Origin: Candidatus Binatia bacterium
Lineage (GTDB): Bacteria; Desulfobacterota; Binatia; UBA9968; JAJDTQ01
Direction: 5' to 3'
Assembly (NCBI GenBank): GCA_963666515.2
Contig: OY762897.2
Coordinates: forward strand, 2,880,001 to 2,944,000
Length of the DNA stretch: 64,000 bases
The translations under genes and the position numbers were made by a program. The notes below the pieces were generated by a model. That model worked only from the letters and a program-made list of their open reading frames with translations. It searched no databases and was not told the DNA's origin. This document shows, piece after piece, positions 1 to 64,000 of the stretch. Every line of letters starts with the position of its first letter. Positions within the stretch are counted from its first letter, which is position 1.

Positions 1-869
1 ACGCCGTTCAGGCCCACCAGCGGGGCGCCGCCGTAGTGCGCGTAGTCGAGGCGGTCGTAGGCGCTTGTGATGGCGCCACGCGACAGCAGGTAGCCCGCAC
101 GGCTGAGCAGGCTGCTGCGGAAGGCCCCCTTCAGGACCGAGGATACGAACTGTCCGAGTCCTTCCATGGTCTTCAACGCCACGTTGCCGGTGAAGCCGTC
201 GCACACCACCACGTTCACCCGGCCGTTGGTGATGTCCCGGCCTTCCACGTGGCCGGCGAAATTCAACTCCGTGGAGCGCAGCTCACGGATCGCCTCCCGC
301 GTGAGGTCGTTGCCCTTGCCGTCCTCTTCCCCGTTGCTGAGCACGCCCACGCGCGGGTTTTCGATGCCGAGGATCTTCTCCGCGTAGACGGCGCCCATGT
401 GCGCGAACTGGACCAGTTGCCGCGGCTTGCAGTCGGTGTTGGCGCCCCCGTCCAGGAGCACCGTTCCGCCGGAGAGCGAGGGGCTCACCGTGAGGATCGC
501 GGGGCGGTCCACCCCCGGCAGCCGGCCGAGCACGAACATGCCGATGGCCATCATGGCCCCGGAGTTTCCGGCGCTCACCACCGCGTCCGCCTCACCGGCC
601 TTGAGCCGGTCGAAGGCGACTCTCATGGAAGAATCCTTCTGCTTCAGCGCCCGGCTGGGCGAGTCGTGCATGTCGATGGAGGAGGCGGCGGGAACGACGT
701 GCACCGGAAGCCGGTTCGCTGGGCGTTGCGACAGCTCGGGCTCCACCGCGTCCGGCTGGCTTACCAGGGTGATCTCCACCCCGTATTCTTCCGCGGCCTG
801 GAGGGCGCCCGCGACGACAACGCCCGGGCCGTGGTCGCCGCCCATCGCGTCAACGATAATCCGCCGCAT
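1..869 (-). CDS. plsX: phosphate acyltransferase PlsX (3' end runs off the window)
   Basis: Hand translation of the minus strand from ATG at 869 gives MRRIIVDAMGGDHGP, then VSAGNSGA, DRPAI, LDGGANTDC and NGEEDGKG motifs. It lies downstream of rpmF. Not in the ORF track. Confidence 0.95.
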   Translation of the reverse strand, partial: MRRIIVDAMGGDHGPGVVVAGALQAAEEYGVEITLVSQPDAVEPELSQRPANRLPVHVVPAASSIDMHDSPSRALKQKDSSMRVAFDRLKAGEADAVVSAGNSGAMMAIGMFVLGRLPGVDRPAILTVSPSLSGGTVLLDGGANTDCKPRQLVQFAHMGAVYAEKILGIENPRVGVLSNGEEDGKGNDLTREAIRELRSTELNFAGHVEGRDITNGRVNVVVCDGFTGNVALKTMEGLGQFVSSVLKGAFRSSLLSRAGYLLSRGAITSAYDRLDYAHYGGAPLVGLNG

Positions 870-892
870 CACGGACCCGGAAACGGGGTGGT

Positions 893-1075
893 CTAGGTTT
901 CCTCGCCGGGTATGACGGACCGGCCCTTGTAGTAGCCGCAGGCGGCGCAGGCTCTGTGCCTCAGGGTCGCTTCACCGCAACGCGAGCAGGCTATCCACCG
1001 GGGCGCGGCAATGGCGTCATGGGACCGGCGCTTGTTTCTCTTGCTGTTGGAGGTTCGTCTCTTGGGTACGGGCAT
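893..1075 (-). CDS. rpmF: 50S ribosomal protein L32
   Basis: MPVPKRRTS...RRSH, CxxC...HRACxxCGYY; yceD-rpmF-plsX synteny. Confidence 0.97.
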   Translation of the reverse strand: MPVPKRRTSNSKRNKRRSHDAIAAPRWIACSRCGEATLRHRACAACGYYKGRSVIPGEET

Positions 1076-1119
1076 GTCTGATATCCGTCCTGCCTGTTGA
1101 TTTCGCCGACTCGCCGGGT

Positions 1120-1641
1120 CTAACGGTCCACCCGGAGGTTACGGAAAACGGCCATACGGGGATCCCCCGGCGGCGCGCATTCACAACCCGTCCGGTTCAA
1201 CTCGGCGCCGCAACCGGGGCACAGGCCGCGACAGCTTTCGCTGCACAGCGGCCGCATAGGCAAGGCGAGTAGCGTTTGCTCGCGGACATAGGGAGAGAGG
1301 TCGATGTCTTCCCCGGAGTAGAAACTCAAACCCATCTCGTCCGCCGTGAGTTCCTTGTTTTTATTAGTCGGAAGGGGTTCCGGGGTCAACACGAAGTCGA
1401 AAGTTTTTTCGATGACGAACGGGAAGCTCTCCAGGCAGCGGCTGCAGTCTCCTTCCACGCTTCCCTTGAGGCCACCGTGGAAGAATATCTCCCGGCCCGA
1501 CCGGTAGCAGGTCACGTTCACGTGTATCGGCGACGGAAAGCGGAACGCCGAAACTCCCTGGCGGCCGACGTCAGGCGTCTCGGAGAAACGGCTTTCCCGC
1601 GGCACCGTGTCGATCCGTGTCAGGGGAATCCTCAAGGCCAC
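1120..1641 (-). CDS. yceD: DUF177/YceD family protein
   Basis: CSRCL and PMRPLCSESCRGLCPGCG...DPR motifs; upstream of rpmF. Confidence 0.92.
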   Translation of the reverse strand: MALRIPLTRIDTVPRESRFSETPDVGRQGVSAFRFPSPIHVNVTCYRSGREIFFHGGLKGSVEGDCSRCLESFPFVIEKTFDFVLTPEPLPTNKNKELTADEMGLSFYSGEDIDLSPYVREQTLLALPMRPLCSESCRGLCPGCGAELNRTGCECAPPGDPRMAVFRNLRVDR

Positions 1642-1805
1642 TCCGGTTACGGGAAATCTTCTTACCGGGCGAACGCCGCCCTTGTCAACGCGGGATCGGC
1701 CGCGCGCCGAAAGGCGCCGGCGCCTTGTGGACCCGGACCGTTTCTGCTAACGCAACAGGCCGTGGGTTGTCGTTGCCGAACAGGGAACTGGGCCGGAGGC
1801 GGGGC

Positions 1806-2729
1806 GTGAACGCGCGGCTGGGTCTGCTGCACGCGGTCCTCCTGGCCACGGTCGACCTGAGCACCAAGGTGCCCGCGAGCCACCCGTCGGCGCGAAACCT
1901 GGGCACCGAGAGAATGGGCTCCGGCACCATCGTCGATCCCGCCGGCGCCATCCTGACCGTCAACTACGTCGTCAACGGCGCCGAGGACATCGCCGTGACG
2001 CTGTCGGACGGCAAGCAGTACCCCGGCCGCCTCGCGGCGCAGGACTTCGACACCGGCCTCGCCCTTGTCCGCATAGACGCGGCCGACCTGCCGTTCCTGC
2101 GGCCGGCCGAATCCGTCACCATCGGCCAGCCCGCCTTCATGGTCGCCAGCGCCGGACAGCAGTCCCGGCGGGTCAGCGACGGCAGCGTCACCTCCCTCGA
2201 AGGCTACGACGGACAGTGGGAATACCTGCTCGAACGCTCGATCCGCGTGAGCGCCTTCAATCCGGGCTTCGGCGGAGGCACGCTGGCCGACTCCCGGGGC
2301 CGCCTCATGGGGGTGGTGTCGCTCAACCTGAACGAGATCGGCAAGTTCACGTTGGCGATCCCGGTGGACTACTACCTCCGCGACGCGGACGAACTGCAAC
2401 GGCACGGGCGGGTCCGCAGCCGGCCACCCCGCCCCTGGCTCGGCTTCTACCCCCAGGCTCTCGGGGGCCACGTGCTGATCACCGGGGTCACGCCTTCGGG
2501 GCCGGCGGAGAAGTCGGGCCTGCAACAGGGCGACATCATCCTCACGGTGGAGGGCCAGGAAGTGCAGACCCGGCCCCAGCTCTACCGGGAGATCTGGAAG
2601 AAGCGCGCCGGGGACGTCATCACCTTTCACGTCATCCGGGGAGACGGCTCACTGGACGTCCCGGTGGCCAGCCGTGACCGCTGGGACTTCAACCAGCCCA
2701 ACCCGCTGGGCGGCAAAGCCGACGACTGA
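1806..2729 (+). CDS. HtrA/S1C-like trypsin fold + PDZ protein with degenerate catalytic triad
   Basis: GSGTIV..ILTVNYVV, NPGFGGG and C-terminal PDZ (PWLG...GPAEKSGLQQGDII). Probable GTG start at 1806 after GGAGG. Confidence 0.85.
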   Translation: MNARLGLLHAVLLATVDLSTKVPASHPSARNLGTERMGSGTIVDPAGAILTVNYVVNGAEDIAVTLSDGKQYPGRLAAQDFDTGLALVRIDAADLPFLRPAESVTIGQPAFMVASAGQQSRRVSDGSVTSLEGYDGQWEYLLERSIRVSAFNPGFGGGTLADSRGRLMGVVSLNLNEIGKFTLAIPVDYYLRDADELQRHGRVRSRPPRPWLGFYPQALGGHVLITGVTPSGPAEKSGLQQGDIILTVEGQEVQTRPQLYREIWKKRAGDVITFHVIRGDGSLDVPVASRDRWDFNQPNPLGGKADD

Positions 2730-2754
2730 CCCACGTCCTGTGCGGAGCGGGACC

Positions 2755-3159
2755 GTGAAGAACGTAACCACCTATCGTGTCATCTACGGCGACACGGACC
2801 AGATGGGGGTGGCCTACTACGCCAACTATCTCCGGTGGTTCGAGATCGGCAGGACCGAGTTCATGCGGGAAGCGGGGATTTCCTACGAGCAGGCGGAACG
2901 CGAAGGGTTCTTCTTCCCGGTCACCGAAGCGCAGTGCCGTTACCGCAGGCCGGCCCGTTACGACGACCTGTTGCGCATCGAGACCACTATCGAATCCCTG
3001 AGCCGCGTGGCGCTGAAGTTCCACTACCGGATCGGTCTGGAAGAGGACCGCGTCGCCCTCGCGTCGGGCTGGACGAAACACGCCTGCCTCGACCTGGAGC
3101 GAAAGCTGACCCGGCTGCCGGAACCGTACGCGCGCCGGCTGGGACTCGGCGCGGGGTAG
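2755..3159 (+). CDS. acyl-CoA thioesterase (YbgC/FadM 4HBT family)
   Basis: YRVIYGDTDQMGVAYYANYLRWFEIGRTE signature; start uncertain (GTG at 2740 or 2755). Confidence 0.9.
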   Translation: MKNVTTYRVIYGDTDQMGVAYYANYLRWFEIGRTEFMREAGISYEQAEREGFFFPVTEAQCRYRRPARYDDLLRIETTIESLSRVALKFHYRIGLEEDRVALASGWTKHACLDLERKLTRLPEPYARRLGLGAG

Positions 3160-3171
3160 CGCAAGACGGGG

Positions 3172-4527
3172 TCAGGGAGACGGGGGATCCCAGGTGGGGG
3201 GATCGTCCTCGGCGGCGGGAAGCTCCGTAGGGCAGTAGATGTCCGCCACCTGCCGCAACAGCGCAATGTTGTCGGCGTGGCCGGTCATCCTCGCGGTCAC
3301 CCGGCCGCGCACGGGCCGGCCGAGGAGCGAGAAGTCGCCGACGATGTCCAGGACCTTGTGGCGCGCGAACTCGTCCTCGAACCTCAGGGTGGTGTTGATC
3401 ACCTTCTCGTCGTCGACGATGATGCAGTTGCCGAACCGGCCGCCCTTGATCATGCCCATCCGCTCGAGCTTCTCGAAATCCCGCAGGAAACCGAAGGTCC
3501 GGGCCGGGGCGATCTGCTCCCGGAAAGAATCCGCCCCCTCGTGGACGTAGGTGTATTCCTGCGTTCCCACCGGGCTGGGATAGCGCAGCCGGTAGTGAAC
3601 GGTGAAGCCGTCGGCCGGCTCGATGACGATCTCCTCGTCCCTGTCCCCGGCCACCCGAAGGGTCCGGTCGATGACGATCTCCGGGCGTTCTCCCTGCTGC
3701 TCTTCCACGCCGGCCTCCTCGATCAACCGGCAGAACTCGATGGCGGAACCGTCCATGATGGGAATCTCGCCGTACATCTTGATCAGGAGGTTCGTGACGC
3801 CGTAGGAATGGAGCGCCGCCAGCAGGTGCTCCACCGTCCCCACCACCACGCCGTCCCGCTGCAGCGAAGTGGCGAAATCCGTGGAGCGCACGTAGTCCAG
3901 GTGGGCCGGGACGGTGACGTCGGTGGAGATGCCGCCGAAGTGGATGCCGCTGTTCTCCGGCAAGGGATGCAGGATGACGCCGGTGTTGACGCCCGAATGC
4001 AGCCCGAGGCCGCACGCCACCACGCTTTTCCCGAGGGTCTTCTGCGGCGCGGCGCGGCCGCCGTTGCCGCCGGCGCCGAAGCGGCAGGACGGTTCCGGGA
4101 TACCGCCGCCCGCCGGCGCACCGGGCCCCACCCCGCCGCCGGGAGCTTCTCGCCTCGCGTCCTCGCACGCCCGCTCGATGGCGGCCAGCAAGCCGTCCAG
4201 GGAAAGCGGCTTCTCGATGAAGTCGAAAGCCCCGAGCTGCGTCGCGGCCACCGCGGTGTGGATGCTCCCGTGGCCGGAGATCATGATGACCCGCGCGTCC
4301 GGGTGTTCGCGCCGGATCTGCCTGAGAAGCACGATCCCGTCCATTTCGGGCATCCAGACGTCCAGGAGGATGACGTCCGGCTCCTCCCTCGCCACCAGCT
4401 CCATCACCTCCGACCCATCGGGGGACGCGACCACGCGGTAACCCTCGTCCGTGAGGATCTCCTTCACCGTCTCGCGGATGACGTCCTCATCGTCGACCAC
4501 CAGAACCGTTCTCTGCGCTGGCTGCAT
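3172..4527 (-). CDS. lpxC: N-terminal response-regulator receiver domain fused to UDP-3-O-acyl-GlcNAc deacetylase LpxC
   Basis: REC: VLVVDDE, LLDVWMP, MISGHG, FIEKP. Then a Gly/Pro linker. LpxC: QKTL..GLGLHSG, TVEHLLAAL, EIPIMDGSA, ARTFGF, EFARHKVLDIVGD, GH. ATG at 4527 follows GGAGG. Confidence 0.93.
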   Translation of the reverse strand: MQPAQRTVLVVDDEDVIRETVKEILTDEGYRVVASPDGSEVMELVAREEPDVILLDVWMPEMDGIVLLRQIRREHPDARVIMISGHGSIHTAVAATQLGAFDFIEKPLSLDGLLAAIERACEDARREAPGGGVGPGAPAGGGIPEPSCRFGAGGNGGRAAPQKTLGKSVVACGLGLHSGVNTGVILHPLPENSGIHFGGISTDVTVPAHLDYVRSTDFATSLQRDGVVVGTVEHLLAALHSYGVTNLLIKMYGEIPIMDGSAIEFCRLIEEAGVEEQQGERPEIVIDRTLRVAGDRDEEIVIEPADGFTVHYRLRYPSPVGTQEYTYVHEGADSFREQIAPARTFGFLRDFEKLERMGMIKGGRFGNCIIVDDEKVINTTLRFEDEFARHKVLDIVGDFSLLGRPVRGRVTARMTGHADNIALLRQVADIYCPTELPAAEDDPPTWDPPSP

Positions 4528-4595
4528 GTCTGCTGGATCCTCCATGACCACGTTCGGGGCCGGGGCGCCGGGTGTCCCCTCTCCCCACCCATACA

Positions 4596-6839
4596 CTAGC
4601 TGGTGCGGACCTCCAACGGGTCCGTCTGGGCCGCCACCGGAAACTCGATGATGAAACGCGTGCCGCACGGCTGGTTCGGGCGCACGCGAACGTATCCCCG
4701 GTGATCGGCCACGATGGTCCCGACGATCGACAGGCCGAGTCCGGTGCCGTCCTTCTTGGTGGAGTAGTAGGGCTCGAACACCCGGCCGCGATCCTCCCGG
4801 GCGATGCCCTCACCCTCGTCCGCCACCTCCAGGCGGACCATGCCGAAGGTCTCGTCGAACCGGGTCGCGATCTCCACGCGCCCCTTGCCGTTCACGGACG
4901 CGACGGCGTTGTCGAGCAGATTGAAGATGGCCCGCTTGATCTGCTCCCGGTCCACTTCGACGGGCGGGATCGGGGCCTGCTCCGAGAGGTCGAACTCCAC
5001 TTCACGGTGTCCCTCCTTGAACAGGAACAGCGCCTCGCGGACCACGTCGTTGAGATCGTCCGGCACGAGCTGCGCGGTGGGCAGCCGCGCGAAGTTGGAG
5101 AACTCGTTCACCAGGGTCTTCAGCTCGTCCACCTGCCGGATGATGGTGGACGTGCACTTGTCGAGCACCGCCCCATCGCCGTCCAGGACTTTCTCGTAGC
5201 GCTTGCGCAGACGCTGCGCCGAGAGCTGGATCGGCGTCAACGGGTTCTTGATCTCGTGAGCGATGCGGCGCGCCACCTCGCGCCAGGCCTCCACGCGCTG
5301 CACCTTCAGGACCTCGGTGATGTCCTCCATGAAGAGCATGATGCCGAGCGTGTTGCCGTCGTCGTCCCGAAGGCTGGCGGCTGCGGTCATGAGCGTCAGC
5401 GGCCCGTCGCGGCCCACGATGCGCACGTCGCGCTCCACCCCGGCACTGCCCCTGACCTGCTCGATGACGTCGAGCAGGGGCCGCAGGTTGGGGGCATGCA
5501 GCGTCTCACCGTAGTCCCGGTGGAGCACGTCTCCGGCCCGGATCCCCAACATCATCTCGGCCGCCTTGTTGACGATGGTCACCTTCCCCGACCGGTCCAC
5601 CGAGATCACTCCCGCGGTGATGTTGCCCAGCAGCGTTTCCATGTAACGCCGCCGCTGCTCCAGCTCGGTGTTGGTGTGCTTGAGGTCCGCGGTCATCTGG
5701 TTGAACGACGCCACCAGCGCTCCGATCTCGTCGTCGCCGCCGGCGTCGATGCGATAGTCCAGGTTGCCGTGGGCGACTTCATGCGTGCCTTCCGCGAACT
5801 GCTGGATCGGCACGGTGATGCCTTTGGCCAGGGCGAGCCCGAACCAGGTGGCGAGGAAGATCATCACCAGGGTGATGACCAGCAGGGTCACGACGTAGGC
5901 TTTCTTCACGGGCTCGTTGAGGACCGCCAACTGCTTGTACTCGTCGTACGAGCGGGAGATCTGCTGCGCCTTCTTGCTGATGCTCCTGGGAACGAAGTAG
6001 TCCACCACCACCGCCCCGATGATCCTTCCGCCGTCGCCGTGCACCGGCACCGCCCCCCGCAGCACGTCGCCCTCGCCCAGCGGCTGGGTGCGGTCCACCT
6101 CCAGGCCCCGCAACGCGCTGTTGAGAAAGTCCGCCTGCGGGCTCACGGTGACTCCCGTGGGCACCTGGTCGTTGAAGGCCTTGATCAGCGCGGTCCCGTC
6201 CGGCTTGTAGACCTCCACCGTGCCGAGGTTGTACTCCCGCTGCTTTTCCTCGACGAGACGCTTCAGGCCGTCGAGCTTCTTCGGATCGAGGAGTTTCTCG
6301 TCGCCGATGCGCTGGCCGAGTTGCCGGGCGAAGAAGCGCGCGTTGTCGGCCGAGTTTCGATAGTAGGTCCGGCTGATGTCGACGGAGCCCTTGAGCGCGT
6401 TGACGATCTGCGGATCGAACCACTTGTCCACCGTGTCCACCGCGCGCGTCACGAAACTCCCGGCAATGAAGAACAGCACGACGGTGGGCACCAGCGAGAT
6501 GCCGACGAAGGTGAACACCAGCCGCGCCTGAAGACGGGAGCCGAGGATCCGCCGCCGGCGGTCCAGCACCAGTTTCAGCAGGTTCCGGGAAACCAGGAAG
6601 ACCAGCAGCACCAGCAGGATGAGGTTGACGTTGACCAGCACCAGGAAGGCGACGTTGCTGGTGACGGCGTAGTCCGCGGCGCCGTGCGGCAGGAGATCGT
6701 CGAAGAACGCGAACAGGGCGAACACCAGGACCATCAGGGCGGCGATGACGATCACCCACCGCTCGCGCCTGCGCCGCTTCCGTTCGTCGGATCGAAGCGT
6801 CTCCGCGTCAGCCTTGAGTGCGCTCGTTGGAGTGGCCAA
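4596..6839 (-). CDS. NtrY-like membrane sensor histidine kinase (TM-periplasmic-HAMP-PAS-HisKA-HATPase)
   Basis: AWREVARRIAHEIKNPLTPIQLSAQRL, NLLDNA, FEPYYSTKKDGTGLGL. Probable TTG start at 6839 after GGAGG. Confidence 0.93.
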   Translation of the reverse strand: MATPTSALKADAETLRSDERKRRRRERWVIVIAALMVLVFALFAFFDDLLPHGAADYAVTSNVAFLVLVNVNLILLVLLVFLVSRNLLKLVLDRRRRILGSRLQARLVFTFVGISLVPTVVLFFIAGSFVTRAVDTVDKWFDPQIVNALKGSVDISRTYYRNSADNARFFARQLGQRIGDEKLLDPKKLDGLKRLVEEKQREYNLGTVEVYKPDGTALIKAFNDQVPTGVTVSPQADFLNSALRGLEVDRTQPLGEGDVLRGAVPVHGDGGRIIGAVVVDYFVPRSISKKAQQISRSYDEYKQLAVLNEPVKKAYVVTLLVITLVMIFLATWFGLALAKGITVPIQQFAEGTHEVAHGNLDYRIDAGGDDEIGALVASFNQMTADLKHTNTELEQRRRYMETLLGNITAGVISVDRSGKVTIVNKAAEMMLGIRAGDVLHRDYGETLHAPNLRPLLDVIEQVRGSAGVERDVRIVGRDGPLTLMTAAASLRDDDGNTLGIMLFMEDITEVLKVQRVEAWREVARRIAHEIKNPLTPIQLSAQRLRKRYEKVLDGDGAVLDKCTSTIIRQVDELKTLVNEFSNFARLPTAQLVPDDLNDVVREALFLFKEGHREVEFDLSEQAPIPPVEVDREQIKRAIFNLLDNAVASVNGKGRVEIATRFDETFGMVRLEVADEGEGIAREDRGRVFEPYYSTKKDGTGLGLSIVGTIVADHRGYVRVRPNQPCGTRFIIEFPVAAQTDPLEVRTS

Positions 6840-6956
6840 ACCGGCGTCCTCCCCCAGTTCCGTTCTATCGCTTCCGCCGGTAAAGCACAAAAGAAATGAC
6901 GGCGCTCGCCGGCCCCCGGACATCCGCCGCCAGCGCCGCGGGCGTATCGGGAACCC

Positions 6957-7994
6957 CTACAGCAGCCGCTTCTGCCGTTTCTCCCGGTCCACGCGCGAAG
7001 CGGACTGGGACCGTCCCAGGTGCCGGTAGGCCACCGGCGTGGCGACGCGGCCCTGCGGACGGCGCTCCAGGAAGCCGGCCTGGATGAGGTACGGCTCGTA
7101 GGCGTCCTCGATGGTGCCTCTTTCCTCGCCGATGGCCGCGGCGAGGGTATCCAGTCCCACCGGACCGCCGTCGAACTTGTCGATGATGGTGGCGAGGATG
7201 AGCGTATCCATCTTGTCGCAGCCCTGCTCGTCCACTTCCAGCATCTCCAGGGCCTCGCACGCCACCGGCCGGCTGATCCTTCCATCGCCGTGGACTTCCG
7301 CGTAGTCCCGTACCCGCCGCAGCAGCCGGTTGGCGATGCGCGGCGTGCCGCGGGAGCGGCGGGCGATCTCCATGAAGCCGGCGTCGTCGCCGCCCACGCC
7401 CAGGAGCGCCGCGGACCGGGCGAGCAGCTTCGCCAGCACCTCCGGCTCGTAGAAGTCGAGCCGGAACACCGCGCCGAACCGGTTGCGCAAGGCCGGCGTC
7501 AGCAGGCCGGAGCGGGTGGTGGCGCCAATGAGCGTGAACCGCTTGAGGTCCAGCTTGATGGATCGGGCGCCGGGTCCCTGGCCGATCATGACGTCCACCT
7601 GGAAGTCCTCCATGGCGGGGTACAGCACCTCCTCCACCACGTGGTTGAGGCGGTGTATCTCGTCGATGAACAGGACATCTCCGGCGTCGAGGTTGGTGAG
7701 CAGGGCGGCGAGGTCCCCGGGCCGCTCCACCACCGGGCCGGACGTGGGCCGGATGTCCACCTCCATCTCCCGGGAGATGAGGTGCGCCAGGGAGGTCTTG
7801 CCCAGGCCCGGAGGGCCGTGGAACAGGAGATGGTCCAGCACGTCGCCGCGCCGCTTGGCCGCGGTGATGGCCACGGCGAGGTTCGCCTTGACCTTCTCCT
7901 GGCCGAAGTACTCGCTGAAGCGCCGGGGCCGGAGGCTCGAGTCGTAGAGGACGTCCTCCTCGGTGCCCGCGGGCGAGATGGTCCTGTCTTCCAT
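6957..7994 (-). CDS. ruvB: Holliday junction branch migration helicase RuvB
   Basis: [40 protein letters not shown]. Confidence 0.98.
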
Positions 7995-8024
7995 GAAAGC
8001 GGTTCCGCTGAGCCCGGCGCCCCG

Positions 8025-8609
8025 CTACCGGCTGAGCAGGCGCAAGGCCTCCTTGAGCACCGTTTCCAGCTCGGAGGCCCCCTGGTTCAGTACTTGGCGC
8101 ACGGCCCGCTCCGCATCCGCGCGCCGGTAGCCGAGATTGACCAGCGCCGACAACGCGTCGCCTCGGATGCCGGGGTCGGACGAGATTTCGGGCGCGGTTT
8201 CCGGGAGCGCGTTTATCCTATCACGCAGCTCCACGATCATGCGATCCGCCAGGCGCTTGCCCACCCCCGGAATCGACACCAGACGGGCAACGTCGCCCTC
8301 CCTGAGCGCCTCCAGCAGTTCCCCGGCGGCCATGCCCGACAGGATGTTCAGGGCCAGCCGGGGGCCGATGCCCGATACCCCGGTGAGCAGCACGAAGGCC
8401 TGCTTCTCCGCCGGGTCGAAGAAACCGAACAACTGGAGGGAGTCCTCCCGGACGTGGGTGTACACCAGCAGCGTCACCGGCTCCCCCACCTCGGGCAGCC
8501 GGTAGAACACGCTGAGGGCCGTGAAAAGCTGGTAGCCGACGCCGCCGACGTCGACGATGACCTCGCCCGGCGCCTTGTGATCCAGTATTCCGCGAACCTT
8601 AGCTATCAC
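8025..8609 (-). CDS. ruvA: Holliday junction branch migration protein RuvA
   Basis: MIAKVRG, VGGVGY, HVRED..LFGF, GIGPRLA, ALVNLGY. Confidence 0.97.
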   Translation of the reverse strand: MIAKVRGILDHKAPGEVIVDVGGVGYQLFTALSVFYRLPEVGEPVTLLVYTHVREDSLQLFGFFDPAEKQAFVLLTGVSGIGPRLALNILSGMAAGELLEALREGDVARLVSIPGVGKRLADRMIVELRDRINALPETAPEISSDPGIRGDALSALVNLGYRRADAERAVRQVLNQGASELETVLKEALRLLSR

Positions 8610-9171
8610 GATGAGACCCGGGCGAGAGGGACGGCAGGTCGTCCGCCTGCCAACGCAGGCCCCTCCCCCTCCGGCCCGTCGCGGCCAGGGCGCCGGTGCG
8701 GAAGGCGCGCAGATGGCCGTGGCAGATGGCGGCCGCCAGAGCGTCGGCCGCGTCCTCCTCGGGTTCCTCCGGCAGCCGCAGGATGGCCGTCACCATCTGC
8801 TGCACCTGGCCCTTGTCCGCGTGCCCGTATCCGGTCAACGCCTTCTTCACCTGGACCGCGTTGTACTCCGACACGGCGACTTCGTGTTCCGCCGCGGCCA
8901 GCAGGGCCACCCCGCGCACCTGACCGAGCTTGAGGGCACTCTGGACGTTGCGCGCCAGAAAGACCTTTTCCAGGCTGACGTGTCCGGGCTCGTGTTCCCG
9001 GATGACCTTGGCCAGCTCCGTGAATATGCGGCGGAGGCGCCGGTCCTGGGACTGGTTGGGAGCGGTCCGGACCGTGCCGTGGGCGACGTGTTGCAGGCGG
9101 GTTCCGTCCGCGCGGATCACGCCCCAGCCGGTCTTGAGGGTTCCAGGGTCTATGCCCAGGATGGTTTCGAT
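8599..9171 (-). CDS. ruvC: crossover junction endodeoxyribonuclease RuvC (start codon uncertain, possibly ATC at 9171)
   Basis: ILGIDPG, LGQVRGV, VKKALTGYGHADKGQV, DAADALA. Confidence 0.95.
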   Translation of the reverse strand: METILGIDPGTLKTGWGVIRADGTRLQHVAHGTVRTAPNQSQDRRLRRIFTELAKVIREHEPGHVSLEKVFLARNVQSALKLGQVRGVALLAAAEHEVAVSEYNAVQVKKALTGYGHADKGQVQQMVTAILRLPEEPEEDAADALAAAICHGHLRAFRTGALAATGRRGRGLRWQADDLPSLSPGSHRDS

Positions 9172-9190
9172 CTTTCCTTCTCCGGAGGCG

Positions 9191-9937
9191 TCACCCGGCC
9201 TTCTCGAGGATCTCGTCCGGGATGTCGAAGTTCGCCGCGACGCTCTGAACATCGTCATGGTCTTCCAGGTCCTCGGTGAGGCTGAGGGTCTGCACGGCTT
9301 CCTTCTCGCCGAGCTTCATGGTGTTCTTGGGGATCATGGCGACCTCCGCGGACGCCACGGGGATCTTCCCGTTCTCCAGGCTCTCCCGTACCGCGGCGAA
9401 GTCCTCGGGCTGCGTGATGATCTCGAACACGCCGTCACCCTCGGTGACGTCCTCGGCGCCGGCCTCCAGGGCAACCCCCAGCAACGCTTCCTCGTCCACC
9501 GCTTCCTTGGAGACGACGATGAGGCCCTTGTTGTCGAACATCCACGCCACGCAGCCGGTCTCGCCCAGACTCCCGCCGTGCTTGTTGAACAACCGCCGGA
9601 TGTCCGACACCGTGCGGTTGCGGTTGTCGGTCAGCACCTGCACCAGGAAGGCCGCCCCGCCCGGACCGTAGCCCTCGTAGCTCGTCTCCTCATAGGACAC
9701 CCCTTCCAGCTCGCCGGTGCCCTTCTTGATGGCGCGCTCGATGTTCTCGTTGGGCATGCTGTTTTCGCGGGCGGTCTGCACCGCGGTGCGCAGGCGCGGG
9801 TTGCTCGCCACGTCGCCCCCGCCCATGCGAGCCGCCACCGTGATCTCCTTGATGAACTTGGTGAAGAGCTTGCCCCGCTTGGCGTCCTTGGCTGCCTTCT
9901 TGTGCTTGATGGTGCTCCACTTGGAATGTCCGGACAT
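9191..9937 (-). CDS. yebC: YebC/PmpR family protein
   Basis: [29 protein letters not shown]; the 509-aa track ORF is over-extended. Confidence 0.97.
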
Positions 9938-10132
9938 GACGCGACGCTCTCCTCGGACAGGACTGGCCCCGTGGCCGGGACCGTTTGACCGACTGGGGGA
10001 CACCGAGCGAACCGCGTCCCCGGGTCCCACAATTGGTTTGCCATACGAAAGTACCACAATCGGCACCGGCCCGTAAACGGAACCGTCCGGGACCACCGTC
10101 GTGTCCCCGCTTCCATGCGGCGCGCGTTGCGG

Positions 10133-10138
10133 TATAAT
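10133..10138 (+). promoter_or_regulatory. candidate sigma70 -10 box (TATAAT) for rlpA
   Basis: Perfect TATAAT in GC-rich DNA, 9 nt upstream of the rlpA ATG, in a divergent intergenic region. Confidence 0.5.
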
Positions 10139-10147
10139 CAGCGTCCG

Positions 10148-10840
10148 ATGGTTCCTGCACGCGTCTGGCGGTTGTGCTCCGGGTGGGCCGCCGTCCTCGT
10201 CCTTCTGCTCTCCGCCTGCGCCCCCTCGAAACCGCCGGCGCCGCCCCTGCGCGTCCCCACGCCGCCGGCGGTGCCGCTCTCGCAGGAGGGCATCGCGTCC
10301 TGGTACGGACCCGGCTTCCACGGCAAGAAGACCACCAGCGGGACCGTCTACGACCAGTACGGCATGACCGCGGCGCACCAGACGCTGCCGCTGGGCTCCA
10401 GCGTGCAGGTCACCAACCTCGCCAACGGCAAGTCGGTCACCGTGCTGATCAACGACCGGGGACCCTTCGTCAAGGGGCGGGTCATCGACCTCTCCTACGC
10501 CGCGGCCGAGGCGGTGGACATGATAGGACCGGGAACGGCGCCGGTCCGCGTGGACGTCCTGGACACCGGCGGATACCCGCTCACGGCCATTCCCGACCGC
10601 CTCGACTACACCTTGCAGGTGGGGGCGTTCCTGGACCTGGCAAAGGCCCGCGAGATGAAGGACCGGCTCGAGAGCCGCTACGACAGGACGGTGGTGATCG
10701 AGCCCCACGAGGGCTACCACCGGGTGCGCCTCGGCACCTTCGCCGGCGAGGACGCAGCACGGGAGTACGGCGCCCGCCTTTCCGACGAAGGGTTGCCGGT
10801 GGTGATCGTCGAGGTGTGGCCGCGGGTGGCGGAGGAGTGA
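10148..10840 (+). CDS. rlpA: septal ring lytic transglycosylase RlpA lipoprotein with SPOR domain
   Basis: Lipobox [34 protein letters not shown]; C-terminal LQVGAF SPOR. Confidence 0.93.
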
Positions 10841-10877
10841 GGGCGCCGCGACAGCATCCGCCTGCCCGGAACCGCGG

Positions 10878-11687
10878 TCAACGTGGGAAGTACCGGTCCC
10901 CCTCCCGATGGACCCGTTCCTCGGCTACAAGCTTCAGGAGGTGCGCCTCGACGGAGGAATGGGCAACGCGCATGAGCGCGGGCGGGTAGTCCACGTAGAT
11001 GGCCGCCACCAGTTCGCCGATGGAGCGGCGTCCGTCGCGCAGACCCTGGAGGATCTGGTCCTCGCGCATCAGCCGGTGGTCGATGTACTCGCGGATCTTG
11101 GCCATGGGGTCGGTCACGAACGGGCCGTGGCCGGGAAGCAGCAGGCGGATGTCGAGCGAAAGGAGCTTCTCGAGGGACTCCATGTAGTGGACCATGTTCC
11201 CTTCGCCGGCCGGCACCACGGTGGTGCCCTTGCCCAGGATGTGGTCGCCCGCGAAGAGAATCTTGCGCTCGCGCTCGTAGAAGCAGCAGTGCCCGGCCTC
11301 GTGCCCCGGGGTGAACACCACCTCCAGTTCGCCGCCGTCATAGGGGATGCGGTCGCCCTCGTCGTAGGTGAAGTCCTCGCCGCCGAGATGGCCGGCGCGC
11401 ACCCGTGAGATGCCCACCTCGGCACCGGTGCGCTCCTTGAGCGCCAGCGCCCCGCCGCAGTGGTCCATGTGAATGTGGGTCAGCAGGATGCGGGTGATGC
11501 GTGTCCCGCCCAGCGCCTCCATTTCGGCCAGCAGCCCATTGATGTTGTCCTCCGAACCGAGGGCGACGTCGATGACGGTGATGTCCCGGCGGCCCAGGAG
11601 GTACTGGTTGGTGCCCCGGAGGGTCATGTAGCCGGGGTTGGTAGCAGTGAGGCAGCGAATGTTCTCGGCGTTCTCTACCGTGGGCAT
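10878..11687 (-). CDS. MBL-fold metallo-hydrolase (LACTB2-like)
   Basis: NPG.MTL.GTN, THIHMDH, TPGH, GDH, PGHG. Confidence 0.88.
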
Positions 11688-11775
11688 GGGCGGTTATTCC
11701 TTGTAGCCGGTCGCAGGCGGGTTCTGCACTGCCCCTGCGTGTCTCTCCATGGGGCGGCGTCGATACCCCTGCACC

Positions 11776-12648
11776 TCATGTGCCGGAAAGCGCCTCGGCC
11801 AGTTCCAGCGTCCGGCGTGCCCGCTCGATGATGGGGCGGTCGATGAGCTGGCCGCCGAAGGCCACCGAGCCGTCGCCGCGGGCCTGGGCCTCCTCGTACG
11901 CTTCGATGACCCTTCGGGCGTAGTCGATCTCGTCGGCGCCCGGGCTGAAGGCGGCGTTGATGGGCGCGATCTGGGCCGGATGGATCGACGACATGCCGGT
12001 GAAGCCCAGGCGCCGCGACTGCAGCGCGAACCGCGCCAGTCCGTCCGGGTCCTGGAGGTCCACCCAGACGCCGTCCACGGCCTGGACGTGGGCGGAGGCC
12101 GCGGCCACCACCAGCGCCGAGCGCGCGTAGAGCAATTCCTGCGCCTCCCCCTCGCGGGCGGCGGGCAGCCCCAGCTCCCGGCCGAAGTCCTCCGCGCCGA
12201 ACATGAGCCCGACCACGCGCGGCGAGCACGCGGCGATGGCCGGCGCCGCCAGCAGCCCCCGCGGGCTCTCGATGGCCACCAGCAGCCTCACGGTCGTGCC
12301 CGTGGACGCCTCGTGCTCCGCCACCAGCGACTCGACGGTCGCGATCTCTTCCGGCGACTCCACCTTGGGCAGCACGAGCCCGTCGAGCCCCGGGCGCAGC
12401 ACCGCGGCCAGGTCGTCCGCCATGCGCTGGTGCCCGATGGCGTTGATGCGCACGTAGCGCAAGGGCTGTCCCGGGCTCCGCTCCCGGCCCAGGGCCTCGC
12501 CGATGAGCTGCCGCGCCTGGTCCTTCTCCGCCGGCGCCACGCCGTCCTCGATGTCCAGCATCAGCGCATCGGCGTCCAGCCCCAGGGCCTTGTCGATCAT
12601 CCGCTGCCGGTGCCCCGGCACGAACATCCAGGAACGTTGAAGAGCCAT
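11776..12648 (-). CDS. CitE/HpcH family CoA-ester lyase
   Basis: RSWMFVPG, DIEDGV, YVRIN, LPKVES, FGAEDF, IHPAQI. Confidence 0.92.
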   Translation of the reverse strand: MALQRSWMFVPGHRQRMIDKALGLDADALMLDIEDGVAPAEKDQARQLIGEALGRERSPGQPLRYVRINAIGHQRMADDLAAVLRPGLDGLVLPKVESPEEIATVESLVAEHEASTGTTVRLLVAIESPRGLLAAPAIAACSPRVVGLMFGAEDFGRELGLPAAREGEAQELLYARSALVVAAASAHVQAVDGVWVDLQDPDGLARFALQSRRLGFTGMSSIHPAQIAPINAAFSPGADEIDYARRVIEAYEEAQARGDGSVAFGGQLIDRPIIERARRTLELAEALSGT

Positions 12649-12713
12649 ACGATCTGTCCTGTCGCCACCGCCGGCGCGTCGTGCGCCGGATCGAACCGCA
12701 GGAGGCGAAGTTT

Positions 12714-12738
12714 GTAGGGGCGGGTTTCAAACCCGCCC
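12714..12738 (+). repeat. GTAG-type REP palindrome
   Basis: GTAG-GGGCGGGTTT-C-AAACCCGCCC, intergenic. Confidence 0.7.
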
Positions 12739-12788
12739 GCGCCCCCATCGTGCCGCCAGCCGGGCTCCCGGCGGTTCCGAGCTTTGTC

Positions 12789-13952
12789 TCAATACGACCG
12801 CGGCATCCCCAGCACGTGCTGGCCCAGGTAGGCCAACACCAGGTTGTTGCTCACCGGCGCGATAGTCAGCAGCCGGGTCTCGCGGAACTTGCGCTCCACG
12901 TCGTAGTCCACCGACAGCCCGTAGCCGCCGTGGGTGGTCATGCAGGCGTTGGCCGCCTCCCACGCGGCTTCCGAGGCCAGCAGCTTGGCCATGTTGGCCT
13001 CGGCGCCGCAGCGCTCGCTGCGGTCGAACTTCGAGGCCGCGTGCCAGCGCACCAGGTCCGCGGCCTCGATGTGGGCGTAGGCCTGGACGATGGGGAACTG
13101 GATGCCCTGGTTGGCGCCGATGGGCCGGCCGAAAACCTCCCGCTCGCCGGCGTAGCGCGACGCCCGCTCCACGAACCAGCGGCCGTCCCCCACCGCCTCC
13201 GCGGCGATCAGCACGCGCTCGGCGTTCCAGCCGTCGATGATGTAGCGGAACCCCATGCCCTCCTCGCCGATGAGGTTCTCCGCCGGCACCTCCAGGTCGG
13301 AGAAGAAGAGCGCGTTGGTGTGATGGTTGATCATCATGTCCAGCGGCTTCACTTCCAGCGCGCCACCGGCTTCCCGGAGGTCCACCAGGAACGCCGACAG
13401 GCCGCGGGTCTTGTCCGTCAGCTCGTCGTAGGGCGTGGTGCGGGCCAGCAGCAGCATGAGGTCGGACTGGAGCACCCGGGAGATGAATATCTTCTGCCCG
13501 TTGACCACGTAGCGGTCGCCCTTGCGCACCGCGGTGGTGCGGATGCGCGTGGTCTCGGTGCCGGAGTCGGGCTCGGTGACTCCGAACGCCTGGAGACGAA
13601 GCTCGCCGCCGGCCACGCCGGGCAAGTAGCGCCGCTTCTGCTCCTCGCTGCCGTGCCGCAGCACCGTGCCCATGGTGTACATCTGCGCGTGGCAGGCGGT
13701 GGCGTTTCCGCCCCAGCGGTTGATCTCCTCCAGGATGATGCTCGCCTCGGTGATGCCGAGGCCGATGCCGCCGTACTCCTCCGGGATCAGCGCCGCCAGC
13801 CAACCCAGCTCCGTGAGCCTGCGCACGAACGCCTCCGGATACTCGCCCTTGGCGTCCACTTCCCGCCAGTAGGGGTCGGAGAAGTCCTGGCAGACCTTGC
13901 GGATCTCCTCCCGGAGCTGCACTTGGTCGTCGGTGAGGGTGAAATCCATCAT
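12789..13952 (-). CDS. acyl-CoA dehydrogenase
   Basis: IPEEYGG, FGVTEP, NGQKIFIS, R.VFGRPIG.NQ, THGGYG. Confidence 0.93.
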   Translation of the reverse strand: MMDFTLTDDQVQLREEIRKVCQDFSDPYWREVDAKGEYPEAFVRRLTELGWLAALIPEEYGGIGLGITEASIILEEINRWGGNATACHAQMYTMGTVLRHGSEEQKRRYLPGVAGGELRLQAFGVTEPDSGTETTRIRTTAVRKGDRYVVNGQKIFISRVLQSDLMLLLARTTPYDELTDKTRGLSAFLVDLREAGGALEVKPLDMMINHHTNALFFSDLEVPAENLIGEEGMGFRYIIDGWNAERVLIAAEAVGDGRWFVERASRYAGEREVFGRPIGANQGIQFPIVQAYAHIEAADLVRWHAASKFDRSERCGAEANMAKLLASEAAWEAANACMTTHGGYGLSVDYDVERKFRETRLLTIAPVSNNLVLAYLGQHVLGMPRSY

Positions 13953-14087
13953 GGGTACCGCCACTATACTACACGGACGCTGCTCGCGAATGCCAGTTCG
14001 GCGCAGCCGCTCGAAACCCCCTTCGCCGATGCCCCTCTGACCCCCGGCTTGGCAAAGCCCGAAGGCAGGCGCGATGGGGACGGCGCG

Positions 14088-15233
14088 TCAGACGATCTCA
14101 CCGGCATGCAGCATGCGCAGGAACTCGTCGTAGCGCATGACGTCGATGCCGTCGATGCGGCGGCGGTCGGCTTCCGCGGTGACGACGATCGCCCTGCGCG
14201 GCGCGAATTCCTCCACGAAGGCCCTGATGGGCCGCAGGTCGCCGCTGCGCACACGGCCCTTGACTTCCAGCGCCACCGCGCCGCGGTCGAGCACGAAATC
14301 GACCTCCAGCCCGCTCTTGGTACGCCAGAACTCGATGGCGTAGTCCTTTTCCTGGTAGCCGCGTGCGGCGATGATCTCCAGCAACAGGAAGTGCTCGAAG
14401 GCGCGGCCGAACTCCGCTCCCGCGGCGCCGGTCACGGTCCTCCCGCAGACCTGCCCGGCCACGCCGACGTCGAAAAGATAGAACTTCGGCGCCGCCGAGA
14501 TGCTCTGGCGGCCGGCGCGGCGGTGGAACGGGTAGATCAGGTAACCGACGAGCGTGTCTTGCAGAATCTCGAAGTAGGTGCGCACGGTTTTCGCGTCAAC
14601 GCCGCAGTCCCGGGCGATGGCCGCGTAGTTCAGCAACTCGCCGTGGCAGAACCGCAATGCCTCGAAGAACCGCGTGAAGGCGGCGGTGTTCCGGGTCAGG
14701 CCCTCGTTGATGATCTCCTGGGTGAGATAGTCGCGCACATAGGCGACCAGCGACCGTCGAAAGCGCGGCTCGGTGTAGATGCCGGGGAGCAGGCCGCGGT
14801 TCAATGCCCGCAGGAGATCGAAATCCGGTATCTCCGACCACGTGAGGGGAAACATCTCGAAGCGCCAGGCGCGGCCGCCCAGCAGGTTGACTCCGGCGCG
14901 CTTCAGCTTGCGGGCACTGGAGCCGCAGAGCACGAACGACAGGCGGTGGGTCTCGATCAGCCGGTGCACCTCGTCGAGCAGGCCCGGTGCTTTCTGGATT
15001 TCGTCGATAATCACGGGATGGACAGCGGTTTCGGGCGCGGATAGCAGCTCCTCGCCAAGCCGGGAAGGGCGGGCGCCAAGGCGCAGCACGGTATCCGCGT
15101 CGAGCAGGTCGATGTATGTGCTGGCCGGGAACCGCTCACGGAGGAACGTGGATTTACCGGTTTGCCGCGCTCCCCAGAGGAACGCGGAGCGCCCCGGAGG
15201 CAGATCGATGGAAAGGCGTCGGTGAAAACTCAT
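14088..15233 (-). CDS. AAA_14 ATPase with C-terminal DUF4143
   Basis: GARQTGKST, IIDEIQ, GSSA, LLGGRA, PKFYLFDVG, EVDFV..ALEVK. Confidence 0.9.
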   Translation of the reverse strand: MSFHRRLSIDLPPGRSAFLWGARQTGKSTFLRERFPASTYIDLLDADTVLRLGARPSRLGEELLSAPETAVHPVIIDEIQKAPGLLDEVHRLIETHRLSFVLCGSSARKLKRAGVNLLGGRAWRFEMFPLTWSEIPDFDLLRALNRGLLPGIYTEPRFRRSLVAYVRDYLTQEIINEGLTRNTAAFTRFFEALRFCHGELLNYAAIARDCGVDAKTVRTYFEILQDTLVGYLIYPFHRRAGRQSISAAPKFYLFDVGVAGQVCGRTVTGAAGAEFGRAFEHFLLLEIIAARGYQEKDYAIEFWRTKSGLEVDFVLDRGAVALEVKGRVRSGDLRPIRAFVEEFAPRRAIVVTAEADRRRIDGIDVMRYDEFLRMLHAGEIV

Positions 15234-15440
15234 CAACAATGTAGCCCTGATTGGTTAGACCAATATGGATGATATTCCCGATTGGTACTGGATGCAACCA
15301 CCGGCGCACAGCTTGCCCTTCCCGCGCAATCGCGACCCATTCTTGAAGTCGGAAAATTCTCAAGCGCGAAAGCCGGAGGGTCTTTCCCCGATTCCTGTTG
15401 AACGGCATCACGGCTCATGGCAAGCTCTGGAAACGTCATC

Positions 15441-16481
15441 ATGAGCCACTCCGTCAGGATACACGCCGTCATGAGCGGACTTGCCGTCATCGCTGGAGTT
15501 GCGGCGCTGGCGGCGGCCGTCCTTGCCCCCCGCGGAGCGGAATCCGCCATGTGCACGGACGGAACCCGCGTCCTGCGGGTGGGTTTCTATTCCGACTTCA
15601 AACCCGTCAGCTACAGCGCGGACCTCGCCCCCGGTTCCCTCGGGTTCGACGTTCACCGCGGTTACGAAGCCGACCTGCTGACCGCGCTGGAAGCCCTGAA
15701 GGGGGCCGGGCTGTCGTTCTCCCGCCGCGGCATCGGCAATCCTTTCAGCGGCATCTGGCTCAAGGCCGCGCGCCCGGAATTCGATATCGTCGGCGGCGGC
15801 ATCACCGTCCGCGAGGACCGCACCCGCAACGAGACCGGTGACCGGGTAATCCGGTTCACCGCGGGACACATCTCGTTCCTGCAGACCCTTCTGGTGCGCG
15901 CGGAGGACGCCGCGCGGCTCGACGGCCACGACAAGCTCACCAGCACCCACCGCGTCGGCGCCGTCGCACAAACCACCGGAGAGGAACGCCTGCTGCAATT
16001 GACCGGCATCACCGGCGAGAACGGCGTGCTGGTGGCCGGCACGAAGGTTTCGATGGAGGGCGGAGCGGTGGTGGTAGCCGACGGCAAGCGCCACTTCGTC
16101 ACTGCGGCGAGGGCGTCGGGTGGTCTGGAGAAGCGGCGGTCCATCAGCCCGGCGGGCCCGACCATGCCGCAGGTGAGGTACTACGATCTCGAAAAGGAAC
16201 TGCTGGACGCTCTGGCCGACGGCGAGATCGACGCAGTGGCAAGGGGGAACATCGGCAACCGCGACGCCAGCGCGGCGTCGGGCCGCGCCCTGGTGATCGC
16301 GGCGCGAGACCCCGATCCCGCCAAGCGCGAGCGCGGAGGCTTTGCGCTGGACGCCGCGGACGCCGCGCTGGCGGCCTGCCTCGACGAGAAGATCAACCTG
16401 CTGACCGATAACGGACGCATCGACTATCCGCAGTGGAAGGCCAACCCGTCAGTGTTCATGGAGCGCGCCCGGAAGTTTTGA
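15441..16481 (+). CDS. secreted substrate-binding-domain protein (ABC family 3-like)
   Basis: Signal-like N-terminus; LRVGFYSDFKPVSY, GYEADLL, FDIVGGGIT...R, LADGEIDAV. Confidence 0.7.
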   Translation: MSHSVRIHAVMSGLAVIAGVAALAAAVLAPRGAESAMCTDGTRVLRVGFYSDFKPVSYSADLAPGSLGFDVHRGYEADLLTALEALKGAGLSFSRRGIGNPFSGIWLKAARPEFDIVGGGITVREDRTRNETGDRVIRFTAGHISFLQTLLVRAEDAARLDGHDKLTSTHRVGAVAQTTGEERLLQLTGITGENGVLVAGTKVSMEGGAVVVADGKRHFVTAARASGGLEKRRSISPAGPTMPQVRYYDLEKELLDALADGEIDAVARGNIGNRDASAASGRALVIAARDPDPAKRERGGFALDAADAALAACLDEKINLLTDNGRIDYPQWKANPSVFMERARKF

Positions 16482-17254
16482 GCCAGGACGATGACAGGAC
16501 TGATGTCGCGACGCCCCGGTTCGTTGTCGGTTTGGCCGGAATGTGTTTCGCTCTGGCCCTGACGGCTGCGAGCCTCGGAGCGCAGCCGCCGGTGGCGCTC
16601 GATGTCGGAAATTTCTCGGCCGCGGAAGCCGGCGGACCTTTCCCGGATCCCTGGGAGCCGCTCACCTTCGACAAGATCGAAAAGCACACGGAATACTCAC
16701 TGGTAGCAGACAACGGAGTGGTGGCGGTCAAGGCGGTGAGCCGGGGCTCGGCCTCGGGACTGGTGCGCAAGGTGGACATCGACCCGATGCGGTATCCCGT
16801 CATCGAATGGCGGTGGAAGGTCGAGAACATCCTGAAGAAGGGCGACGTCACCCGGAGAGACGGCGACGACTACCCCGCCCGCGTGTACGTCACGTTCAAG
16901 TATGACGGCAGCAAGGTGGGATTTTTCGAGCGGGCGAAGTACGAGGCCATCCGGCTCGCCCGCGGGGAATACCCGCCCATGGGAGCCATCACGTACATCT
17001 GGGAGAGCAGGAGCCCGGTGGGAACCATGGTCCCCAATCCCTACACCGACCGAGTCAAGATGATCGTGCTGGAAAGTGGAACGGAGAAGGTCGGCCGCTG
17101 GGTCAACGAATCCCGGAACCTCGTCGAAGACTACCGGAAGGCGTTCGGCGGAGACCCGCCGCGGATTTCCGGTGTGGCCCTGATGACCGACACCGACAAC
17201 ACCGGGGAGTCGGCGGTGGCCTGGTTCGGGGATATCGTGTTCAAGGCGCGGTGA
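16478..17254 (+). CDS. DUF3047 domain-containing exported protein
   Basis: WRWKV, DDYPARVYV.F, YIW, E.RNL.EDY..AFG, MTDTDNT; start uncertain. Confidence 0.85.
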   Translation: MSQDDDRTDVATPRFVVGLAGMCFALALTAASLGAQPPVALDVGNFSAAEAGGPFPDPWEPLTFDKIEKHTEYSLVADNGVVAVKAVSRGSASGLVRKVDIDPMRYPVIEWRWKVENILKKGDVTRRDGDDYPARVYVTFKYDGSKVGFFERAKYEAIRLARGEYPPMGAITYIWESRSPVGTMVPNPYTDRVKMIVLESGTEKVGRWVNESRNLVEDYRKAFGGDPPRISGVALMTDTDNTGESAVAWFGDIVFKAR

Positions 17255-17345
17255 CCGGTGGCCTGTGCTACGCTTGCGTCGGGTTGCGCCTTCGGCTAAC
17301 CCGACCTGCATCGGGCTGGAGAACTCGTCTGGAAGGAGGTCGCTC

Positions 17346-17852
17346 ATGGCAGTCGTGAAGGGCTGGGAAGGCCGCTACTTCGAGGACTTCAACGTCGGCG
17401 ACGTATACCGGTGCCGTGTCGGGCGCACGGTGACCGAGAACGACAACATCTGGTTCACGCTGCTCACCAACAACAGCAACCAGATCCACTTCAACAACGA
17501 GTACGGCAAGCGCACCGAGTTCGGCAAGTGCCTGATCAACAGCGCCCTGACCCTGGCCATCGTGGCGGGCATGGGTGTGGCCGACGTGAGCGAGAACGGC
17601 TTCGCCCTGGGCTGGGACCAGATCACGCTGCCCAACCCGCTGTTCGCCGGCGACACGCTGTACTCCGAGTCCGAGGTGATGGAGAAGCGCGACTCCAGGT
17701 CCAAGCCCCAGTGGGGCATCGTCAAGGTCCGCACCCGGGGCGTCCAGCAGGAGGGCAAGGTCGTCATCGACTACACCCGCAGCGTCATGGTCTGGCGCAA
17801 GGAGTTCGCGCCGCGGCGGGACATCTTCCCGGAGATCGTCGATGGTGAGTAG
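17346..17852 (+). CDS. MaoC family dehydratase
   Basis: GRYFEDF.VG, RTVTENDN..F..LT.N.NQIH, PLFAGDTL; GGAGG RBS. Confidence 0.9.
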   Translation: MAVVKGWEGRYFEDFNVGDVYRCRVGRTVTENDNIWFTLLTNNSNQIHFNNEYGKRTEFGKCLINSALTLAIVAGMGVADVSENGFALGWDQITLPNPLFAGDTLYSESEVMEKRDSRSKPQWGIVKVRTRGVQQEGKVVIDYTRSVMVWRKEFAPRRDIFPEIVDGE

Positions 17853-17897
17853 GCGGGCACGCGAAGGCGGCGGGCGCCCGTCCGTGGCGCACGGAGC

Positions 17898-19106
17898 ATG
17901 CGAATGAGATCGCCCGAAACCAACGGCGCTCTGGCGCTCGACGGCGTGCGGGTCATGGCCTTCGAGCAGGTGCTCGCCGGCCCGTTCGGCACCGGCCTGC
18001 TGGGAGAGATGGGGGCCGAGGTCATCAAGATCGAGCGTCCCGGCGTGGGCGACCTGATCCGCCACTGGGACACCGCGGTGAAGGGTTTGTCGTCCGGCTA
18101 CGTGTGGCTCAACCGCAACAAGAAGAGCCTCACGGTGGACGTCAAGAAGCCGGAGGGCCTGGAGGTGCTACACAAGCTGGCGAAAACCACGGACGTATTC
18201 TTCGAGAACTACGCCCCCGGCGTGGCCGAGCGGGTGGGGCTGGGATGGGAAACCCTGCACGAGTTGAACCCGCGGCTCATCTACTGCTCGCTTTCGGGCT
18301 ATGGCCAGGACGGCCCCTACCGGGATATCAAGGCCTACGACCTGCTGATCCAGGGCGAGGCCGGCATCATCGCCACCACCGGCTATCCCGACAAGCCCGC
18401 ACGCGCGGGCGTGTCCGTCTCCGACATCGCCTCCGGCATGTACGCGGCGCTGGGCATCGTGCTGGCGCTGTTCCAGCGGGAGAAGACCGGCGAGGGGCAG
18501 GTCATCGACATCTCCATGTTCGAGAGCATCCTCTCCTGGCTCGGCTACTTCCCGCACCACTACTGGCACCGGGGCGAAGAGCCCGACCGGGTGGGCATGC
18601 GCCACCACTACGTCACCCCGTACGGGCCCTACATGGCGGGCGATGGCGAGTACGTGAACCTAGCGGTGGCCACGCCCCGGGACTGGGAGACCTTCTGCCT
18701 CAAGGTGATGCAGCGGCCGTCGCTGATGGAGGATACCCGCTTCGCCACCGTGGAAGCGCGCAAGGAGAACCGCGGCGTGCTGGAGGAGACCATCGAGCGG
18801 CTCTTCCTGGAGCACGGCCACGAGACTTGGCTCAAGCGCCTGCAGGACGCCGGGCTGCCCAACGGCAAGGTCCGCGGCATCGCCCAGGTGCTGGCCCATC
18901 CCCAGGCGGCCGCCCGCCGCATGATCCGGGAAGTGGACTCCCCCGTGGGCAAGGTTCCGGTCATCGGCAGCCCGTTGAAACTGTCCGGCAGCCCGGCCCG
19001 CTACGACCCCATCCCGGAACTTGGCGGCGCCACCGACGCGATCCTGGAAGAGTTGGGCTACGACGCGGACGCCATCGCGCGGATGCACCGGGACAAGGCG
19101 GTCTGA
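17898..19106 (+). CDS. CoA-transferase family III (CaiB/BaiF)
   Basis: LDGVRV, LAGPF, GAEVIKIERPG.GD, NRNKKS, GYGQDGP, AYD. Confidence 0.93.
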   Translation: MRMRSPETNGALALDGVRVMAFEQVLAGPFGTGLLGEMGAEVIKIERPGVGDLIRHWDTAVKGLSSGYVWLNRNKKSLTVDVKKPEGLEVLHKLAKTTDVFFENYAPGVAERVGLGWETLHELNPRLIYCSLSGYGQDGPYRDIKAYDLLIQGEAGIIATTGYPDKPARAGVSVSDIASGMYAALGIVLALFQREKTGEGQVIDISMFESILSWLGYFPHHYWHRGEEPDRVGMRHHYVTPYGPYMAGDGEYVNLAVATPRDWETFCLKVMQRPSLMEDTRFATVEARKENRGVLEETIERLFLEHGHETWLKRLQDAGLPNGKVRGIAQVLAHPQAAARRMIREVDSPVGKVPVIGSPLKLSGSPARYDPIPELGGATDAILEELGYDADAIARMHRDKAV

Positions 19107-19146
19107 ATCCCCGTATCCTCCGAGCCAACCCGGCACCCCACAGACC

Positions 19147-19243
19147 TCATTCCTGCGAAACAGGCTGTGTCAAAACCCTCCGTGGTTACGGACATGGCGC
19201 CACGCCCGCTATCGTCATTCCGGCGAAAGCCGGAATGACGATA
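19147..19243. repeat. REP half-site + one MITE end + perfect REP hairpin (truncated MITE copy)
   Basis: TCATTCCTGCGAAA followed by CAGGCTGTGTCAAAAC at 19161; 15-bp stem with GAAA loop at 19210-19243. Confidence 0.7.
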
Positions 19244-19373
19244 CGGGGCTCCCTGCCGGTTTGGCAACCCGCAGCGGTTACGCTAGAAAGAGGGGTTTCA
19301 AGGCCCCGCGGCTTCCATCCGCCCGCGTCCTTCCGGACCGCCTGAAACCGAATTCCGTACCAAGGAGCTGACC

Positions 19374-22067
<2,694 letters not shown>

Positions 22068-22087
22068 CCCGGCGCCGTCCCGCATCC

Positions 22088-22369
22088 GTCATTCCCGCGA
22101 TAGCATGCCCTCAACCCCGATCGGAGGCGGGAATCCAGGACGGGGCCGGGATTCCCGCTTTCCAGGCCGTGTCAAAACACCATCTGAGAACAGGGACCAA
22201 CCCCTGAAACGTCATTCCCGCGGAAGCGGGAATCCAGGAGGGGTGAGGCGGGGAACGCCGCTGTAGCGCCCCGCCACCGCCCCTGGATTCCCGCTTTCGC
22301 GGGAATGACAGATTGGACTTTCGTCGCTGCGAAGTGGTGTTTTGACACGGCCTGTTTCGCGGGAATGAC
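22088..22369. repeat. REP-like doublet (GTCATTCCCGC-GAAA-GCGGGAATCCA family) downstream of acnA, second copy interrupted by a MITE
   Basis: Arms at 22088-22137 and 22149-22162 / 22355-22369. Confidence 0.8.
22163..22354. mobile_element. 192-bp MITE with perfect 20-bp terminal inverted repeats and 4-bp target duplication
   Basis: CAGGCCGTGTCAAAACACCA (22163-22182) and TGGTGTTTTGACACGGCCTG (22335-22354); TTTC on both flanks; no transposase. Confidence 0.85.
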
Positions 22370-22418
22370 AGGAGAGGACACAGCCCGTTCTTCAGGAACC
22401 CCGTCCGGTCTAATTCTC

Positions 22419-23315
22419 ATGAAACTGTTTGTGTGTGTTGTCGCGGGTTTGACCGCGCTGCTGCTCGCGGCGACGGCCATGGCCCAACGGGAAAGAAGGC
22501 CGCGCGCCCGCTTTCACACCGTTACGGAAAGTGCCGCGGTAAGGCTGGTGCCCGCCAACGAAACGGCCGGCCCGCCGAAGGTATCGATCGAAGTGTCCGG
22601 CGCCACCCGGACCATCACCTCCAACGGCATTCCGTCGCACACGGTGGGGACCTTCCCGAACCGCGGCAACCCCCACGCCATCACCCCGCAGGAGTACACG
22701 TTCACCGTCACCACGGAGCCGGCACCCGCGGGTGAGACGACCGCGTCGCGGCGCTGGCTTTGGGGCGTCGCAGTCAACGGCGTTCCGTTCGAGGCGCCTA
22801 CCGCGGAATTCTGGCACGGCGAACGCGGCGGCTGGAACTACGACGCCCTCGGCGGCGCGGTCCGGCTGGGGCTGGACGCCAACCATGCGCACGTTCAGCG
22901 CACCGGCGCCTATCACTACCACGCGCTGCCTACCGGCCTGATGCAACGCGTGGGTTGGAAGGCGGATGCTCATTCGCCCCTGATCGGCTGGGCGGCGGAC
23001 GGCTTTCCGATCTACGCGGTCACGGGCGACCTGGGGGACGGCGTACGGAAGGTGCGGAGTTCCTACCGGCTGAAGCCCGGCGCGCGCCCGGGGGGCGACG
23101 CACCCGGCGGCGCGCATGACGGCACCTTCGTGGAGGATTGGGCATACGTCGCCGGCAGCGGCGATCTCGATGAATGCAACGGCGCCGTGACCCGGTCCGC
23201 CGAGTTCCCCGAGGGCTCCTACGCCTATTTCATCACCGAGGGCTACCCCTTCGTCGCCCGCTGCTGGAAGGGAACGCCCGACCCCAGCTTCCGGAAACGT
23301 CGCCGGGGCCGTTGA
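22419..23315 (+). CDS. YHYH domain exported protein
   Basis: Signal peptide; SNGIPSH, GVAVNGVPF, AHVQ..GAYHYH, DGFPIY, DLDECNG. Confidence 0.9.
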   Translation: MKLFVCVVAGLTALLLAATAMAQRERRPRARFHTVTESAAVRLVPANETAGPPKVSIEVSGATRTITSNGIPSHTVGTFPNRGNPHAITPQEYTFTVTTEPAPAGETTASRRWLWGVAVNGVPFEAPTAEFWHGERGGWNYDALGGAVRLGLDANHAHVQRTGAYHYHALPTGLMQRVGWKADAHSPLIGWAADGFPIYAVTGDLGDGVRKVRSSYRLKPGARPGGDAPGGAHDGTFVEDWAYVAGSGDLDECNGAVTRSAEFPEGSYAYFITEGYPFVARCWKGTPDPSFRKRRRGR

Positions 23316-23357
23316 TCTCCACCACCGCGCAACACCCGCCACCCGTCGGCGCGCGAG

Positions 23358-23474
23358 GGCGTCCTTCGACTTCGCGACGCTTCGCGTCGCTACGCTCAGG
23401 ACGAGCGGTTGTGATGGCATTTCTCCGTTCGTCGTGAGCGTAGCGAGCCTTGGCGAGCGAAGTCGAAGGACGCC
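23358..23474. repeat. large compound inverted repeat (CTTCGAC...GCTCAGGACGA family) between convergent genes
   Basis: GGCGTCCTTCGACTTCGC ... GCGAAGTCGAAGGACGCC outer arms, plus inner CTACGCTCAGGACGA / TCGTCGTGAGCGTAG arms. Confidence 0.75.
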
Positions 23475-23508
23475 ATTTCACTGACCTTGGAAATTCTCGG
23501 ACAGGCGC

Positions 23509-24396
23509 CTAGCCGGACGGCCAGGGCATCGATCCATCCGTTACGATGAGGATCAGCCCCAGCGTCATGCTGGCCGCACCCAGCAGCCGGATCCTCGCGG
23601 CCCCCTCGCCGAGCAGCCGTATCCCCATGAGCGAGCCGATCAGGATGCTGATCTCCCGCGCGGGCGCGATGTGGCTCACCGGCGTGATCTGCAACGCGGT
23701 TAGTACGAAGATGTAGGCCAGGGGATTCAGCAGCGCCACCCCCAGCGCCTCGCGGCGGTGCCGCAACCAGTGGTTGCGAAGCTCGGGGCGGCGGCGCCAG
23801 GCGACGGGCGCCAGCAGGACGGTGCGCCCGCAGTTGGTGCCCCAGTCGAGGAGCAAGGGCGCGATGCCGATTGCGCTCACGGCGTTCTTGTCCCACAGCG
23901 TGTAGCTGGCGATCACCACCCCGGTGGCCAGGCCGTACGTCACCGCGGCCCCGGACGGCGCGCCGCGCCGGGACCAGGCACCGGCGCCGCTCAACACGAA
24001 GACGCCCGCGATGATGAGGATGCCGCCGGCCACGACCCCGGCGGTGGGACGCTCCCCGAGAATCAGCACCGCTCCGATAACCGCCAGAAAAGGCCCGGTG
24101 CCGCGGGCCAACGGGTAGACCACGGACAGGTCGCCCGCCCGGTACCCGCGCTGCAGGACTCCGTAGTAGAGCGTGTGCAACACGCTGCTGCCCGCGATCA
24201 CGGCGACCATCGTCGTGCTCAGGGCGGTCGGTCGGTACCAACACCACGCCAGCACCGCGGGAAGGTACAGGCCGACGGACAGCACGGCGAACAGCCACTG
24301 GAACGCCGGCCCGCCCTGCGCCCTCTTGAGCAGCAGGTTCCAGGTGGCATGAACGAAGGCGGCCGCCAGGAGGAGGCTGAGAGCGAAGAGAGTCAT
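23509..24396 (-). CDS. DMT/EamA family transporter
   Basis: Hydrophobic; AAFVHATWN, GDLSVVYPLARG, YTLWDK, APARE.SI. Confidence 0.9.
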   Translation of the reverse strand: MTLFALSLLLAAAFVHATWNLLLKRAQGGPAFQWLFAVLSVGLYLPAVLAWCWYRPTALSTTMVAVIAGSSVLHTLYYGVLQRGYRAGDLSVVYPLARGTGPFLAVIGAVLILGERPTAGVVAGGILIIAGVFVLSGAGAWSRRGAPSGAAVTYGLATGVVIASYTLWDKNAVSAIGIAPLLLDWGTNCGRTVLLAPVAWRRRPELRNHWLRHRREALGVALLNPLAYIFVLTALQITPVSHIAPAREISILIGSLMGIRLLGEGAARIRLLGAASMTLGLILIVTDGSMPWPSG

Positions 24397-24449
24397 GATC
24401 AGACAGACACCTAGACCTGACGGGGTCCTTCTGGCAAGAAGGTGGGGCC

Positions 24450-25616
24450 ATGGAGGAGGAACGGCTCTCGGTCCGCATCGTCCGGCGCATCAACGAGGTG
24501 ACGCGGGAGGCGTGGGACACCCTGGTGCGGGACGGCTCGCCGTTCATGCGCTGGGACTGGCTGGACTGCCTGGAGGACACGAGTTGCGTGTGCGACCAGA
24601 CCGGCTGGGCGCCGCACCACCTCGTGGTCGAAAAGGGGAAGGACCTCCTCGGCGCCTGCCCCATGTACCTCAAGTCCCACAGCATGGGGGAGTTCGTCTT
24701 CGACCACCAATGGGCCTCCTACGCCATGCAAGGGGGTATCCAGTACTATCCCAAGATGCTCGTGGGCGTTCCGTTCACGCCGGTGGCGGGATCGCGCTTC
24801 CTCACCGCGCCGGGCATCGACCGCCGGAGCATCGTCGCCGTCCTGGGCCGGGCGCTGGTGGAGATCTGCCGCGGCAACGAGCTGTCGTCGATCCACATCA
24901 ACTTCTGCGACCGGGACGAGATGGAGGCGCTGGAGGATCTGGACTTCATCCCCAAGATCGGCCTCCAGTTCCATTGGCAGAACCGCGAATACGGAACCTT
25001 CGACGACTACCTCGGGGCCTTCCGCAGCGACCGCCGCAACAAGATCAAACGCGAGCGGCGGGAACTGGACAACCAGGGCATCCGTGTCCGCGCGCTGCCC
25101 TACGATGAAATCACCCCCGACGTCCAGCGTACCCTGTTCGAGCTCTACAAGCACCACATCGACCGCCTCTACTACGGCCGGCAGTACCTGAACCGCCGCT
25201 TCTTCGACGAACTGCTGAAGCGGCCCTACCCCTTCATCTGCCCCATCGTGGCCGAACGCGACGGCCGCATCATCGCCGGCACCTTCAACATCCGCGGCCC
25301 GGACGCCCTCTACGGCCGCTACTGGGGCGCCTTCGAGGACCACCGCTACCTGCACTTCAACGTCTGCTACTACGGCGCCATCGAGCACTGCATCAACGAG
25401 TCCCTGGCCCGCTTCGAGGCCGGCGCCGGCGGCAGCTTCAAGAACCTCCGCGGCCTCGAAGCCGCCAAGACCTACAGCGCCCACTACGTCCGCGACAAGC
25501 GCTTCCGGGAGGCCCTGGAGCGCTACCTCCGGGAAGAGCGCTCCGAGACCCTGGCACGGCAGGAGTATCTGCTGGAGGGGAGCCCGCTGAAGAAAGGGGA
25601 TGGGGGAGGGGTGTAG
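24450..25616 (+). CDS. GNAT/FemAB-like protein (DUF482 type)
   Basis: YLKSHSMGEFVFD, YYPK...VPFTP, QFHWQN, LYGRYWG, LHFNVCYY, FEAGAGG. Confidence 0.88.
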   Translation: MEEERLSVRIVRRINEVTREAWDTLVRDGSPFMRWDWLDCLEDTSCVCDQTGWAPHHLVVEKGKDLLGACPMYLKSHSMGEFVFDHQWASYAMQGGIQYYPKMLVGVPFTPVAGSRFLTAPGIDRRSIVAVLGRALVEICRGNELSSIHINFCDRDEMEALEDLDFIPKIGLQFHWQNREYGTFDDYLGAFRSDRRNKIKRERRELDNQGIRVRALPYDEITPDVQRTLFELYKHHIDRLYYGRQYLNRRFFDELLKRPYPFICPIVAERDGRIIAGTFNIRGPDALYGRYWGAFEDHRYLHFNVCYYGAIEHCINESLARFEAGAGGSFKNLRGLEAAKTYSAHYVRDKRFREALERYLREERSETLARQEYLLEGSPLKKGDGGGV

Positions 25617-25658
25617 CCACCGTGAACACCAAGTTCCTCATCGCGACACTCAGGAGCC

Positions 25659-26849
25659 ATGAAGAAACCGATGGTTGAACCCGGCGATCTTGATACCCAG
25701 TATCGATCCGTCTTCGGCGACGTGTCCCGGATTATCGACGCGGCCAGGAGATCGGCCGTTCACTCGGTGAACGCCGTGATGACCGCCGCGTACTGGTTGA
25801 TCGGACAGTATATTGTAGAGTTCGAGCAATCGGGCGAACAGCGGGCCGCATACGGAACCGCGCTCATCGAGAGGCTCAGTGCGGATCTGACGGAGCGGTT
25901 CGGACGCGGGTTCTCTCGTCAGAACCTCCAACAAATGCGCGTATTCTACCTTGCCTATCCACCGGAGAAGATTCGCCAGACGATGTCTGGCGAATCGAGT
26001 CCGTCGCTGCAAGTTATTCGCCAGACGCCATCTGGCAAAACCTGGAGTGCTCTCAAACGGAATATATCGGCGACATCTGCAGATTCTTCGCTGACCGGTA
26101 TCGCTTCATCCTTTCCCCTCCCCTGGTCTGCCTATGTAAGGCTGCTATCCGTCAAGAACCTACGCGCCCGCGAGTTCTACGAAACGGAAGCTCTGCGCGG
26201 AGGGTGGTCGGTTCGTCAACTCGACCGTCAGATCGACTCCCAGTTCTACGAGCGCACCGCCCTGTCCAAGAATAAAGCGGCCATGCTCACACGGGGCAGA
26301 AAGCCACGGCCTGAAGATCTTGTGCTGCCTGAAGAAGCGATCAAGGACCCCTTCGTTCTCGAATTTCTTGATCTCGAAGACAAATATTCCGAAAGCGATC
26401 TGGAAAAAGCACTGATCCGCGGCCTGGAGACTTTCCTCCTGGAACTCGGCGGAGACTTCTGTTTCATAGGCAGACAGAGACGGCTGCGAGTCGGCCGCGA
26501 GTGGTACAGAGTTGACCTGCTGTTCTTCCACAGGCGGCTGCGGTGTCTGGTGGTGATCGACTTGAAAATCGGCAAATTCACCCACGCCGATGCCGGACAG
26601 ATGCATCTTTATCTCAACTACGCGCAGAAGCATTGGACACACGAAAACGAAAACCCACCCGTCGGGTTGATTCTATGCGCCCAAAAAGACGACGCTGTTG
26701 CCCGGTATGCGCTCCAAGGACTACCGAACAAGGTCATGGCTGCTGAGTACCGGACCGCGCTCCCGGACGAAGAGACGCTCGCAGCAGAAATCGTCCGGGT
26801 GAGGGAAGATCTAGATTCGTCTCCACGACGGAAACAGCGACCCATCTAA
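25659..26849 (+). CDS. YhcG/DUF1016 PD-(D/E)XK nuclease-domain protein
   Basis: GRGFSRQNL, WSVRQL.RQI, KDPFVLEFL, FLLELG..F.F.GRQ, DLLFFH..L..LVVIDLK, GQM..YL. Confidence 0.92.
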   Translation: MKKPMVEPGDLDTQYRSVFGDVSRIIDAARRSAVHSVNAVMTAAYWLIGQYIVEFEQSGEQRAAYGTALIERLSADLTERFGRGFSRQNLQQMRVFYLAYPPEKIRQTMSGESSPSLQVIRQTPSGKTWSALKRNISATSADSSLTGIASSFPLPWSAYVRLLSVKNLRAREFYETEALRGGWSVRQLDRQIDSQFYERTALSKNKAAMLTRGRKPRPEDLVLPEEAIKDPFVLEFLDLEDKYSESDLEKALIRGLETFLLELGGDFCFIGRQRRLRVGREWYRVDLLFFHRRLRCLVVIDLKIGKFTHADAGQMHLYLNYAQKHWTHENENPPVGLILCAQKDDAVARYALQGLPNKVMAAEYRTALPDEETLAAEIVRVREDLDSSPRRKQRPI

Positions 26850-26989
26850 TGAACCCGAGATGCCAAGCCGATGGAGGTCAGAGCGCGTTATCCGGCATTC
26901 TTGCGTTGTGGGCCAGCCCGGCCCTTGGCCCGGAAACCAGCGTAAAGCTTGAGATTCAGGATTGTGATTTCTACTGTAGAAGGTGAGTC

Positions 26990-27862
26990 ATGACGGATGA
27001 ACAAGGGGACCTCCCCCTGAAAATGATCGACACAGTGACCGGCACGAACTCACCCGAGAGTCGGCCCGATCTGATGAAGGCACTCCAGAAGGCGCTGAAG
27101 GCGGCTGCCCCACTCGCTAGGCCAAGCAAGGCAACAAGCCCTGGAGAACGACTCCCCGCTCTGGGCAAAGTCATCACGGCACTCAGGGCGATCGATGTTG
27201 AAAGCGTACTCCGGGATCTGGAGACCGAGCAGGCTGCTCTTGCTCAGAGGAGGGACGACGCTTTCGCACGCCGACGTGAAGACCTCCTGCGGGCCGCAAA
27301 GGAAGCTGGGTGCCCTTCACGTCGCCTGAAGAGCTACGACTTTGTCAGTGGCTTCCGAGTGAATTACAAACAGGACCGCGTAACATTGATTCTCGGAAGC
27401 GAGCCTCACGAGGTTTTCGCCGAAGTAGACGGAACTCGGCTGTTCTCGCGTATCAGAGAGGCAAGGGGAAAACTCGAAGGATTCCCGTTCACGCGCGCCG
27501 ATTTCTTTCGGTCAATAAAGGACGCCATAGGTTTCGCCCGCATGCAGGGGCAATACCCTGACGGCAAGGTTCCGATTCGTGAGATCTATCCACTGGTGGT
27601 GCTCGTCCGGCTTAGTTACAACGCGGATTTCCTCAAACACCCCGACTCAAAGTCCTTTTCCGACTACTCAATGACGCAATTCGTTTACGACTTTGCACGG
27701 TTTGGTCTTGAGAACTGGAGTCTGGAAAACGAGCGCTTGGCTAACCAGCCGCCAAACATGGCTACAGCCGCAAAAGCAGTAACACTCCCATCTCTCCATG
27801 GCGACGGTAGCGGCGGCCCCCAACTCGGAGCGGTTTCAATTCAGAGGGTTGCGTCGCTGTGA
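26990..27862 (+). CDS. hypothetical protein, translationally coupled to the downstream ATPase
   Basis: 290-aa ORF; the stop overlaps the next GTG start (GTGA). Confidence 0.75.
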   Translation: MTDEQGDLPLKMIDTVTGTNSPESRPDLMKALQKALKAAAPLARPSKATSPGERLPALGKVITALRAIDVESVLRDLETEQAALAQRRDDAFARRREDLLRAAKEAGCPSRRLKSYDFVSGFRVNYKQDRVTLILGSEPHEVFAEVDGTRLFSRIREARGKLEGFPFTRADFFRSIKDAIGFARMQGQYPDGKVPIREIYPLVVLVRLSYNADFLKHPDSKSFSDYSMTQFVYDFARFGLENWSLENERLANQPPNMATAAKAVTLPSLHGDGSGGPQLGAVSIQRVASL

Positions 27863-28748
27863 AGCCATTGGAAGTGCTGGCTCATCTCGGAGAATTGGGA
27901 ACGCCACCGGATGAGCAAACGGCGTTGCGTATGTCGGCCGGCTTGGAGACGTCGTTGCAAAGAATCGACGACGAGACCCTTCCTTTCATTGCCATGGGCG
28001 GTGGCGAGCTTCAGTTTGTCTATGGGCCGTACGGGCGCGGGAAGACGCATTTCCTCAAGGCTCTGGCACAACGGGCGCGCGACCGCGGTTTCGTCACTGC
28101 CTATGTGGATTGTCAGGAGAACGAGAGTCCCTTCCAGTCATTGACGGCAACATACCGCGCGATCGCCGCAAGCATGACGCCACCTCTACCACACCGCTTT
28201 TTTGCCACGTCTGGTGTTACAAGGATCATTGAAGCGCAATTCATCCACAAGGACAAAACCGAACAACAGACGCTGATAGACCGCTTGAAAAGCAACAAAG
28301 CCATGATACCGGATTTTCGAAACCTCGTTTTAGCTTACTGCACCGAGGCTGTGCTGGCTGGGAGCGACGAACATCTTGCGGAACGCCTGGAGGCTCTCCT
28401 CGCCGCCTCACCAACCTATCGAGTGAGGGTGGGCGCGTTGTACCGGGAACACACGGGACTGCCAAGGCCTTTGGGAAAACTCAGTCGGCGCAATGCAGCC
28501 GGATGGCTCCGAGCGTTGCTTTCACTTCCACGTGAGCTCGGGTTCGCTGGGATGCTTGTGCTGTTTGACGAAACCGAAACTGTCCTGTCGCCCCGAGGTA
28601 AGCATCGGCAAGTGCATCTCGCGCACATCCGTACTTTGATCGATCACATGGCGACTGGCGCGTTTCGTGGTTGTGCCATATACTACGCGACGGCCGAGGA
28701 ATTCGGCGAGACCATGAAGGATTTAGAGGCATTAAATCAGCGCATTGA
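27859..28748 (+). pseudogene. DUF2791/BrxD-like P-loop ATPase truncated by IS1380
   Basis: FVYGPYGRGKTHFL Walker A, GFAGMLVLFDETE Walker B, EALNQRI. The IS end starts at 28749 and the ORF reads into the IS to a stop at 28848. Confidence 0.75.
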
Positions 28749-30413
28749 CCCGTCAGTTGCAAAACGCCCTCTTGAAGAGCCCGCTCAGGCCGTCCTACAA
28801 AGGCTCTCCGGTGTCATACGGCAAATAGCTCAGGCTCACCATCTGTGAAGCTAAGCCACAGCCGCCCGTGAGATAAAATCGAGGGGGGTTGTTGCGACAT
28901 TTTTTCGAACAAAACGAGGTGAGCTCAAGGATGTGGTCTCCGAAACTGATATAATCATCGTTGGTATCATCCCAATACCCGATGAAACGGAGACCACGAA
29001 ATGAAACTTAGCAGAACCGCGGTTCGAGGTAAAGCCACGCTGGGCATGGAGGTTCGATTCGAGCCGCAGAAACTGACATCGTATTCGGGGCTCATCCTCT
29101 TTCAGTGCTTCTTTTCCCACCTGGGTCTCAAGGAGCGGCTGGGGCGGTGCTTCCGCCACCTGAAAGCCAATCCGATCTACGGTCACCACGTCGTGTTGCT
29201 GCTGCTGGTGGTGCATCTCATCATCGGACACCGACAGTTGCAAGACTTGGCGTACTACCGGGATGATGAACTGGTCCGGCGGTTGCTTGGGCTGAAACGC
29301 TTGCCGGACGTGTCTACCGTGAGCCGCTCGCTGAAGAGTGCCGACGCGTGCAGCGTCGACAACGTCCGCGCCGAGTCGAGAACGGTGGTCATCGAGCGCC
29401 TGGTGGCCGAAGGTTTCGCGACTATCACCCTGGACTTCGACGGCTCGGTCTTGAGCACCGGGCGCCACGCCGAGGGCACCGCGGTGGGGTTCAACAAGAA
29501 GAAGAAAGGGGCGCGCAGCTACTACCCCCTGTTTTGCACCGTGGCCCAGACCGACCAGGTGCTCGACGTGCACCATCGGCCGGGAAACGTCCATGACTCC
29601 AAGGGCGCCGATGCCTTCATCCAGGGCTGTGTGTGCACCGTGCGCGCAAGCCTGCCCCGGGCCAGGATCGAGGTGCGCATGGACAGCGCCTTCTTCAGCA
29701 GGGATATCGTCGACCGGCTTCACTCCCTGGGTGTCACCTTCACCGTCTCGGTGCCCTTCGAGCGCTTGGCCGAACTGAAGGGGATGATCGAAGGCAGACA
29801 ACGATGGCGGCCCATGGCCAATGGACTCGGCTACTTCGAGACCCGCTGGAAGCCCAAGTCCTGGAACACCCGCTATCGCTTCGTCTTCATCAGAAAACCC
29901 GTCCGATACCAGGACAAGGAGGAAATCCAACTCGACCTCTTCAAGCCGGTCTCCCATGGGTACGAGTTCAAGGTCATCGTCACCAACAAGAGAATCCGCC
30001 CACGCAACGTGGCGCTCTTCCACGAAGGACGGGGATCCCAAGAGGGTATCTTCGCCGAGTTGAAGTCCCACTGCCAAATGGGCTACGTGCCCGTCAAAAC
30101 ACGCGTCGGGAACCAGTTGTACATGTTCGCCAGCATCCTCGCTCACAACCTCACCCGCGAACTCCAGATGCGAATCCACCCCCGTGAGCGTTCCACCACA
30201 GCCAAGCGCCCCGCCCTGTGGTGCTTCCGCGAAATCGGAACCCTGCGCCGTACCCTCATTCAACGAGCCGGACGTATCATTCGCCCCGCCGGCAAGCTCA
30301 TCCTGTCGATGAATACCAATCCGAATCTCGAAGCAGAACTGCGTCACGCCCTCGCAGCCCTCACGCCCCGCGCCTGACTCTTAAATTCAGCCGTGGTTTT
30401 TGCAACAATCGAG
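28749..30413 (+). mobile_element. IS1380-family insertion sequence
   Basis: Imperfect ends CCCGTCAGTTGCAAAA and TTTTGCAACAATCGAG around the transposase; no matching target duplication; boundaries approximate. Confidence 0.75.
29001..30377 (+). CDS. IS1380 family transposase
   Basis: LTSYSGL, PDVSTVSR, TLDFDGS, SYYPL, RPGN, VRMDSAF, RG..E..F.ELK, LAHNL. Confidence 0.9.
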   Translation: MKLSRTAVRGKATLGMEVRFEPQKLTSYSGLILFQCFFSHLGLKERLGRCFRHLKANPIYGHHVVLLLLVVHLIIGHRQLQDLAYYRDDELVRRLLGLKRLPDVSTVSRSLKSADACSVDNVRAESRTVVIERLVAEGFATITLDFDGSVLSTGRHAEGTAVGFNKKKKGARSYYPLFCTVAQTDQVLDVHHRPGNVHDSKGADAFIQGCVCTVRASLPRARIEVRMDSAFFSRDIVDRLHSLGVTFTVSVPFERLAELKGMIEGRQRWRPMANGLGYFETRWKPKSWNTRYRFVFIRKPVRYQDKEEIQLDLFKPVSHGYEFKVIVTNKRIRPRNVALFHEGRGSQEGIFAELKSHCQMGYVPVKTRVGNQLYMFASILAHNLTRELQMRIHPRERSTTAKRPALWCFREIGTLRRTLIQRAGRIIRPAGKLILSMNTNPNLEAELRHALAALTPRA

Positions 30414-30581
30414 TATATCCAGCTAACCGCAAAGGGTTGGGAAACAAAGAGTCTGCATCAGGTAAATTCTTTGTCGCGCGACGATGTTTTTGAAATCCCG
30501 TGGGAGGAGTTTCGCTGGTACAAGGCATGGCGCAAAAAAGGAGAAGAGCTAAAAGCTCGGCAACAGGGCAAAGGGCAATGA
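30414..30581 (+). pseudogene. orphan 3' fragment of an unidentified gene left of the Res-like gene
   Basis: Open frame directly after the IS end (YIQLTAKGW...KGQ*); the stop overlaps the next ATG (ATGA). Confidence 0.55.
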
Positions 30582-33500
30582 CCGTCCTCCAGAACCGCCT
30601 CGCCCTGCATCGATTCATGTGCCGGGAGTTCGGCTACGACGACATGAGCGCGATGCTCGAACGGTTGAACCAAGCGCTCAATGAACTAAATGCCGGCAGT
30701 GGCAGTGAGTATGCTCGGGCGTTGTATCTGAGCCCTACTCGCTCACGAGTGACCCTCGACCAACTTGCCGACTACGACGCCAACATTGTAGTACACAGTC
30801 AACGGCTGCGCATGACGGGCGAACAGGGGCGAACCTGGAAACCGCACCAATACCTTGCCCTGCTGTTCACCGAACATTACCTATGCCGCTACTTCGACGA
30901 TCCCGAGGCACTGCGGGCGGATCTCAACGAAGCGAAAGCCCGGTACCGACCGACCTTCTCCATGCCCGATTACATACCGGACGACCTACACACCTTGGCC
31001 TTTCAGAGCGCGACCGGTTCGGGCAAGACGCTCCTGATGCACGCCAACATTCTGCAGTACCGGCACTATCTGCGGCGCGCCGGCGGTCGCTTGAACAACG
31101 TCGTGCTGGTAACGCCCAACGAGCAAATGTCGGCACAACACGAGAGGGAGTTGCGCGCAAGCGGCCTGCACGCACGGCTGTTTTCCAGCGAGGCCGGCTC
31201 GGACCTATTCGCGCCGGTCGAGATCATCGACCTGAACAAGCTGGCAGAGAGGAAAGGCGTCAAACGCGTTGCCGTCCGGGACTTCGGCGACGACAACCTC
31301 GTGCTGGTCGATGAAGGGCATATGGGCGCATCCGGCAACGTCTGGCGCGAGCGCCGCAAGGAACTCTCTCGTGGCGGCTTCACCTTTGAATACTCAGCCA
31401 CCTTCAATCAGGTCGCGGGCAGCAAGGCCGAGGACCTGCTGCACGCTTACGGCAAGTGCCTGCTGTTCGATTACCCCTATCGCCGGTTTCACGAGGACGG
31501 CTACGGCAAGGACTATGCCATCCTGAACCTGCCGGGTGGAGTGCAGGACCAGAACAGCCTCATGTATCTGTTGGGCTGTTTGTTGACCTTCTACCAGCAA
31601 TGCCGGATCTGGCGGGACAAGGGCGCATTCTGGCAGACATTCAACCTGGCGAAGCCCTTGTGGGTGTTTCTGGGCAAAACGGTGACGGGATCAAGCAAGG
31701 CGGACCAGGCCACGCAGTCCGACGTGGTCCGCATCCTGCATTTCCTCGGCTGGGTGTCGGCACACGGCAAAGAAGTGCAGTCCATGATCGACCGTCTGCT
31801 CGCCGGACAGTCGGGTTTGCTCAACGACGCCGGGCGCGATTATTTCGCCGGCCGCTTTCCCTACGTGCCTCGGGCGGGAGAAGCCATCTACACCGATCTG
31901 TGCGAGACATTGTTCCACGGAACGGGGCGACTGCACGTCGTCTATCTAACCGCCGGCGAGGGGGAGTTGCACCTTCGCACCGCAGACAACGACCCCTTCG
32001 GCGTAGTCAACGTCGGGGACGCTGCATCTCTCTACAAGTTGCTCATCGAGAACACCAATCCCGACTTCGATGTCGAGCGGGAGATGGGGTTCGCGGCTCG
32101 GTTGTTCAACGACGTGGACCGGCCGGACTCGACCGTGAACATCGTGATCGTCGCCCGGCGCTTCATTGCCGGCTGGAACTCCTGGCGCGTGAGCACCATG
32201 GGGCTGATGCATGTCGGCGTCGGTGAAGGGCCGGAGATCATCCAGATGTTCGGACGCGGCGTGCGCCTGAAGGGCTGGAACATGAGCCTGAAGCGACACC
32301 GCAAGGCCGGCGTCGAACCGCCCGCGGACGGCGATCAACTGGCGGAACTGGAGAAACTCTACATCTTCGGGCTTCGCGCCAACTACATGCAGACCTTCCG
32401 GGATCTGCTGGAAAAGGAAGGGATGCGGACTGAGCAGGAAACATTTTCCCTGCCCGTTACCTGGAACTTCGCCAAGAAGACGGACTTGAAGCTGATCCGG
32501 CTCAAAGAGGACCGTAGATACGAGCTTTCCAGTGATCGACCGGTTCTACCTGACCCAAATGACGCCGGAAGCCCCTTCGTGGCGCTGGACCTTTACTCCC
32601 GGCTTCAATCCGTTGCCTCTGACAGTGCTGCGACGGGCGAGGGAACAGGCGCCGATTCGGCCAGCCTCAAGCCCTACGCCTGCTTCTTCGACGTCTCTCG
32701 CGTCTACGAGAGGCTGTTACGCCGGAAACAGCGGAAGGGATGGCACAACCTGCAGATCGAGCGAGGACGGTGGAGCGGCTACTACAGAGCGACGGTTGGT
32801 ACGAGCTTTATCTGCCGCCGGAGCGGTTGAACGTCACCGAGTTCCGGCAGCTATTCGACCTGGAGAACATCGCCCTGGACCTGATCACCGAGTATGCCGA
32901 CAGATTCTGGCGCGCAAGGCGCCGACGCTGGGAGCACGACGAGATCGAGGTTGTCACACTGGATGAGGACGACCCCAACAACACTGGAAGCTACGAGCTG
33001 TCGGTGGATACGACTGAGAACCAATTGGTGAAGGACGCCGGCGAGTTGGCATACGACGTCCGGGAAGGACGCTTCGACGACCTGAAAGACTGGTACGAGC
33101 ATCTGAAGATCGGCGTCGTTCGGACAAATGCCCATGCCTACCGACCCTTGCTGTATGTCCGGAAGGACCGCGTCATTACGATTCAACCCGTTCCCCTTGA
33201 CGAGAACGAAAAGCGTGTCGTCGAGGGCCTGGAAGAATTGGCCCGAAAGGGCGACGCCTGCCTGCAAGGCAAGGAGTTGTTCCTCATCCGTAACCTGACA
33301 CGCGGTCGCGGCATCTCGTTCTTCGACGACTTCGGGTACTACCCGGACTTCATCGTGTGGTTGAAAGAGGGAGTGCTTCAGCACGTTCTTTTCGTGGACC
33401 CGAAGGGATTGAGCCGCTTTGGCGAAAAAGAACGCCAAAAAGTGGACCTTCACCACGACATTGCGGCAATTGAAGAGCGGATGCGCCGAGACGACCCGAA

Positions 33501-33660
33501 CATCCGTCTGCGCGCGTATATCCTGTCTATCACTCCCGCCACGGAAATCGATGGCGGCAAACGCTCTGCGGACGATTGGAAAAAGGATGGGGTTTACTTC
33601 CTGAACGAGCGCGACTGTCTGAGACAGGTCATCGGACATGCGCTGGAAACGGTTCCTTGA
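30578..33660 (+). pseudogene. Type III restriction Res-like SF2 helicase/nuclease, frameshifted near 32765
   Basis: ATGSGKT, LVDEGH, YSATF and QMFGRGVRL in 30578-32830; the second frame continues TVERLL...YPDFIVW...FVDPKG to 33660. Confidence 0.82.
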
Positions 33661-33798
33661 GGCTGATGGCCACCATGTAGCTACGGAACACTCGAAGGCA
33701 GCGCTGCAGACCACGAGCCAAAAGCAATGGAATAAAGGGCACGGCGTAGACCGTAAGACCTTCAACTCGGCTGTGATTGACACTTTGAGAGTATTCGG

Positions 33799-34923
33799 AT
33801 GATGTTGTCTGATCAACTTACGAGCCTCGCAGACCGCCTAGATCGAGTGACTGTACAGAGTTCTACGATTGAAGAAGCAATCCTACGTCTGGAAAGGTCC
33901 GCGACAGCCGTTGGCAAAGCCTGGAGCGGGTCACCGCTCGGCTACCACTCAAGCGTATACTACCAGGGGTTGACGACACCCCCGCCAGAGGCACTTTTTG
34001 ACCCGGAATGGGGTTTCATGGACGCGTACTTCAGTAATCGTACCAGTGGAAACTGGATGAAGTTTGACCCAGACGAGGTTCGAGCCACCATTTATTCCCG
34101 TGCGGGCAACGCCGACATAGACACACTGCGGAAATTTGACACGGAGGCACAAGCCGAATTTAATGACTGCAAAATGAGCTTGCTCTCTATACTTCAAACG
34201 GCAATGACCAACCAAAGCGATCCATTCTTGACAAACCTCAAGAACAAGATCGAGAAGTTGCCGATCCTCTCCGCGACAGCAGCAACGAAGGTGCTGACGC
34301 CCTCTGGGGAGTTTGTGTCCCGCGATACCACCGCCCTTTCCCAGGGAATCAAGCTACCCCCTCATTTGTACGTGTTGGCGGAAACCGTCGCATTCAAGAA
34401 TACGCTAGCAATAGTCAAGGACCTAGCGCGAGTATCCAAGCAAGCTAGCGAACATGTCTCACGTCAGGAGGCTCACCTAGTGACGACGGGTATCAACGGG
34501 ACAAAAATCTTTATCGGTCACGGCCGTTCACTGATTTGGCGGGAGTTGAAAGACTTTATTGCCGACCGTCTGAACCTTCAGGTAGACGAGTTCAACAGAG
34601 TGCCTGTTGCAGGGATAACTAATATTGATCGTTTAAGAGAAATGTTGGACACGGCAGCTATTGCTTTTCTCATTATGACCGGCGAAGATGAGCAACGGGA
34701 CGGTAAACTTCAGGCTCGCATGAACGTCGTCCACGAGGCGGGCCTGTTTCAGGGTCGGCTTGGATTTCGTCGGGCTATTGTCCTGCTGGAAAAGGATTGT
34801 GAAGGGTTCAGCAATATTGAGGGACTCGGACAGATACGATTTTCAAAGGGTAACATCAAGGAGGCATTCGAGGACATCCGTCAAGTTCTTGAACGTGAAG
34901 GACTATTGCAAGTCGTATCGTAA
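33799..34923 (+). CDS. protein with C-terminal TIR-like nucleotide-binding domain (CAP12/Pycsar effector type)
   Basis: KIFIGHG, AIAFLIMTGED, ARMNVVHEAGLFQGRLG..RAIVL, FSNI.G; lower GC than the backbone. Confidence 0.88.
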   Translation: MMLSDQLTSLADRLDRVTVQSSTIEEAILRLERSATAVGKAWSGSPLGYHSSVYYQGLTTPPPEALFDPEWGFMDAYFSNRTSGNWMKFDPDEVRATIYSRAGNADIDTLRKFDTEAQAEFNDCKMSLLSILQTAMTNQSDPFLTNLKNKIEKLPILSATAATKVLTPSGEFVSRDTTALSQGIKLPPHLYVLAETVAFKNTLAIVKDLARVSKQASEHVSRQEAHLVTTGINGTKIFIGHGRSLIWRELKDFIADRLNLQVDEFNRVPVAGITNIDRLREMLDTAAIAFLIMTGEDEQRDGKLQARMNVVHEAGLFQGRLGFRRAIVLLEKDCEGFSNIEGLGQIRFSKGNIKEAFEDIRQVLEREGLLQVVS

Positions 34924-35189
34924 GCCATTAGAGTATGATCCGGTCATAGTTTGAACTGAGGCTGACCCTGCCAACGGGGACAGCGAAGCAACCGCCTTTC
35001 GACAATTTCGCCCCGATTCCATCCACCCTACGAAGGATACATGACCGCCATACCCTATTGACTCCCAAGTCGCGGAGCTGGATGTTGCATGAAACGAGGA
35101 GCCTTGCCGCTGTGTGAGATGTCCGTTCGCCCGACAACGACCTCCGTTCTCCCTGCCTCCTGCCACGATTCGCTTCCTCGGACAGGTTG

Positions 35190-37199
35190 CTACCCCCCGA
35201 ACAGCACCCCGTCCGCCCAAAGCACCTTGAACACGCCCTCGAAGAGGCCCCATATCAGCAAGAAGGCGATGGCGGCCATCAACAGGGCGACCCACAGCCG
35301 CTCCCTTCCTTCGACGAGGCAGTAGAGGAAGACGAAGAGCGGCACCGCCACGGTGATGCCCAGCAGCCACACGGCCAGCGCGGCGCCGACGAACCAGGCG
35401 AAGAACACCACGGTGCGCCGGCGTTCCAGCCTGCCGTCGAGTTCCCCACTGAACCCTTCGTCCATCTCGACGCCGCCGGCCGCGGCGGGCTCCCGCCCGG
35501 TGGTCACCCGGAAGAGTTGCCACAGTACCAGGGCGGCGCCCGGGACCGCCGCAATGTAGACCGGCATGAGCTTGGCGATGAACGGCCACTCGAAGCCTAT
35601 GCGGATGGCGAGCAGGAAGAACGCCAGGAAGCCGGCCACCAGCAGGGTCTCCCAGTTGACCCGGAAGGCCGTGGAGGTGCTCTCCCTGGCCCGCACTTCG
35701 GCGCCCGCCGCCCTCTCCTCGCCGCGCGCCCCCCGCTCCCTCCGGCTCCAGAGGGTGTAGCCCAGGGTCCCGGCGACGAGAATGAGGAGCACCAACACCG
35801 AGGGCCGCGCCAGCCACTCGAAGCCGTAGCGCGCATGGGAGATGTACAGGTACTTCTCCATGATGATGCCGAGGATCATGCCCAGGATGAGCGGCGGCCG
35901 GGGATAGCCGAAGCGCTTCATCAAGTAGCCGACGAAGCCGAACGACACCACCATGACGAGGTCCAGCGGGCTCTGGTTGGCGTTGAGCGCGCCGATGAGC
36001 ACGAAGCCCAGGATCGACGGAACGATGATGGAGTAGCGCAACTCCGCGAGCCTGGCGAGCTGGTTCGAGAAGACGAGCCCCAAGGCGCCGCCGATGACGC
36101 TGGCGATGCCCAGCACCCAGACGATGCTGTAGACCACGTCGGCGTTGCGCTCCAGCATGAACGGCCCGGGAGCGAACCCCATGGTGGTGAGAGCGAACAG
36201 GAAGAGGGCCGACACCAGGCTGCCCGGCACCCCCAGCGTGAGCGTCGGGATCAGGGTGCCGCCGTCCTTGGCGTCGTTGGAGGCCTCCGGCGCGATGACG
36301 CCGCGCACGTCGCCCTTTCCGAAGGTCTCCTTGGCGCCCTTGCAGGTCTGGGCCGCGTGCCCGTAGCTGAGCCAGTCCACCACCTGGGCTCCCAGGCCGG
36401 GGATGATGCCGACCCAGACGCCAAGGAAGCTGCACCGGACCACCAGCCAAAGGTTGCGGAAAGCGTCCCGGATGCCGTCCACGAGCCTCCCGGCCAGGGG
36501 CGCCGGCTCGCGCTCCACACCCACCTTGGCGAGCGCCATCTCCAACGCGGACGGCACTCCGAACAGCGCCAGCGTGGCCACGGTCAGCGGCACGCCCTCA
36601 AGCAGGTAGGGCTGGTCGAACACGAAGCGCATGACCCCGGACTGGGGCTGGATACCCACCACGGAGATGACCAGCCCCATGGCGCCCGCGATCAATCCCT
36701 TGAGGGGCCGCGGACCGGCCAGCACCGAGACCATGCTGACGCCCCAGAGCGACACCACGAACAGCTCGGGGGAGCCCAGGAACAGGATCAGCGCCTGGGC
36801 CACCGGGATGGCGGCGGCCAGCGTCAGGGTGCCGACCAGGCTTCCGAGGATGCCGGCGGTAAAGGCCGCGCCCAAGGCTCGGCGGGCTTGGCCGCCACGC
36901 CCCATGGGATAGCCGTCCAGCACCGTCGCCTGGGAGCCGGCGCCGCCGGGGATGCCGAACAGCACCGGCAGGTAGGCGCTGCAGGTGCTGCTGACCGCGT
37001 CCATGCCGATGAGGAAGGCGATGGCGACCAGCGGGTCCCACTGGGTCACCAGCGACAGGAACAGGGCGTACATCAGCGGCGTGCCCAGCCCCTGCGGCGT
37101 CACCGCGGTGAAGGTGCCGACGCCGATGCCGGCGAGCATGCCGATCAGAACGTTGAACGAGAGGAGATTTTGCAGACCCTGGAGGGCGGCTTCGAACAT
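35190..37199 (-). CDS. tripartite tricarboxylate transporter permease TctA with C-terminal TctB-like extension
   Basis: GIPG...ATVLDGYPM..G, GIIPGLG, FGKG.VRGVIAPEASNDA, LTLGVPG; about 150 extra hydrophobic C-terminal residues. Confidence 0.88.
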   Translation of the reverse strand: MFEAALQGLQNLLSFNVLIGMLAGIGVGTFTAVTPQGLGTPLMYALFLSLVTQWDPLVAIAFLIGMDAVSSTCSAYLPVLFGIPGGAGSQATVLDGYPMGRGGQARRALGAAFTAGILGSLVGTLTLAAAIPVAQALILFLGSPELFVVSLWGVSMVSVLAGPRPLKGLIAGAMGLVISVVGIQPQSGVMRFVFDQPYLLEGVPLTVATLALFGVPSALEMALAKVGVEREPAPLAGRLVDGIRDAFRNLWLVVRCSFLGVWVGIIPGLGAQVVDWLSYGHAAQTCKGAKETFGKGDVRGVIAPEASNDAKDGGTLIPTLTLGVPGSLVSALFLFALTTMGFAPGPFMLERNADVVYSIVWVLGIASVIGGALGLVFSNQLARLAELRYSIIVPSILGFVLIGALNANQSPLDLVMVVSFGFVGYLMKRFGYPRPPLILGMILGIIMEKYLYISHARYGFEWLARPSVLVLLILVAGTLGYTLWSRRERGARGEERAAGAEVRARESTSTAFRVNWETLLVAGFLAFFLLAIRIGFEWPFIAKLMPVYIAAVPGAALVLWQLFRVTTGREPAAAGGVEMDEGFSGELDGRLERRRTVVFFAWFVGAALAVWLLGITVAVPLFVFLYCLVEGRERLWVALLMAAIAFLLIWGLFEGVFKVLWADGVLFGG

Positions 37200-37200
37200 G

Positions 37201-38265
37201 CTACTTGGGCGGTTGGTGGCCCAGGCGTTTGAACTCCTTCATGATCTCAGGATTCCAATCGGTGTATATCTTCACCGCCTCCCACACCTCGGCGCTGTCG
37301 GCCACACCGGCGTAGGGCCGGATGCCGACGAACTTCTCCCAGTCCTTCTTGAATGCGGGGTCCTTGCCCGCGGTCACCAGCGCCTTCTCGAAGGCGGCGC
37401 GGATGGGCTCGGGCGTTCCCGGCGGGAGCGCGACGCTGCCGCCCAGCCGGCTGGTGGCGTTCATCTTGCGGATGAGGTTCTTGTGGATCTCCTTGTCCGT
37501 GAACGTGATGAGCGCCGGCGTCTTGGCGAACAGCGGACCCGGTATGGGCGGGAGGTTCTCCGGCAGGCTCATGGCCACGTGGGCCACCACCTGCTGTTTC
37601 TCGATCCAGTCCGGCCGGTCGCGCTTGAACGACGCCGAGTCGTTCACCCGGCCATCGATCTCGCCCTTCTCCATGGCCAGGTACATCTCGGGCGTGGAGT
37701 AGCCCAGGACCCACCGGACCTTGAGGCCCAGCACCTCGGCCATCAGCCGGCCGTAGAGGTAGCTGCGATGGCCCACGCCCTGGGCGCCCAGCGCCACCTC
37801 GCGGCTGCGCAGGTCGTCGATGCTGTTGAAGCCGGACTTCTTCGTGGTGAAGAGCACGTTGCGCTGTTTGCCGGTCCGCACCGAGCCGATCCACTTGTAC
37901 TCACGAGGCTTGTAGGTGGCGCCGGGAGCGCCGAAGTAAGGCGCCTCCATGTCGGACGACACCACCACCGCGATCACGCTGCCGTCGGGCCTCGACTTGG
38001 AGAACTTGAGCTGGGCCGGAATCCCCTTGCCGCCGGGGATGTTCTGCACCAGGATCGTCGGCTGTCCCGGCAGGTTGGCGGCCAGGTGCCGGGCGATGGT
38101 GCGCGCGATCCGGTCCCGCCGGCCGCCGGGCCGCGTGCCCAGCATCATGGTGATGGTCTTGCCCTTGAAATCGGCCGCCACGGCCTGGCTCTTGTCGGCC
38201 AGCGCCGGCAACCCTACGTTCAACAGACCCGCGAACAGCAACGACGACAGAACGATACGCAACAT
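37201..38265 (-). CDS. tripartite tricarboxylate transporter substrate-binding protein (TctC/Bug family)
   Basis: Signal peptide; FKGKTIT, PGG..D..AR..A.HL...PG.P.I.VQN.PG, LAME.GEIDG. Confidence 0.85.
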   Translation of the reverse strand: MLRIVLSSLLFAGLLNVGLPALADKSQAVAADFKGKTITMMLGTRPGGRRDRIARTIARHLAANLPGQPTILVQNIPGGKGIPAQLKFSKSRPDGSVIAVVVSSDMEAPYFGAPGATYKPREYKWIGSVRTGKQRNVLFTTKKSGFNSIDDLRSREVALGAQGVGHRSYLYGRLMAEVLGLKVRWVLGYSTPEMYLAMEKGEIDGRVNDSASFKRDRPDWIEKQQVVAHVAMSLPENLPPIPGPLFAKTPALITFTDKEIHKNLIRKMNATSRLGGSVALPPGTPEPIRAAFEKALVTAGKDPAFKKDWEKFVGIRPYAGVADSAEVWEAVKIYTDWNPEIMKEFKRLGHQPPK

Positions 38266-38364
38266 GGTTCCTCCTCGGACGAATGATCGCAGGCAGTCTC
38301 ATGAATCGGCAGATGGTTGTCAAGACAACTTCGGCAAACACGGCTCTTTCCGGGATCCAGCACC

Positions 38365-38400
38365 TTGACTAAAGACGTCCCGACGTCTACTCTAAGTCCA
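38365..38400 (+). promoter_or_regulatory. sigma70-type leaderless promoter with a palindromic operator in the spacer
   Basis: TTGACT (38365-70), 17-nt spacer, TACTCT (38388-93), 6 nt, then ATG; AGACGTC-CC-GACGTCT at 38373-38388. Confidence 0.7.
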
Positions 38401-39533
38401 TGTCCAGAAACACCAAGAACCCGCCGGGCCGGGTACGTGACGCGATCCTGACCGTGCTCTCCGAATCGTCCACGCCACTGAGCGTCGCAACCATCATCGC
38501 GGAAGTCGGGAAACGGATCGAGGAGACACCGCCGTCTTCCGTTCGCTCATATCTCAGGTTGAACACCCCTGAACTGTTCATTCGAGAGAGTCGCGGAACG
38601 TATCGTGCAAGACAAGCCGCCCCGAGCCCGCGGCAACGATCCTTCCCCGAGATCGACGACAGGGAAGAGAGCTTCTTCTTTCAGAGGTCGGAGCTTCACC
38701 ACGACGATTGTTTCGCGTGGCTGGATCGGCAACCGCACAACTCGATTCACGCGGTGGTCACCGATCCCCCTTACGGCCTGCACGAATACACGCAGGAGCA
38801 GCAGCAAAAACTTCGCGCCGGGAAAGGCGGTGTATGGCGCATTCCTCCTGCATTTGACGGACACCAGCGTTCGCCGCTGCCCCGCTTCACGACGCTGGAC
38901 ACGGATCAACTCACCGAGATTCGGGATTTCTTCACCGCTTGGGCTCGCAGCCTGTTGCCGGTACTGGTGCCCGGCGCCAATGTCATCGTGGCGTCAAACC
39001 CGCTGGTTTCGCACATCGTTGCGACGGCGTTGTCTACCGGGGGACTGGAACGCCGAGGCGAGATCGTGCGGCTCACCATGACCATGCGCGGCGGCGACCG
39101 CCCGAAGGGCGCACATGAAGAATTTCGCGATATCAGCGTCATGCCGCGTTCCATGTGGGAACCCTGGCTCGTGTTCAGAAAACCGCTGACCGGGCGCGTG
39201 CAGGACAACCTGCGGAAGTGGAAGACCGGGGGTTTTCGTCGCCCGGAGCCGGGAAAGCCCTTTGGCGATGTCATCCCTTCGGCTCCAAGCCGCAGTGCGG
39301 AACGTAAGATCGCCCCGCATCCGAGCCTGAAACCCCAAGCGTTTCTCCGTCACCTGGTCCGGGGAGTCTTGCCGGTCGGCGAGGGCAGAATCCTGGACCC
39401 GTTCGCCGGAGCCGGATCCACGCTTGCGGCGTGTAATGCGGTGGGATACGAGAGCGTGGGCGTCGAGAAGGACCGGCACTATTTTTCGATGGCCGTCCGA
39501 TCCATTCCCAAATTGACGGACTACTTACGGTAA
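38400..39533 (+). CDS. amino (N6/N4) DNA methyltransferase, beta class, with N-terminal HTH-like domain
   Basis: VTDPPY precedes HPSLKP and ILDPFAGAGST; N-terminal VRDAILTVL...SSVRSYL...RGTY resembles a winged helix. Confidence 0.9.
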   Translation: MSRNTKNPPGRVRDAILTVLSESSTPLSVATIIAEVGKRIEETPPSSVRSYLRLNTPELFIRESRGTYRARQAAPSPRQRSFPEIDDREESFFFQRSELHHDDCFAWLDRQPHNSIHAVVTDPPYGLHEYTQEQQQKLRAGKGGVWRIPPAFDGHQRSPLPRFTTLDTDQLTEIRDFFTAWARSLLPVLVPGANVIVASNPLVSHIVATALSTGGLERRGEIVRLTMTMRGGDRPKGAHEEFRDISVMPRSMWEPWLVFRKPLTGRVQDNLRKWKTGGFRRPEPGKPFGDVIPSAPSRSAERKIAPHPSLKPQAFLRHLVRGVLPVGEGRILDPFAGAGSTLAACNAVGYESVGVEKDRHYFSMAVRSIPKLTDYLR

Positions 39534-39695
39534 ATCCAGTTTCCGCGCAGTTTCCTGATGCCTTCGGCATGAAGGGTGGCCGTCCGGGTTCCAAGCTCAC
39601 CCCTTGGGTTCCTGCGAAAATCGTCGGTCGTCACGTGACCGAGATAGACTTCACTGAACGTCATCGGTCGGCGCTCGGAGGCCGGTTCCGTTTGC
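39521..39695 (-). pseudogene. 3' remnant of a convergent gene, probably the cognate restriction endonuclease
   Basis: Hand translation ...TEPASERRPMTFSEVYLGHVTTDDFRRNPRGELGTRTATLHAEGIRKLRGNWIYRK*, overlapping the MTase 3' end; identity is inference. Confidence 0.5.
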
Positions 39696-39748
39696 AGGGC
39701 GGGCCGTGCGTGAACACGACACCGGCAATGAGAAACCGCTCCCGGTAT

Positions 39749-41341
39749 TCAGCGGCTCGTTCCCGCGGCCACTTCGCTACGCAGGATCTTGCCCACGGGG
39801 CTCTTGGGAATCGACCTTGTAAACTCGATGCGGTACGGGATCTTGTAGTGCGCCAGCTCCTCCCGGAGGCTTTGGCGCAAGGTCTCGGACAGCTCGACCG
39901 AAGGATCATGACCGTCCGCGGGCACCACCACCCCCAGCACGCGGTTGCCGATCTCCGGGTCGGGCTCCGGCACCACCACCGCCTCGGCCACCGCGGGGTG
40001 GCGCTGCAGCGCGTTCTCCACCTCGGTGGGAACGAGGAACAGCCCGCGGGTCTTGAAGCAGTCGTCGCTGCGTCCGGCGATGAAGAAGTATCCCTCCTGG
40101 TCCCGGTACGCCAAGTCGCCGGTGTCGTAGACCCCGCCTTGACGGGCGGCGTCGGTGCGGCCGGGGTCGGCGTAGTATTCGAGGAAGAGGCCCGGGTCGT
40201 CGGTGGAGATTACAGTGCGTCCGACGACGCCGTCCGCAACGGTGCGGCCGTCGTCGTCGACGATGTCGATACCCACGTCCGGCGCGGGCACGCCGACGGA
40301 GCCCGGCTTCACCGGATGCCGCGACCCCTGTCCCACGACGAGTTGATACTCGGATACGCCGTAGTGCTCGTACATCTCGCAGCCGAAGCGCGACTTCCAC
40401 TGGCGGTACGTGGTTTCGCGAAGCGCCTCGCCGGTGGAGTGCGCGCCTCGGAGCGTGTGGATGTCGTAAGCCTCCTCGATTCCTTCGGTGGCCAGCATCC
40501 GGCGGTAGACCGTGGCCACGGAGTGGAGGACGGTGACGCCCAACGCCGCCACGTGCTCCAGCACGTTCTCGGGCGTGGCGCGGCCGGACAGCACCGCGCA
40601 GGTGACGCCGTTCCGGAGCGGGAAAAGCAGGTTGTGGCCGAGGGCGCTGATGAAACTCCATTCGCCGGTGGCCATCACCACGTCTCCGGGCTCCGGCGGC
40701 AGACGGTAGCGGTTCAGGTCGCCAAGGGCCACGATCCAGCGGTGCGCGTGGACGATGCACTTGGGCCTGCCGGTGGTGCCGGAGGTGCACACCATAAAGG
40801 CCGGCTCGTGGGCCGAGGTGTCCCTGGTGACGACCTCGTCCGGGGGCTCGCGGACAAGGGACTCGAAGGGTACTTCGTCACTCCGGGCCTCCCCCGCACA
40901 TACCAGGGTACGGAGGCCCATGGGCTCACGCAGGTCGCGAAGCGCTTGCACACGGCTACTCTCGGTCACGGCCAGCCTGGGCGCGGTCTGCTCCAGGATG
41001 GCCCGGACCTCCCGCACCCCCAGTAGCGAGTTGACCACCACGGGCAGGGCGCCGAGCTTCACGGCCGCCAGAAAGGCCGTGGCGAACTCCGGCGAGTTGG
41101 GCATCTGCACTAGCACCGGGTCGCCGGGCGAAACCCCAAGCTCTTTCAGGCCCCGAGCGAAACCGTCCACCCTGCCGCGAAGTTCTCGGTAGCTGACGGA
41201 GCCGCCGCGCCACAGCATGGCCGTGCGGTCTGTGCGGTCTCCATGACCGGCGGCAACCGCACGCTCCAGCACCTCGTCAGCGAGATTGAGCCGGAGAGGA
41301 ATCTCGCGATAGCCTTGCCAGGGGACTGGGAGGTCGGACAT
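39749..41341 (-). CDS. acyl/aryl-CoA ligase (AMP-binding, benzoate-CoA ligase-like)
   Basis: TSGTTGRPK, YGVSE, PGSVG, YDTGD, GRSDD..K, IPKSPVGKI. Confidence 0.92.
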   Translation of the reverse strand: MSDLPVPWQGYREIPLRLNLADEVLERAVAAGHGDRTDRTAMLWRGGSVSYRELRGRVDGFARGLKELGVSPGDPVLVQMPNSPEFATAFLAAVKLGALPVVVNSLLGVREVRAILEQTAPRLAVTESSRVQALRDLREPMGLRTLVCAGEARSDEVPFESLVREPPDEVVTRDTSAHEPAFMVCTSGTTGRPKCIVHAHRWIVALGDLNRYRLPPEPGDVVMATGEWSFISALGHNLLFPLRNGVTCAVLSGRATPENVLEHVAALGVTVLHSVATVYRRMLATEGIEEAYDIHTLRGAHSTGEALRETTYRQWKSRFGCEMYEHYGVSEYQLVVGQGSRHPVKPGSVGVPAPDVGIDIVDDDGRTVADGVVGRTVISTDDPGLFLEYYADPGRTDAARQGGVYDTGDLAYRDQEGYFFIAGRSDDCFKTRGLFLVPTEVENALQRHPAVAEAVVVPEPDPEIGNRVLGVVVPADGHDPSVELSETLRQSLREELAHYKIPYRIEFTRSIPKSPVGKILRSEVAAGTSR

Positions 41342-41354
41342 CGTTCGACGGCTA

Positions 41355-41435
41355 TGGATTCCAGCTTTCGCGGGAATCATCCATGGCCCTCCTCACCCCC
41401 TCCACTCCTGGATTCCGGCTTTCGCCGGAATGACG
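41355..41435 (-). repeat. two REP-like copies of the GTCATTCCCGC-GAAA family
   Basis: TGGATTCCAGCTTTCGCGGGAATCAT and TGGATTCCGGCTTTCGCCGGAATGAC between co-oriented genes. Confidence 0.75.
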
Positions 41436-41470
41436 GGCTCGGGCCTTGTGCCGGTTCTCGTTGCCACCCC

Positions 41471-42379
41471 TCAATCCTTCTTCCCTCCGCCCTTCTCCGG
41501 GAACGGCCATCCTGCGTCGTAGGGGTAGGTGTAGCGGGGCGGGCGCTTTTCCTTGAATGCGCGCATGCCTTCCTGGCAGTCCTTGGTGCGGGTGATCTCG
41601 AGCACCGACTCCAGCTCCTCGCGGTAGCCTTCGTCGGTGCGGTTCCAGTTCCAGTACATCTTGACCAGCCGCTTGGCGTGGCGCACGGACAGGTAGGGGT
41701 TGGCGGCGATCTTGCCGGCCAAGGCGAAAGCCTCATCCATCAGCTCCTCGTGCGGCACCACCTCGTCCACGAGTCCGATGCGCAGCGCCTCCTGCGCGTC
41801 GATGATCTCGCCGGTGAGGATCAGCCGCATGGCCCGCCCGACGCCCACGAGCTTGGGCAGGTTGCGCGAGCCGCCGCTCTCCGGGACGAACCCCGCGGGC
41901 ACGGCCACCTCGCCGAAGCGCGCACGGTCCGACGCCAGCCGCATGTCGCACAACGTGGTCATCTCCAGCCCCACGCCCACGGCCGGCCCGTTCACCGCGG
42001 CGATGGTGGGCTGCGGCAGGTCTTCGAGCTTGCGCATGGCGCTCTGCAGCACCCGGTGCCGGAGGTCGTTCAGGAAATGCTCCGCCAGCTCCTTGTAGGG
42101 GCCCTCGATGCCGCTGGACCCCTCGAACGCGCCCAGCACGGCGCCCTCGGAGGTGAGGTCGCCGCCGGCGCAGAAGCCGCGTCCCTCGCCCGTGAGGATC
42201 ACCACCTTGAGGACGGAGTTGCGGGCGATCTCGTTGCACAGGGCGTCCAACTCCAGCCGCATCAACGGGTCCACCGCGTTGAGCTGCTCCGGACGGTTGA
42301 GCGTGATCACGCCGATGCAGGGCTCGCCCGGCCGTAGCGGATTGTCGTGCACCTCCCACTTGAGCGTCTTGTAGTCCAT
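41471..42379 (-). CDS. enoyl-CoA hydratase/isomerase family protein
   Basis: ITLNRPE.LNA, FCAGGDL, IAAVNGPAVG.G, A.EALRIGLV, EGMRAF.EKR.P. Confidence 0.92.
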   Translation of the reverse strand: MDYKTLKWEVHDNPLRPGEPCIGVITLNRPEQLNAVDPLMRLELDALCNEIARNSVLKVVILTGEGRGFCAGGDLTSEGAVLGAFEGSSGIEGPYKELAEHFLNDLRHRVLQSAMRKLEDLPQPTIAAVNGPAVGVGLEMTTLCDMRLASDRARFGEVAVPAGFVPESGGSRNLPKLVGVGRAMRLILTGEIIDAQEALRIGLVDEVVPHEELMDEAFALAGKIAANPYLSVRHAKRLVKMYWNWNRTDEGYREELESVLEITRTKDCQEGMRAFKEKRPPRYTYPYDAGWPFPEKGGGKKD

Positions 42380-42391
42380 GGCGCCTGGTCC

Positions 42392-44071
42392 TCAGTCCTC
42401 GTCCTCGCCGTAGAAGGACTCGTTGGGCAGGATGTCCTTGGTGGAGCGGCGCTGGCGGGCGATCTTCGTGCCGGTCTTCCAGTACTCGCCGCGGGTGGCG
42501 AGGGCCGCCTCCTGCTCCAGCTCCGGGTTCCAGTCCCCCAGCGAGTAGCCGAACCAGGGCGACTGGGGCTCCAGCTCCGGCAGCCCCAGCTCCTCCCAGA
42601 GCTTCCGGCCCCGTTCCATGTACTCCCGGGTGGGGAGCGAGATGGGCGGCAGCTTCTCCTTCAGGGTGGCGTCCCAGAGCAGGCACGAGTCGTCCGCGGA
42701 GCCGCGGGCGTCGTGCCGGGGGGCGTGGCCCACGTCCATGCCGTGCATGATCTGCACGTCCCGGTGCGGCTTGGAGCGGTAGCCCATGGCCCAGAATACG
42801 GCGTCGAGGTTGTCGGGGTCGATGTCCTCGTCCACCGCGATGACGATCTTGGACATGGAGGGGCGGAAGGCCACCGCGCCCATGAGCGCGCGCCACACCT
42901 CCGCGGGACTGGGCTCGCGCATCTGGATCACGGTGAGCTTCTGGGTTGCGGTCAGGGGCTCGTGGAGCATCACCCGCACCACGCTCTTGACCCCGATGCC
43001 GTCCCGCAGGTGTTCCAGGTAGAGGGGCTCGTACGCCATCTTCTTGATGACGCTGGACTCGGACGGCGTCACCTGGCTGATGATGGAGCACAGGACGGCG
43101 TCCCGGCGGCGGGTGATGCAGGTGACCTCCATGAACGGGTTGTACTCCTTGGGGTTGACGTGGCCGTGGGACTCGCCGAACGGCGCCTCGGGCTCCAGCC
43201 ACTCGGTGTCGACGAAGCCCTCGACGATGATCTCCGCGTCCGCCGGCACCATCACCGGAACGGTGCGCGCCTCGGTCACCCGGATGGGCGCCTTCACCAG
43301 GCCGCCGGCCACGGAGAACTCGTCGAGGTCGTAGGCGAGCTTCTGCGCGGCCACGTAGGAGATGGCGGGGACGCCGCCGATGCACAGCGCCACCGGCATC
43401 TTCTCGCCCCGCTCCCGGTACTTGAGCCAGTGCCGGTAGATGCCCTGCCCCAGCTCGATGGACGGGTTGCAGCCGACCCGGTCCCGGGCCTTGATCATGG
43501 CGCGGTAGGTGCCGATGTTGTGCCCGCCGTGGTCGGGATCGCGGGAGACGAAGTGGGCGGCGCTCACGTAGGGCGCGTTGTCCCAGCCGGGGGTGGAGAT
43601 GGGGACCGGGATGCCGTCCATGCCCCGGCCCCGGCTCTTGAGCTGCGCCCCCGAATAGACCACCTCGTGCACCGGCGCGGCCGATGACGGGATCTCCACC
43701 GGCGCCACTGGGTTGGTCTTGGCCTCGGCCCACAGGGCGTTGATGTCGGCGTCCTCGTCGCACCCCAGGCCGATGCGGTAGATGCGCCGGTTGGCCGCCA
43801 GCACCCCGATGGCCACCGGGATGTCGTAGCGCTTTCCCTTGGCGTCCACCGGCTGCTCGAACAGGAACGCCTTGCGGTCCCGTTCCTTGATGCCGCCTCT
43901 GAACTGCCAGCGCACCAGCGGGTGCATGTCCTGATCCTTGTCAACCGGGCGCGCCACCCGGATCAGCAGGCCGGCTTCGTCCAGACGGTGGAGATGTTCG
44001 TGGAGATCCGGATAGCCTCTTTCCGGTATGGCCTGCGCCGCGCTCGTGAGCCTCGGGTTCCTCTTTGCCAT
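42392..44071 (-). CDS. UbiD family prFMN-dependent (de)carboxylase
   Basis: DLHEHL..L...G.L, NIGTYR, VPADAEIIVEG, EAPFGESHGH, KIVIAVDEDIDP. Confidence 0.92.
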   Translation of the reverse strand: MAKRNPRLTSAAQAIPERGYPDLHEHLHRLDEAGLLIRVARPVDKDQDMHPLVRWQFRGGIKERDRKAFLFEQPVDAKGKRYDIPVAIGVLAANRRIYRIGLGCDEDADINALWAEAKTNPVAPVEIPSSAAPVHEVVYSGAQLKSRGRGMDGIPVPISTPGWDNAPYVSAAHFVSRDPDHGGHNIGTYRAMIKARDRVGCNPSIELGQGIYRHWLKYRERGEKMPVALCIGGVPAISYVAAQKLAYDLDEFSVAGGLVKAPIRVTEARTVPVMVPADAEIIVEGFVDTEWLEPEAPFGESHGHVNPKEYNPFMEVTCITRRRDAVLCSIISQVTPSESSVIKKMAYEPLYLEHLRDGIGVKSVVRVMLHEPLTATQKLTVIQMREPSPAEVWRALMGAVAFRPSMSKIVIAVDEDIDPDNLDAVFWAMGYRSKPHRDVQIMHGMDVGHAPRHDARGSADDSCLLWDATLKEKLPPISLPTREYMERGRKLWEELGLPELEPQSPWFGYSLGDWNPELEQEAALATRGEYWKTGTKIARQRRSTKDILPNESFYGEDED

Positions 44072-44256
44072 GATGGGTCCTTTTCCGCTGGGAGTGGGGT
44101 CGGTGGAGAGTGTCACTGTATCGTACCGGTGCGGGGCAAGTCCAGGAGATCGGGGCGCGACCGCCGGTCGCCCCTGCAAGGGTGTTGCGTGCCGTTGCGG
44201 GCGCCGCCTCCCTTCGGCTAGACTCCTCCACCGTTCCCCGTAAGGTAACCGGCCCC

Positions 44257-47200
44257 GTGACGTCACTTTCACTCGACGACAGGATCTCGCAACTGCTCGC
44301 CCATGAGTGGCGCGGCGAGAAGCGCATCTCCGGGCTTCAGGGCAGCGCCAAGGCCTACGCCGTCTTCCTCGCGGCCCGGCGGCTCGACTGCCCTCTGGTG
44401 GTGCTGTCGCCCAGCGTCAAGGAGGCGGAGGGCCTTTTCCTCGACCTCTCGTTCTTCCTGGGGGAAGAGGCCGGCGCACCTCCGCTGGAGCGGCGGCTCC
44501 ACCTTTTCCCGGGCTGGGACATCCTGCCGTTCGAGAGCCTGTCTCCGCATCCGGACCAGATGGCGGCGCGCATGGAGGGCCTCCACCGGCTCGCGCAACA
44601 GTCCGCGCCGGTGCTGGTCACCACTCCGGCGGCGGTGATGCAGCGGGTGGTTCCACGGGAAAGCTTCCGCAGCGCGCGCTTCATCGAGGGCCAGGAGGTG
44701 GACCGGGAGCAGCTCCTGTGGCGGCTCGCCGACCTGGGCTTCGCGCGCGCGCCGCTGGTGGAGGAGCGGGGCGACTTCAGCGTGCGCGGCGGCATCGTGG
44801 ACGTCTTCCCTCCGGGCTACGAGCGCCCCGTCCGCATGGAGTTCGCCGACGACCGCATCGATTCCCTCCGCGAGTTCGATCCCCGCACCCAGCGCTCCCG
44901 GTCACGGCACGGAGAGCTGTTGCTGCTGCCCATGAAGGAGTTCGCCTCGGGGCCGCAAACCAGCCGGGACACCGTGCTCCGCATCGAGGAGCGGGCGGAC
45001 GAGCTGGGCTTCACCCGCAAGGACAAGCGGGCGCTGCTGGAGTCGGTGCGCGAGGGAGTCCGTTTTGCCGGCATGGAGTTCCTGGCGCCCTACTTCCACG
45101 ACCGCCCGCTACCGTCGCTCCTGGACCACCTGCCGCGGCGCGGCATCGTCTGGTGCGATCAGCCGTCGCGGGTGGAGGAGGAGTTGGAACGGTTCGAGAA
45201 GCTGGTGGCGCAGAGGGCGTCCAAGGCCGCGGCGGATGGCCGCTTCCATCCCCGCACCGAGGACCTGTACCTGGACCCGGACGGCTGGCGCGAGGAGGCC
45301 GCCGCCTTCCGGCAGATCCACAGCGAGAGCCTCGACGTGCTCGCGTCCCCGGACGACGCCTCGTCGACGCTCTCGGTGCGCTCCTACACCAACGCCGACC
45401 TGCACACCGAGCTGACCACGCAGCAGGGATCGGAACGCTCGCTGGCGCCGCTGGTGGAGCACCTGGACCGGTGGCGCGATCAGCGGGTGCTGTTCGTAGG
45501 CGGGCATCCGGGCGACGCCCAGCGGCTGCAACAGCTTCTGGCCTACTACGAGGTGGACCTGCCGGTCTCGGAGCGCCCCTTCCAGGAGGTCGCGGGCGAA
45601 CCCGCCAACGGCCCCCGGATCCTGCTGGGCGGCCTGACCCAGGGCGTGCGTATCCCCGACGAAAGGCTGATCATCATCACCCTGGAGGAGTTGTGGGGGC
45701 GCCGCAAGCGGGACCGTTCCATCCGCAAGCGGGAGACCCCGAGCCGCTTCATCACCAGCCTGAGCGAGCTGCGGCAGGACGACGTGGTGGTGCACCTCGA
45801 CCAGGGCATCGGCATCTACCGGGGGCTCAAGCACCTCAAGGTGGCGGGCGTCGAAGGCGAGTTCCTGCACCTGGAGTACCAGGGAGGCGACCGCCTCTAC
45901 CTGCCCATCGACCGCATCAACCTGGTGCAGAAGTTCATCGGCGCGGACGGCGCCGCCCCGGTGCTGGACCGGCTGGGCGGGACCTCCTGGCTCAAGCTCA
46001 AGGCGCGGACGCGCAAGTCCATCGTGGCCATGGCCAAGGAGCTGCTGCGGGTCTACGCCGCGCGGGAACTGCACGAAGGCCACGACTTCCCTCCCCCGGA
46101 CCAGGCGTACCGGGAGTTCGAGGCCGCCTTCGAGTACGAGGAGACGCCGGACCAGGAGCGGGCCATCTCCGACACCCTCCAGGACATGACCGGGAGCAAG
46201 CCCATGGACCGGCTCATCTGCGGCGACGTGGGCTACGGCAAGACCGAGGTGGCCATGCGCGCGGCCTTCATGGCGGTGATGGACGGCCGGCAGGTGGCCG
46301 TGCTCGCCCCCACCACCATCCTGGCGCAGCAGCACCTGGAGACCTTCCGCAGCCGCTTCGAGCCCTACCCGGTGCGGGTGGAGAGCCTCAGCCGCTTCGT
46401 CACCGGCAAGACCGTGCAGGAGTCCCTCAGGGACCTCGCCGGCGGGCTCATCGACATCGTCATCGGCACCCACCGCCTGCTCCAGAGCGACGTGGCCTTC
46501 AAGAACCTGGGACTGGTGGTGGTCGACGAGGAACACCGCTTCGGCGTCGGTCACAAGGAGAAGCTCAAGAAGCTCCGCACCAGCGTGGACGTCATGAGCC
46601 TCACCGCCACGCCCATTCCCAGGACCCTGCACATGTCGCTGGTGGGCATCCGCGACCTGAGCGTGATCGAGACCCCGCCGCCCAACCGGCTCGCGGTGAG
46701 GACCTACGTGACGCGATACGACGAGGGCACGATCCGCGACGCCATCCTGCGGGAGATCAACCGCGAGGGGCAGGTGTTCTTCCTGCACAACCGGGTGGAG
46801 AGCATTCAGCGCGTCGGGCAGAAGATCATGGACCTGGTGCCCGAGGCGCGGGTCACCGTGGCCCACGGGCAGATGCCGCCCGCGGAGCTCAAGAAGAACA
46901 TGGGCCTGTTCCAGGAGAACGAGGCCCAGGTGCTGGTGTGCTCCGCCATCATCGAATCGGGCCTGGACTACCCCAACGCCAACACCATCATCATCAACCG
47001 CGCGGACCGGTTCGGCCTCGCCCAGCTCTACCAGTTGCGCGGCCGGGTGGGCCGCTCGTCCCGCCGCGCCTACGCCTACCTGCTGCTGCCCGGCAGCGGC
47101 ACGGTGACCAAGGACGCGGAGAAGCGGCTGCGGGCGCTGCAGGAACTGGACGAGTTGGGCAGCGGCTTCAAGCTGGCGCTGCACGACCTGGAGATCCGCG

Positions 47201-47775
47201 GCGCCGGCAACCTGCTGGGGCGCGAGCAGTCGGGCCAGATCGCCGCGGTGGGCTTCGAGCTGTACACCCAGATGATGGAGGAGACCATCCACGAGCTGAA
47301 GGGGGAGGAGCGCCGGGTCAGCGTGGAGCCGGAGATACGCCTGGGCATCCCCGCCTACTTCCCGGACGACTACATCCCCAGCGCCAACCAGCGCCTGCTG
47401 TTCTACAAGCGGCTGGCCAACCTGGAGGACGCGGACCAGTTGGCGGAGATCCGCGACGAGGTCCGCGACCGTTACGGGAGTTGCCCGGAGGTGGTGGAGA
47501 ATCTGTTCAGGGTGATGGAGTTGAGGCGCGCCCTCATCCACGCGCTGGCGACCCAGGTCATCTACCAGGACGGCCGCCTGTCGATGACGTTCCACGCCGA
47601 CGCCCTCCTGAACGTGGACCGGCTGCTCAAGCTCGCGGCGGAGGATCACCGGCGGTTCCAGTTCTCGCCCCAGGGACGCCTGTCGTTCACTCCGGACCAT
47701 GCGGACTGGCCCGCGCTCATCGGCGAGGCCTGCGAGTTATTGCAGGCCGTCTGTCAGGAAGGTATGGTGACGTGA
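44257..47775 (+). CDS. mfd: transcription-repair coupling factor Mfd
   Basis: RGGIVDVF, VVH..GIG.Y, MDRLICGDVGYGKTEVA, DEEHRFG, TATPIPRTL, QLRGRVGR, DLEIRGAGNLLG. Confidence 0.97.
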   Translation: MTSLSLDDRISQLLAHEWRGEKRISGLQGSAKAYAVFLAARRLDCPLVVLSPSVKEAEGLFLDLSFFLGEEAGAPPLERRLHLFPGWDILPFESLSPHPDQMAARMEGLHRLAQQSAPVLVTTPAAVMQRVVPRESFRSARFIEGQEVDREQLLWRLADLGFARAPLVEERGDFSVRGGIVDVFPPGYERPVRMEFADDRIDSLREFDPRTQRSRSRHGELLLLPMKEFASGPQTSRDTVLRIEERADELGFTRKDKRALLESVREGVRFAGMEFLAPYFHDRPLPSLLDHLPRRGIVWCDQPSRVEEELERFEKLVAQRASKAAADGRFHPRTEDLYLDPDGWREEAAAFRQIHSESLDVLASPDDASSTLSVRSYTNADLHTELTTQQGSERSLAPLVEHLDRWRDQRVLFVGGHPGDAQRLQQLLAYYEVDLPVSERPFQEVAGEPANGPRILLGGLTQGVRIPDERLIIITLEELWGRRKRDRSIRKRETPSRFITSLSELRQDDVVVHLDQGIGIYRGLKHLKVAGVEGEFLHLEYQGGDRLYLPIDRINLVQKFIGADGAAPVLDRLGGTSWLKLKARTRKSIVAMAKELLRVYAARELHEGHDFPPPDQAYREFEAAFEYEETPDQERAISDTLQDMTGSKPMDRLICGDVGYGKTEVAMRAAFMAVMDGRQVAVLAPTTILAQQHLETFRSRFEPYPVRVESLSRFVTGKTVQESLRDLAGGLIDIVIGTHRLLQSDVAFKNLGLVVVDEEHRFGVGHKEKLKKLRTSVDVMSLTATPIPRTLHMSLVGIRDLSVIETPPPNRLAVRTYVTRYDEGTIRDAILREINREGQVFFLHNRVESIQRVGQKIMDLVPEARVTVAHGQMPPAELKKNMGLFQENEAQVLVCSAIIESGLDYPNANTIIINRADRFGLAQLYQLRGRVGRSSRRAYAYLLLPGSGTVTKDAEKRLRALQELDELGSGFKLALHDLEIRGAGNLLGREQSGQIAAVGFELYTQMMEETIHELKGEERRVSVEPEIRLGIPAYFPDDYIPSANQRLLFYKRLANLEDADQLAEIRDEVRDRYGSCPEVVENLFRVMELRRALIHALATQVIYQDGRLSMTFHADALLNVDRLLKLAAEDHRRFQFSPQGRLSFTPDHADWPALIGEACELLQAVCQEGMVT

Positions 47776-49088
47776 TGCCGTTCATCGCAAATACCCGTGC
47801 ACGGGCCGGTCTGAAAACCGCCGGTATCGGGCTGCGCGGCGCGTGCGCCGCGGCCTTCCTCGCCTTGCTCGTGACGTGCCCCGGCGGCGCGGCCGCGAGC
47901 CTGGTCGAAAAGATCGTCGTGGTGGTCAACGGCGACCCACACACGTTCTCGGACCTGAGAGAATTCTCCCGCACCCAGTTGAGGCGGGACGTCGAGATCG
48001 ACGAGTTGACCGCCGGGCGCGTGCCCAAGGAGGTGGTGGAGGACTTCATCACCCGCGAGCTGATCAGGGCCGAGGTCAGGAACACGGGGATCCGCGTGGG
48101 CGACGCCGACATCGACCGGTACATCCAGTCCGTCAGGGAACGGAACGACCTGACCCCCGCGCAGTTCGACGCGCTGTTGAAGCGGGACGGCAAGACCATG
48201 AGCCAATACCGCGAAGAGGTCCGAGCCCGGATCGAGCAGGACGAGCTGATCCAGCGCAACGTCAGGCGAAGGGTCCACATCACGCTCCAGGACGCGCAGC
48301 GCTACTACGACGCCAACCCCCACCTGTACCGGACCGAGCTGAAGGTGCGGCTCCGCCACCTCATGCTGGCCCTCGACGAGGGCGCCTCCTCCGAGCAGGA
48401 GCAGTCGGTGCTGGCGCGCATCGGGGACTTGCGCCGGCAGGTCGTGGACGGGGCGGACTTCGCCGCGCTGGCGCGGACCCACTCACAGGGCGCGGGCGCG
48501 AGCGAAGGCGGCGACATCGGCTGGGTCGAACCCGAGAGCCTTCCCGATTCCCTCGCGCGGGTGGCCGCCGCCCTGGAGAAGGGAGAGATCAGCGAGCCGG
48601 TGCGCACGAGCCTGGGATACCATCTGGTCCGGGCGGAGGACCGGCAGGGCGGGGAGCGCCTGGGGTTCGCCGCGGTTTCGGAAAAGGCGCGCGACGAGCT
48701 TTACAACAAGACGCTCCAGGAAAGATTCGCCAAGTGGCTCAAGACCGACCTGCGCAAGAAGCACCGCGTGGAGGTCAAGCTGGACGGGTACGCCTTCGAG
48801 GCGCAGAAGGCCGAGAGGGGCACGGTCGGCAGCCTGGTGGCCTCGGCCACCGCGGGCGAAGAAGAAAGGGGCTTCTGGGACTACCTCAACCCGGTGACCT
48901 ACATCTATGACGAAGAAGTGATACGGGACACGTCGGGGGTGGTCGGCGACCGCAAGCGCATCAAGCTGTTCGGGATACCGTTGTTCACCACCGAAGCCGG
49001 CGACGATGACGACGTGCCCCTGGATCAACCTTTCGAACGCGGCGCAGCCGCACCCGCGGAAGGCGGCGGCTCCGCCGCCTCGCCGTAG
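47775..49088 (+). CDS. SurA-like periplasmic peptidyl-prolyl isomerase
   Basis: IVVVVNG, FAALARTHS, GGDIGW, SEPVRTSLGYHL; mfd-surA-pdxA synteny. Confidence 0.88.
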   Translation: MPFIANTRARAGLKTAGIGLRGACAAAFLALLVTCPGGAAASLVEKIVVVVNGDPHTFSDLREFSRTQLRRDVEIDELTAGRVPKEVVEDFITRELIRAEVRNTGIRVGDADIDRYIQSVRERNDLTPAQFDALLKRDGKTMSQYREEVRARIEQDELIQRNVRRRVHITLQDAQRYYDANPHLYRTELKVRLRHLMLALDEGASSEQEQSVLARIGDLRRQVVDGADFAALARTHSQGAGASEGGDIGWVEPESLPDSLARVAAALEKGEISEPVRTSLGYHLVRAEDRQGGERLGFAAVSEKARDELYNKTLQERFAKWLKTDLRKKHRVEVKLDGYAFEAQKAERGTVGSLVASATAGEEERGFWDYLNPVTYIYDEEVIRDTSGVVGDRKRIKLFGIPLFTTEAGDDDDVPLDQPFERGAAAPAEGGGSAASP

Positions 49089-49156
49089 AGAATCCGCTCG
49101 GGACACTCGTCTCCTGTCCCGCATCCGGCGGCGCCGGCCTCATCCCTGTTGTTGCC

Positions 49157-50145
49157 ATGTCCAAACCCGTCGTGGCCGTAACCATGGGCGATCCCTCGGG
49201 CATCGGACCCGAGGTGGTGATCAAGGCCGCCCGGGACGCCGCGGTGCGGCGCGCCTGCCGCGTGGTGATCGTAGGCGACGCCGGGCTGCTCGAGCAGGCG
49301 CATGCGCCCCGATGGCCGAGCGGGGAGACCGGCGCCGCGGCCCGTGACGACGCTCCCGTACGGGTGGAATCCGTCACGCGGCTCAAGCCCGCGGCCGCCC
49401 GCCCCGGGCGCCCCACGCGAAACGGCGGCGACGCCTCCTACCGTTACATCCTGCGCGCGGTGGACCTCATCGGCGCCGGCGCAGCCGACGCCATGGCCAC
49501 CGCGCCCATCAGCAAGAAGGCATTGAACGGCGCCGGCCACGCCTGGCCCGGGCACACCGAGCTGCTGGCCGACCTCACGCGCACGCGGGAAGTCCGCATG
49601 ATGCTGTACGGGCCGCGCCTCAAGGTGGTCCTGGTCACGGTGCACCTGCCCCTGACGGAAGTGGCCGCGGCGTTGAGCCGCAAGCGGGTGCGCGCCACCA
49701 TCGCGCTGACCCACCGTTCGCTGCAGCAGTGGTTCGGCCTGGCGGAGCCGCGGCTGGCGGTGGCCGCCCTGAACCCCCACGGGGGTGAAGACGGCATGTT
49801 CGGGCAGGAGGAACGCACGGTGATCCGGCCCGCGGTGCGCGACTGCTCGGGCCGGGGCATGCGCGTCTCAGGCCCGGTCCCCGCGGACAGCCTGTTCCAC
49901 CGCGCCGCCGGCGGCGCATACGACGCCGTCATCTGCATGTATCACGACCAAGGGCTCGGCCCCTTCAAGCTGTTGCACTTCACGGACGGCGTCAACCTGA
50001 CCCTGGGTCTGCCGCTGGTCAGGACCTCGGTGGACCACGGGACCGCCTACGACATCGCCGGCAAGGGCGTGGCCGACGCCCGCAGCATGAAGCAGGCGAT
50101 CCTGCTGGCGGCGAAGCTGGCGCAGCGGCGGCCGAGGCCCGCGCC

Positions 50146-50149
<4 letters not shown>
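49157..50149 (+). CDS. pdxA: 4-hydroxythreonine-4-phosphate dehydrogenase
   Basis: [45 protein letters not shown]. Confidence 0.96.
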
Positions 50150-52731
<2,582 letters not shown>

Positions 52732-52783
52732 CATCCACGAGGCTTAGGGCCTAAATGAAATGGTTTTTCGGAGGTATGGTTTC

Positions 52784-53992
52784 TTGAAGCTCCCCGTATA
52801 TTTCGACAATCACGCCACCACTCCCGTGGACCCGCGGGTGGTGGAGGCGATGCTGCCGTTCTTCACCGAGCGGTTCGGGAATTCGGCCAGCAAGCACGCG
52901 TTCGGCTGGGAAGCGGAAGCCGCGGTGCACCAGGCGCGGAAGGACGTCGGCAGCCTGATCGGCGCGGCTCCCAAGGAGATCGTCTTCACCAGCGGGGCGA
53001 CGGAGTCGGACAACTTGGCCATAAAAGGAGTGGCGGAGCTGTACCGGGACCGGGGCGACCACATCATCACCTGCGCGGCCGAGCACAAGGCGGTGCTGGA
53101 CTGCTGCAAGTTCCTGGAGCGGCACGGCTACCGGGTCACCTACCTGCCGGTGGACGCCTGCGGCGCGGTGGACCTGGAGAGGCTGCGCGCCGCCATCGAC
53201 GACAGGACGCTGCTCATTTCCATCATGCTGGCGAACAACGAAGTGGGCACCATCCAGCCGCTGGCGGAGATCGGGCGCATCGCCGAGGAGCGGGGCGTCC
53301 TGTTCCACACCGACGCCACCCAGGCGGTAGGAAAGATGCCCATCGACGTGGCCGGGTGGGGAGTCCACCTGCTGTCGATGACCGCCCACAAGCTGCACGG
53401 ACCCAAGGGCATCGGCGCGCTCTACGTGAGCGCGAGGAAACCGGCGGCGAAGCTCAGCCCGACCATCCACGGCGGAGGCCACGAGGGGGGCATGCGCTCG
53501 GGCACCCTGAACGTTCCCGGCATCGTGGGGTTCGGCAAGGCCTGCGCCATCGCCCGGGAGGAGATGGCGACGGAACTGCCGCACGTCACCCGGCTGCGCG
53601 ACCGGCTGGAGACGGGCCTGTTCTCGCGCCTCGACGAGCTGCACCTGAACGGCCATCCCACGGAGCGCCTGTGCGGCAACCTCAACGTGGCCTTCGGCTA
53701 CGTGGAAGGCGAATCGCTGATCATGGGCCTCAACGACGTGGCGGTGTCGTCCGGCTCCACCTGCACTTCCGCGGCGCTGGAGCCTTCCCACGTGCTCAAG
53801 GCCATGGGGGTGAGGGAGGACCTGGCCCACGGCTCCATCCGGTTCGGCCTGGGCCGGTTCAATACCGAGGAGGAAGTGGACTACGTGGTGGACCGGGTGA
53901 CGGAGGAGGTCAACCGGCTGCGCGGCCTTTCGCCGCTCTACGCCAAGCGGTCGGGAGAGGGAAGAGCGGCGCAGGCGGCCGCGGGGAAATAG
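52784..53992 (+). CDS. iscS: cysteine desulfurase IscS
   Basis: [40 protein letters not shown]; probable TTG start after GGAGG. Confidence 0.93.
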
Positions 53993-54047
53993 CGGGCCGC
54001 ACCGGCGAGACCGCCCGACAAGTACACCGGGAACACGGGGATACGGA

Positions 54048-54377
54048 ATGGCGACAGGGGTCCAGATAACGGAGCAGGCGGCCAACCGGATCAGGGAGCT
54101 GCTCGACGAGGACGAGAGGGACCTGACCGGTCTGCGCCTCAAGGTGGTGGGCGGCGGCTGTTCCGGGTTGCAGTACAAGATGGACCTCGACGACCCGAAG
54201 CCCACCGACCGGGTGTTCGAGCAGGCCGGGGCCAAGGTGATCGTGGACCTGAAGAGCCTGCTCTACCTGGGGGGCACGGAGTTGGACTACAGGGAGACCC
54301 TCATGGAGGCGGCCTTCGTGTTCCAGAACCCCAACGTAAAGCGAAGCTGCGGCTGCGGCGCCTCGTTCGTGGTCTGA
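54048..54377 (+). CDS. iscA: A-type Fe-S carrier (IscA/HesB family)
   Basis: GGGCSG, NPN...CGCG.SF. Confidence 0.92.
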   Translation: MATGVQITEQAANRIRELLDEDERDLTGLRLKVVGGGCSGLQYKMDLDDPKPTDRVFEQAGAKVIVDLKSLLYLGGTELDYRETLMEAAFVFQNPNVKRSCGCGASFVV

Positions 54378-54410
54378 GACTCCGGCGGCCGGCAAAGGAC
54401 CCGCAGGTTC

Positions 54411-55607
54411 ATGTCCGACGTCATCTACTTCGACAACAACGCAACCACGCGTATCGCGCCGCCGGTCTACGAGGCCATGGCGCCGTACCTCACCGAGCTT
54501 TATGGCAACCCCTCCAGCATACACGGCTTCGGAAGCCGGGTCGGCCGCGCCCTCGACCGCGCCCGCACCCAGGTGGCCGGACTCCTGGGCGCCGGCGACG
54601 AGGTCGAGGTGCTGTTCACCAGTTGCGGCTCGGAAGGGGACAACACCGCCATTCGCGGCATCCTCGAAGGGGCGCCGGAAAAGCGCCACTTCGTCACCAC
54701 CGCGGTGGAGCACCCCGCGGTGCTGGGCCTCGGGCAACACCTGGAAAGGAAGGGCTATCGGGTCACCTGGCTGGGGGTGGACGAGGACGGCATGCTGGAC
54801 CTGGACGAGCTGCGGGACGCCCTCTCGGACGATACCGCCCTGGTCTCGATCATGCACGCCAACAACGAGACCGGCGTCGTCTTCCCGGTACGCGAGGCCG
54901 GCGAGATCGTCAAGGCCAGGGGCATCCCCTTTCACGTGGACGCTGTGCAGGTGCCGGGCAAGATCGAGCTGGACGTCAAGAACGACCCCATCGACCTGCT
55001 GACCGTCTCGGCCCACAAGTTCCACGGCCCCAAGGGCGTGGGCGCGCTGTACGTCCGGCGGGGGATCACGCTCCGCCCCTTCATCGTCGGCGGCCACCAG
55101 GAGCGCAACCGCCGCGCCGGAACCGAGAACGTCGCCGGCATCGTGGGCATGGGCGAGGCCGCGGCGCTGACCGCCGGGGACGTCGCCGCCGAAAGCAGTC
55201 AGTTGACCGCCTTGCGCGACCAACTGGAAAGCGCGCTCGTTTCCACCTGCCCCGGCGCCCGGGTCAACGGAGCCGGGTCGAAGCGCCTGCCCAATACCCT
55301 CAACATCGCGTTCCGGTACCTGGAGGGCGAATCGATCCTGGTGCTGCTGGACGAGTTCGGCATCTGCGCCTCCACCGGCTCGGCCTGCACCGCCGGCTCG
55401 GTGGAGCCGTCCCACGTGCTGCGGGCCATGAAGGTGCCGCCAGAATGGCTGCAAGGGGCCGTCCGGTTCAGCCTCGGCCGTTACAACACCGAGGCGGAAG
55501 TCGATTTCGCTGCCGAGAAGATCCCCGGCATCATCCGGCGCCTGCAGGGCCTTTCCGCGCTGGGCCGCGTCGGAACGAAGGAAGGTCTGCCCGGGCAAGC
55601 CTCGTAG
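54411..55607 (+). CDS. nifS: cysteine desulfurase NifS-type
   Basis: YFDNNATT, FTSCGSE, HKFHGPKG, STGSACTAGSVEPSHVL. Confidence 0.88.
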   Translation: MSDVIYFDNNATTRIAPPVYEAMAPYLTELYGNPSSIHGFGSRVGRALDRARTQVAGLLGAGDEVEVLFTSCGSEGDNTAIRGILEGAPEKRHFVTTAVEHPAVLGLGQHLERKGYRVTWLGVDEDGMLDLDELRDALSDDTALVSIMHANNETGVVFPVREAGEIVKARGIPFHVDAVQVPGKIELDVKNDPIDLLTVSAHKFHGPKGVGALYVRRGITLRPFIVGGHQERNRRAGTENVAGIVGMGEAAALTAGDVAAESSQLTALRDQLESALVSTCPGARVNGAGSKRLPNTLNIAFRYLEGESILVLLDEFGICASTGSACTAGSVEPSHVLRAMKVPPEWLQGAVRFSLGRYNTEAEVDFAAEKIPGIIRRLQGLSALGRVGTKEGLPGQAS

Positions 55608-55608
55608 A

Positions 55609-56556
55609 ATGGCGAGACGGAAACCCGATAGACGCAGCCGCCTGCCGTATCGCATCCGCTATCGAACCGGCGAATACTTGGTGCGAGCACTCGTCGCCGT
55701 CCTCGGCCGGCTTCCGGCGTCCGCCAGGCCGTACCTCGCCTGGATCGTGGAACAGGCGAGCTACCTGCTGCTCTGGCAATTCCGCAAGCGGATGCGCGAC
55801 ACCCTCCAACTCACCATGGGCGAAGAGCTGCCCACCGATGCGGAGCGCCGCGCCGTCGTTCGAGGCGCCTGGAGAAACTTCACCCACGCGCTCGTCGAAA
55901 CCTTCGCCTCCCTCTACATGACCAGGGAAGAACTGTGCTCGCGGATCGAAATCAAGGGCGAGGAACGCCTGCGCGCGGCTCTGGCCCGGGGCAAGGGCGT
56001 GATCGCACTGAGCGCTCATTTCGGCAACTTCACCATCATCGGCCCCCGGCTGCTGGCCCAGGGCCATGACTTCAGCGTCGTGATCAAGCTGCCGCAGGAG
56101 AGTCGATTCGCCGCGTTGCAGAACGAGTACTGCGCCCGCGCCGGCGTCAACGTCATCCCGGCCCGCCCCAGCCGTGCCGCCGTCGTGCAGATCATCACGG
56201 CGTTGCGGCGGAACGGGATCGTCCTGCTGATCCCGGACGAGTTCAAGACCCACGGCGTGGAGGTGGACTTTCTCGGCCGCCGCGCGCCGGCGCCAAAGGG
56301 GCCCATCACCCTCGCCCAACGCACCGGCGCCGCCGTGCTCCCCGTCTTCATGGTCCGCGACGCCCGGGACCGGCTGACGCTCCACGTCGAGCCCGAAGTC
56401 CGGTTCGTTCAGACCGACGACCGGGAGGCCGACCTCCGCACCAATGCCCGGCTGTTCGTCCAGGAAATCGAGAAGATGGTGCGCCGCCATCCGGACCACT
56501 GGAGCTGGATGGGGTTCCGCAGGCCTCGCAAGAGGGACGCCGCCGGCGCAGCGTGA
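55609..56556 (+). CDS. lipid A lauroyl/lysophospholipid acyltransferase family (HtrB/LpxL-like)
   Basis: GKGVI..SAHFGN, V.FLG, GP..LA..TGA, RRHPDHW.W. Confidence 0.8.
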   Translation: MARRKPDRRSRLPYRIRYRTGEYLVRALVAVLGRLPASARPYLAWIVEQASYLLLWQFRKRMRDTLQLTMGEELPTDAERRAVVRGAWRNFTHALVETFASLYMTREELCSRIEIKGEERLRAALARGKGVIALSAHFGNFTIIGPRLLAQGHDFSVVIKLPQESRFAALQNEYCARAGVNVIPARPSRAAVVQIITALRRNGIVLLIPDEFKTHGVEVDFLGRRAPAPKGPITLAQRTGAAVLPVFMVRDARDRLTLHVEPEVRFVQTDDREADLRTNARLFVQEIEKMVRRHPDHWSWMGFRRPRKRDAAGAA

Positions 56557-56625
56557 CGATCGACGCCGCTGGCCGGCCCGCGTGTGGGGAGGCATGGCGC
56601 GTACAAGGAATGACACGGAGCATCC

Positions 56626-57396
56626 ATGGACCTGGGCTTGACCGGAAGAGTGGCCATGATCAGCGGGGCGAGCCGAGGCATCGGCAAGGCCGTCGCGTCG
56701 GGGCTCGCCGCAGAAGGCTGCCGGCTCAGCCTTTGCGCCAGGGGCCGGACCGATCTCGACGAAACCGTCCGTGAGCTGCGAGCTCAGGACGCGGACGTGC
56801 TCGCGTCGACCCTGGACGTCACCGACGAGAACGCCGCCCGCGGGTGGTTCGACGAGACCCGTGAACACTTCGGCGCCGTCGACGTCCTGGTGAACAACGT
56901 CGGCGGCTCGCGCCCCGGCGGCAACCTGTCGGCCTCCGCCGACGATTGGCGCCGGGGCTTTTCCCTGAACTTCTTCTCCGCCCTCGACCTCTGCCGCCTG
57001 GTGGTGCCGTCCATGCAGGAACGCGGACGGGGTTGCGTCATCAACATCGCATCCATCTACGGCCGCGAGTGGGGCGGCCCCATGACCTACAATGCCGCGA
57101 AGGCGGCCATGATCAGCTTGTCCAAGGAAATGGCCCGGGAACTGGCGCCCGACGGCATCCGCGTCAACAGCGTCGCCCCCGGCTCCATCCTGTTCCCCGG
57201 CGGCTCCTGGGACCGGCGGCAAAAGGAAGACCCCGAAGGCATCGCCGCCTTCGTCCAGCGCGAGATACCCGCCGGCCGCTTCGGCACCCCGCAGGAGGTG
57301 GCCGATGTGGTGGTCTTCCTCGCCTCCGACCGGGCCAACTGGATCTCCGGCGCCTGCATCAACGTGGACGGGTGCCAGTCGAGGTCGCTGATCTGA
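56626..57396 (+). CDS. SDR family oxidoreductase
   Basis: GASRGIG, VNNVG, YNAAK, RVNSVAPG. Confidence 0.93.
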   Translation: MDLGLTGRVAMISGASRGIGKAVASGLAAEGCRLSLCARGRTDLDETVRELRAQDADVLASTLDVTDENAARGWFDETREHFGAVDVLVNNVGGSRPGGNLSASADDWRRGFSLNFFSALDLCRLVVPSMQERGRGCVINIASIYGREWGGPMTYNAAKAAMISLSKEMARELAPDGIRVNSVAPGSILFPGGSWDRRQKEDPEGIAAFVQREIPAGRFGTPQEVADVVVFLASDRANWISGACINVDGCQSRSLI

Positions 57397-57477
57397 TGAC
57401 AGGCTGCCCGGCTTGAAGGGGTGTCCTTGCTGAAATGGTTGGTGACCAGACTCAACCGGACCACACGGAGGCGTATC

Positions 57478-58089
57478 ATGAAACGGACCATGCTGATCGT
57501 TGTCGCGACGCTTTCGCTTGCCGCTCACACGGCAGGCGCACAGCAACTCGAGAAGGCGGTCTTCGCCGGCGGCTGCTTCTGGTGCGTCGAGTCGGACTTC
57601 GACAAGGTGCCGGGGGTGGTGTCAACGATCTCGGGCTACACCGGCGGCAAGACCGAGAACCCTACGTACAAGCAGGTCACGTATGGCGACACGGGCCACT
57701 ACGAGGCGGTGGAGATCACCTACGATCCGGCCAAGGTCAGCTACGAGATGCTGCTCACCGCCTTCTGGCGCTCGGTGGACCCCACCGACGACGGCGGGCA
57801 GTTCTGTGACCGCGGCCACTCCTACAAGACCGCCGTCTTCGTGGCGAACGAAAAGGAACGCGGCCTGGCCGAGGCCTCGAAAAACGCCGCGCAGAAGGCC
57901 CTGGGCAAGCCCATCGTCACCCCGATCCTCGCCGCCATGCGGTTTTACCCCGCGGAAGACTATCACCAGGACTATTACATGGTGAATCCGATCCGCTACA
58001 ACTATTACCGCTTCTCCTGCGGCCGGAACCGGAGGGTCAAGGATCTATGGGGTGAGCAGGCTTACCAAGGCATCCCAGGCCACGGGTAA
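57478..58089 (+). CDS. msrA: exported peptide-methionine (S)-S-oxide reductase
   Basis: Signal peptide; AGGCFWC, GYTGG, GQFCDRG, AEDYHQDY. Confidence 0.95.
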   Translation: MKRTMLIVVATLSLAAHTAGAQQLEKAVFAGGCFWCVESDFDKVPGVVSTISGYTGGKTENPTYKQVTYGDTGHYEAVEITYDPAKVSYEMLLTAFWRSVDPTDDGGQFCDRGHSYKTAVFVANEKERGLAEASKNAAQKALGKPIVTPILAAMRFYPAEDYHQDYYMVNPIRYNYYRFSCGRNRRVKDLWGEQAYQGIPGHG

Positions 58090-58212
58090 GTGTGGCTCAG
58101 GCGCCGTATGAAATGCGTTGAGAAGAAGTTCGCAGGCGGCCCCTTTTCGAGCACACCGCCGCGCCCTACACCCCGACTCCGCCGCCGTCCAGTCCAAGAA
58201 ACCAGGACTACC

Positions 58213-58902
58213 TCAAACATCTTCCTCGAGGATTTGACCGTGCTCCCTTAGCCAGCCACGCGCTCTATCCATGGTGGGGGCTTGTGTCTTCACTATGTTC
58301 CAGAATCGCGGCGTATGGTTGGGCTCTAAGAGGTGGGCGAGTTCATGGGTGATAACGTAATCGACCACAAAGATCGGCGCCTTAATCAATCGCCAGTTCA
58401 GGTTGATGTTGCCTCGAACTGTGCATGAGCCCCACCGATATCGACTATCAACGATGTGCCCCTGCCCGAAGGAAACGCCAAGCTCTCGAGCCTGCTTCAC
58501 AACGCGAGGTAAAATTCGCTCCCTTGCTCGCGCGATGTACCACTCACGCATCGCACCCTTCTTGTCAAGCGCGCCTGATGCCGGAATCAGAAAACGCTGG
58601 TCAAACCGAACACGTTCCGTCTCTTTGTCGATGACTTCGATACGGTAACTCCGCCCAAGATATAGCGCGGACTCACCATCAACGAGCTCTTTACCGGGTG
58701 GATGAGGGCGTTCCGTGTATTTTTGGCTATGCCGTGTTTTCTCGTAGATCCAAGGACGCTTGGCTTCGACTATCCGCACAATTGCTTCATCGGAAGCGTG
58801 ATTCGGAGCGTGCACAACAACCTTTCTGTCACGCTCGATAGTGATCGTGACCTTCTTTCGCTTTGAAGATCTTTTTACCGAGTAGGTAATGTCCATCGTC
58901 AT
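58213..58902 (-). CDS. YgjP/DUF45 (M48-like) metallopeptidase associated with Type I R-M
   Basis: RWGSC, LNWRL, DYVITHELAHL..PNH...FW; overlaps the hsdR stop. Confidence 0.9.
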   Translation of the reverse strand: MTMDITYSVKRSSKRKKVTITIERDRKVVVHAPNHASDEAIVRIVEAKRPWIYEKTRHSQKYTERPHPPGKELVDGESALYLGRSYRIEVIDKETERVRFDQRFLIPASGALDKKGAMREWYIARARERILPRVVKQARELGVSFGQGHIVDSRYRWGSCTVRGNINLNWRLIKAPIFVVDYVITHELAHLLEPNHTPRFWNIVKTQAPTMDRARGWLREHGQILEEDV

Positions 58903-60799
58903 TCGCCCGCGAAAAGAATGATGTCATTGTTCTTTTCAGCTATCTCCATAACTCGGCTAATGATGTGCGCACGATTCTTGATGAGGTTGGGTACTTTGGC
59001 GAACTCGGGCGCGATCAGGATTTTTTGGATCTCTGCTTTCAGTTTGTTGCGGGCCGGAATGCTCTCCCAGAATCCTGCCAATTTCAGCTCTCTCTCAATG
59101 ACGAGAGTAGTCTGCTGTGTCAAATCTACAAGATAGCTGATTCGGTCTTCATCGTCGATGCCATCATAGACAGCTTGCTCCTCAGCCACCTGATTCTGCT
59201 TCACAGTCGGATTATCTGCACCGAACAGCTCACGCTGAAACATTCGAAAGAATGGCATTTGCTTTTTTCGATGCAATCCGTATGTTGGCTCGTTGCGGGC
59301 ATTGAGAATGCGCGCCCGCAGCTTCTCTAGTTCTTCGTAGATCTTGTTCCAGTTGTCGCGGAATTGCTCAAATATGGCCGCCAAGGCCTCGGCGAAGGAG
59401 GCTCGCAGGTCCGGATCATCGTCCAGGTCTACGTCGAGGTGGTGGCGTATCGCGTGCTCGATCTCGGCCGCCTTGGTCTTGGTGCGGTGGTGCTCGCCGA
59501 CACCCTTCTCGAAATCCTCGTCAAGGATCGAGATCGGCGGGACCTTTACATCGATGCCCCGAGACTCGAGGTGGGTGTCGGTGATTGTACGAAGCTTCGC
59601 CGGGATCCCCTTCATGCTCAGGCGCTGGTCGCGGAAGTGTTTTCCAGCGAGCACATTGATCTCGGCAAGCGCCTTGTAGTCGCCTATGAATTCGAGGGCT
59701 TGGCGGGCCGGGAAAAGCAGATTGAGCGACTTGGTCAGCCGCTTGAACGCCAGCATGAAGTCAAAGCGCAGATCCTCGTCGTAGAACACATCGTAGAAGG
59801 CGTCATGATCGCTCATGTCCGTGAGTCCATGCTTCTGGAGCAGGTCCATCACGGTTGCGTGGGCTTCCTTGAGTTCCCGCAACTCCTCATCGGGGAAGCT
59901 CAGGGCATCGATGATCTCCTTCTGCTCGCGCTCGTCGTAGGTGTCGATCGCCTTCTTGAGGTGGTGGCCAATACCGACATAGTCCACCACGAAGCCCTTG
60001 TCCTTGGACTCGCCGCTTACGCGGTTCACGCGGGCGATGGCCTGCAGCAGGTTATGGGCAACCACGACCCTGTCCAGATACATCACCTGCTCGACCGGCG
60101 CATCGAAACCGGTAATCAGCATGTTGTTGACAATGAGGATACCCAGGTCGCCGTTGACACCGTCTTCTTCACTGCCGAACGCCAGTTTGAAGCTCTTGAT
60201 GCTCGCCTCGTGCCGTGATGAGTCGGAATACTCCTTGAGGTGAGGCAGGTCGTTGTGGCGTCCGGAGATCACGACGTCCGTCTTCATCGCCTTGAGGCGG
60301 TCCAGGACCAGCTTGCCCGTGTCGGCATGCTCCAGCTTCGCGACAGCCGCCGCGAGCGCGGCGTCCAGGTGCTTCTTGTACCGCACGGCAGCCTCGCGTG
60401 ACGTCGCCACCACCTGCGCCTTGTAGCCGTTGGGCAACACATGTGCGAGGTAGTGCTCCACCATGTCCCTGGCCTTGGCCTCGATGGTGGGCTCTGCCTC
60501 GAGATAGGCGTCGCGCGATCCGTACCCGAGGATGTCGAGACGCTGCTGGATGTTGTACTCGCTGAACACGTCCTCGAACGCCGCGTCCATCCCGCCCTGG
60601 TCGGGAACCTCCGCGTTATGCGTGCGGCCCTCGTAGACGATCTCCAGCGTCACGCCGTCCTGGATGGACTGGCGCATCGTGTACTTGTCGATGTAGTCGC
60701 CAAAGACTTGCTCGGTTTTGTCGATTGGCGTGCCCGTGTAGCCGATCTTGGCGGCGTTGGGGATGCCCTTGTCGAGGTTGGCCCCAAGCAGCTTGTACT

Positions 60800-62188
60800 G
60801 AGCTACATTCAAAAGTGGTGTACGGGGGGAGTTGAAGGAGGCGGCGCGACTCTGCTGAAATGGGGCTTGGAAGAGCAACGTTTCAGCGGGAAAGGAGAAG
60901 CGCCACCATGGAGAAGGATAGGAGAGAAGGGGCCGGGAGTCCAGCGGAATTTCGGGATGAGTTGAGCGAGATGCTGCGAGAGGGAGCACAAGCGATGATC
61001 CGGGCGGCGGTGGAGGCGGAGTTGGAGAGCTTTCTGGGAGGGCATGAGGGGGAGCGTGATGGGAGGGGGAGGCGAGCGGTGGTACGGAACGGGTATCAGC
61101 GGGAACGGGAGGTGTTGACGGGGTTGGGGCCTGTGAAGGTGCAGGTGCCGAAGACGCGGGATCGAGCGGGCAAGGGGCGGTGTTTTCGCTCGGAGTTGTT
61201 GCCGCCGTACTTGAGGAAGGCTCGGCGGGTGGAGGCGGTGGTGCCGTGGCTGTATCTGAAGGGGGTGTCGACGAACGACTTTGGGGAAGCGCTGGAGGCG
61301 TTGTTCGGGGGCGAGGTGAAGGGGCTGTCGCCGGCAGCGATCACGCGGATGAAGCGGGTGTGGGAGGAGCAGTACGCGGAGTGGCAGGAGCGGGACTGGC
61401 ACGGGCACGAGTTCGTGTATGTGTGGGCGGACGGGATCTACGTGAACATCCGGCAGGAGGAGCGGCGTTGTATCCTGGTGGTGGTGGGCTGCGACATTCA
61501 CGGACGCAAGCACTTCCTGGCTCTGGACGCTGGGTTTCGGGAGTCCTTGGAGAGTTGGAAAGCCCTTCTGTTGAGCCTCAGAGACCGTGGCGTGAAGGCG
61601 CCGAAGCTGGCGGTGGGTGACGGAGCGCTGGGGTTCTGGACGGCCCTGGCCGAAGTCTATCCCGAAACCCGCACCCAGCGCTGCTGGGTGCACAAGACCG
61701 CCAATGTCCTGGACAAGCTGCCCAAGCGCGTCCAGCCTGAAGCCAAGTCGATGATCCACGACATCTGGATGGCCGATACTCGCAAAAGCGCCGAACAGGC
61801 CCTGGACCGTTTCTGTGGCACCTACGAAGCCAAGTACCCCAAGGCGGTGGACTGCCTGAGCCGCGACCGCGACACGTTGCTCACCTTCTATGACTTCCCC
61901 GCAGCTCACTGGCAGCATCTGCGTACCACCAACCCCATCGAGTCCACCTTCGCCACCATCCGGCTACGAACCGTGAAGACCCGGAACTGCCTCAGCGTCA
62001 CCACCGCCCTGAGCCTGGTGCATCAACTGGCCATGAGCGCTCAAAAGCGATGGCGCCGGCTCCGGGGGTTCGGTCAACTCGCTGACTTGGTCGCCAAGGT
62101 GAAGTTCGTCGATGGCGTCGATGAAAGGGAGACCCGTAGAAAAGCCGCCTGATTCAGCTCGGCCATACACCAGATTTGACAGTAGCTC
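60800..62188 (+). mobile_element. IS256-family insertion sequence, 1389 bp
   Basis: 26-bp imperfect TIRs GAGCTACATTCAAAAGTGGTGTACGG and CCATACACCAGATTTGACAGTAGCTC; 8-bp TSD CTTGTACT at 60792-60799 and 62189-62196. Confidence 0.95.
60908..62152 (+). CDS. IS256 family transposase
   Basis: RNGY, LYLKGVST, WADGIY, VGDGALGF, QRCWVHK, RTTNPIES. Confidence 0.95.
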   Translation: MEKDRREGAGSPAEFRDELSEMLREGAQAMIRAAVEAELESFLGGHEGERDGRGRRAVVRNGYQREREVLTGLGPVKVQVPKTRDRAGKGRCFRSELLPPYLRKARRVEAVVPWLYLKGVSTNDFGEALEALFGGEVKGLSPAAITRMKRVWEEQYAEWQERDWHGHEFVYVWADGIYVNIRQEERRCILVVVGCDIHGRKHFLALDAGFRESLESWKALLLSLRDRGVKAPKLAVGDGALGFWTALAEVYPETRTQRCWVHKTANVLDKLPKRVQPEAKSMIHDIWMADTRKSAEQALDRFCGTYEAKYPKAVDCLSRDRDTLLTFYDFPAAHWQHLRTTNPIESTFATIRLRTVKTRNCLSVTTALSLVHQLAMSAQKRWRRLRGFGQLADLVAKVKFVDGVDERETRRKAA

Positions 62189-63503
62189 CTTGTACTGCGA
62201 TCGGTGGGCCTCGTCGGTCATGACGAGAATGTTGGGGCTGGCGTTCAACTCCGGGAAGGCCTCGGTCAGGTCCGCCTCGCGGAACTTGTGGATCATCGCC
62301 ATCACCAAGTCGGAGGTGTCGGCGCTGAGCAGTTCCTTGAGCCCCGTGATGCTGTCGGCCAGCTTCACCGTGAAGCCGATGCTCTGACTGGTCTCGGAGA
62401 GCTGCTGTTCCAATTGGGTGCGGTCGGTGATGAAGACGACCTTCCAGTTCGAGAGCTGCGCGTGACGGTACATCTCCCGAACCATGAACATCATGGTGAG
62501 TGACTTGCCGGAGCCTTGGGTGTGCCAGATGATGCCGCTGCGCTCGCGGGGATTACGGCCTTCGATCAGCCGCTTCACCGCCAGTTTCACCGCGCGGAAC
62601 TGTTGGTAGCGGCCGACGATCTTGATCGTCTGACCTTTGTCATTCGTCGAGAACAGCGTGAAGGTCCGAATCAAGTCGAGCAGGTTGTCCCGGTCGAGCA
62701 TGCCGGCGACGAGACGTTGCTGGTCGTTAGGGCTACCTGAGCCGTGGTCCAGCTCGTCCACGGTCCGTGGATACGGGTCGGCCCAGCGGTAGAAGTACTT
62801 CTCCGTGTGCGTGGTGATGGTGCCGAACTTGGCTTCCTGCCGGCAGGTCGCAACGACGAACTGGTTGTAGTAGAAGAGCGGCGCATTCCCTTCCCCTTTG
62901 GCCCCGCGCTGCTCGCTGTAGCGGAGAAGCTGATCGATCGCCTCCGGAATCGCGTCCTTGACCTTGGGCGATTTGCACTCGATCAGCACCACCGGCAGGC
63001 CGTTGAGGAACAGCACGACGTCGGGGATGATATGGTGCTCGGTGCCGAGTACGCGGACCTTGAACTGGCAGATCGCTATGAAGCGGTTGTTGTCGCGGGT
63101 CGCAAAGTCCACGAAGCGGACGGTCGGGCTCTTCTCGCCACTCCGGCGGTTCTCGCTGACGCTGGTGTTCTCCAGCAGGAGTTGGAACAGGTGCTTGTTG
63201 TTCCCCAGCAAACCGGTGCTCGGGAAGCTCGCAGTGAGCTGCTTGACGACCTCCTCGACTTGATCGTCTTCGAGCCAGGGGTTGATGACCTTGAGCTGCT
63301 CGCGCAGCACCGGCGGCATCACGACCTCGGTAAAGCTCTCCCGTTGGGTGTCGGCCGGGGTCTGCTTCATGTCCGTCAGATCGATGACCTCCCAGCCCAA
63401 GCCCGCAAGCTGGTCGAGCAGAGGCTTCTCGACGTGGTTGCGCTCGTCAAGGCGTAACACTTCAGGTGACTTTGCGGGGCCGGGCATGCTTGTGTCCTGA
63501 AGT

Positions 63504-64000
63504 TCAGATCGGAGGATCGCCGTTCACCCAGCCAGCTGGAGGCGTCTTCCAGATTCCTTCTGGTGGTGCGCTTGAACCGGCTCCAATAAGCAACCCTCCC
63601 GCAACAGTGTTGGGCTTCGGTCGGTTGACCAGTTTCTCCGGGCAGATTTCTGCAAACGCTATCGCTACCTGGGGCTGACCATGGGAATGAAAGACTTGTC
63701 GGTGAAATGGCTTATCGAAGGGCATGAAGAATGAGCTTCCACCAAACTGACCGTTGTTCACTAAGAGTACGCCCTGATACATGTGGTAATGCAACGCCTC
63801 CGACATCCTGTCGAACGCCCCGACATCCCGGTTGAGCGCACAGATGATGTAGAGATCACTTCGTGATCGAAGGTCGGCCGCGAGTGTCAGGTCCGTCGCG
63901 TCGTAGCACACCGACGCGGTGATGGTCAGTGGGCGATGATCACGGTTCGAACTCCACTTGTACTCTACGAGCCATTGCGCAGGTCGAAATCCGATGGGGG
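63504..64000 (-). CDS. C-terminal nitrilase-like domain of a large protein that starts outside the window, probably an RT-nitrilase fusion
   Basis: The frame is open to the window edge: PIGFRPAQWLVEY...TASVCYDATD..LAADL...ALNRDV..FD...ALHYHMYQ.V.LVN.G.FGGS. Confidence 0.65.
   Translation of the reverse strand, partial: PIGFRPAQWLVEYKWSSNRDHRPLTITASVCYDATDLTLAADLRSRSDLYIICALNRDVGAFDRMSEALHYHMYQGVLLVNNGQFGGSSFFMPFDKPFHRQVFHSHGQPQVAIAFAEICPEKLVNRPKPNTVAGGLLIGAGSSAPPEGIWKTPPAGWVNGDPPI

Follow-up and report, generated by a model that had tools for sequence, protein, structure and literature searches.

Background

LpxC is the committing enzyme for lipid A, the control point of lipopolysaccharide (LPS) synthesis and a long-standing antibiotic target. 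Its known controls are proteolysis, by FtsH/LapB and other factors, and indirect transcriptional effects in a few alphaproteobacteria. Response regulators whose output is an enzyme are exemplified by CheB, in which a receiver domain (REC) is connected by a flexible linker to a catalytic domain. According to the excerpted text of Rajeev et al. 2011 (PMC3333781), D. vulgaris possesses a sigma54 regulator, DVU2934, listed with the kinase DVU2931, for which lpxC is the single mapped target, and in S. fumaroxidans lpxC adjoins the orthologous operon. In Rhodobacter sphaeroides, the NtrYX system affects the envelope, and deleting it raises lpxC mRNA 8.8-fold (PMC7240162, as excerpted). The NtrX protein of B. 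abortus is placed among atypical EBPs with variations in the GAFTGA motif (PMC6158489, as excerpted). A 2025 review of lipid A regulation describes proteolytic control of LpxC in the organisms examined to date, and a word search of it found none of receiver, response regulator, fused or fusion (PMC12444477). Our literature search returned no description of a REC-LpxC fusion, nor of an LpxC-type deacetylase as the output of a receiver, in agreement with the first-pass annotation of the locus, which knew of no characterised example.

In this work, comparative genomics and structure prediction were applied to a NtrY-like kinase gene and an adjacent REC-LpxC fusion gene in the window, that is, the whole 64,000-nucleotide stretch of Candidatus Binatia DNA analysed here. 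The locus resembles the DVU2931/DVU2934 system, as far as the excerpt of PMC3333781 describes it, in dedicating a kinase and an NtrC-family regulator to lpxC, and five of the 20 stand-alone lpxC loci compared here show the order lpxC-kinase-regulator; the likeness is one of description, and DVU2934 is a separate DNA-binding sigma54 activator of transcription, whereas the receiver in the window is covalently joined to the enzyme. With the NtrY/NtrX systems of Brucella, R. sphaeroides and Caulobacter it shares the topology of the kinase and a receiver whose best matches are NtrX, but NtrX is a REC-AAA+-HTH protein with many targets, reaching lpxC only indirectly (PMC7240162, as excerpted), and the unfused relatives of the window's protein carry GAFTGA, unlike B. 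abortus NtrX as listed in the excerpt of PMC6158489. The REC-linker-enzyme layout is that of CheB, although the output of the fusion is an enzyme of lipid A synthesis, a zinc deacetylase. Enterobacterial FtsH/LapB control differs in its input, which for the fusion is proposed to be two-component phosphorylation. That LpxC accepts fusion partners is known from LpxC-FabZ, whose model NF009667 matches the LpxC part of our protein (212 bits, below the cut-off of 465), no FabZ part being present in the fusion. We propose, with a probability of about 0.6, that the two genes constitute a module in which a membrane-bound kinase, bearing a Cache sensor domain in the periplasm, is paired with a response regulator that has LpxC as its phosphorylation-controlled output.

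The fusion gene

All features described below lie on the minus strand. The continuous frame 3172..4668(-) in the ORF listing of the window encodes a receiver, a disordered linker some 35 aa long and a full LpxC in one open frame; the single uninterrupted ORF of the first-pass annotation was thus confirmed, with Pfam Response_reg and LpxC both above their cut-offs. The most likely start is the ATG at 4527 (MQPAQRT), because a Shine-Dalgarno sequence, GGAGGA (4538-4543), lies 10 nt upstream and the N-termini of homologues match; the gene then occupies 3172..4527 and specifies 451 aa plus a stop, and residues are numbered from this ATG. The Shine-Dalgarno sequence falls in the spacer (4528..4595) between the stop codon of the kinase gene (TAG, 4596-4598) and the fusion start. 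Related contigs carry frame-breaking indels of 4 nt and 1 nt at 4551 and 4584, and that stretch is therefore non-coding. A start at the GTG at 4668 would give a frame of 498 aa, which is too long and was rejected on the basis of homologue N-termini, the upstream indels and the Shine-Dalgarno site. The linker, first put at about 40 aa, is about 35 aa long.

The 4.67-Mb genome contains one LpxC match in total, so that there is no second lpxC and the fusion is the only one. The junction between the two halves (4040-4180) is bridged by independent contigs of four runs from three studies, and an assembly chimera was rejected on this ground. Rfam and tRNA scans found no RNA genes in the window.

Domains of the fusion protein

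The receiver (residues 7-126, 4150..4509) scored 116 bits against Response_reg (PF00072; cut-off 30.2) and includes the phospho-acceptor Asp56 (codon 4360-4362). In an alignment of 98 short fusions, with identities down to 44%, residues D12, D13, D56 (LLDVWMP), K106 and P107 are invariant, while S84 is conserved in at least 90% of sequences. The NtrX-like character ascribed to this domain at first reading was borne out: NtrX is the closest model in NCBIfam and the closest type among solved structures, where 4d6x and 5m7n are the best relatives and the nearest receivers are of NtrX and NtrC types. The protein is not an NtrX equivalog, since NF051870 matched the receiver part only, with 125.4 bits against a cut-off of 600; nor is it a sigma54 EBP, the AAA+ domain of sigma54 activators (PF00158) having no match in it.

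The LpxC catalytic domain (residues 161-428, 3244..4047) covers positions 1-267 of the 268 in PF03331 (277.8 bits, cut-off 27) and qualifies as an LpxC equivalog by TIGR00325 (258.6 bits versus 187.25). Residues E233 and H234 (TVEH), H390, K391 and D394 (HKVLD) and H417 (GH), which we take to be the zinc ligands and the catalytic Glu and His, are invariant in the 98 fusions and common to stand-alone LpxCs, so that all motifs named in the first-pass annotation, including the acidic pocket, LLDVWMP and KP of the receiver, proved to be present and conserved. The solved LpxC structures 6moo and 4mdt align with the domain and match it in TVEH, HK.LD and GH, and 53 positions are at least 90% conserved in fused and stand-alone LpxCs alike. 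Thirteen LpxC positions are specific to the fusions, one example being Glu to Lys at 250. By these comparisons, the LpxC domain looks fully competent by itself, and the alignments show both halves of the fusion to be intact in sequence and strongly constrained.

The Gly/Pro-rich linker (residues 127-160, 4048..4149) is predicted to be disordered, with pLDDT below 50 for residues 127-149 in an AlphaFold2 (AF2) monomer model of pTM 0.84, and among the 98 homologues it is variable in sequence and ranges from 19 to 58 aa in length; for these reasons, a rigid coupling of REC and LpxC is unlikely. No conserved Met was found in the linkers of the 98 homologues, 73 of which lack any, and a conserved internal start for LpxC was accordingly rejected. 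The Pro-rich C-terminal tail (residues 429-451, 3175..3243) is variable, with pLDDT of about 50, and is unconserved among homologues.

The adjacent sensor kinase

Directly upstream of the fusion, on the same strand, lies the gene for an NtrY-like sensor histidine kinase of 775 aa (4596..6923). It possesses four transmembrane helices (residues 56-74, 93-111, 135-153 and 347-365), a periplasmic domain and HAMP, PAS, HisKA and HATPase_c domains, the latter four each above the Pfam cut-off; its cytoplasmic part spans about residues 366-775. The NtrY_N domain (PF19312; cut-off 23.2 bits) scored 21.6 in this kinase, whose topology and other domains fit the NtrY type; among nine homologues, five pass (29.3-42.3 bits), one scores 22.6 and three go unmatched up to an E of 0.01. 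The kinase is probably a member of an NtrY_N-bearing family, and the early assignment of an NtrY-type kinase directly upstream holds in position and probably in family, as does the view that the fusion occupies the place of the regulator beside it.

The periplasmic sensor domain (residues 154-346, 5886..6464) is predicted to adopt a single Cache/PDC fold, based on an AF2 model (pLDDT 86) and Foldseek matches to the WalK extracellular domain (4ywz, E 1.3e-6, TMt 0.69) and CitA (2j80, TMt 0.78); Pfam sCache_3_2 gave a weak match of 26.7 bits. No other kinase with the same sensor type was found in the genome. Of the 36 fused loci compared outside Acidobacteriota, 24 have a full-length homologue of the kinase directly upstream of the fusion; in the acidobacterial clade the kinase adjoins the fusion in none of 27. 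The real neighbours of the acidobacterial fused genes differ (a CLC channel, a HAD hydrolase, an Asn synthase). Frames picked beside these genes mostly lack a Pfam match and are probably artefacts of high GC content.

Distribution of the fusion

The REC-LpxC fusion is old and widespread. Both domains are present in every one of the best 120 database matches, and of 601 genome stretches that matched, 591 encode relatives; the 80 kept comprise 64 short, 13 long and 3 frame-split forms. Metagenomes contain more than 1000 fusions. Full-length matches occur in 26 genomes of a 200-genome sample of the phylum, where all 14 sequences fetched from a further 21 candidates are also fused; all five sampled genomes of the same class carry the fusion, and the ESM Atlas holds 17 clusters with this architecture. 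The fusion occurs in Binatia, other Desulfobacterota-like lineages, Acidobacteriota and Nitrospinota. Judged from the LpxC tree, in which fused and stand-alone enzymes are split with 100/100 support and in every one of 200 bootstrap trees, the fused LpxCs are one clade, and conservation in a clade, left as a check by the first-pass annotation, extends over several phyla. Three genomes (G034, G199 and G204) keep a stand-alone lpxC beside the fusion, and the fused copy is therefore not universally the housekeeping enzyme.

Evolutionary origin of the fusion

In 7 of the 20 stand-alone loci, lpxC is followed by a kinase of this kind, and in five of these seven the next gene after the kinase encodes a regulator of REC-AAA+ type whose Walker A/B, GAFTGA and HTH are intact. 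Ten of the 20 stand-alone lpxC genes have a sigma54 -24/-12 site with a score of at least 9/11 in the 150 nt before them; of the nine sites with at least 10/11 in the 432 kb scanned, six are in these upstream stretches, and the same scan found nothing comparable before fused loci or in the window. A quick, poorly resolved tree of the receivers (125 columns), compatible with a single origin or with several, placed fused receivers and the regulators of these modules together, apart from other regulators (support 94). Gene order and domain content together show the fusion, as reconstructed here, to have descended from a dedicated module of lpxC, kinase and sigma54 activator.

The long fusions compared here consist of REC, AAA+, lid, usually an HTH-like segment, and LpxC; their AAA+ domain is degenerate, having lost both GAFTGA and the Glu of Walker B. 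In the short forms, AAA+ and HTH are wholly absent. Scores against NF051870 (NtrX) are 491-530 bits for unfused relatives and 251-267 for long fusions, all below the cut-off of 600. The long forms indicate that the enzyme was appended to a whole regulator, whose AAA+ and HTH parts then decayed and were deleted; the long fusions are intermediates and the window's protein an end state. The AAA+/HTH segment of the long forms occupies the position of the linker, which marks the place of the lost domains. As to the number of AAA+ losses, the short forms require 4-5 changes on the bootstrap trees, and an AU test of their being one clade was borderline (p 0.046).

These results modify the initial scenario, in which the enzyme replaced the output domains of an NtrX. 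Loss of AAA+/HTH and gain of LpxC stand, but not their exchange in one step; the ancestor was a two-component regulator paired with an NtrY-like kinase, as supposed, but its unfused type is a sigma54 activator with GAFTGA rather than a GAFTGA-less NtrX. Likewise, the ntrY-ntrX-lpxC neighbourhoods that were proposed as a check have counterparts in unfused modules, with the order lpxC-kinase-regulator and a GAFTGA-bearing activator. We consider the odds about even that a sigma54 activator dedicated to lpxC captured its target, shed its ATPase and DNA-binding parts and is now a phosphorylation-gated enzyme switch.

Proposed mechanism and alternatives

From the sequences, we infer phosphorylation control of LpxC activity or of LPS flux. 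The kinase would phosphorylate Asp56 of the receiver, and the phosphorylation state of the receiver would alter LpxC output post-translationally; by analogy with CheB, the likeliest route would be docking of the receiver on the catalytic domain, or its release, across the flexible tether. A sole LpxC cannot be off by default, and such control would therefore be modulatory, or the signalling of the kinase constant. The flexible and variable linker, the apparently self-sufficient LpxC domain, the acidobacterial loci without an adjacent kinase and the three genomes with an additional stand-alone lpxC argue against phosphorylation control.

Receiver-dependent adaptors of proteolysis, RssB and CpdR, provide a precedent for another reading, which we regard as unlikely: receiver phosphorylation may set the lifetime of LpxC rather than its rate, by exposing or hiding a degradation signal or by recruiting a protease, as a functional counterpart of FtsH/LapB. 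The flexible linker and variable tails would suit a degron or adaptor role, but the sequence holds no evidence of a degron, the C-terminal tail is unconserved, and the locus has no linked gene for a protease or adaptor. A search of the genome found no convincing LapB, which fits this reading as a weak test, NF008755 giving only TPR matches of up to 29 bits and the E. coli control also falling below the cut-off. A PF18073 match, considered as LapB, is the zinc ribbon of RadA. Proteolysis being the mode of LpxC control in the organisms studied also counts for regulated lifetime (PMC12444477, as excerpted).

Less probable still, phosphorylation may drive dimerisation of the receiver, or its recruitment to the membrane or a partner, and thereby shift the site of LpxC action, for instance to the vicinity of LpxA/LpxD or the membrane, instead of gating the active site. 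Among solved structures the closest receivers belong to the NtrX and NtrC types, which dimerise via the alpha4-beta5-alpha5 face, and this face (SGHG..TAV.AT.LGAFDFIEKP) is nearly identical in unfused regulators and fusions; LpxC, however, is a monomeric soluble enzyme. A lack of any functional coupling, with the receiver a relic or phosphate sink in a fusion serving co-expression, or the junction an assembly error, would agree with a self-sufficient LpxC and a linker predicted to be unstructured, but is very improbable given phospho-site residues that are all invariant across at least three phyla, the retention of REC while AAA+/HTH were lost, the frequent adjacency of the kinase outside Acidobacteriota, the independent contigs spanning the junction and the many linkers without Met.

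Conclusions

If phosphorylation control by the two-gene module is true, it would constitute a third way of controlling LpxC, as yet undescribed and present in several phyla, and a direct two-component input to outer-membrane synthesis, with a new output class for response regulators. With receiver and LpxC covalently joined, such an input could be tested on a single purified protein. The succession from unfused through long to short forms would be a rare readable case of control shifting from the transcriptional to the post-translational level via fusion of a regulator with its target, and the periplasmic sensor of the kinase may offer a handle on the envelope signal by which these uncultured lineages adjust their lipid A flux.

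Gene structure and genomic context of the receiver-LpxC fusion

The fusion gene is contained in an uninterrupted open reading frame on the minus strand of the window (3172..4668), which encodes a phospho-receiver domain, REC (Pfam PF00072, 116 bits), and an LpxC domain (PF03331, 277.8 bits, covering model positions 1-267 of 268) scoring 258.6 bits against the NCBIfam lpxC equivalog with its cut-off of 187.25. The first-pass annotation, which had described a receiver joined to a full LpxC in one frame, is borne out by these matches. The true start is almost certainly the ATG at 4527: the N-termini of homologues coincide with it, a GGAGGA motif is located 10 nt upstream, and two related contigs carry indels of 4 nt and 1 nt at 4551 and 4584, between the kinase stop codon (4596-4598) and this ATG, so that the intervening stretch must be non-coding. 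The protein starting at this ATG has 451 aa, including REC (residues about 7-126), a linker (about 127-160), the LpxC domain (161-428) and a variable tail C-terminal to residue 428. The linker is predicted to be disordered (pLDDT <50 for residues 127-149), and its length varies among homologues. Since it holds no conserved Met (73 of 98 homologues have no Met there at all), synthesis of LpxC from a conserved internal start, an alternative raised in the first-pass annotation, is unlikely.

A search of the genome, which is 98% complete with 4.67 Mb in 2 contigs, gave the fusion as its single LpxC match and no second lpxC. The junction at 4040-4180 is bridged by Logan contigs from four runs of three studies: two pieces are identical to the window over 3869/3871-4488, a piece from a second study, over 3824-4222, carries 11 substitutions and is ungapped, and a 4.7-kb contig from a third study covers the whole 3103-4750 stretch.

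Upstream of the fusion frame lies the gene for a 775-aa histidine kinase (4596..6923, minus strand) with HAMP, PAS, HisKA and HATPase_c domains. Its topology and these domains agree with the proposed NtrY type; the NtrY_N match itself is below threshold (21.6 vs 23.2 bits), and in 5 of 9 kinase homologues NtrY_N exceeds the Pfam cut-off. The kinase includes four membrane helices and, in the periplasm, a domain of ~190 aa that is modeled as a single Cache/PDC fold (AF2 pLDDT 86); among solved structures, the WalK extracellular domain, CitA and DcuS resemble it most. No other kinase in the genome has this sensor, and the genome also encodes rpoN and six other AAA+ activators. The fusion REC is 52% identical to that of an unfused module regulator of the type described below, and none of the six activators is as close over the receiver.

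Directly upstream of the kinase (6957-10000, minus strand), frames resembling ruvB, ruvA, ruvC and a YebC-family protein were named by reading translations. The kinase and fusion genes may be co-transcribed with them, since the kinase start lies just 33 nt after the ruvB-like stop. Two plus-strand genes, for an HtrA-like protease (Trypsin_2 and PDZ; 1617-2729) and a 4HBT thioesterase (2674-3159), run convergently toward the fusion gene at its 3' end; a periplasmic protease as neighbour of an envelope module may be meaningful or coincidental. No tRNA genes or Rfam families at gathering score were found in the window (1-64000).

Distribution and conservation

The fusion is not unique to this assembly, a possibility that the first-pass annotation had left standing. 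All 120 best hits in a large protein database possess both Pfam domains, with identities from 94% down to 60% and source names referring to 'Candidatus Binatia' and 'Deltaproteobacteria' MAGs. At least 601 genome stretches matched (one genome per species), and 591 of the 601 listed encode relatives. Record titles of the 80 matches kept for analysis include Binatia, Thermodesulfobacteriota, Myxococcota, Acidobacteriota (Thermoanaerobaculia and Holophagae), Nitrospinota and others. These loci comprise 64 short forms (REC-LpxC), 13 long forms (REC-AAA+-HTH-LpxC) and three whose halves occupy separate frames, in ORFs that adjoin or overlap (L017, L026 and L053), which may reflect frameshifts, sequencing errors or true splits. 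The fusions on a 3.2-kb contig titled Promethearchaeota archaeon (L019) and on one titled Enterobacteriaceae (L023) nest among Desulfobacterota-like sequences in the quick LpxC tree described below; these contigs are probably mis-binned and not a sign that those taxa have the fusion. In the ESM Atlas, 17 clusters of at least 50 members each have the REC-LpxC architecture.

Of 200 genomes sampled evenly across the window's phylum, all encode LpxC, and a full-length fused match was found in 26, including 5 of 5 genomes of the same class. A further 21 encode a high-identity LpxC in a long frame; all 14 of these examined proved to be fused (seven long and seven short forms, the latter with linkers of 51-65 aa). 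The remaining genomes encode a stand-alone LpxC of ~300 aa with 35-45% identity.

Both active sites are under constraint. Among 98 aligned short forms, with identity down to 44%, the receiver residues D12, D13, D56, K106 and P107 are invariant and S84 is at least 90% conserved, as are invariant the LpxC residues E233, H234, H390, K391, D394 and H417. A set of 53 positions is at least 90% conserved in both fused and stand-alone enzymes, and 13 positions are fusion-specific, such as Lys250, which is Glu in 86% of the stand-alone enzymes.

Linkage to the kinase varies among lineages: it is encoded upstream in 24 of 36 loci elsewhere vs 0 of 27 in the acidobacterial clade, and a full-length kinase homologue is located elsewhere in all five acidobacterial genomes checked. 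One of these, G204, has a complete lpxC-kinase-regulator module (L127) beside an orphan REC-LpxC (L071). Two genomes of the window's phylum, G034 (L106, and a fused copy on contig C11) and G199 (L107 and L094), pair a fused copy with a stand-alone lpxC that has the kinase after it; the stretches examined past the kinase in these two, of 2.5 kb and 1.4 kb, showed no regulator. The three genomes may represent intermediates or branched pathways, or possibly contaminated bins (about 5% in G199). Because they hold both forms, the fusion may serve in some lineages as an additional LpxC that responds to a signal, while it is the sole LpxC in the window's genome.

Origin of the fusion

A maximum-likelihood tree of the LpxC domain was built from 78 rows, comprising 39 short forms, 18 long forms and 21 stand-alone copies, one of them acidobacterial. 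Another 33 short forms, two long forms that were near-identical and the three frame-split loci were omitted. Fused and stand-alone LpxC are separated with 100/100 support and in 200/200 bootstrap trees, and the same split is seen in a quick tree of all 112 rows. Short and long forms intermingle in the tree, and bootstrap trees need 4-5 changes between them; when a single clade of short forms is put to the AU test, the evidence against it is only borderline (p 0.046). Since few outgroup sequences come from beyond the window's phylum, one origin with later spread among phyla is the simplest reading but a tentative one.

In seven of 20 stand-alone lpxC loci examined in the window's phylum, lpxC is immediately followed by a full-length homologue of the kinase that includes its sensor region (509-610 bits). 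In five of the seven, the next gene is a REC-AAA+-HTH regulator with intact Walker A/B and GAFTGA motifs, which in NCBIfam matches NtrX best (491-530 bits, short of the cut-off of 600). A kinase and a sigma54 activator adjoin some stand-alone lpxC genes; the loci concerned are L099, L100, L109, L111 and L115. Half of the 20 genes (10) have a sigma54 -24/-12 element scoring at least 9/11 in the 150 nt before them (upstream regions L096-L115). In the 432,224 bases scanned, nine sites reach at least 10/11, and six of them lie within 150 nt upstream of a stand-alone lpxC. Near-consensus promoters are thus frequent before these genes, with examples of 11/11 in L106 and of 10/11 in L096, L101, L102, L109 and L113, and sigma54 appears to control lpxC commonly in this phylum. 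Upstream of the 77 fused kept loci and near the window's genes, no sites of at least 10/11 were found, only background-level 9/11 matches. The unfused loci agree with a report on Desulfovibrio vulgaris that the sigma54 regulator DVU2934, in an operon with the kinase DVU2931, has lpxC as its only target, and that lpxC adjoins the orthologous operon in S. fumaroxidans (Rajeev et al. 2011, PMC3333781).

The long forms (~680-760 aa) link this module to the fusion. Seven scanned with Pfam contain REC, a weak Sigma54_activat match (37-99 bits), AAA_lid_14 and LpxC, with HTH_8 in one, and their regulator part best matches NtrX (251-267 bits). Compared with unfused regulators, Walker A is mostly kept whereas GAFTGA and the Walker B Glu are absent; an HTH-like segment is kept in 15 of 20. 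The fusion thus descends from an lpxC-specific signaling module. In our reading, the ancestral state was a kinase and a sigma54 activator dedicated to lpxC; the activator was fused to LpxC and then lost its sigma54 contact and ATPase motifs, and AAA+/HTH disappeared altogether in several lineages, an end state that is found in the window. The earlier proposal that the enzyme replaced the AAA+/HTH output holds in that these domains are gone in the window, but the long forms indicate fusion to the activator first and decay afterwards. Gene order is lpxC-kinase-regulator in the unfused loci vs kinase-regulator::LpxC in the fused ones, and tandem duplication of the module would place the regulator directly before an lpxC copy.

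Possible mechanism and implications

The kinase would transfer phosphate to Asp56 of the receiver, with a post-translational effect on LpxC. Because the linker is disordered and variable in length, a rigid lever is less plausible than docking and release of the CheB type or than dimerization. The AF2 monomer model has a pTM of 0.84, high for two domains on a floppy tether, and is taken as a hint only. The main rival explanation is control of LpxC stability. The short Pfam model PF18073 (Zn_ribbon_LapB) alone is unsafe as a LapB marker, since it matches the RadA zinc ribbon (G000:C1:4286315-4286398, locus L117; 58.5 bits) and Gram-positive control genomes.

A description of a receiver-LpxC fusion was not found in the literature searched, which left subscription journals largely outside. 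A 2025 review of lipid A regulation mentions transcriptional NtrYX/ChvGI effects alone and does not contain the words receiver, response regulator, fused or fusion (PMC12444477). In R. sphaeroides lacking NtrYX, lpxC mRNA is increased 8.8-fold, although lpxC has no NtrX site (PMC7240162).

The receiver-LpxC fusion is real, ancient and widespread. Its evolutionary path is readable from a sigma54 activator of lpxC. It would give response regulators a new type of output and is a candidate for a new way of controlling LpxC.
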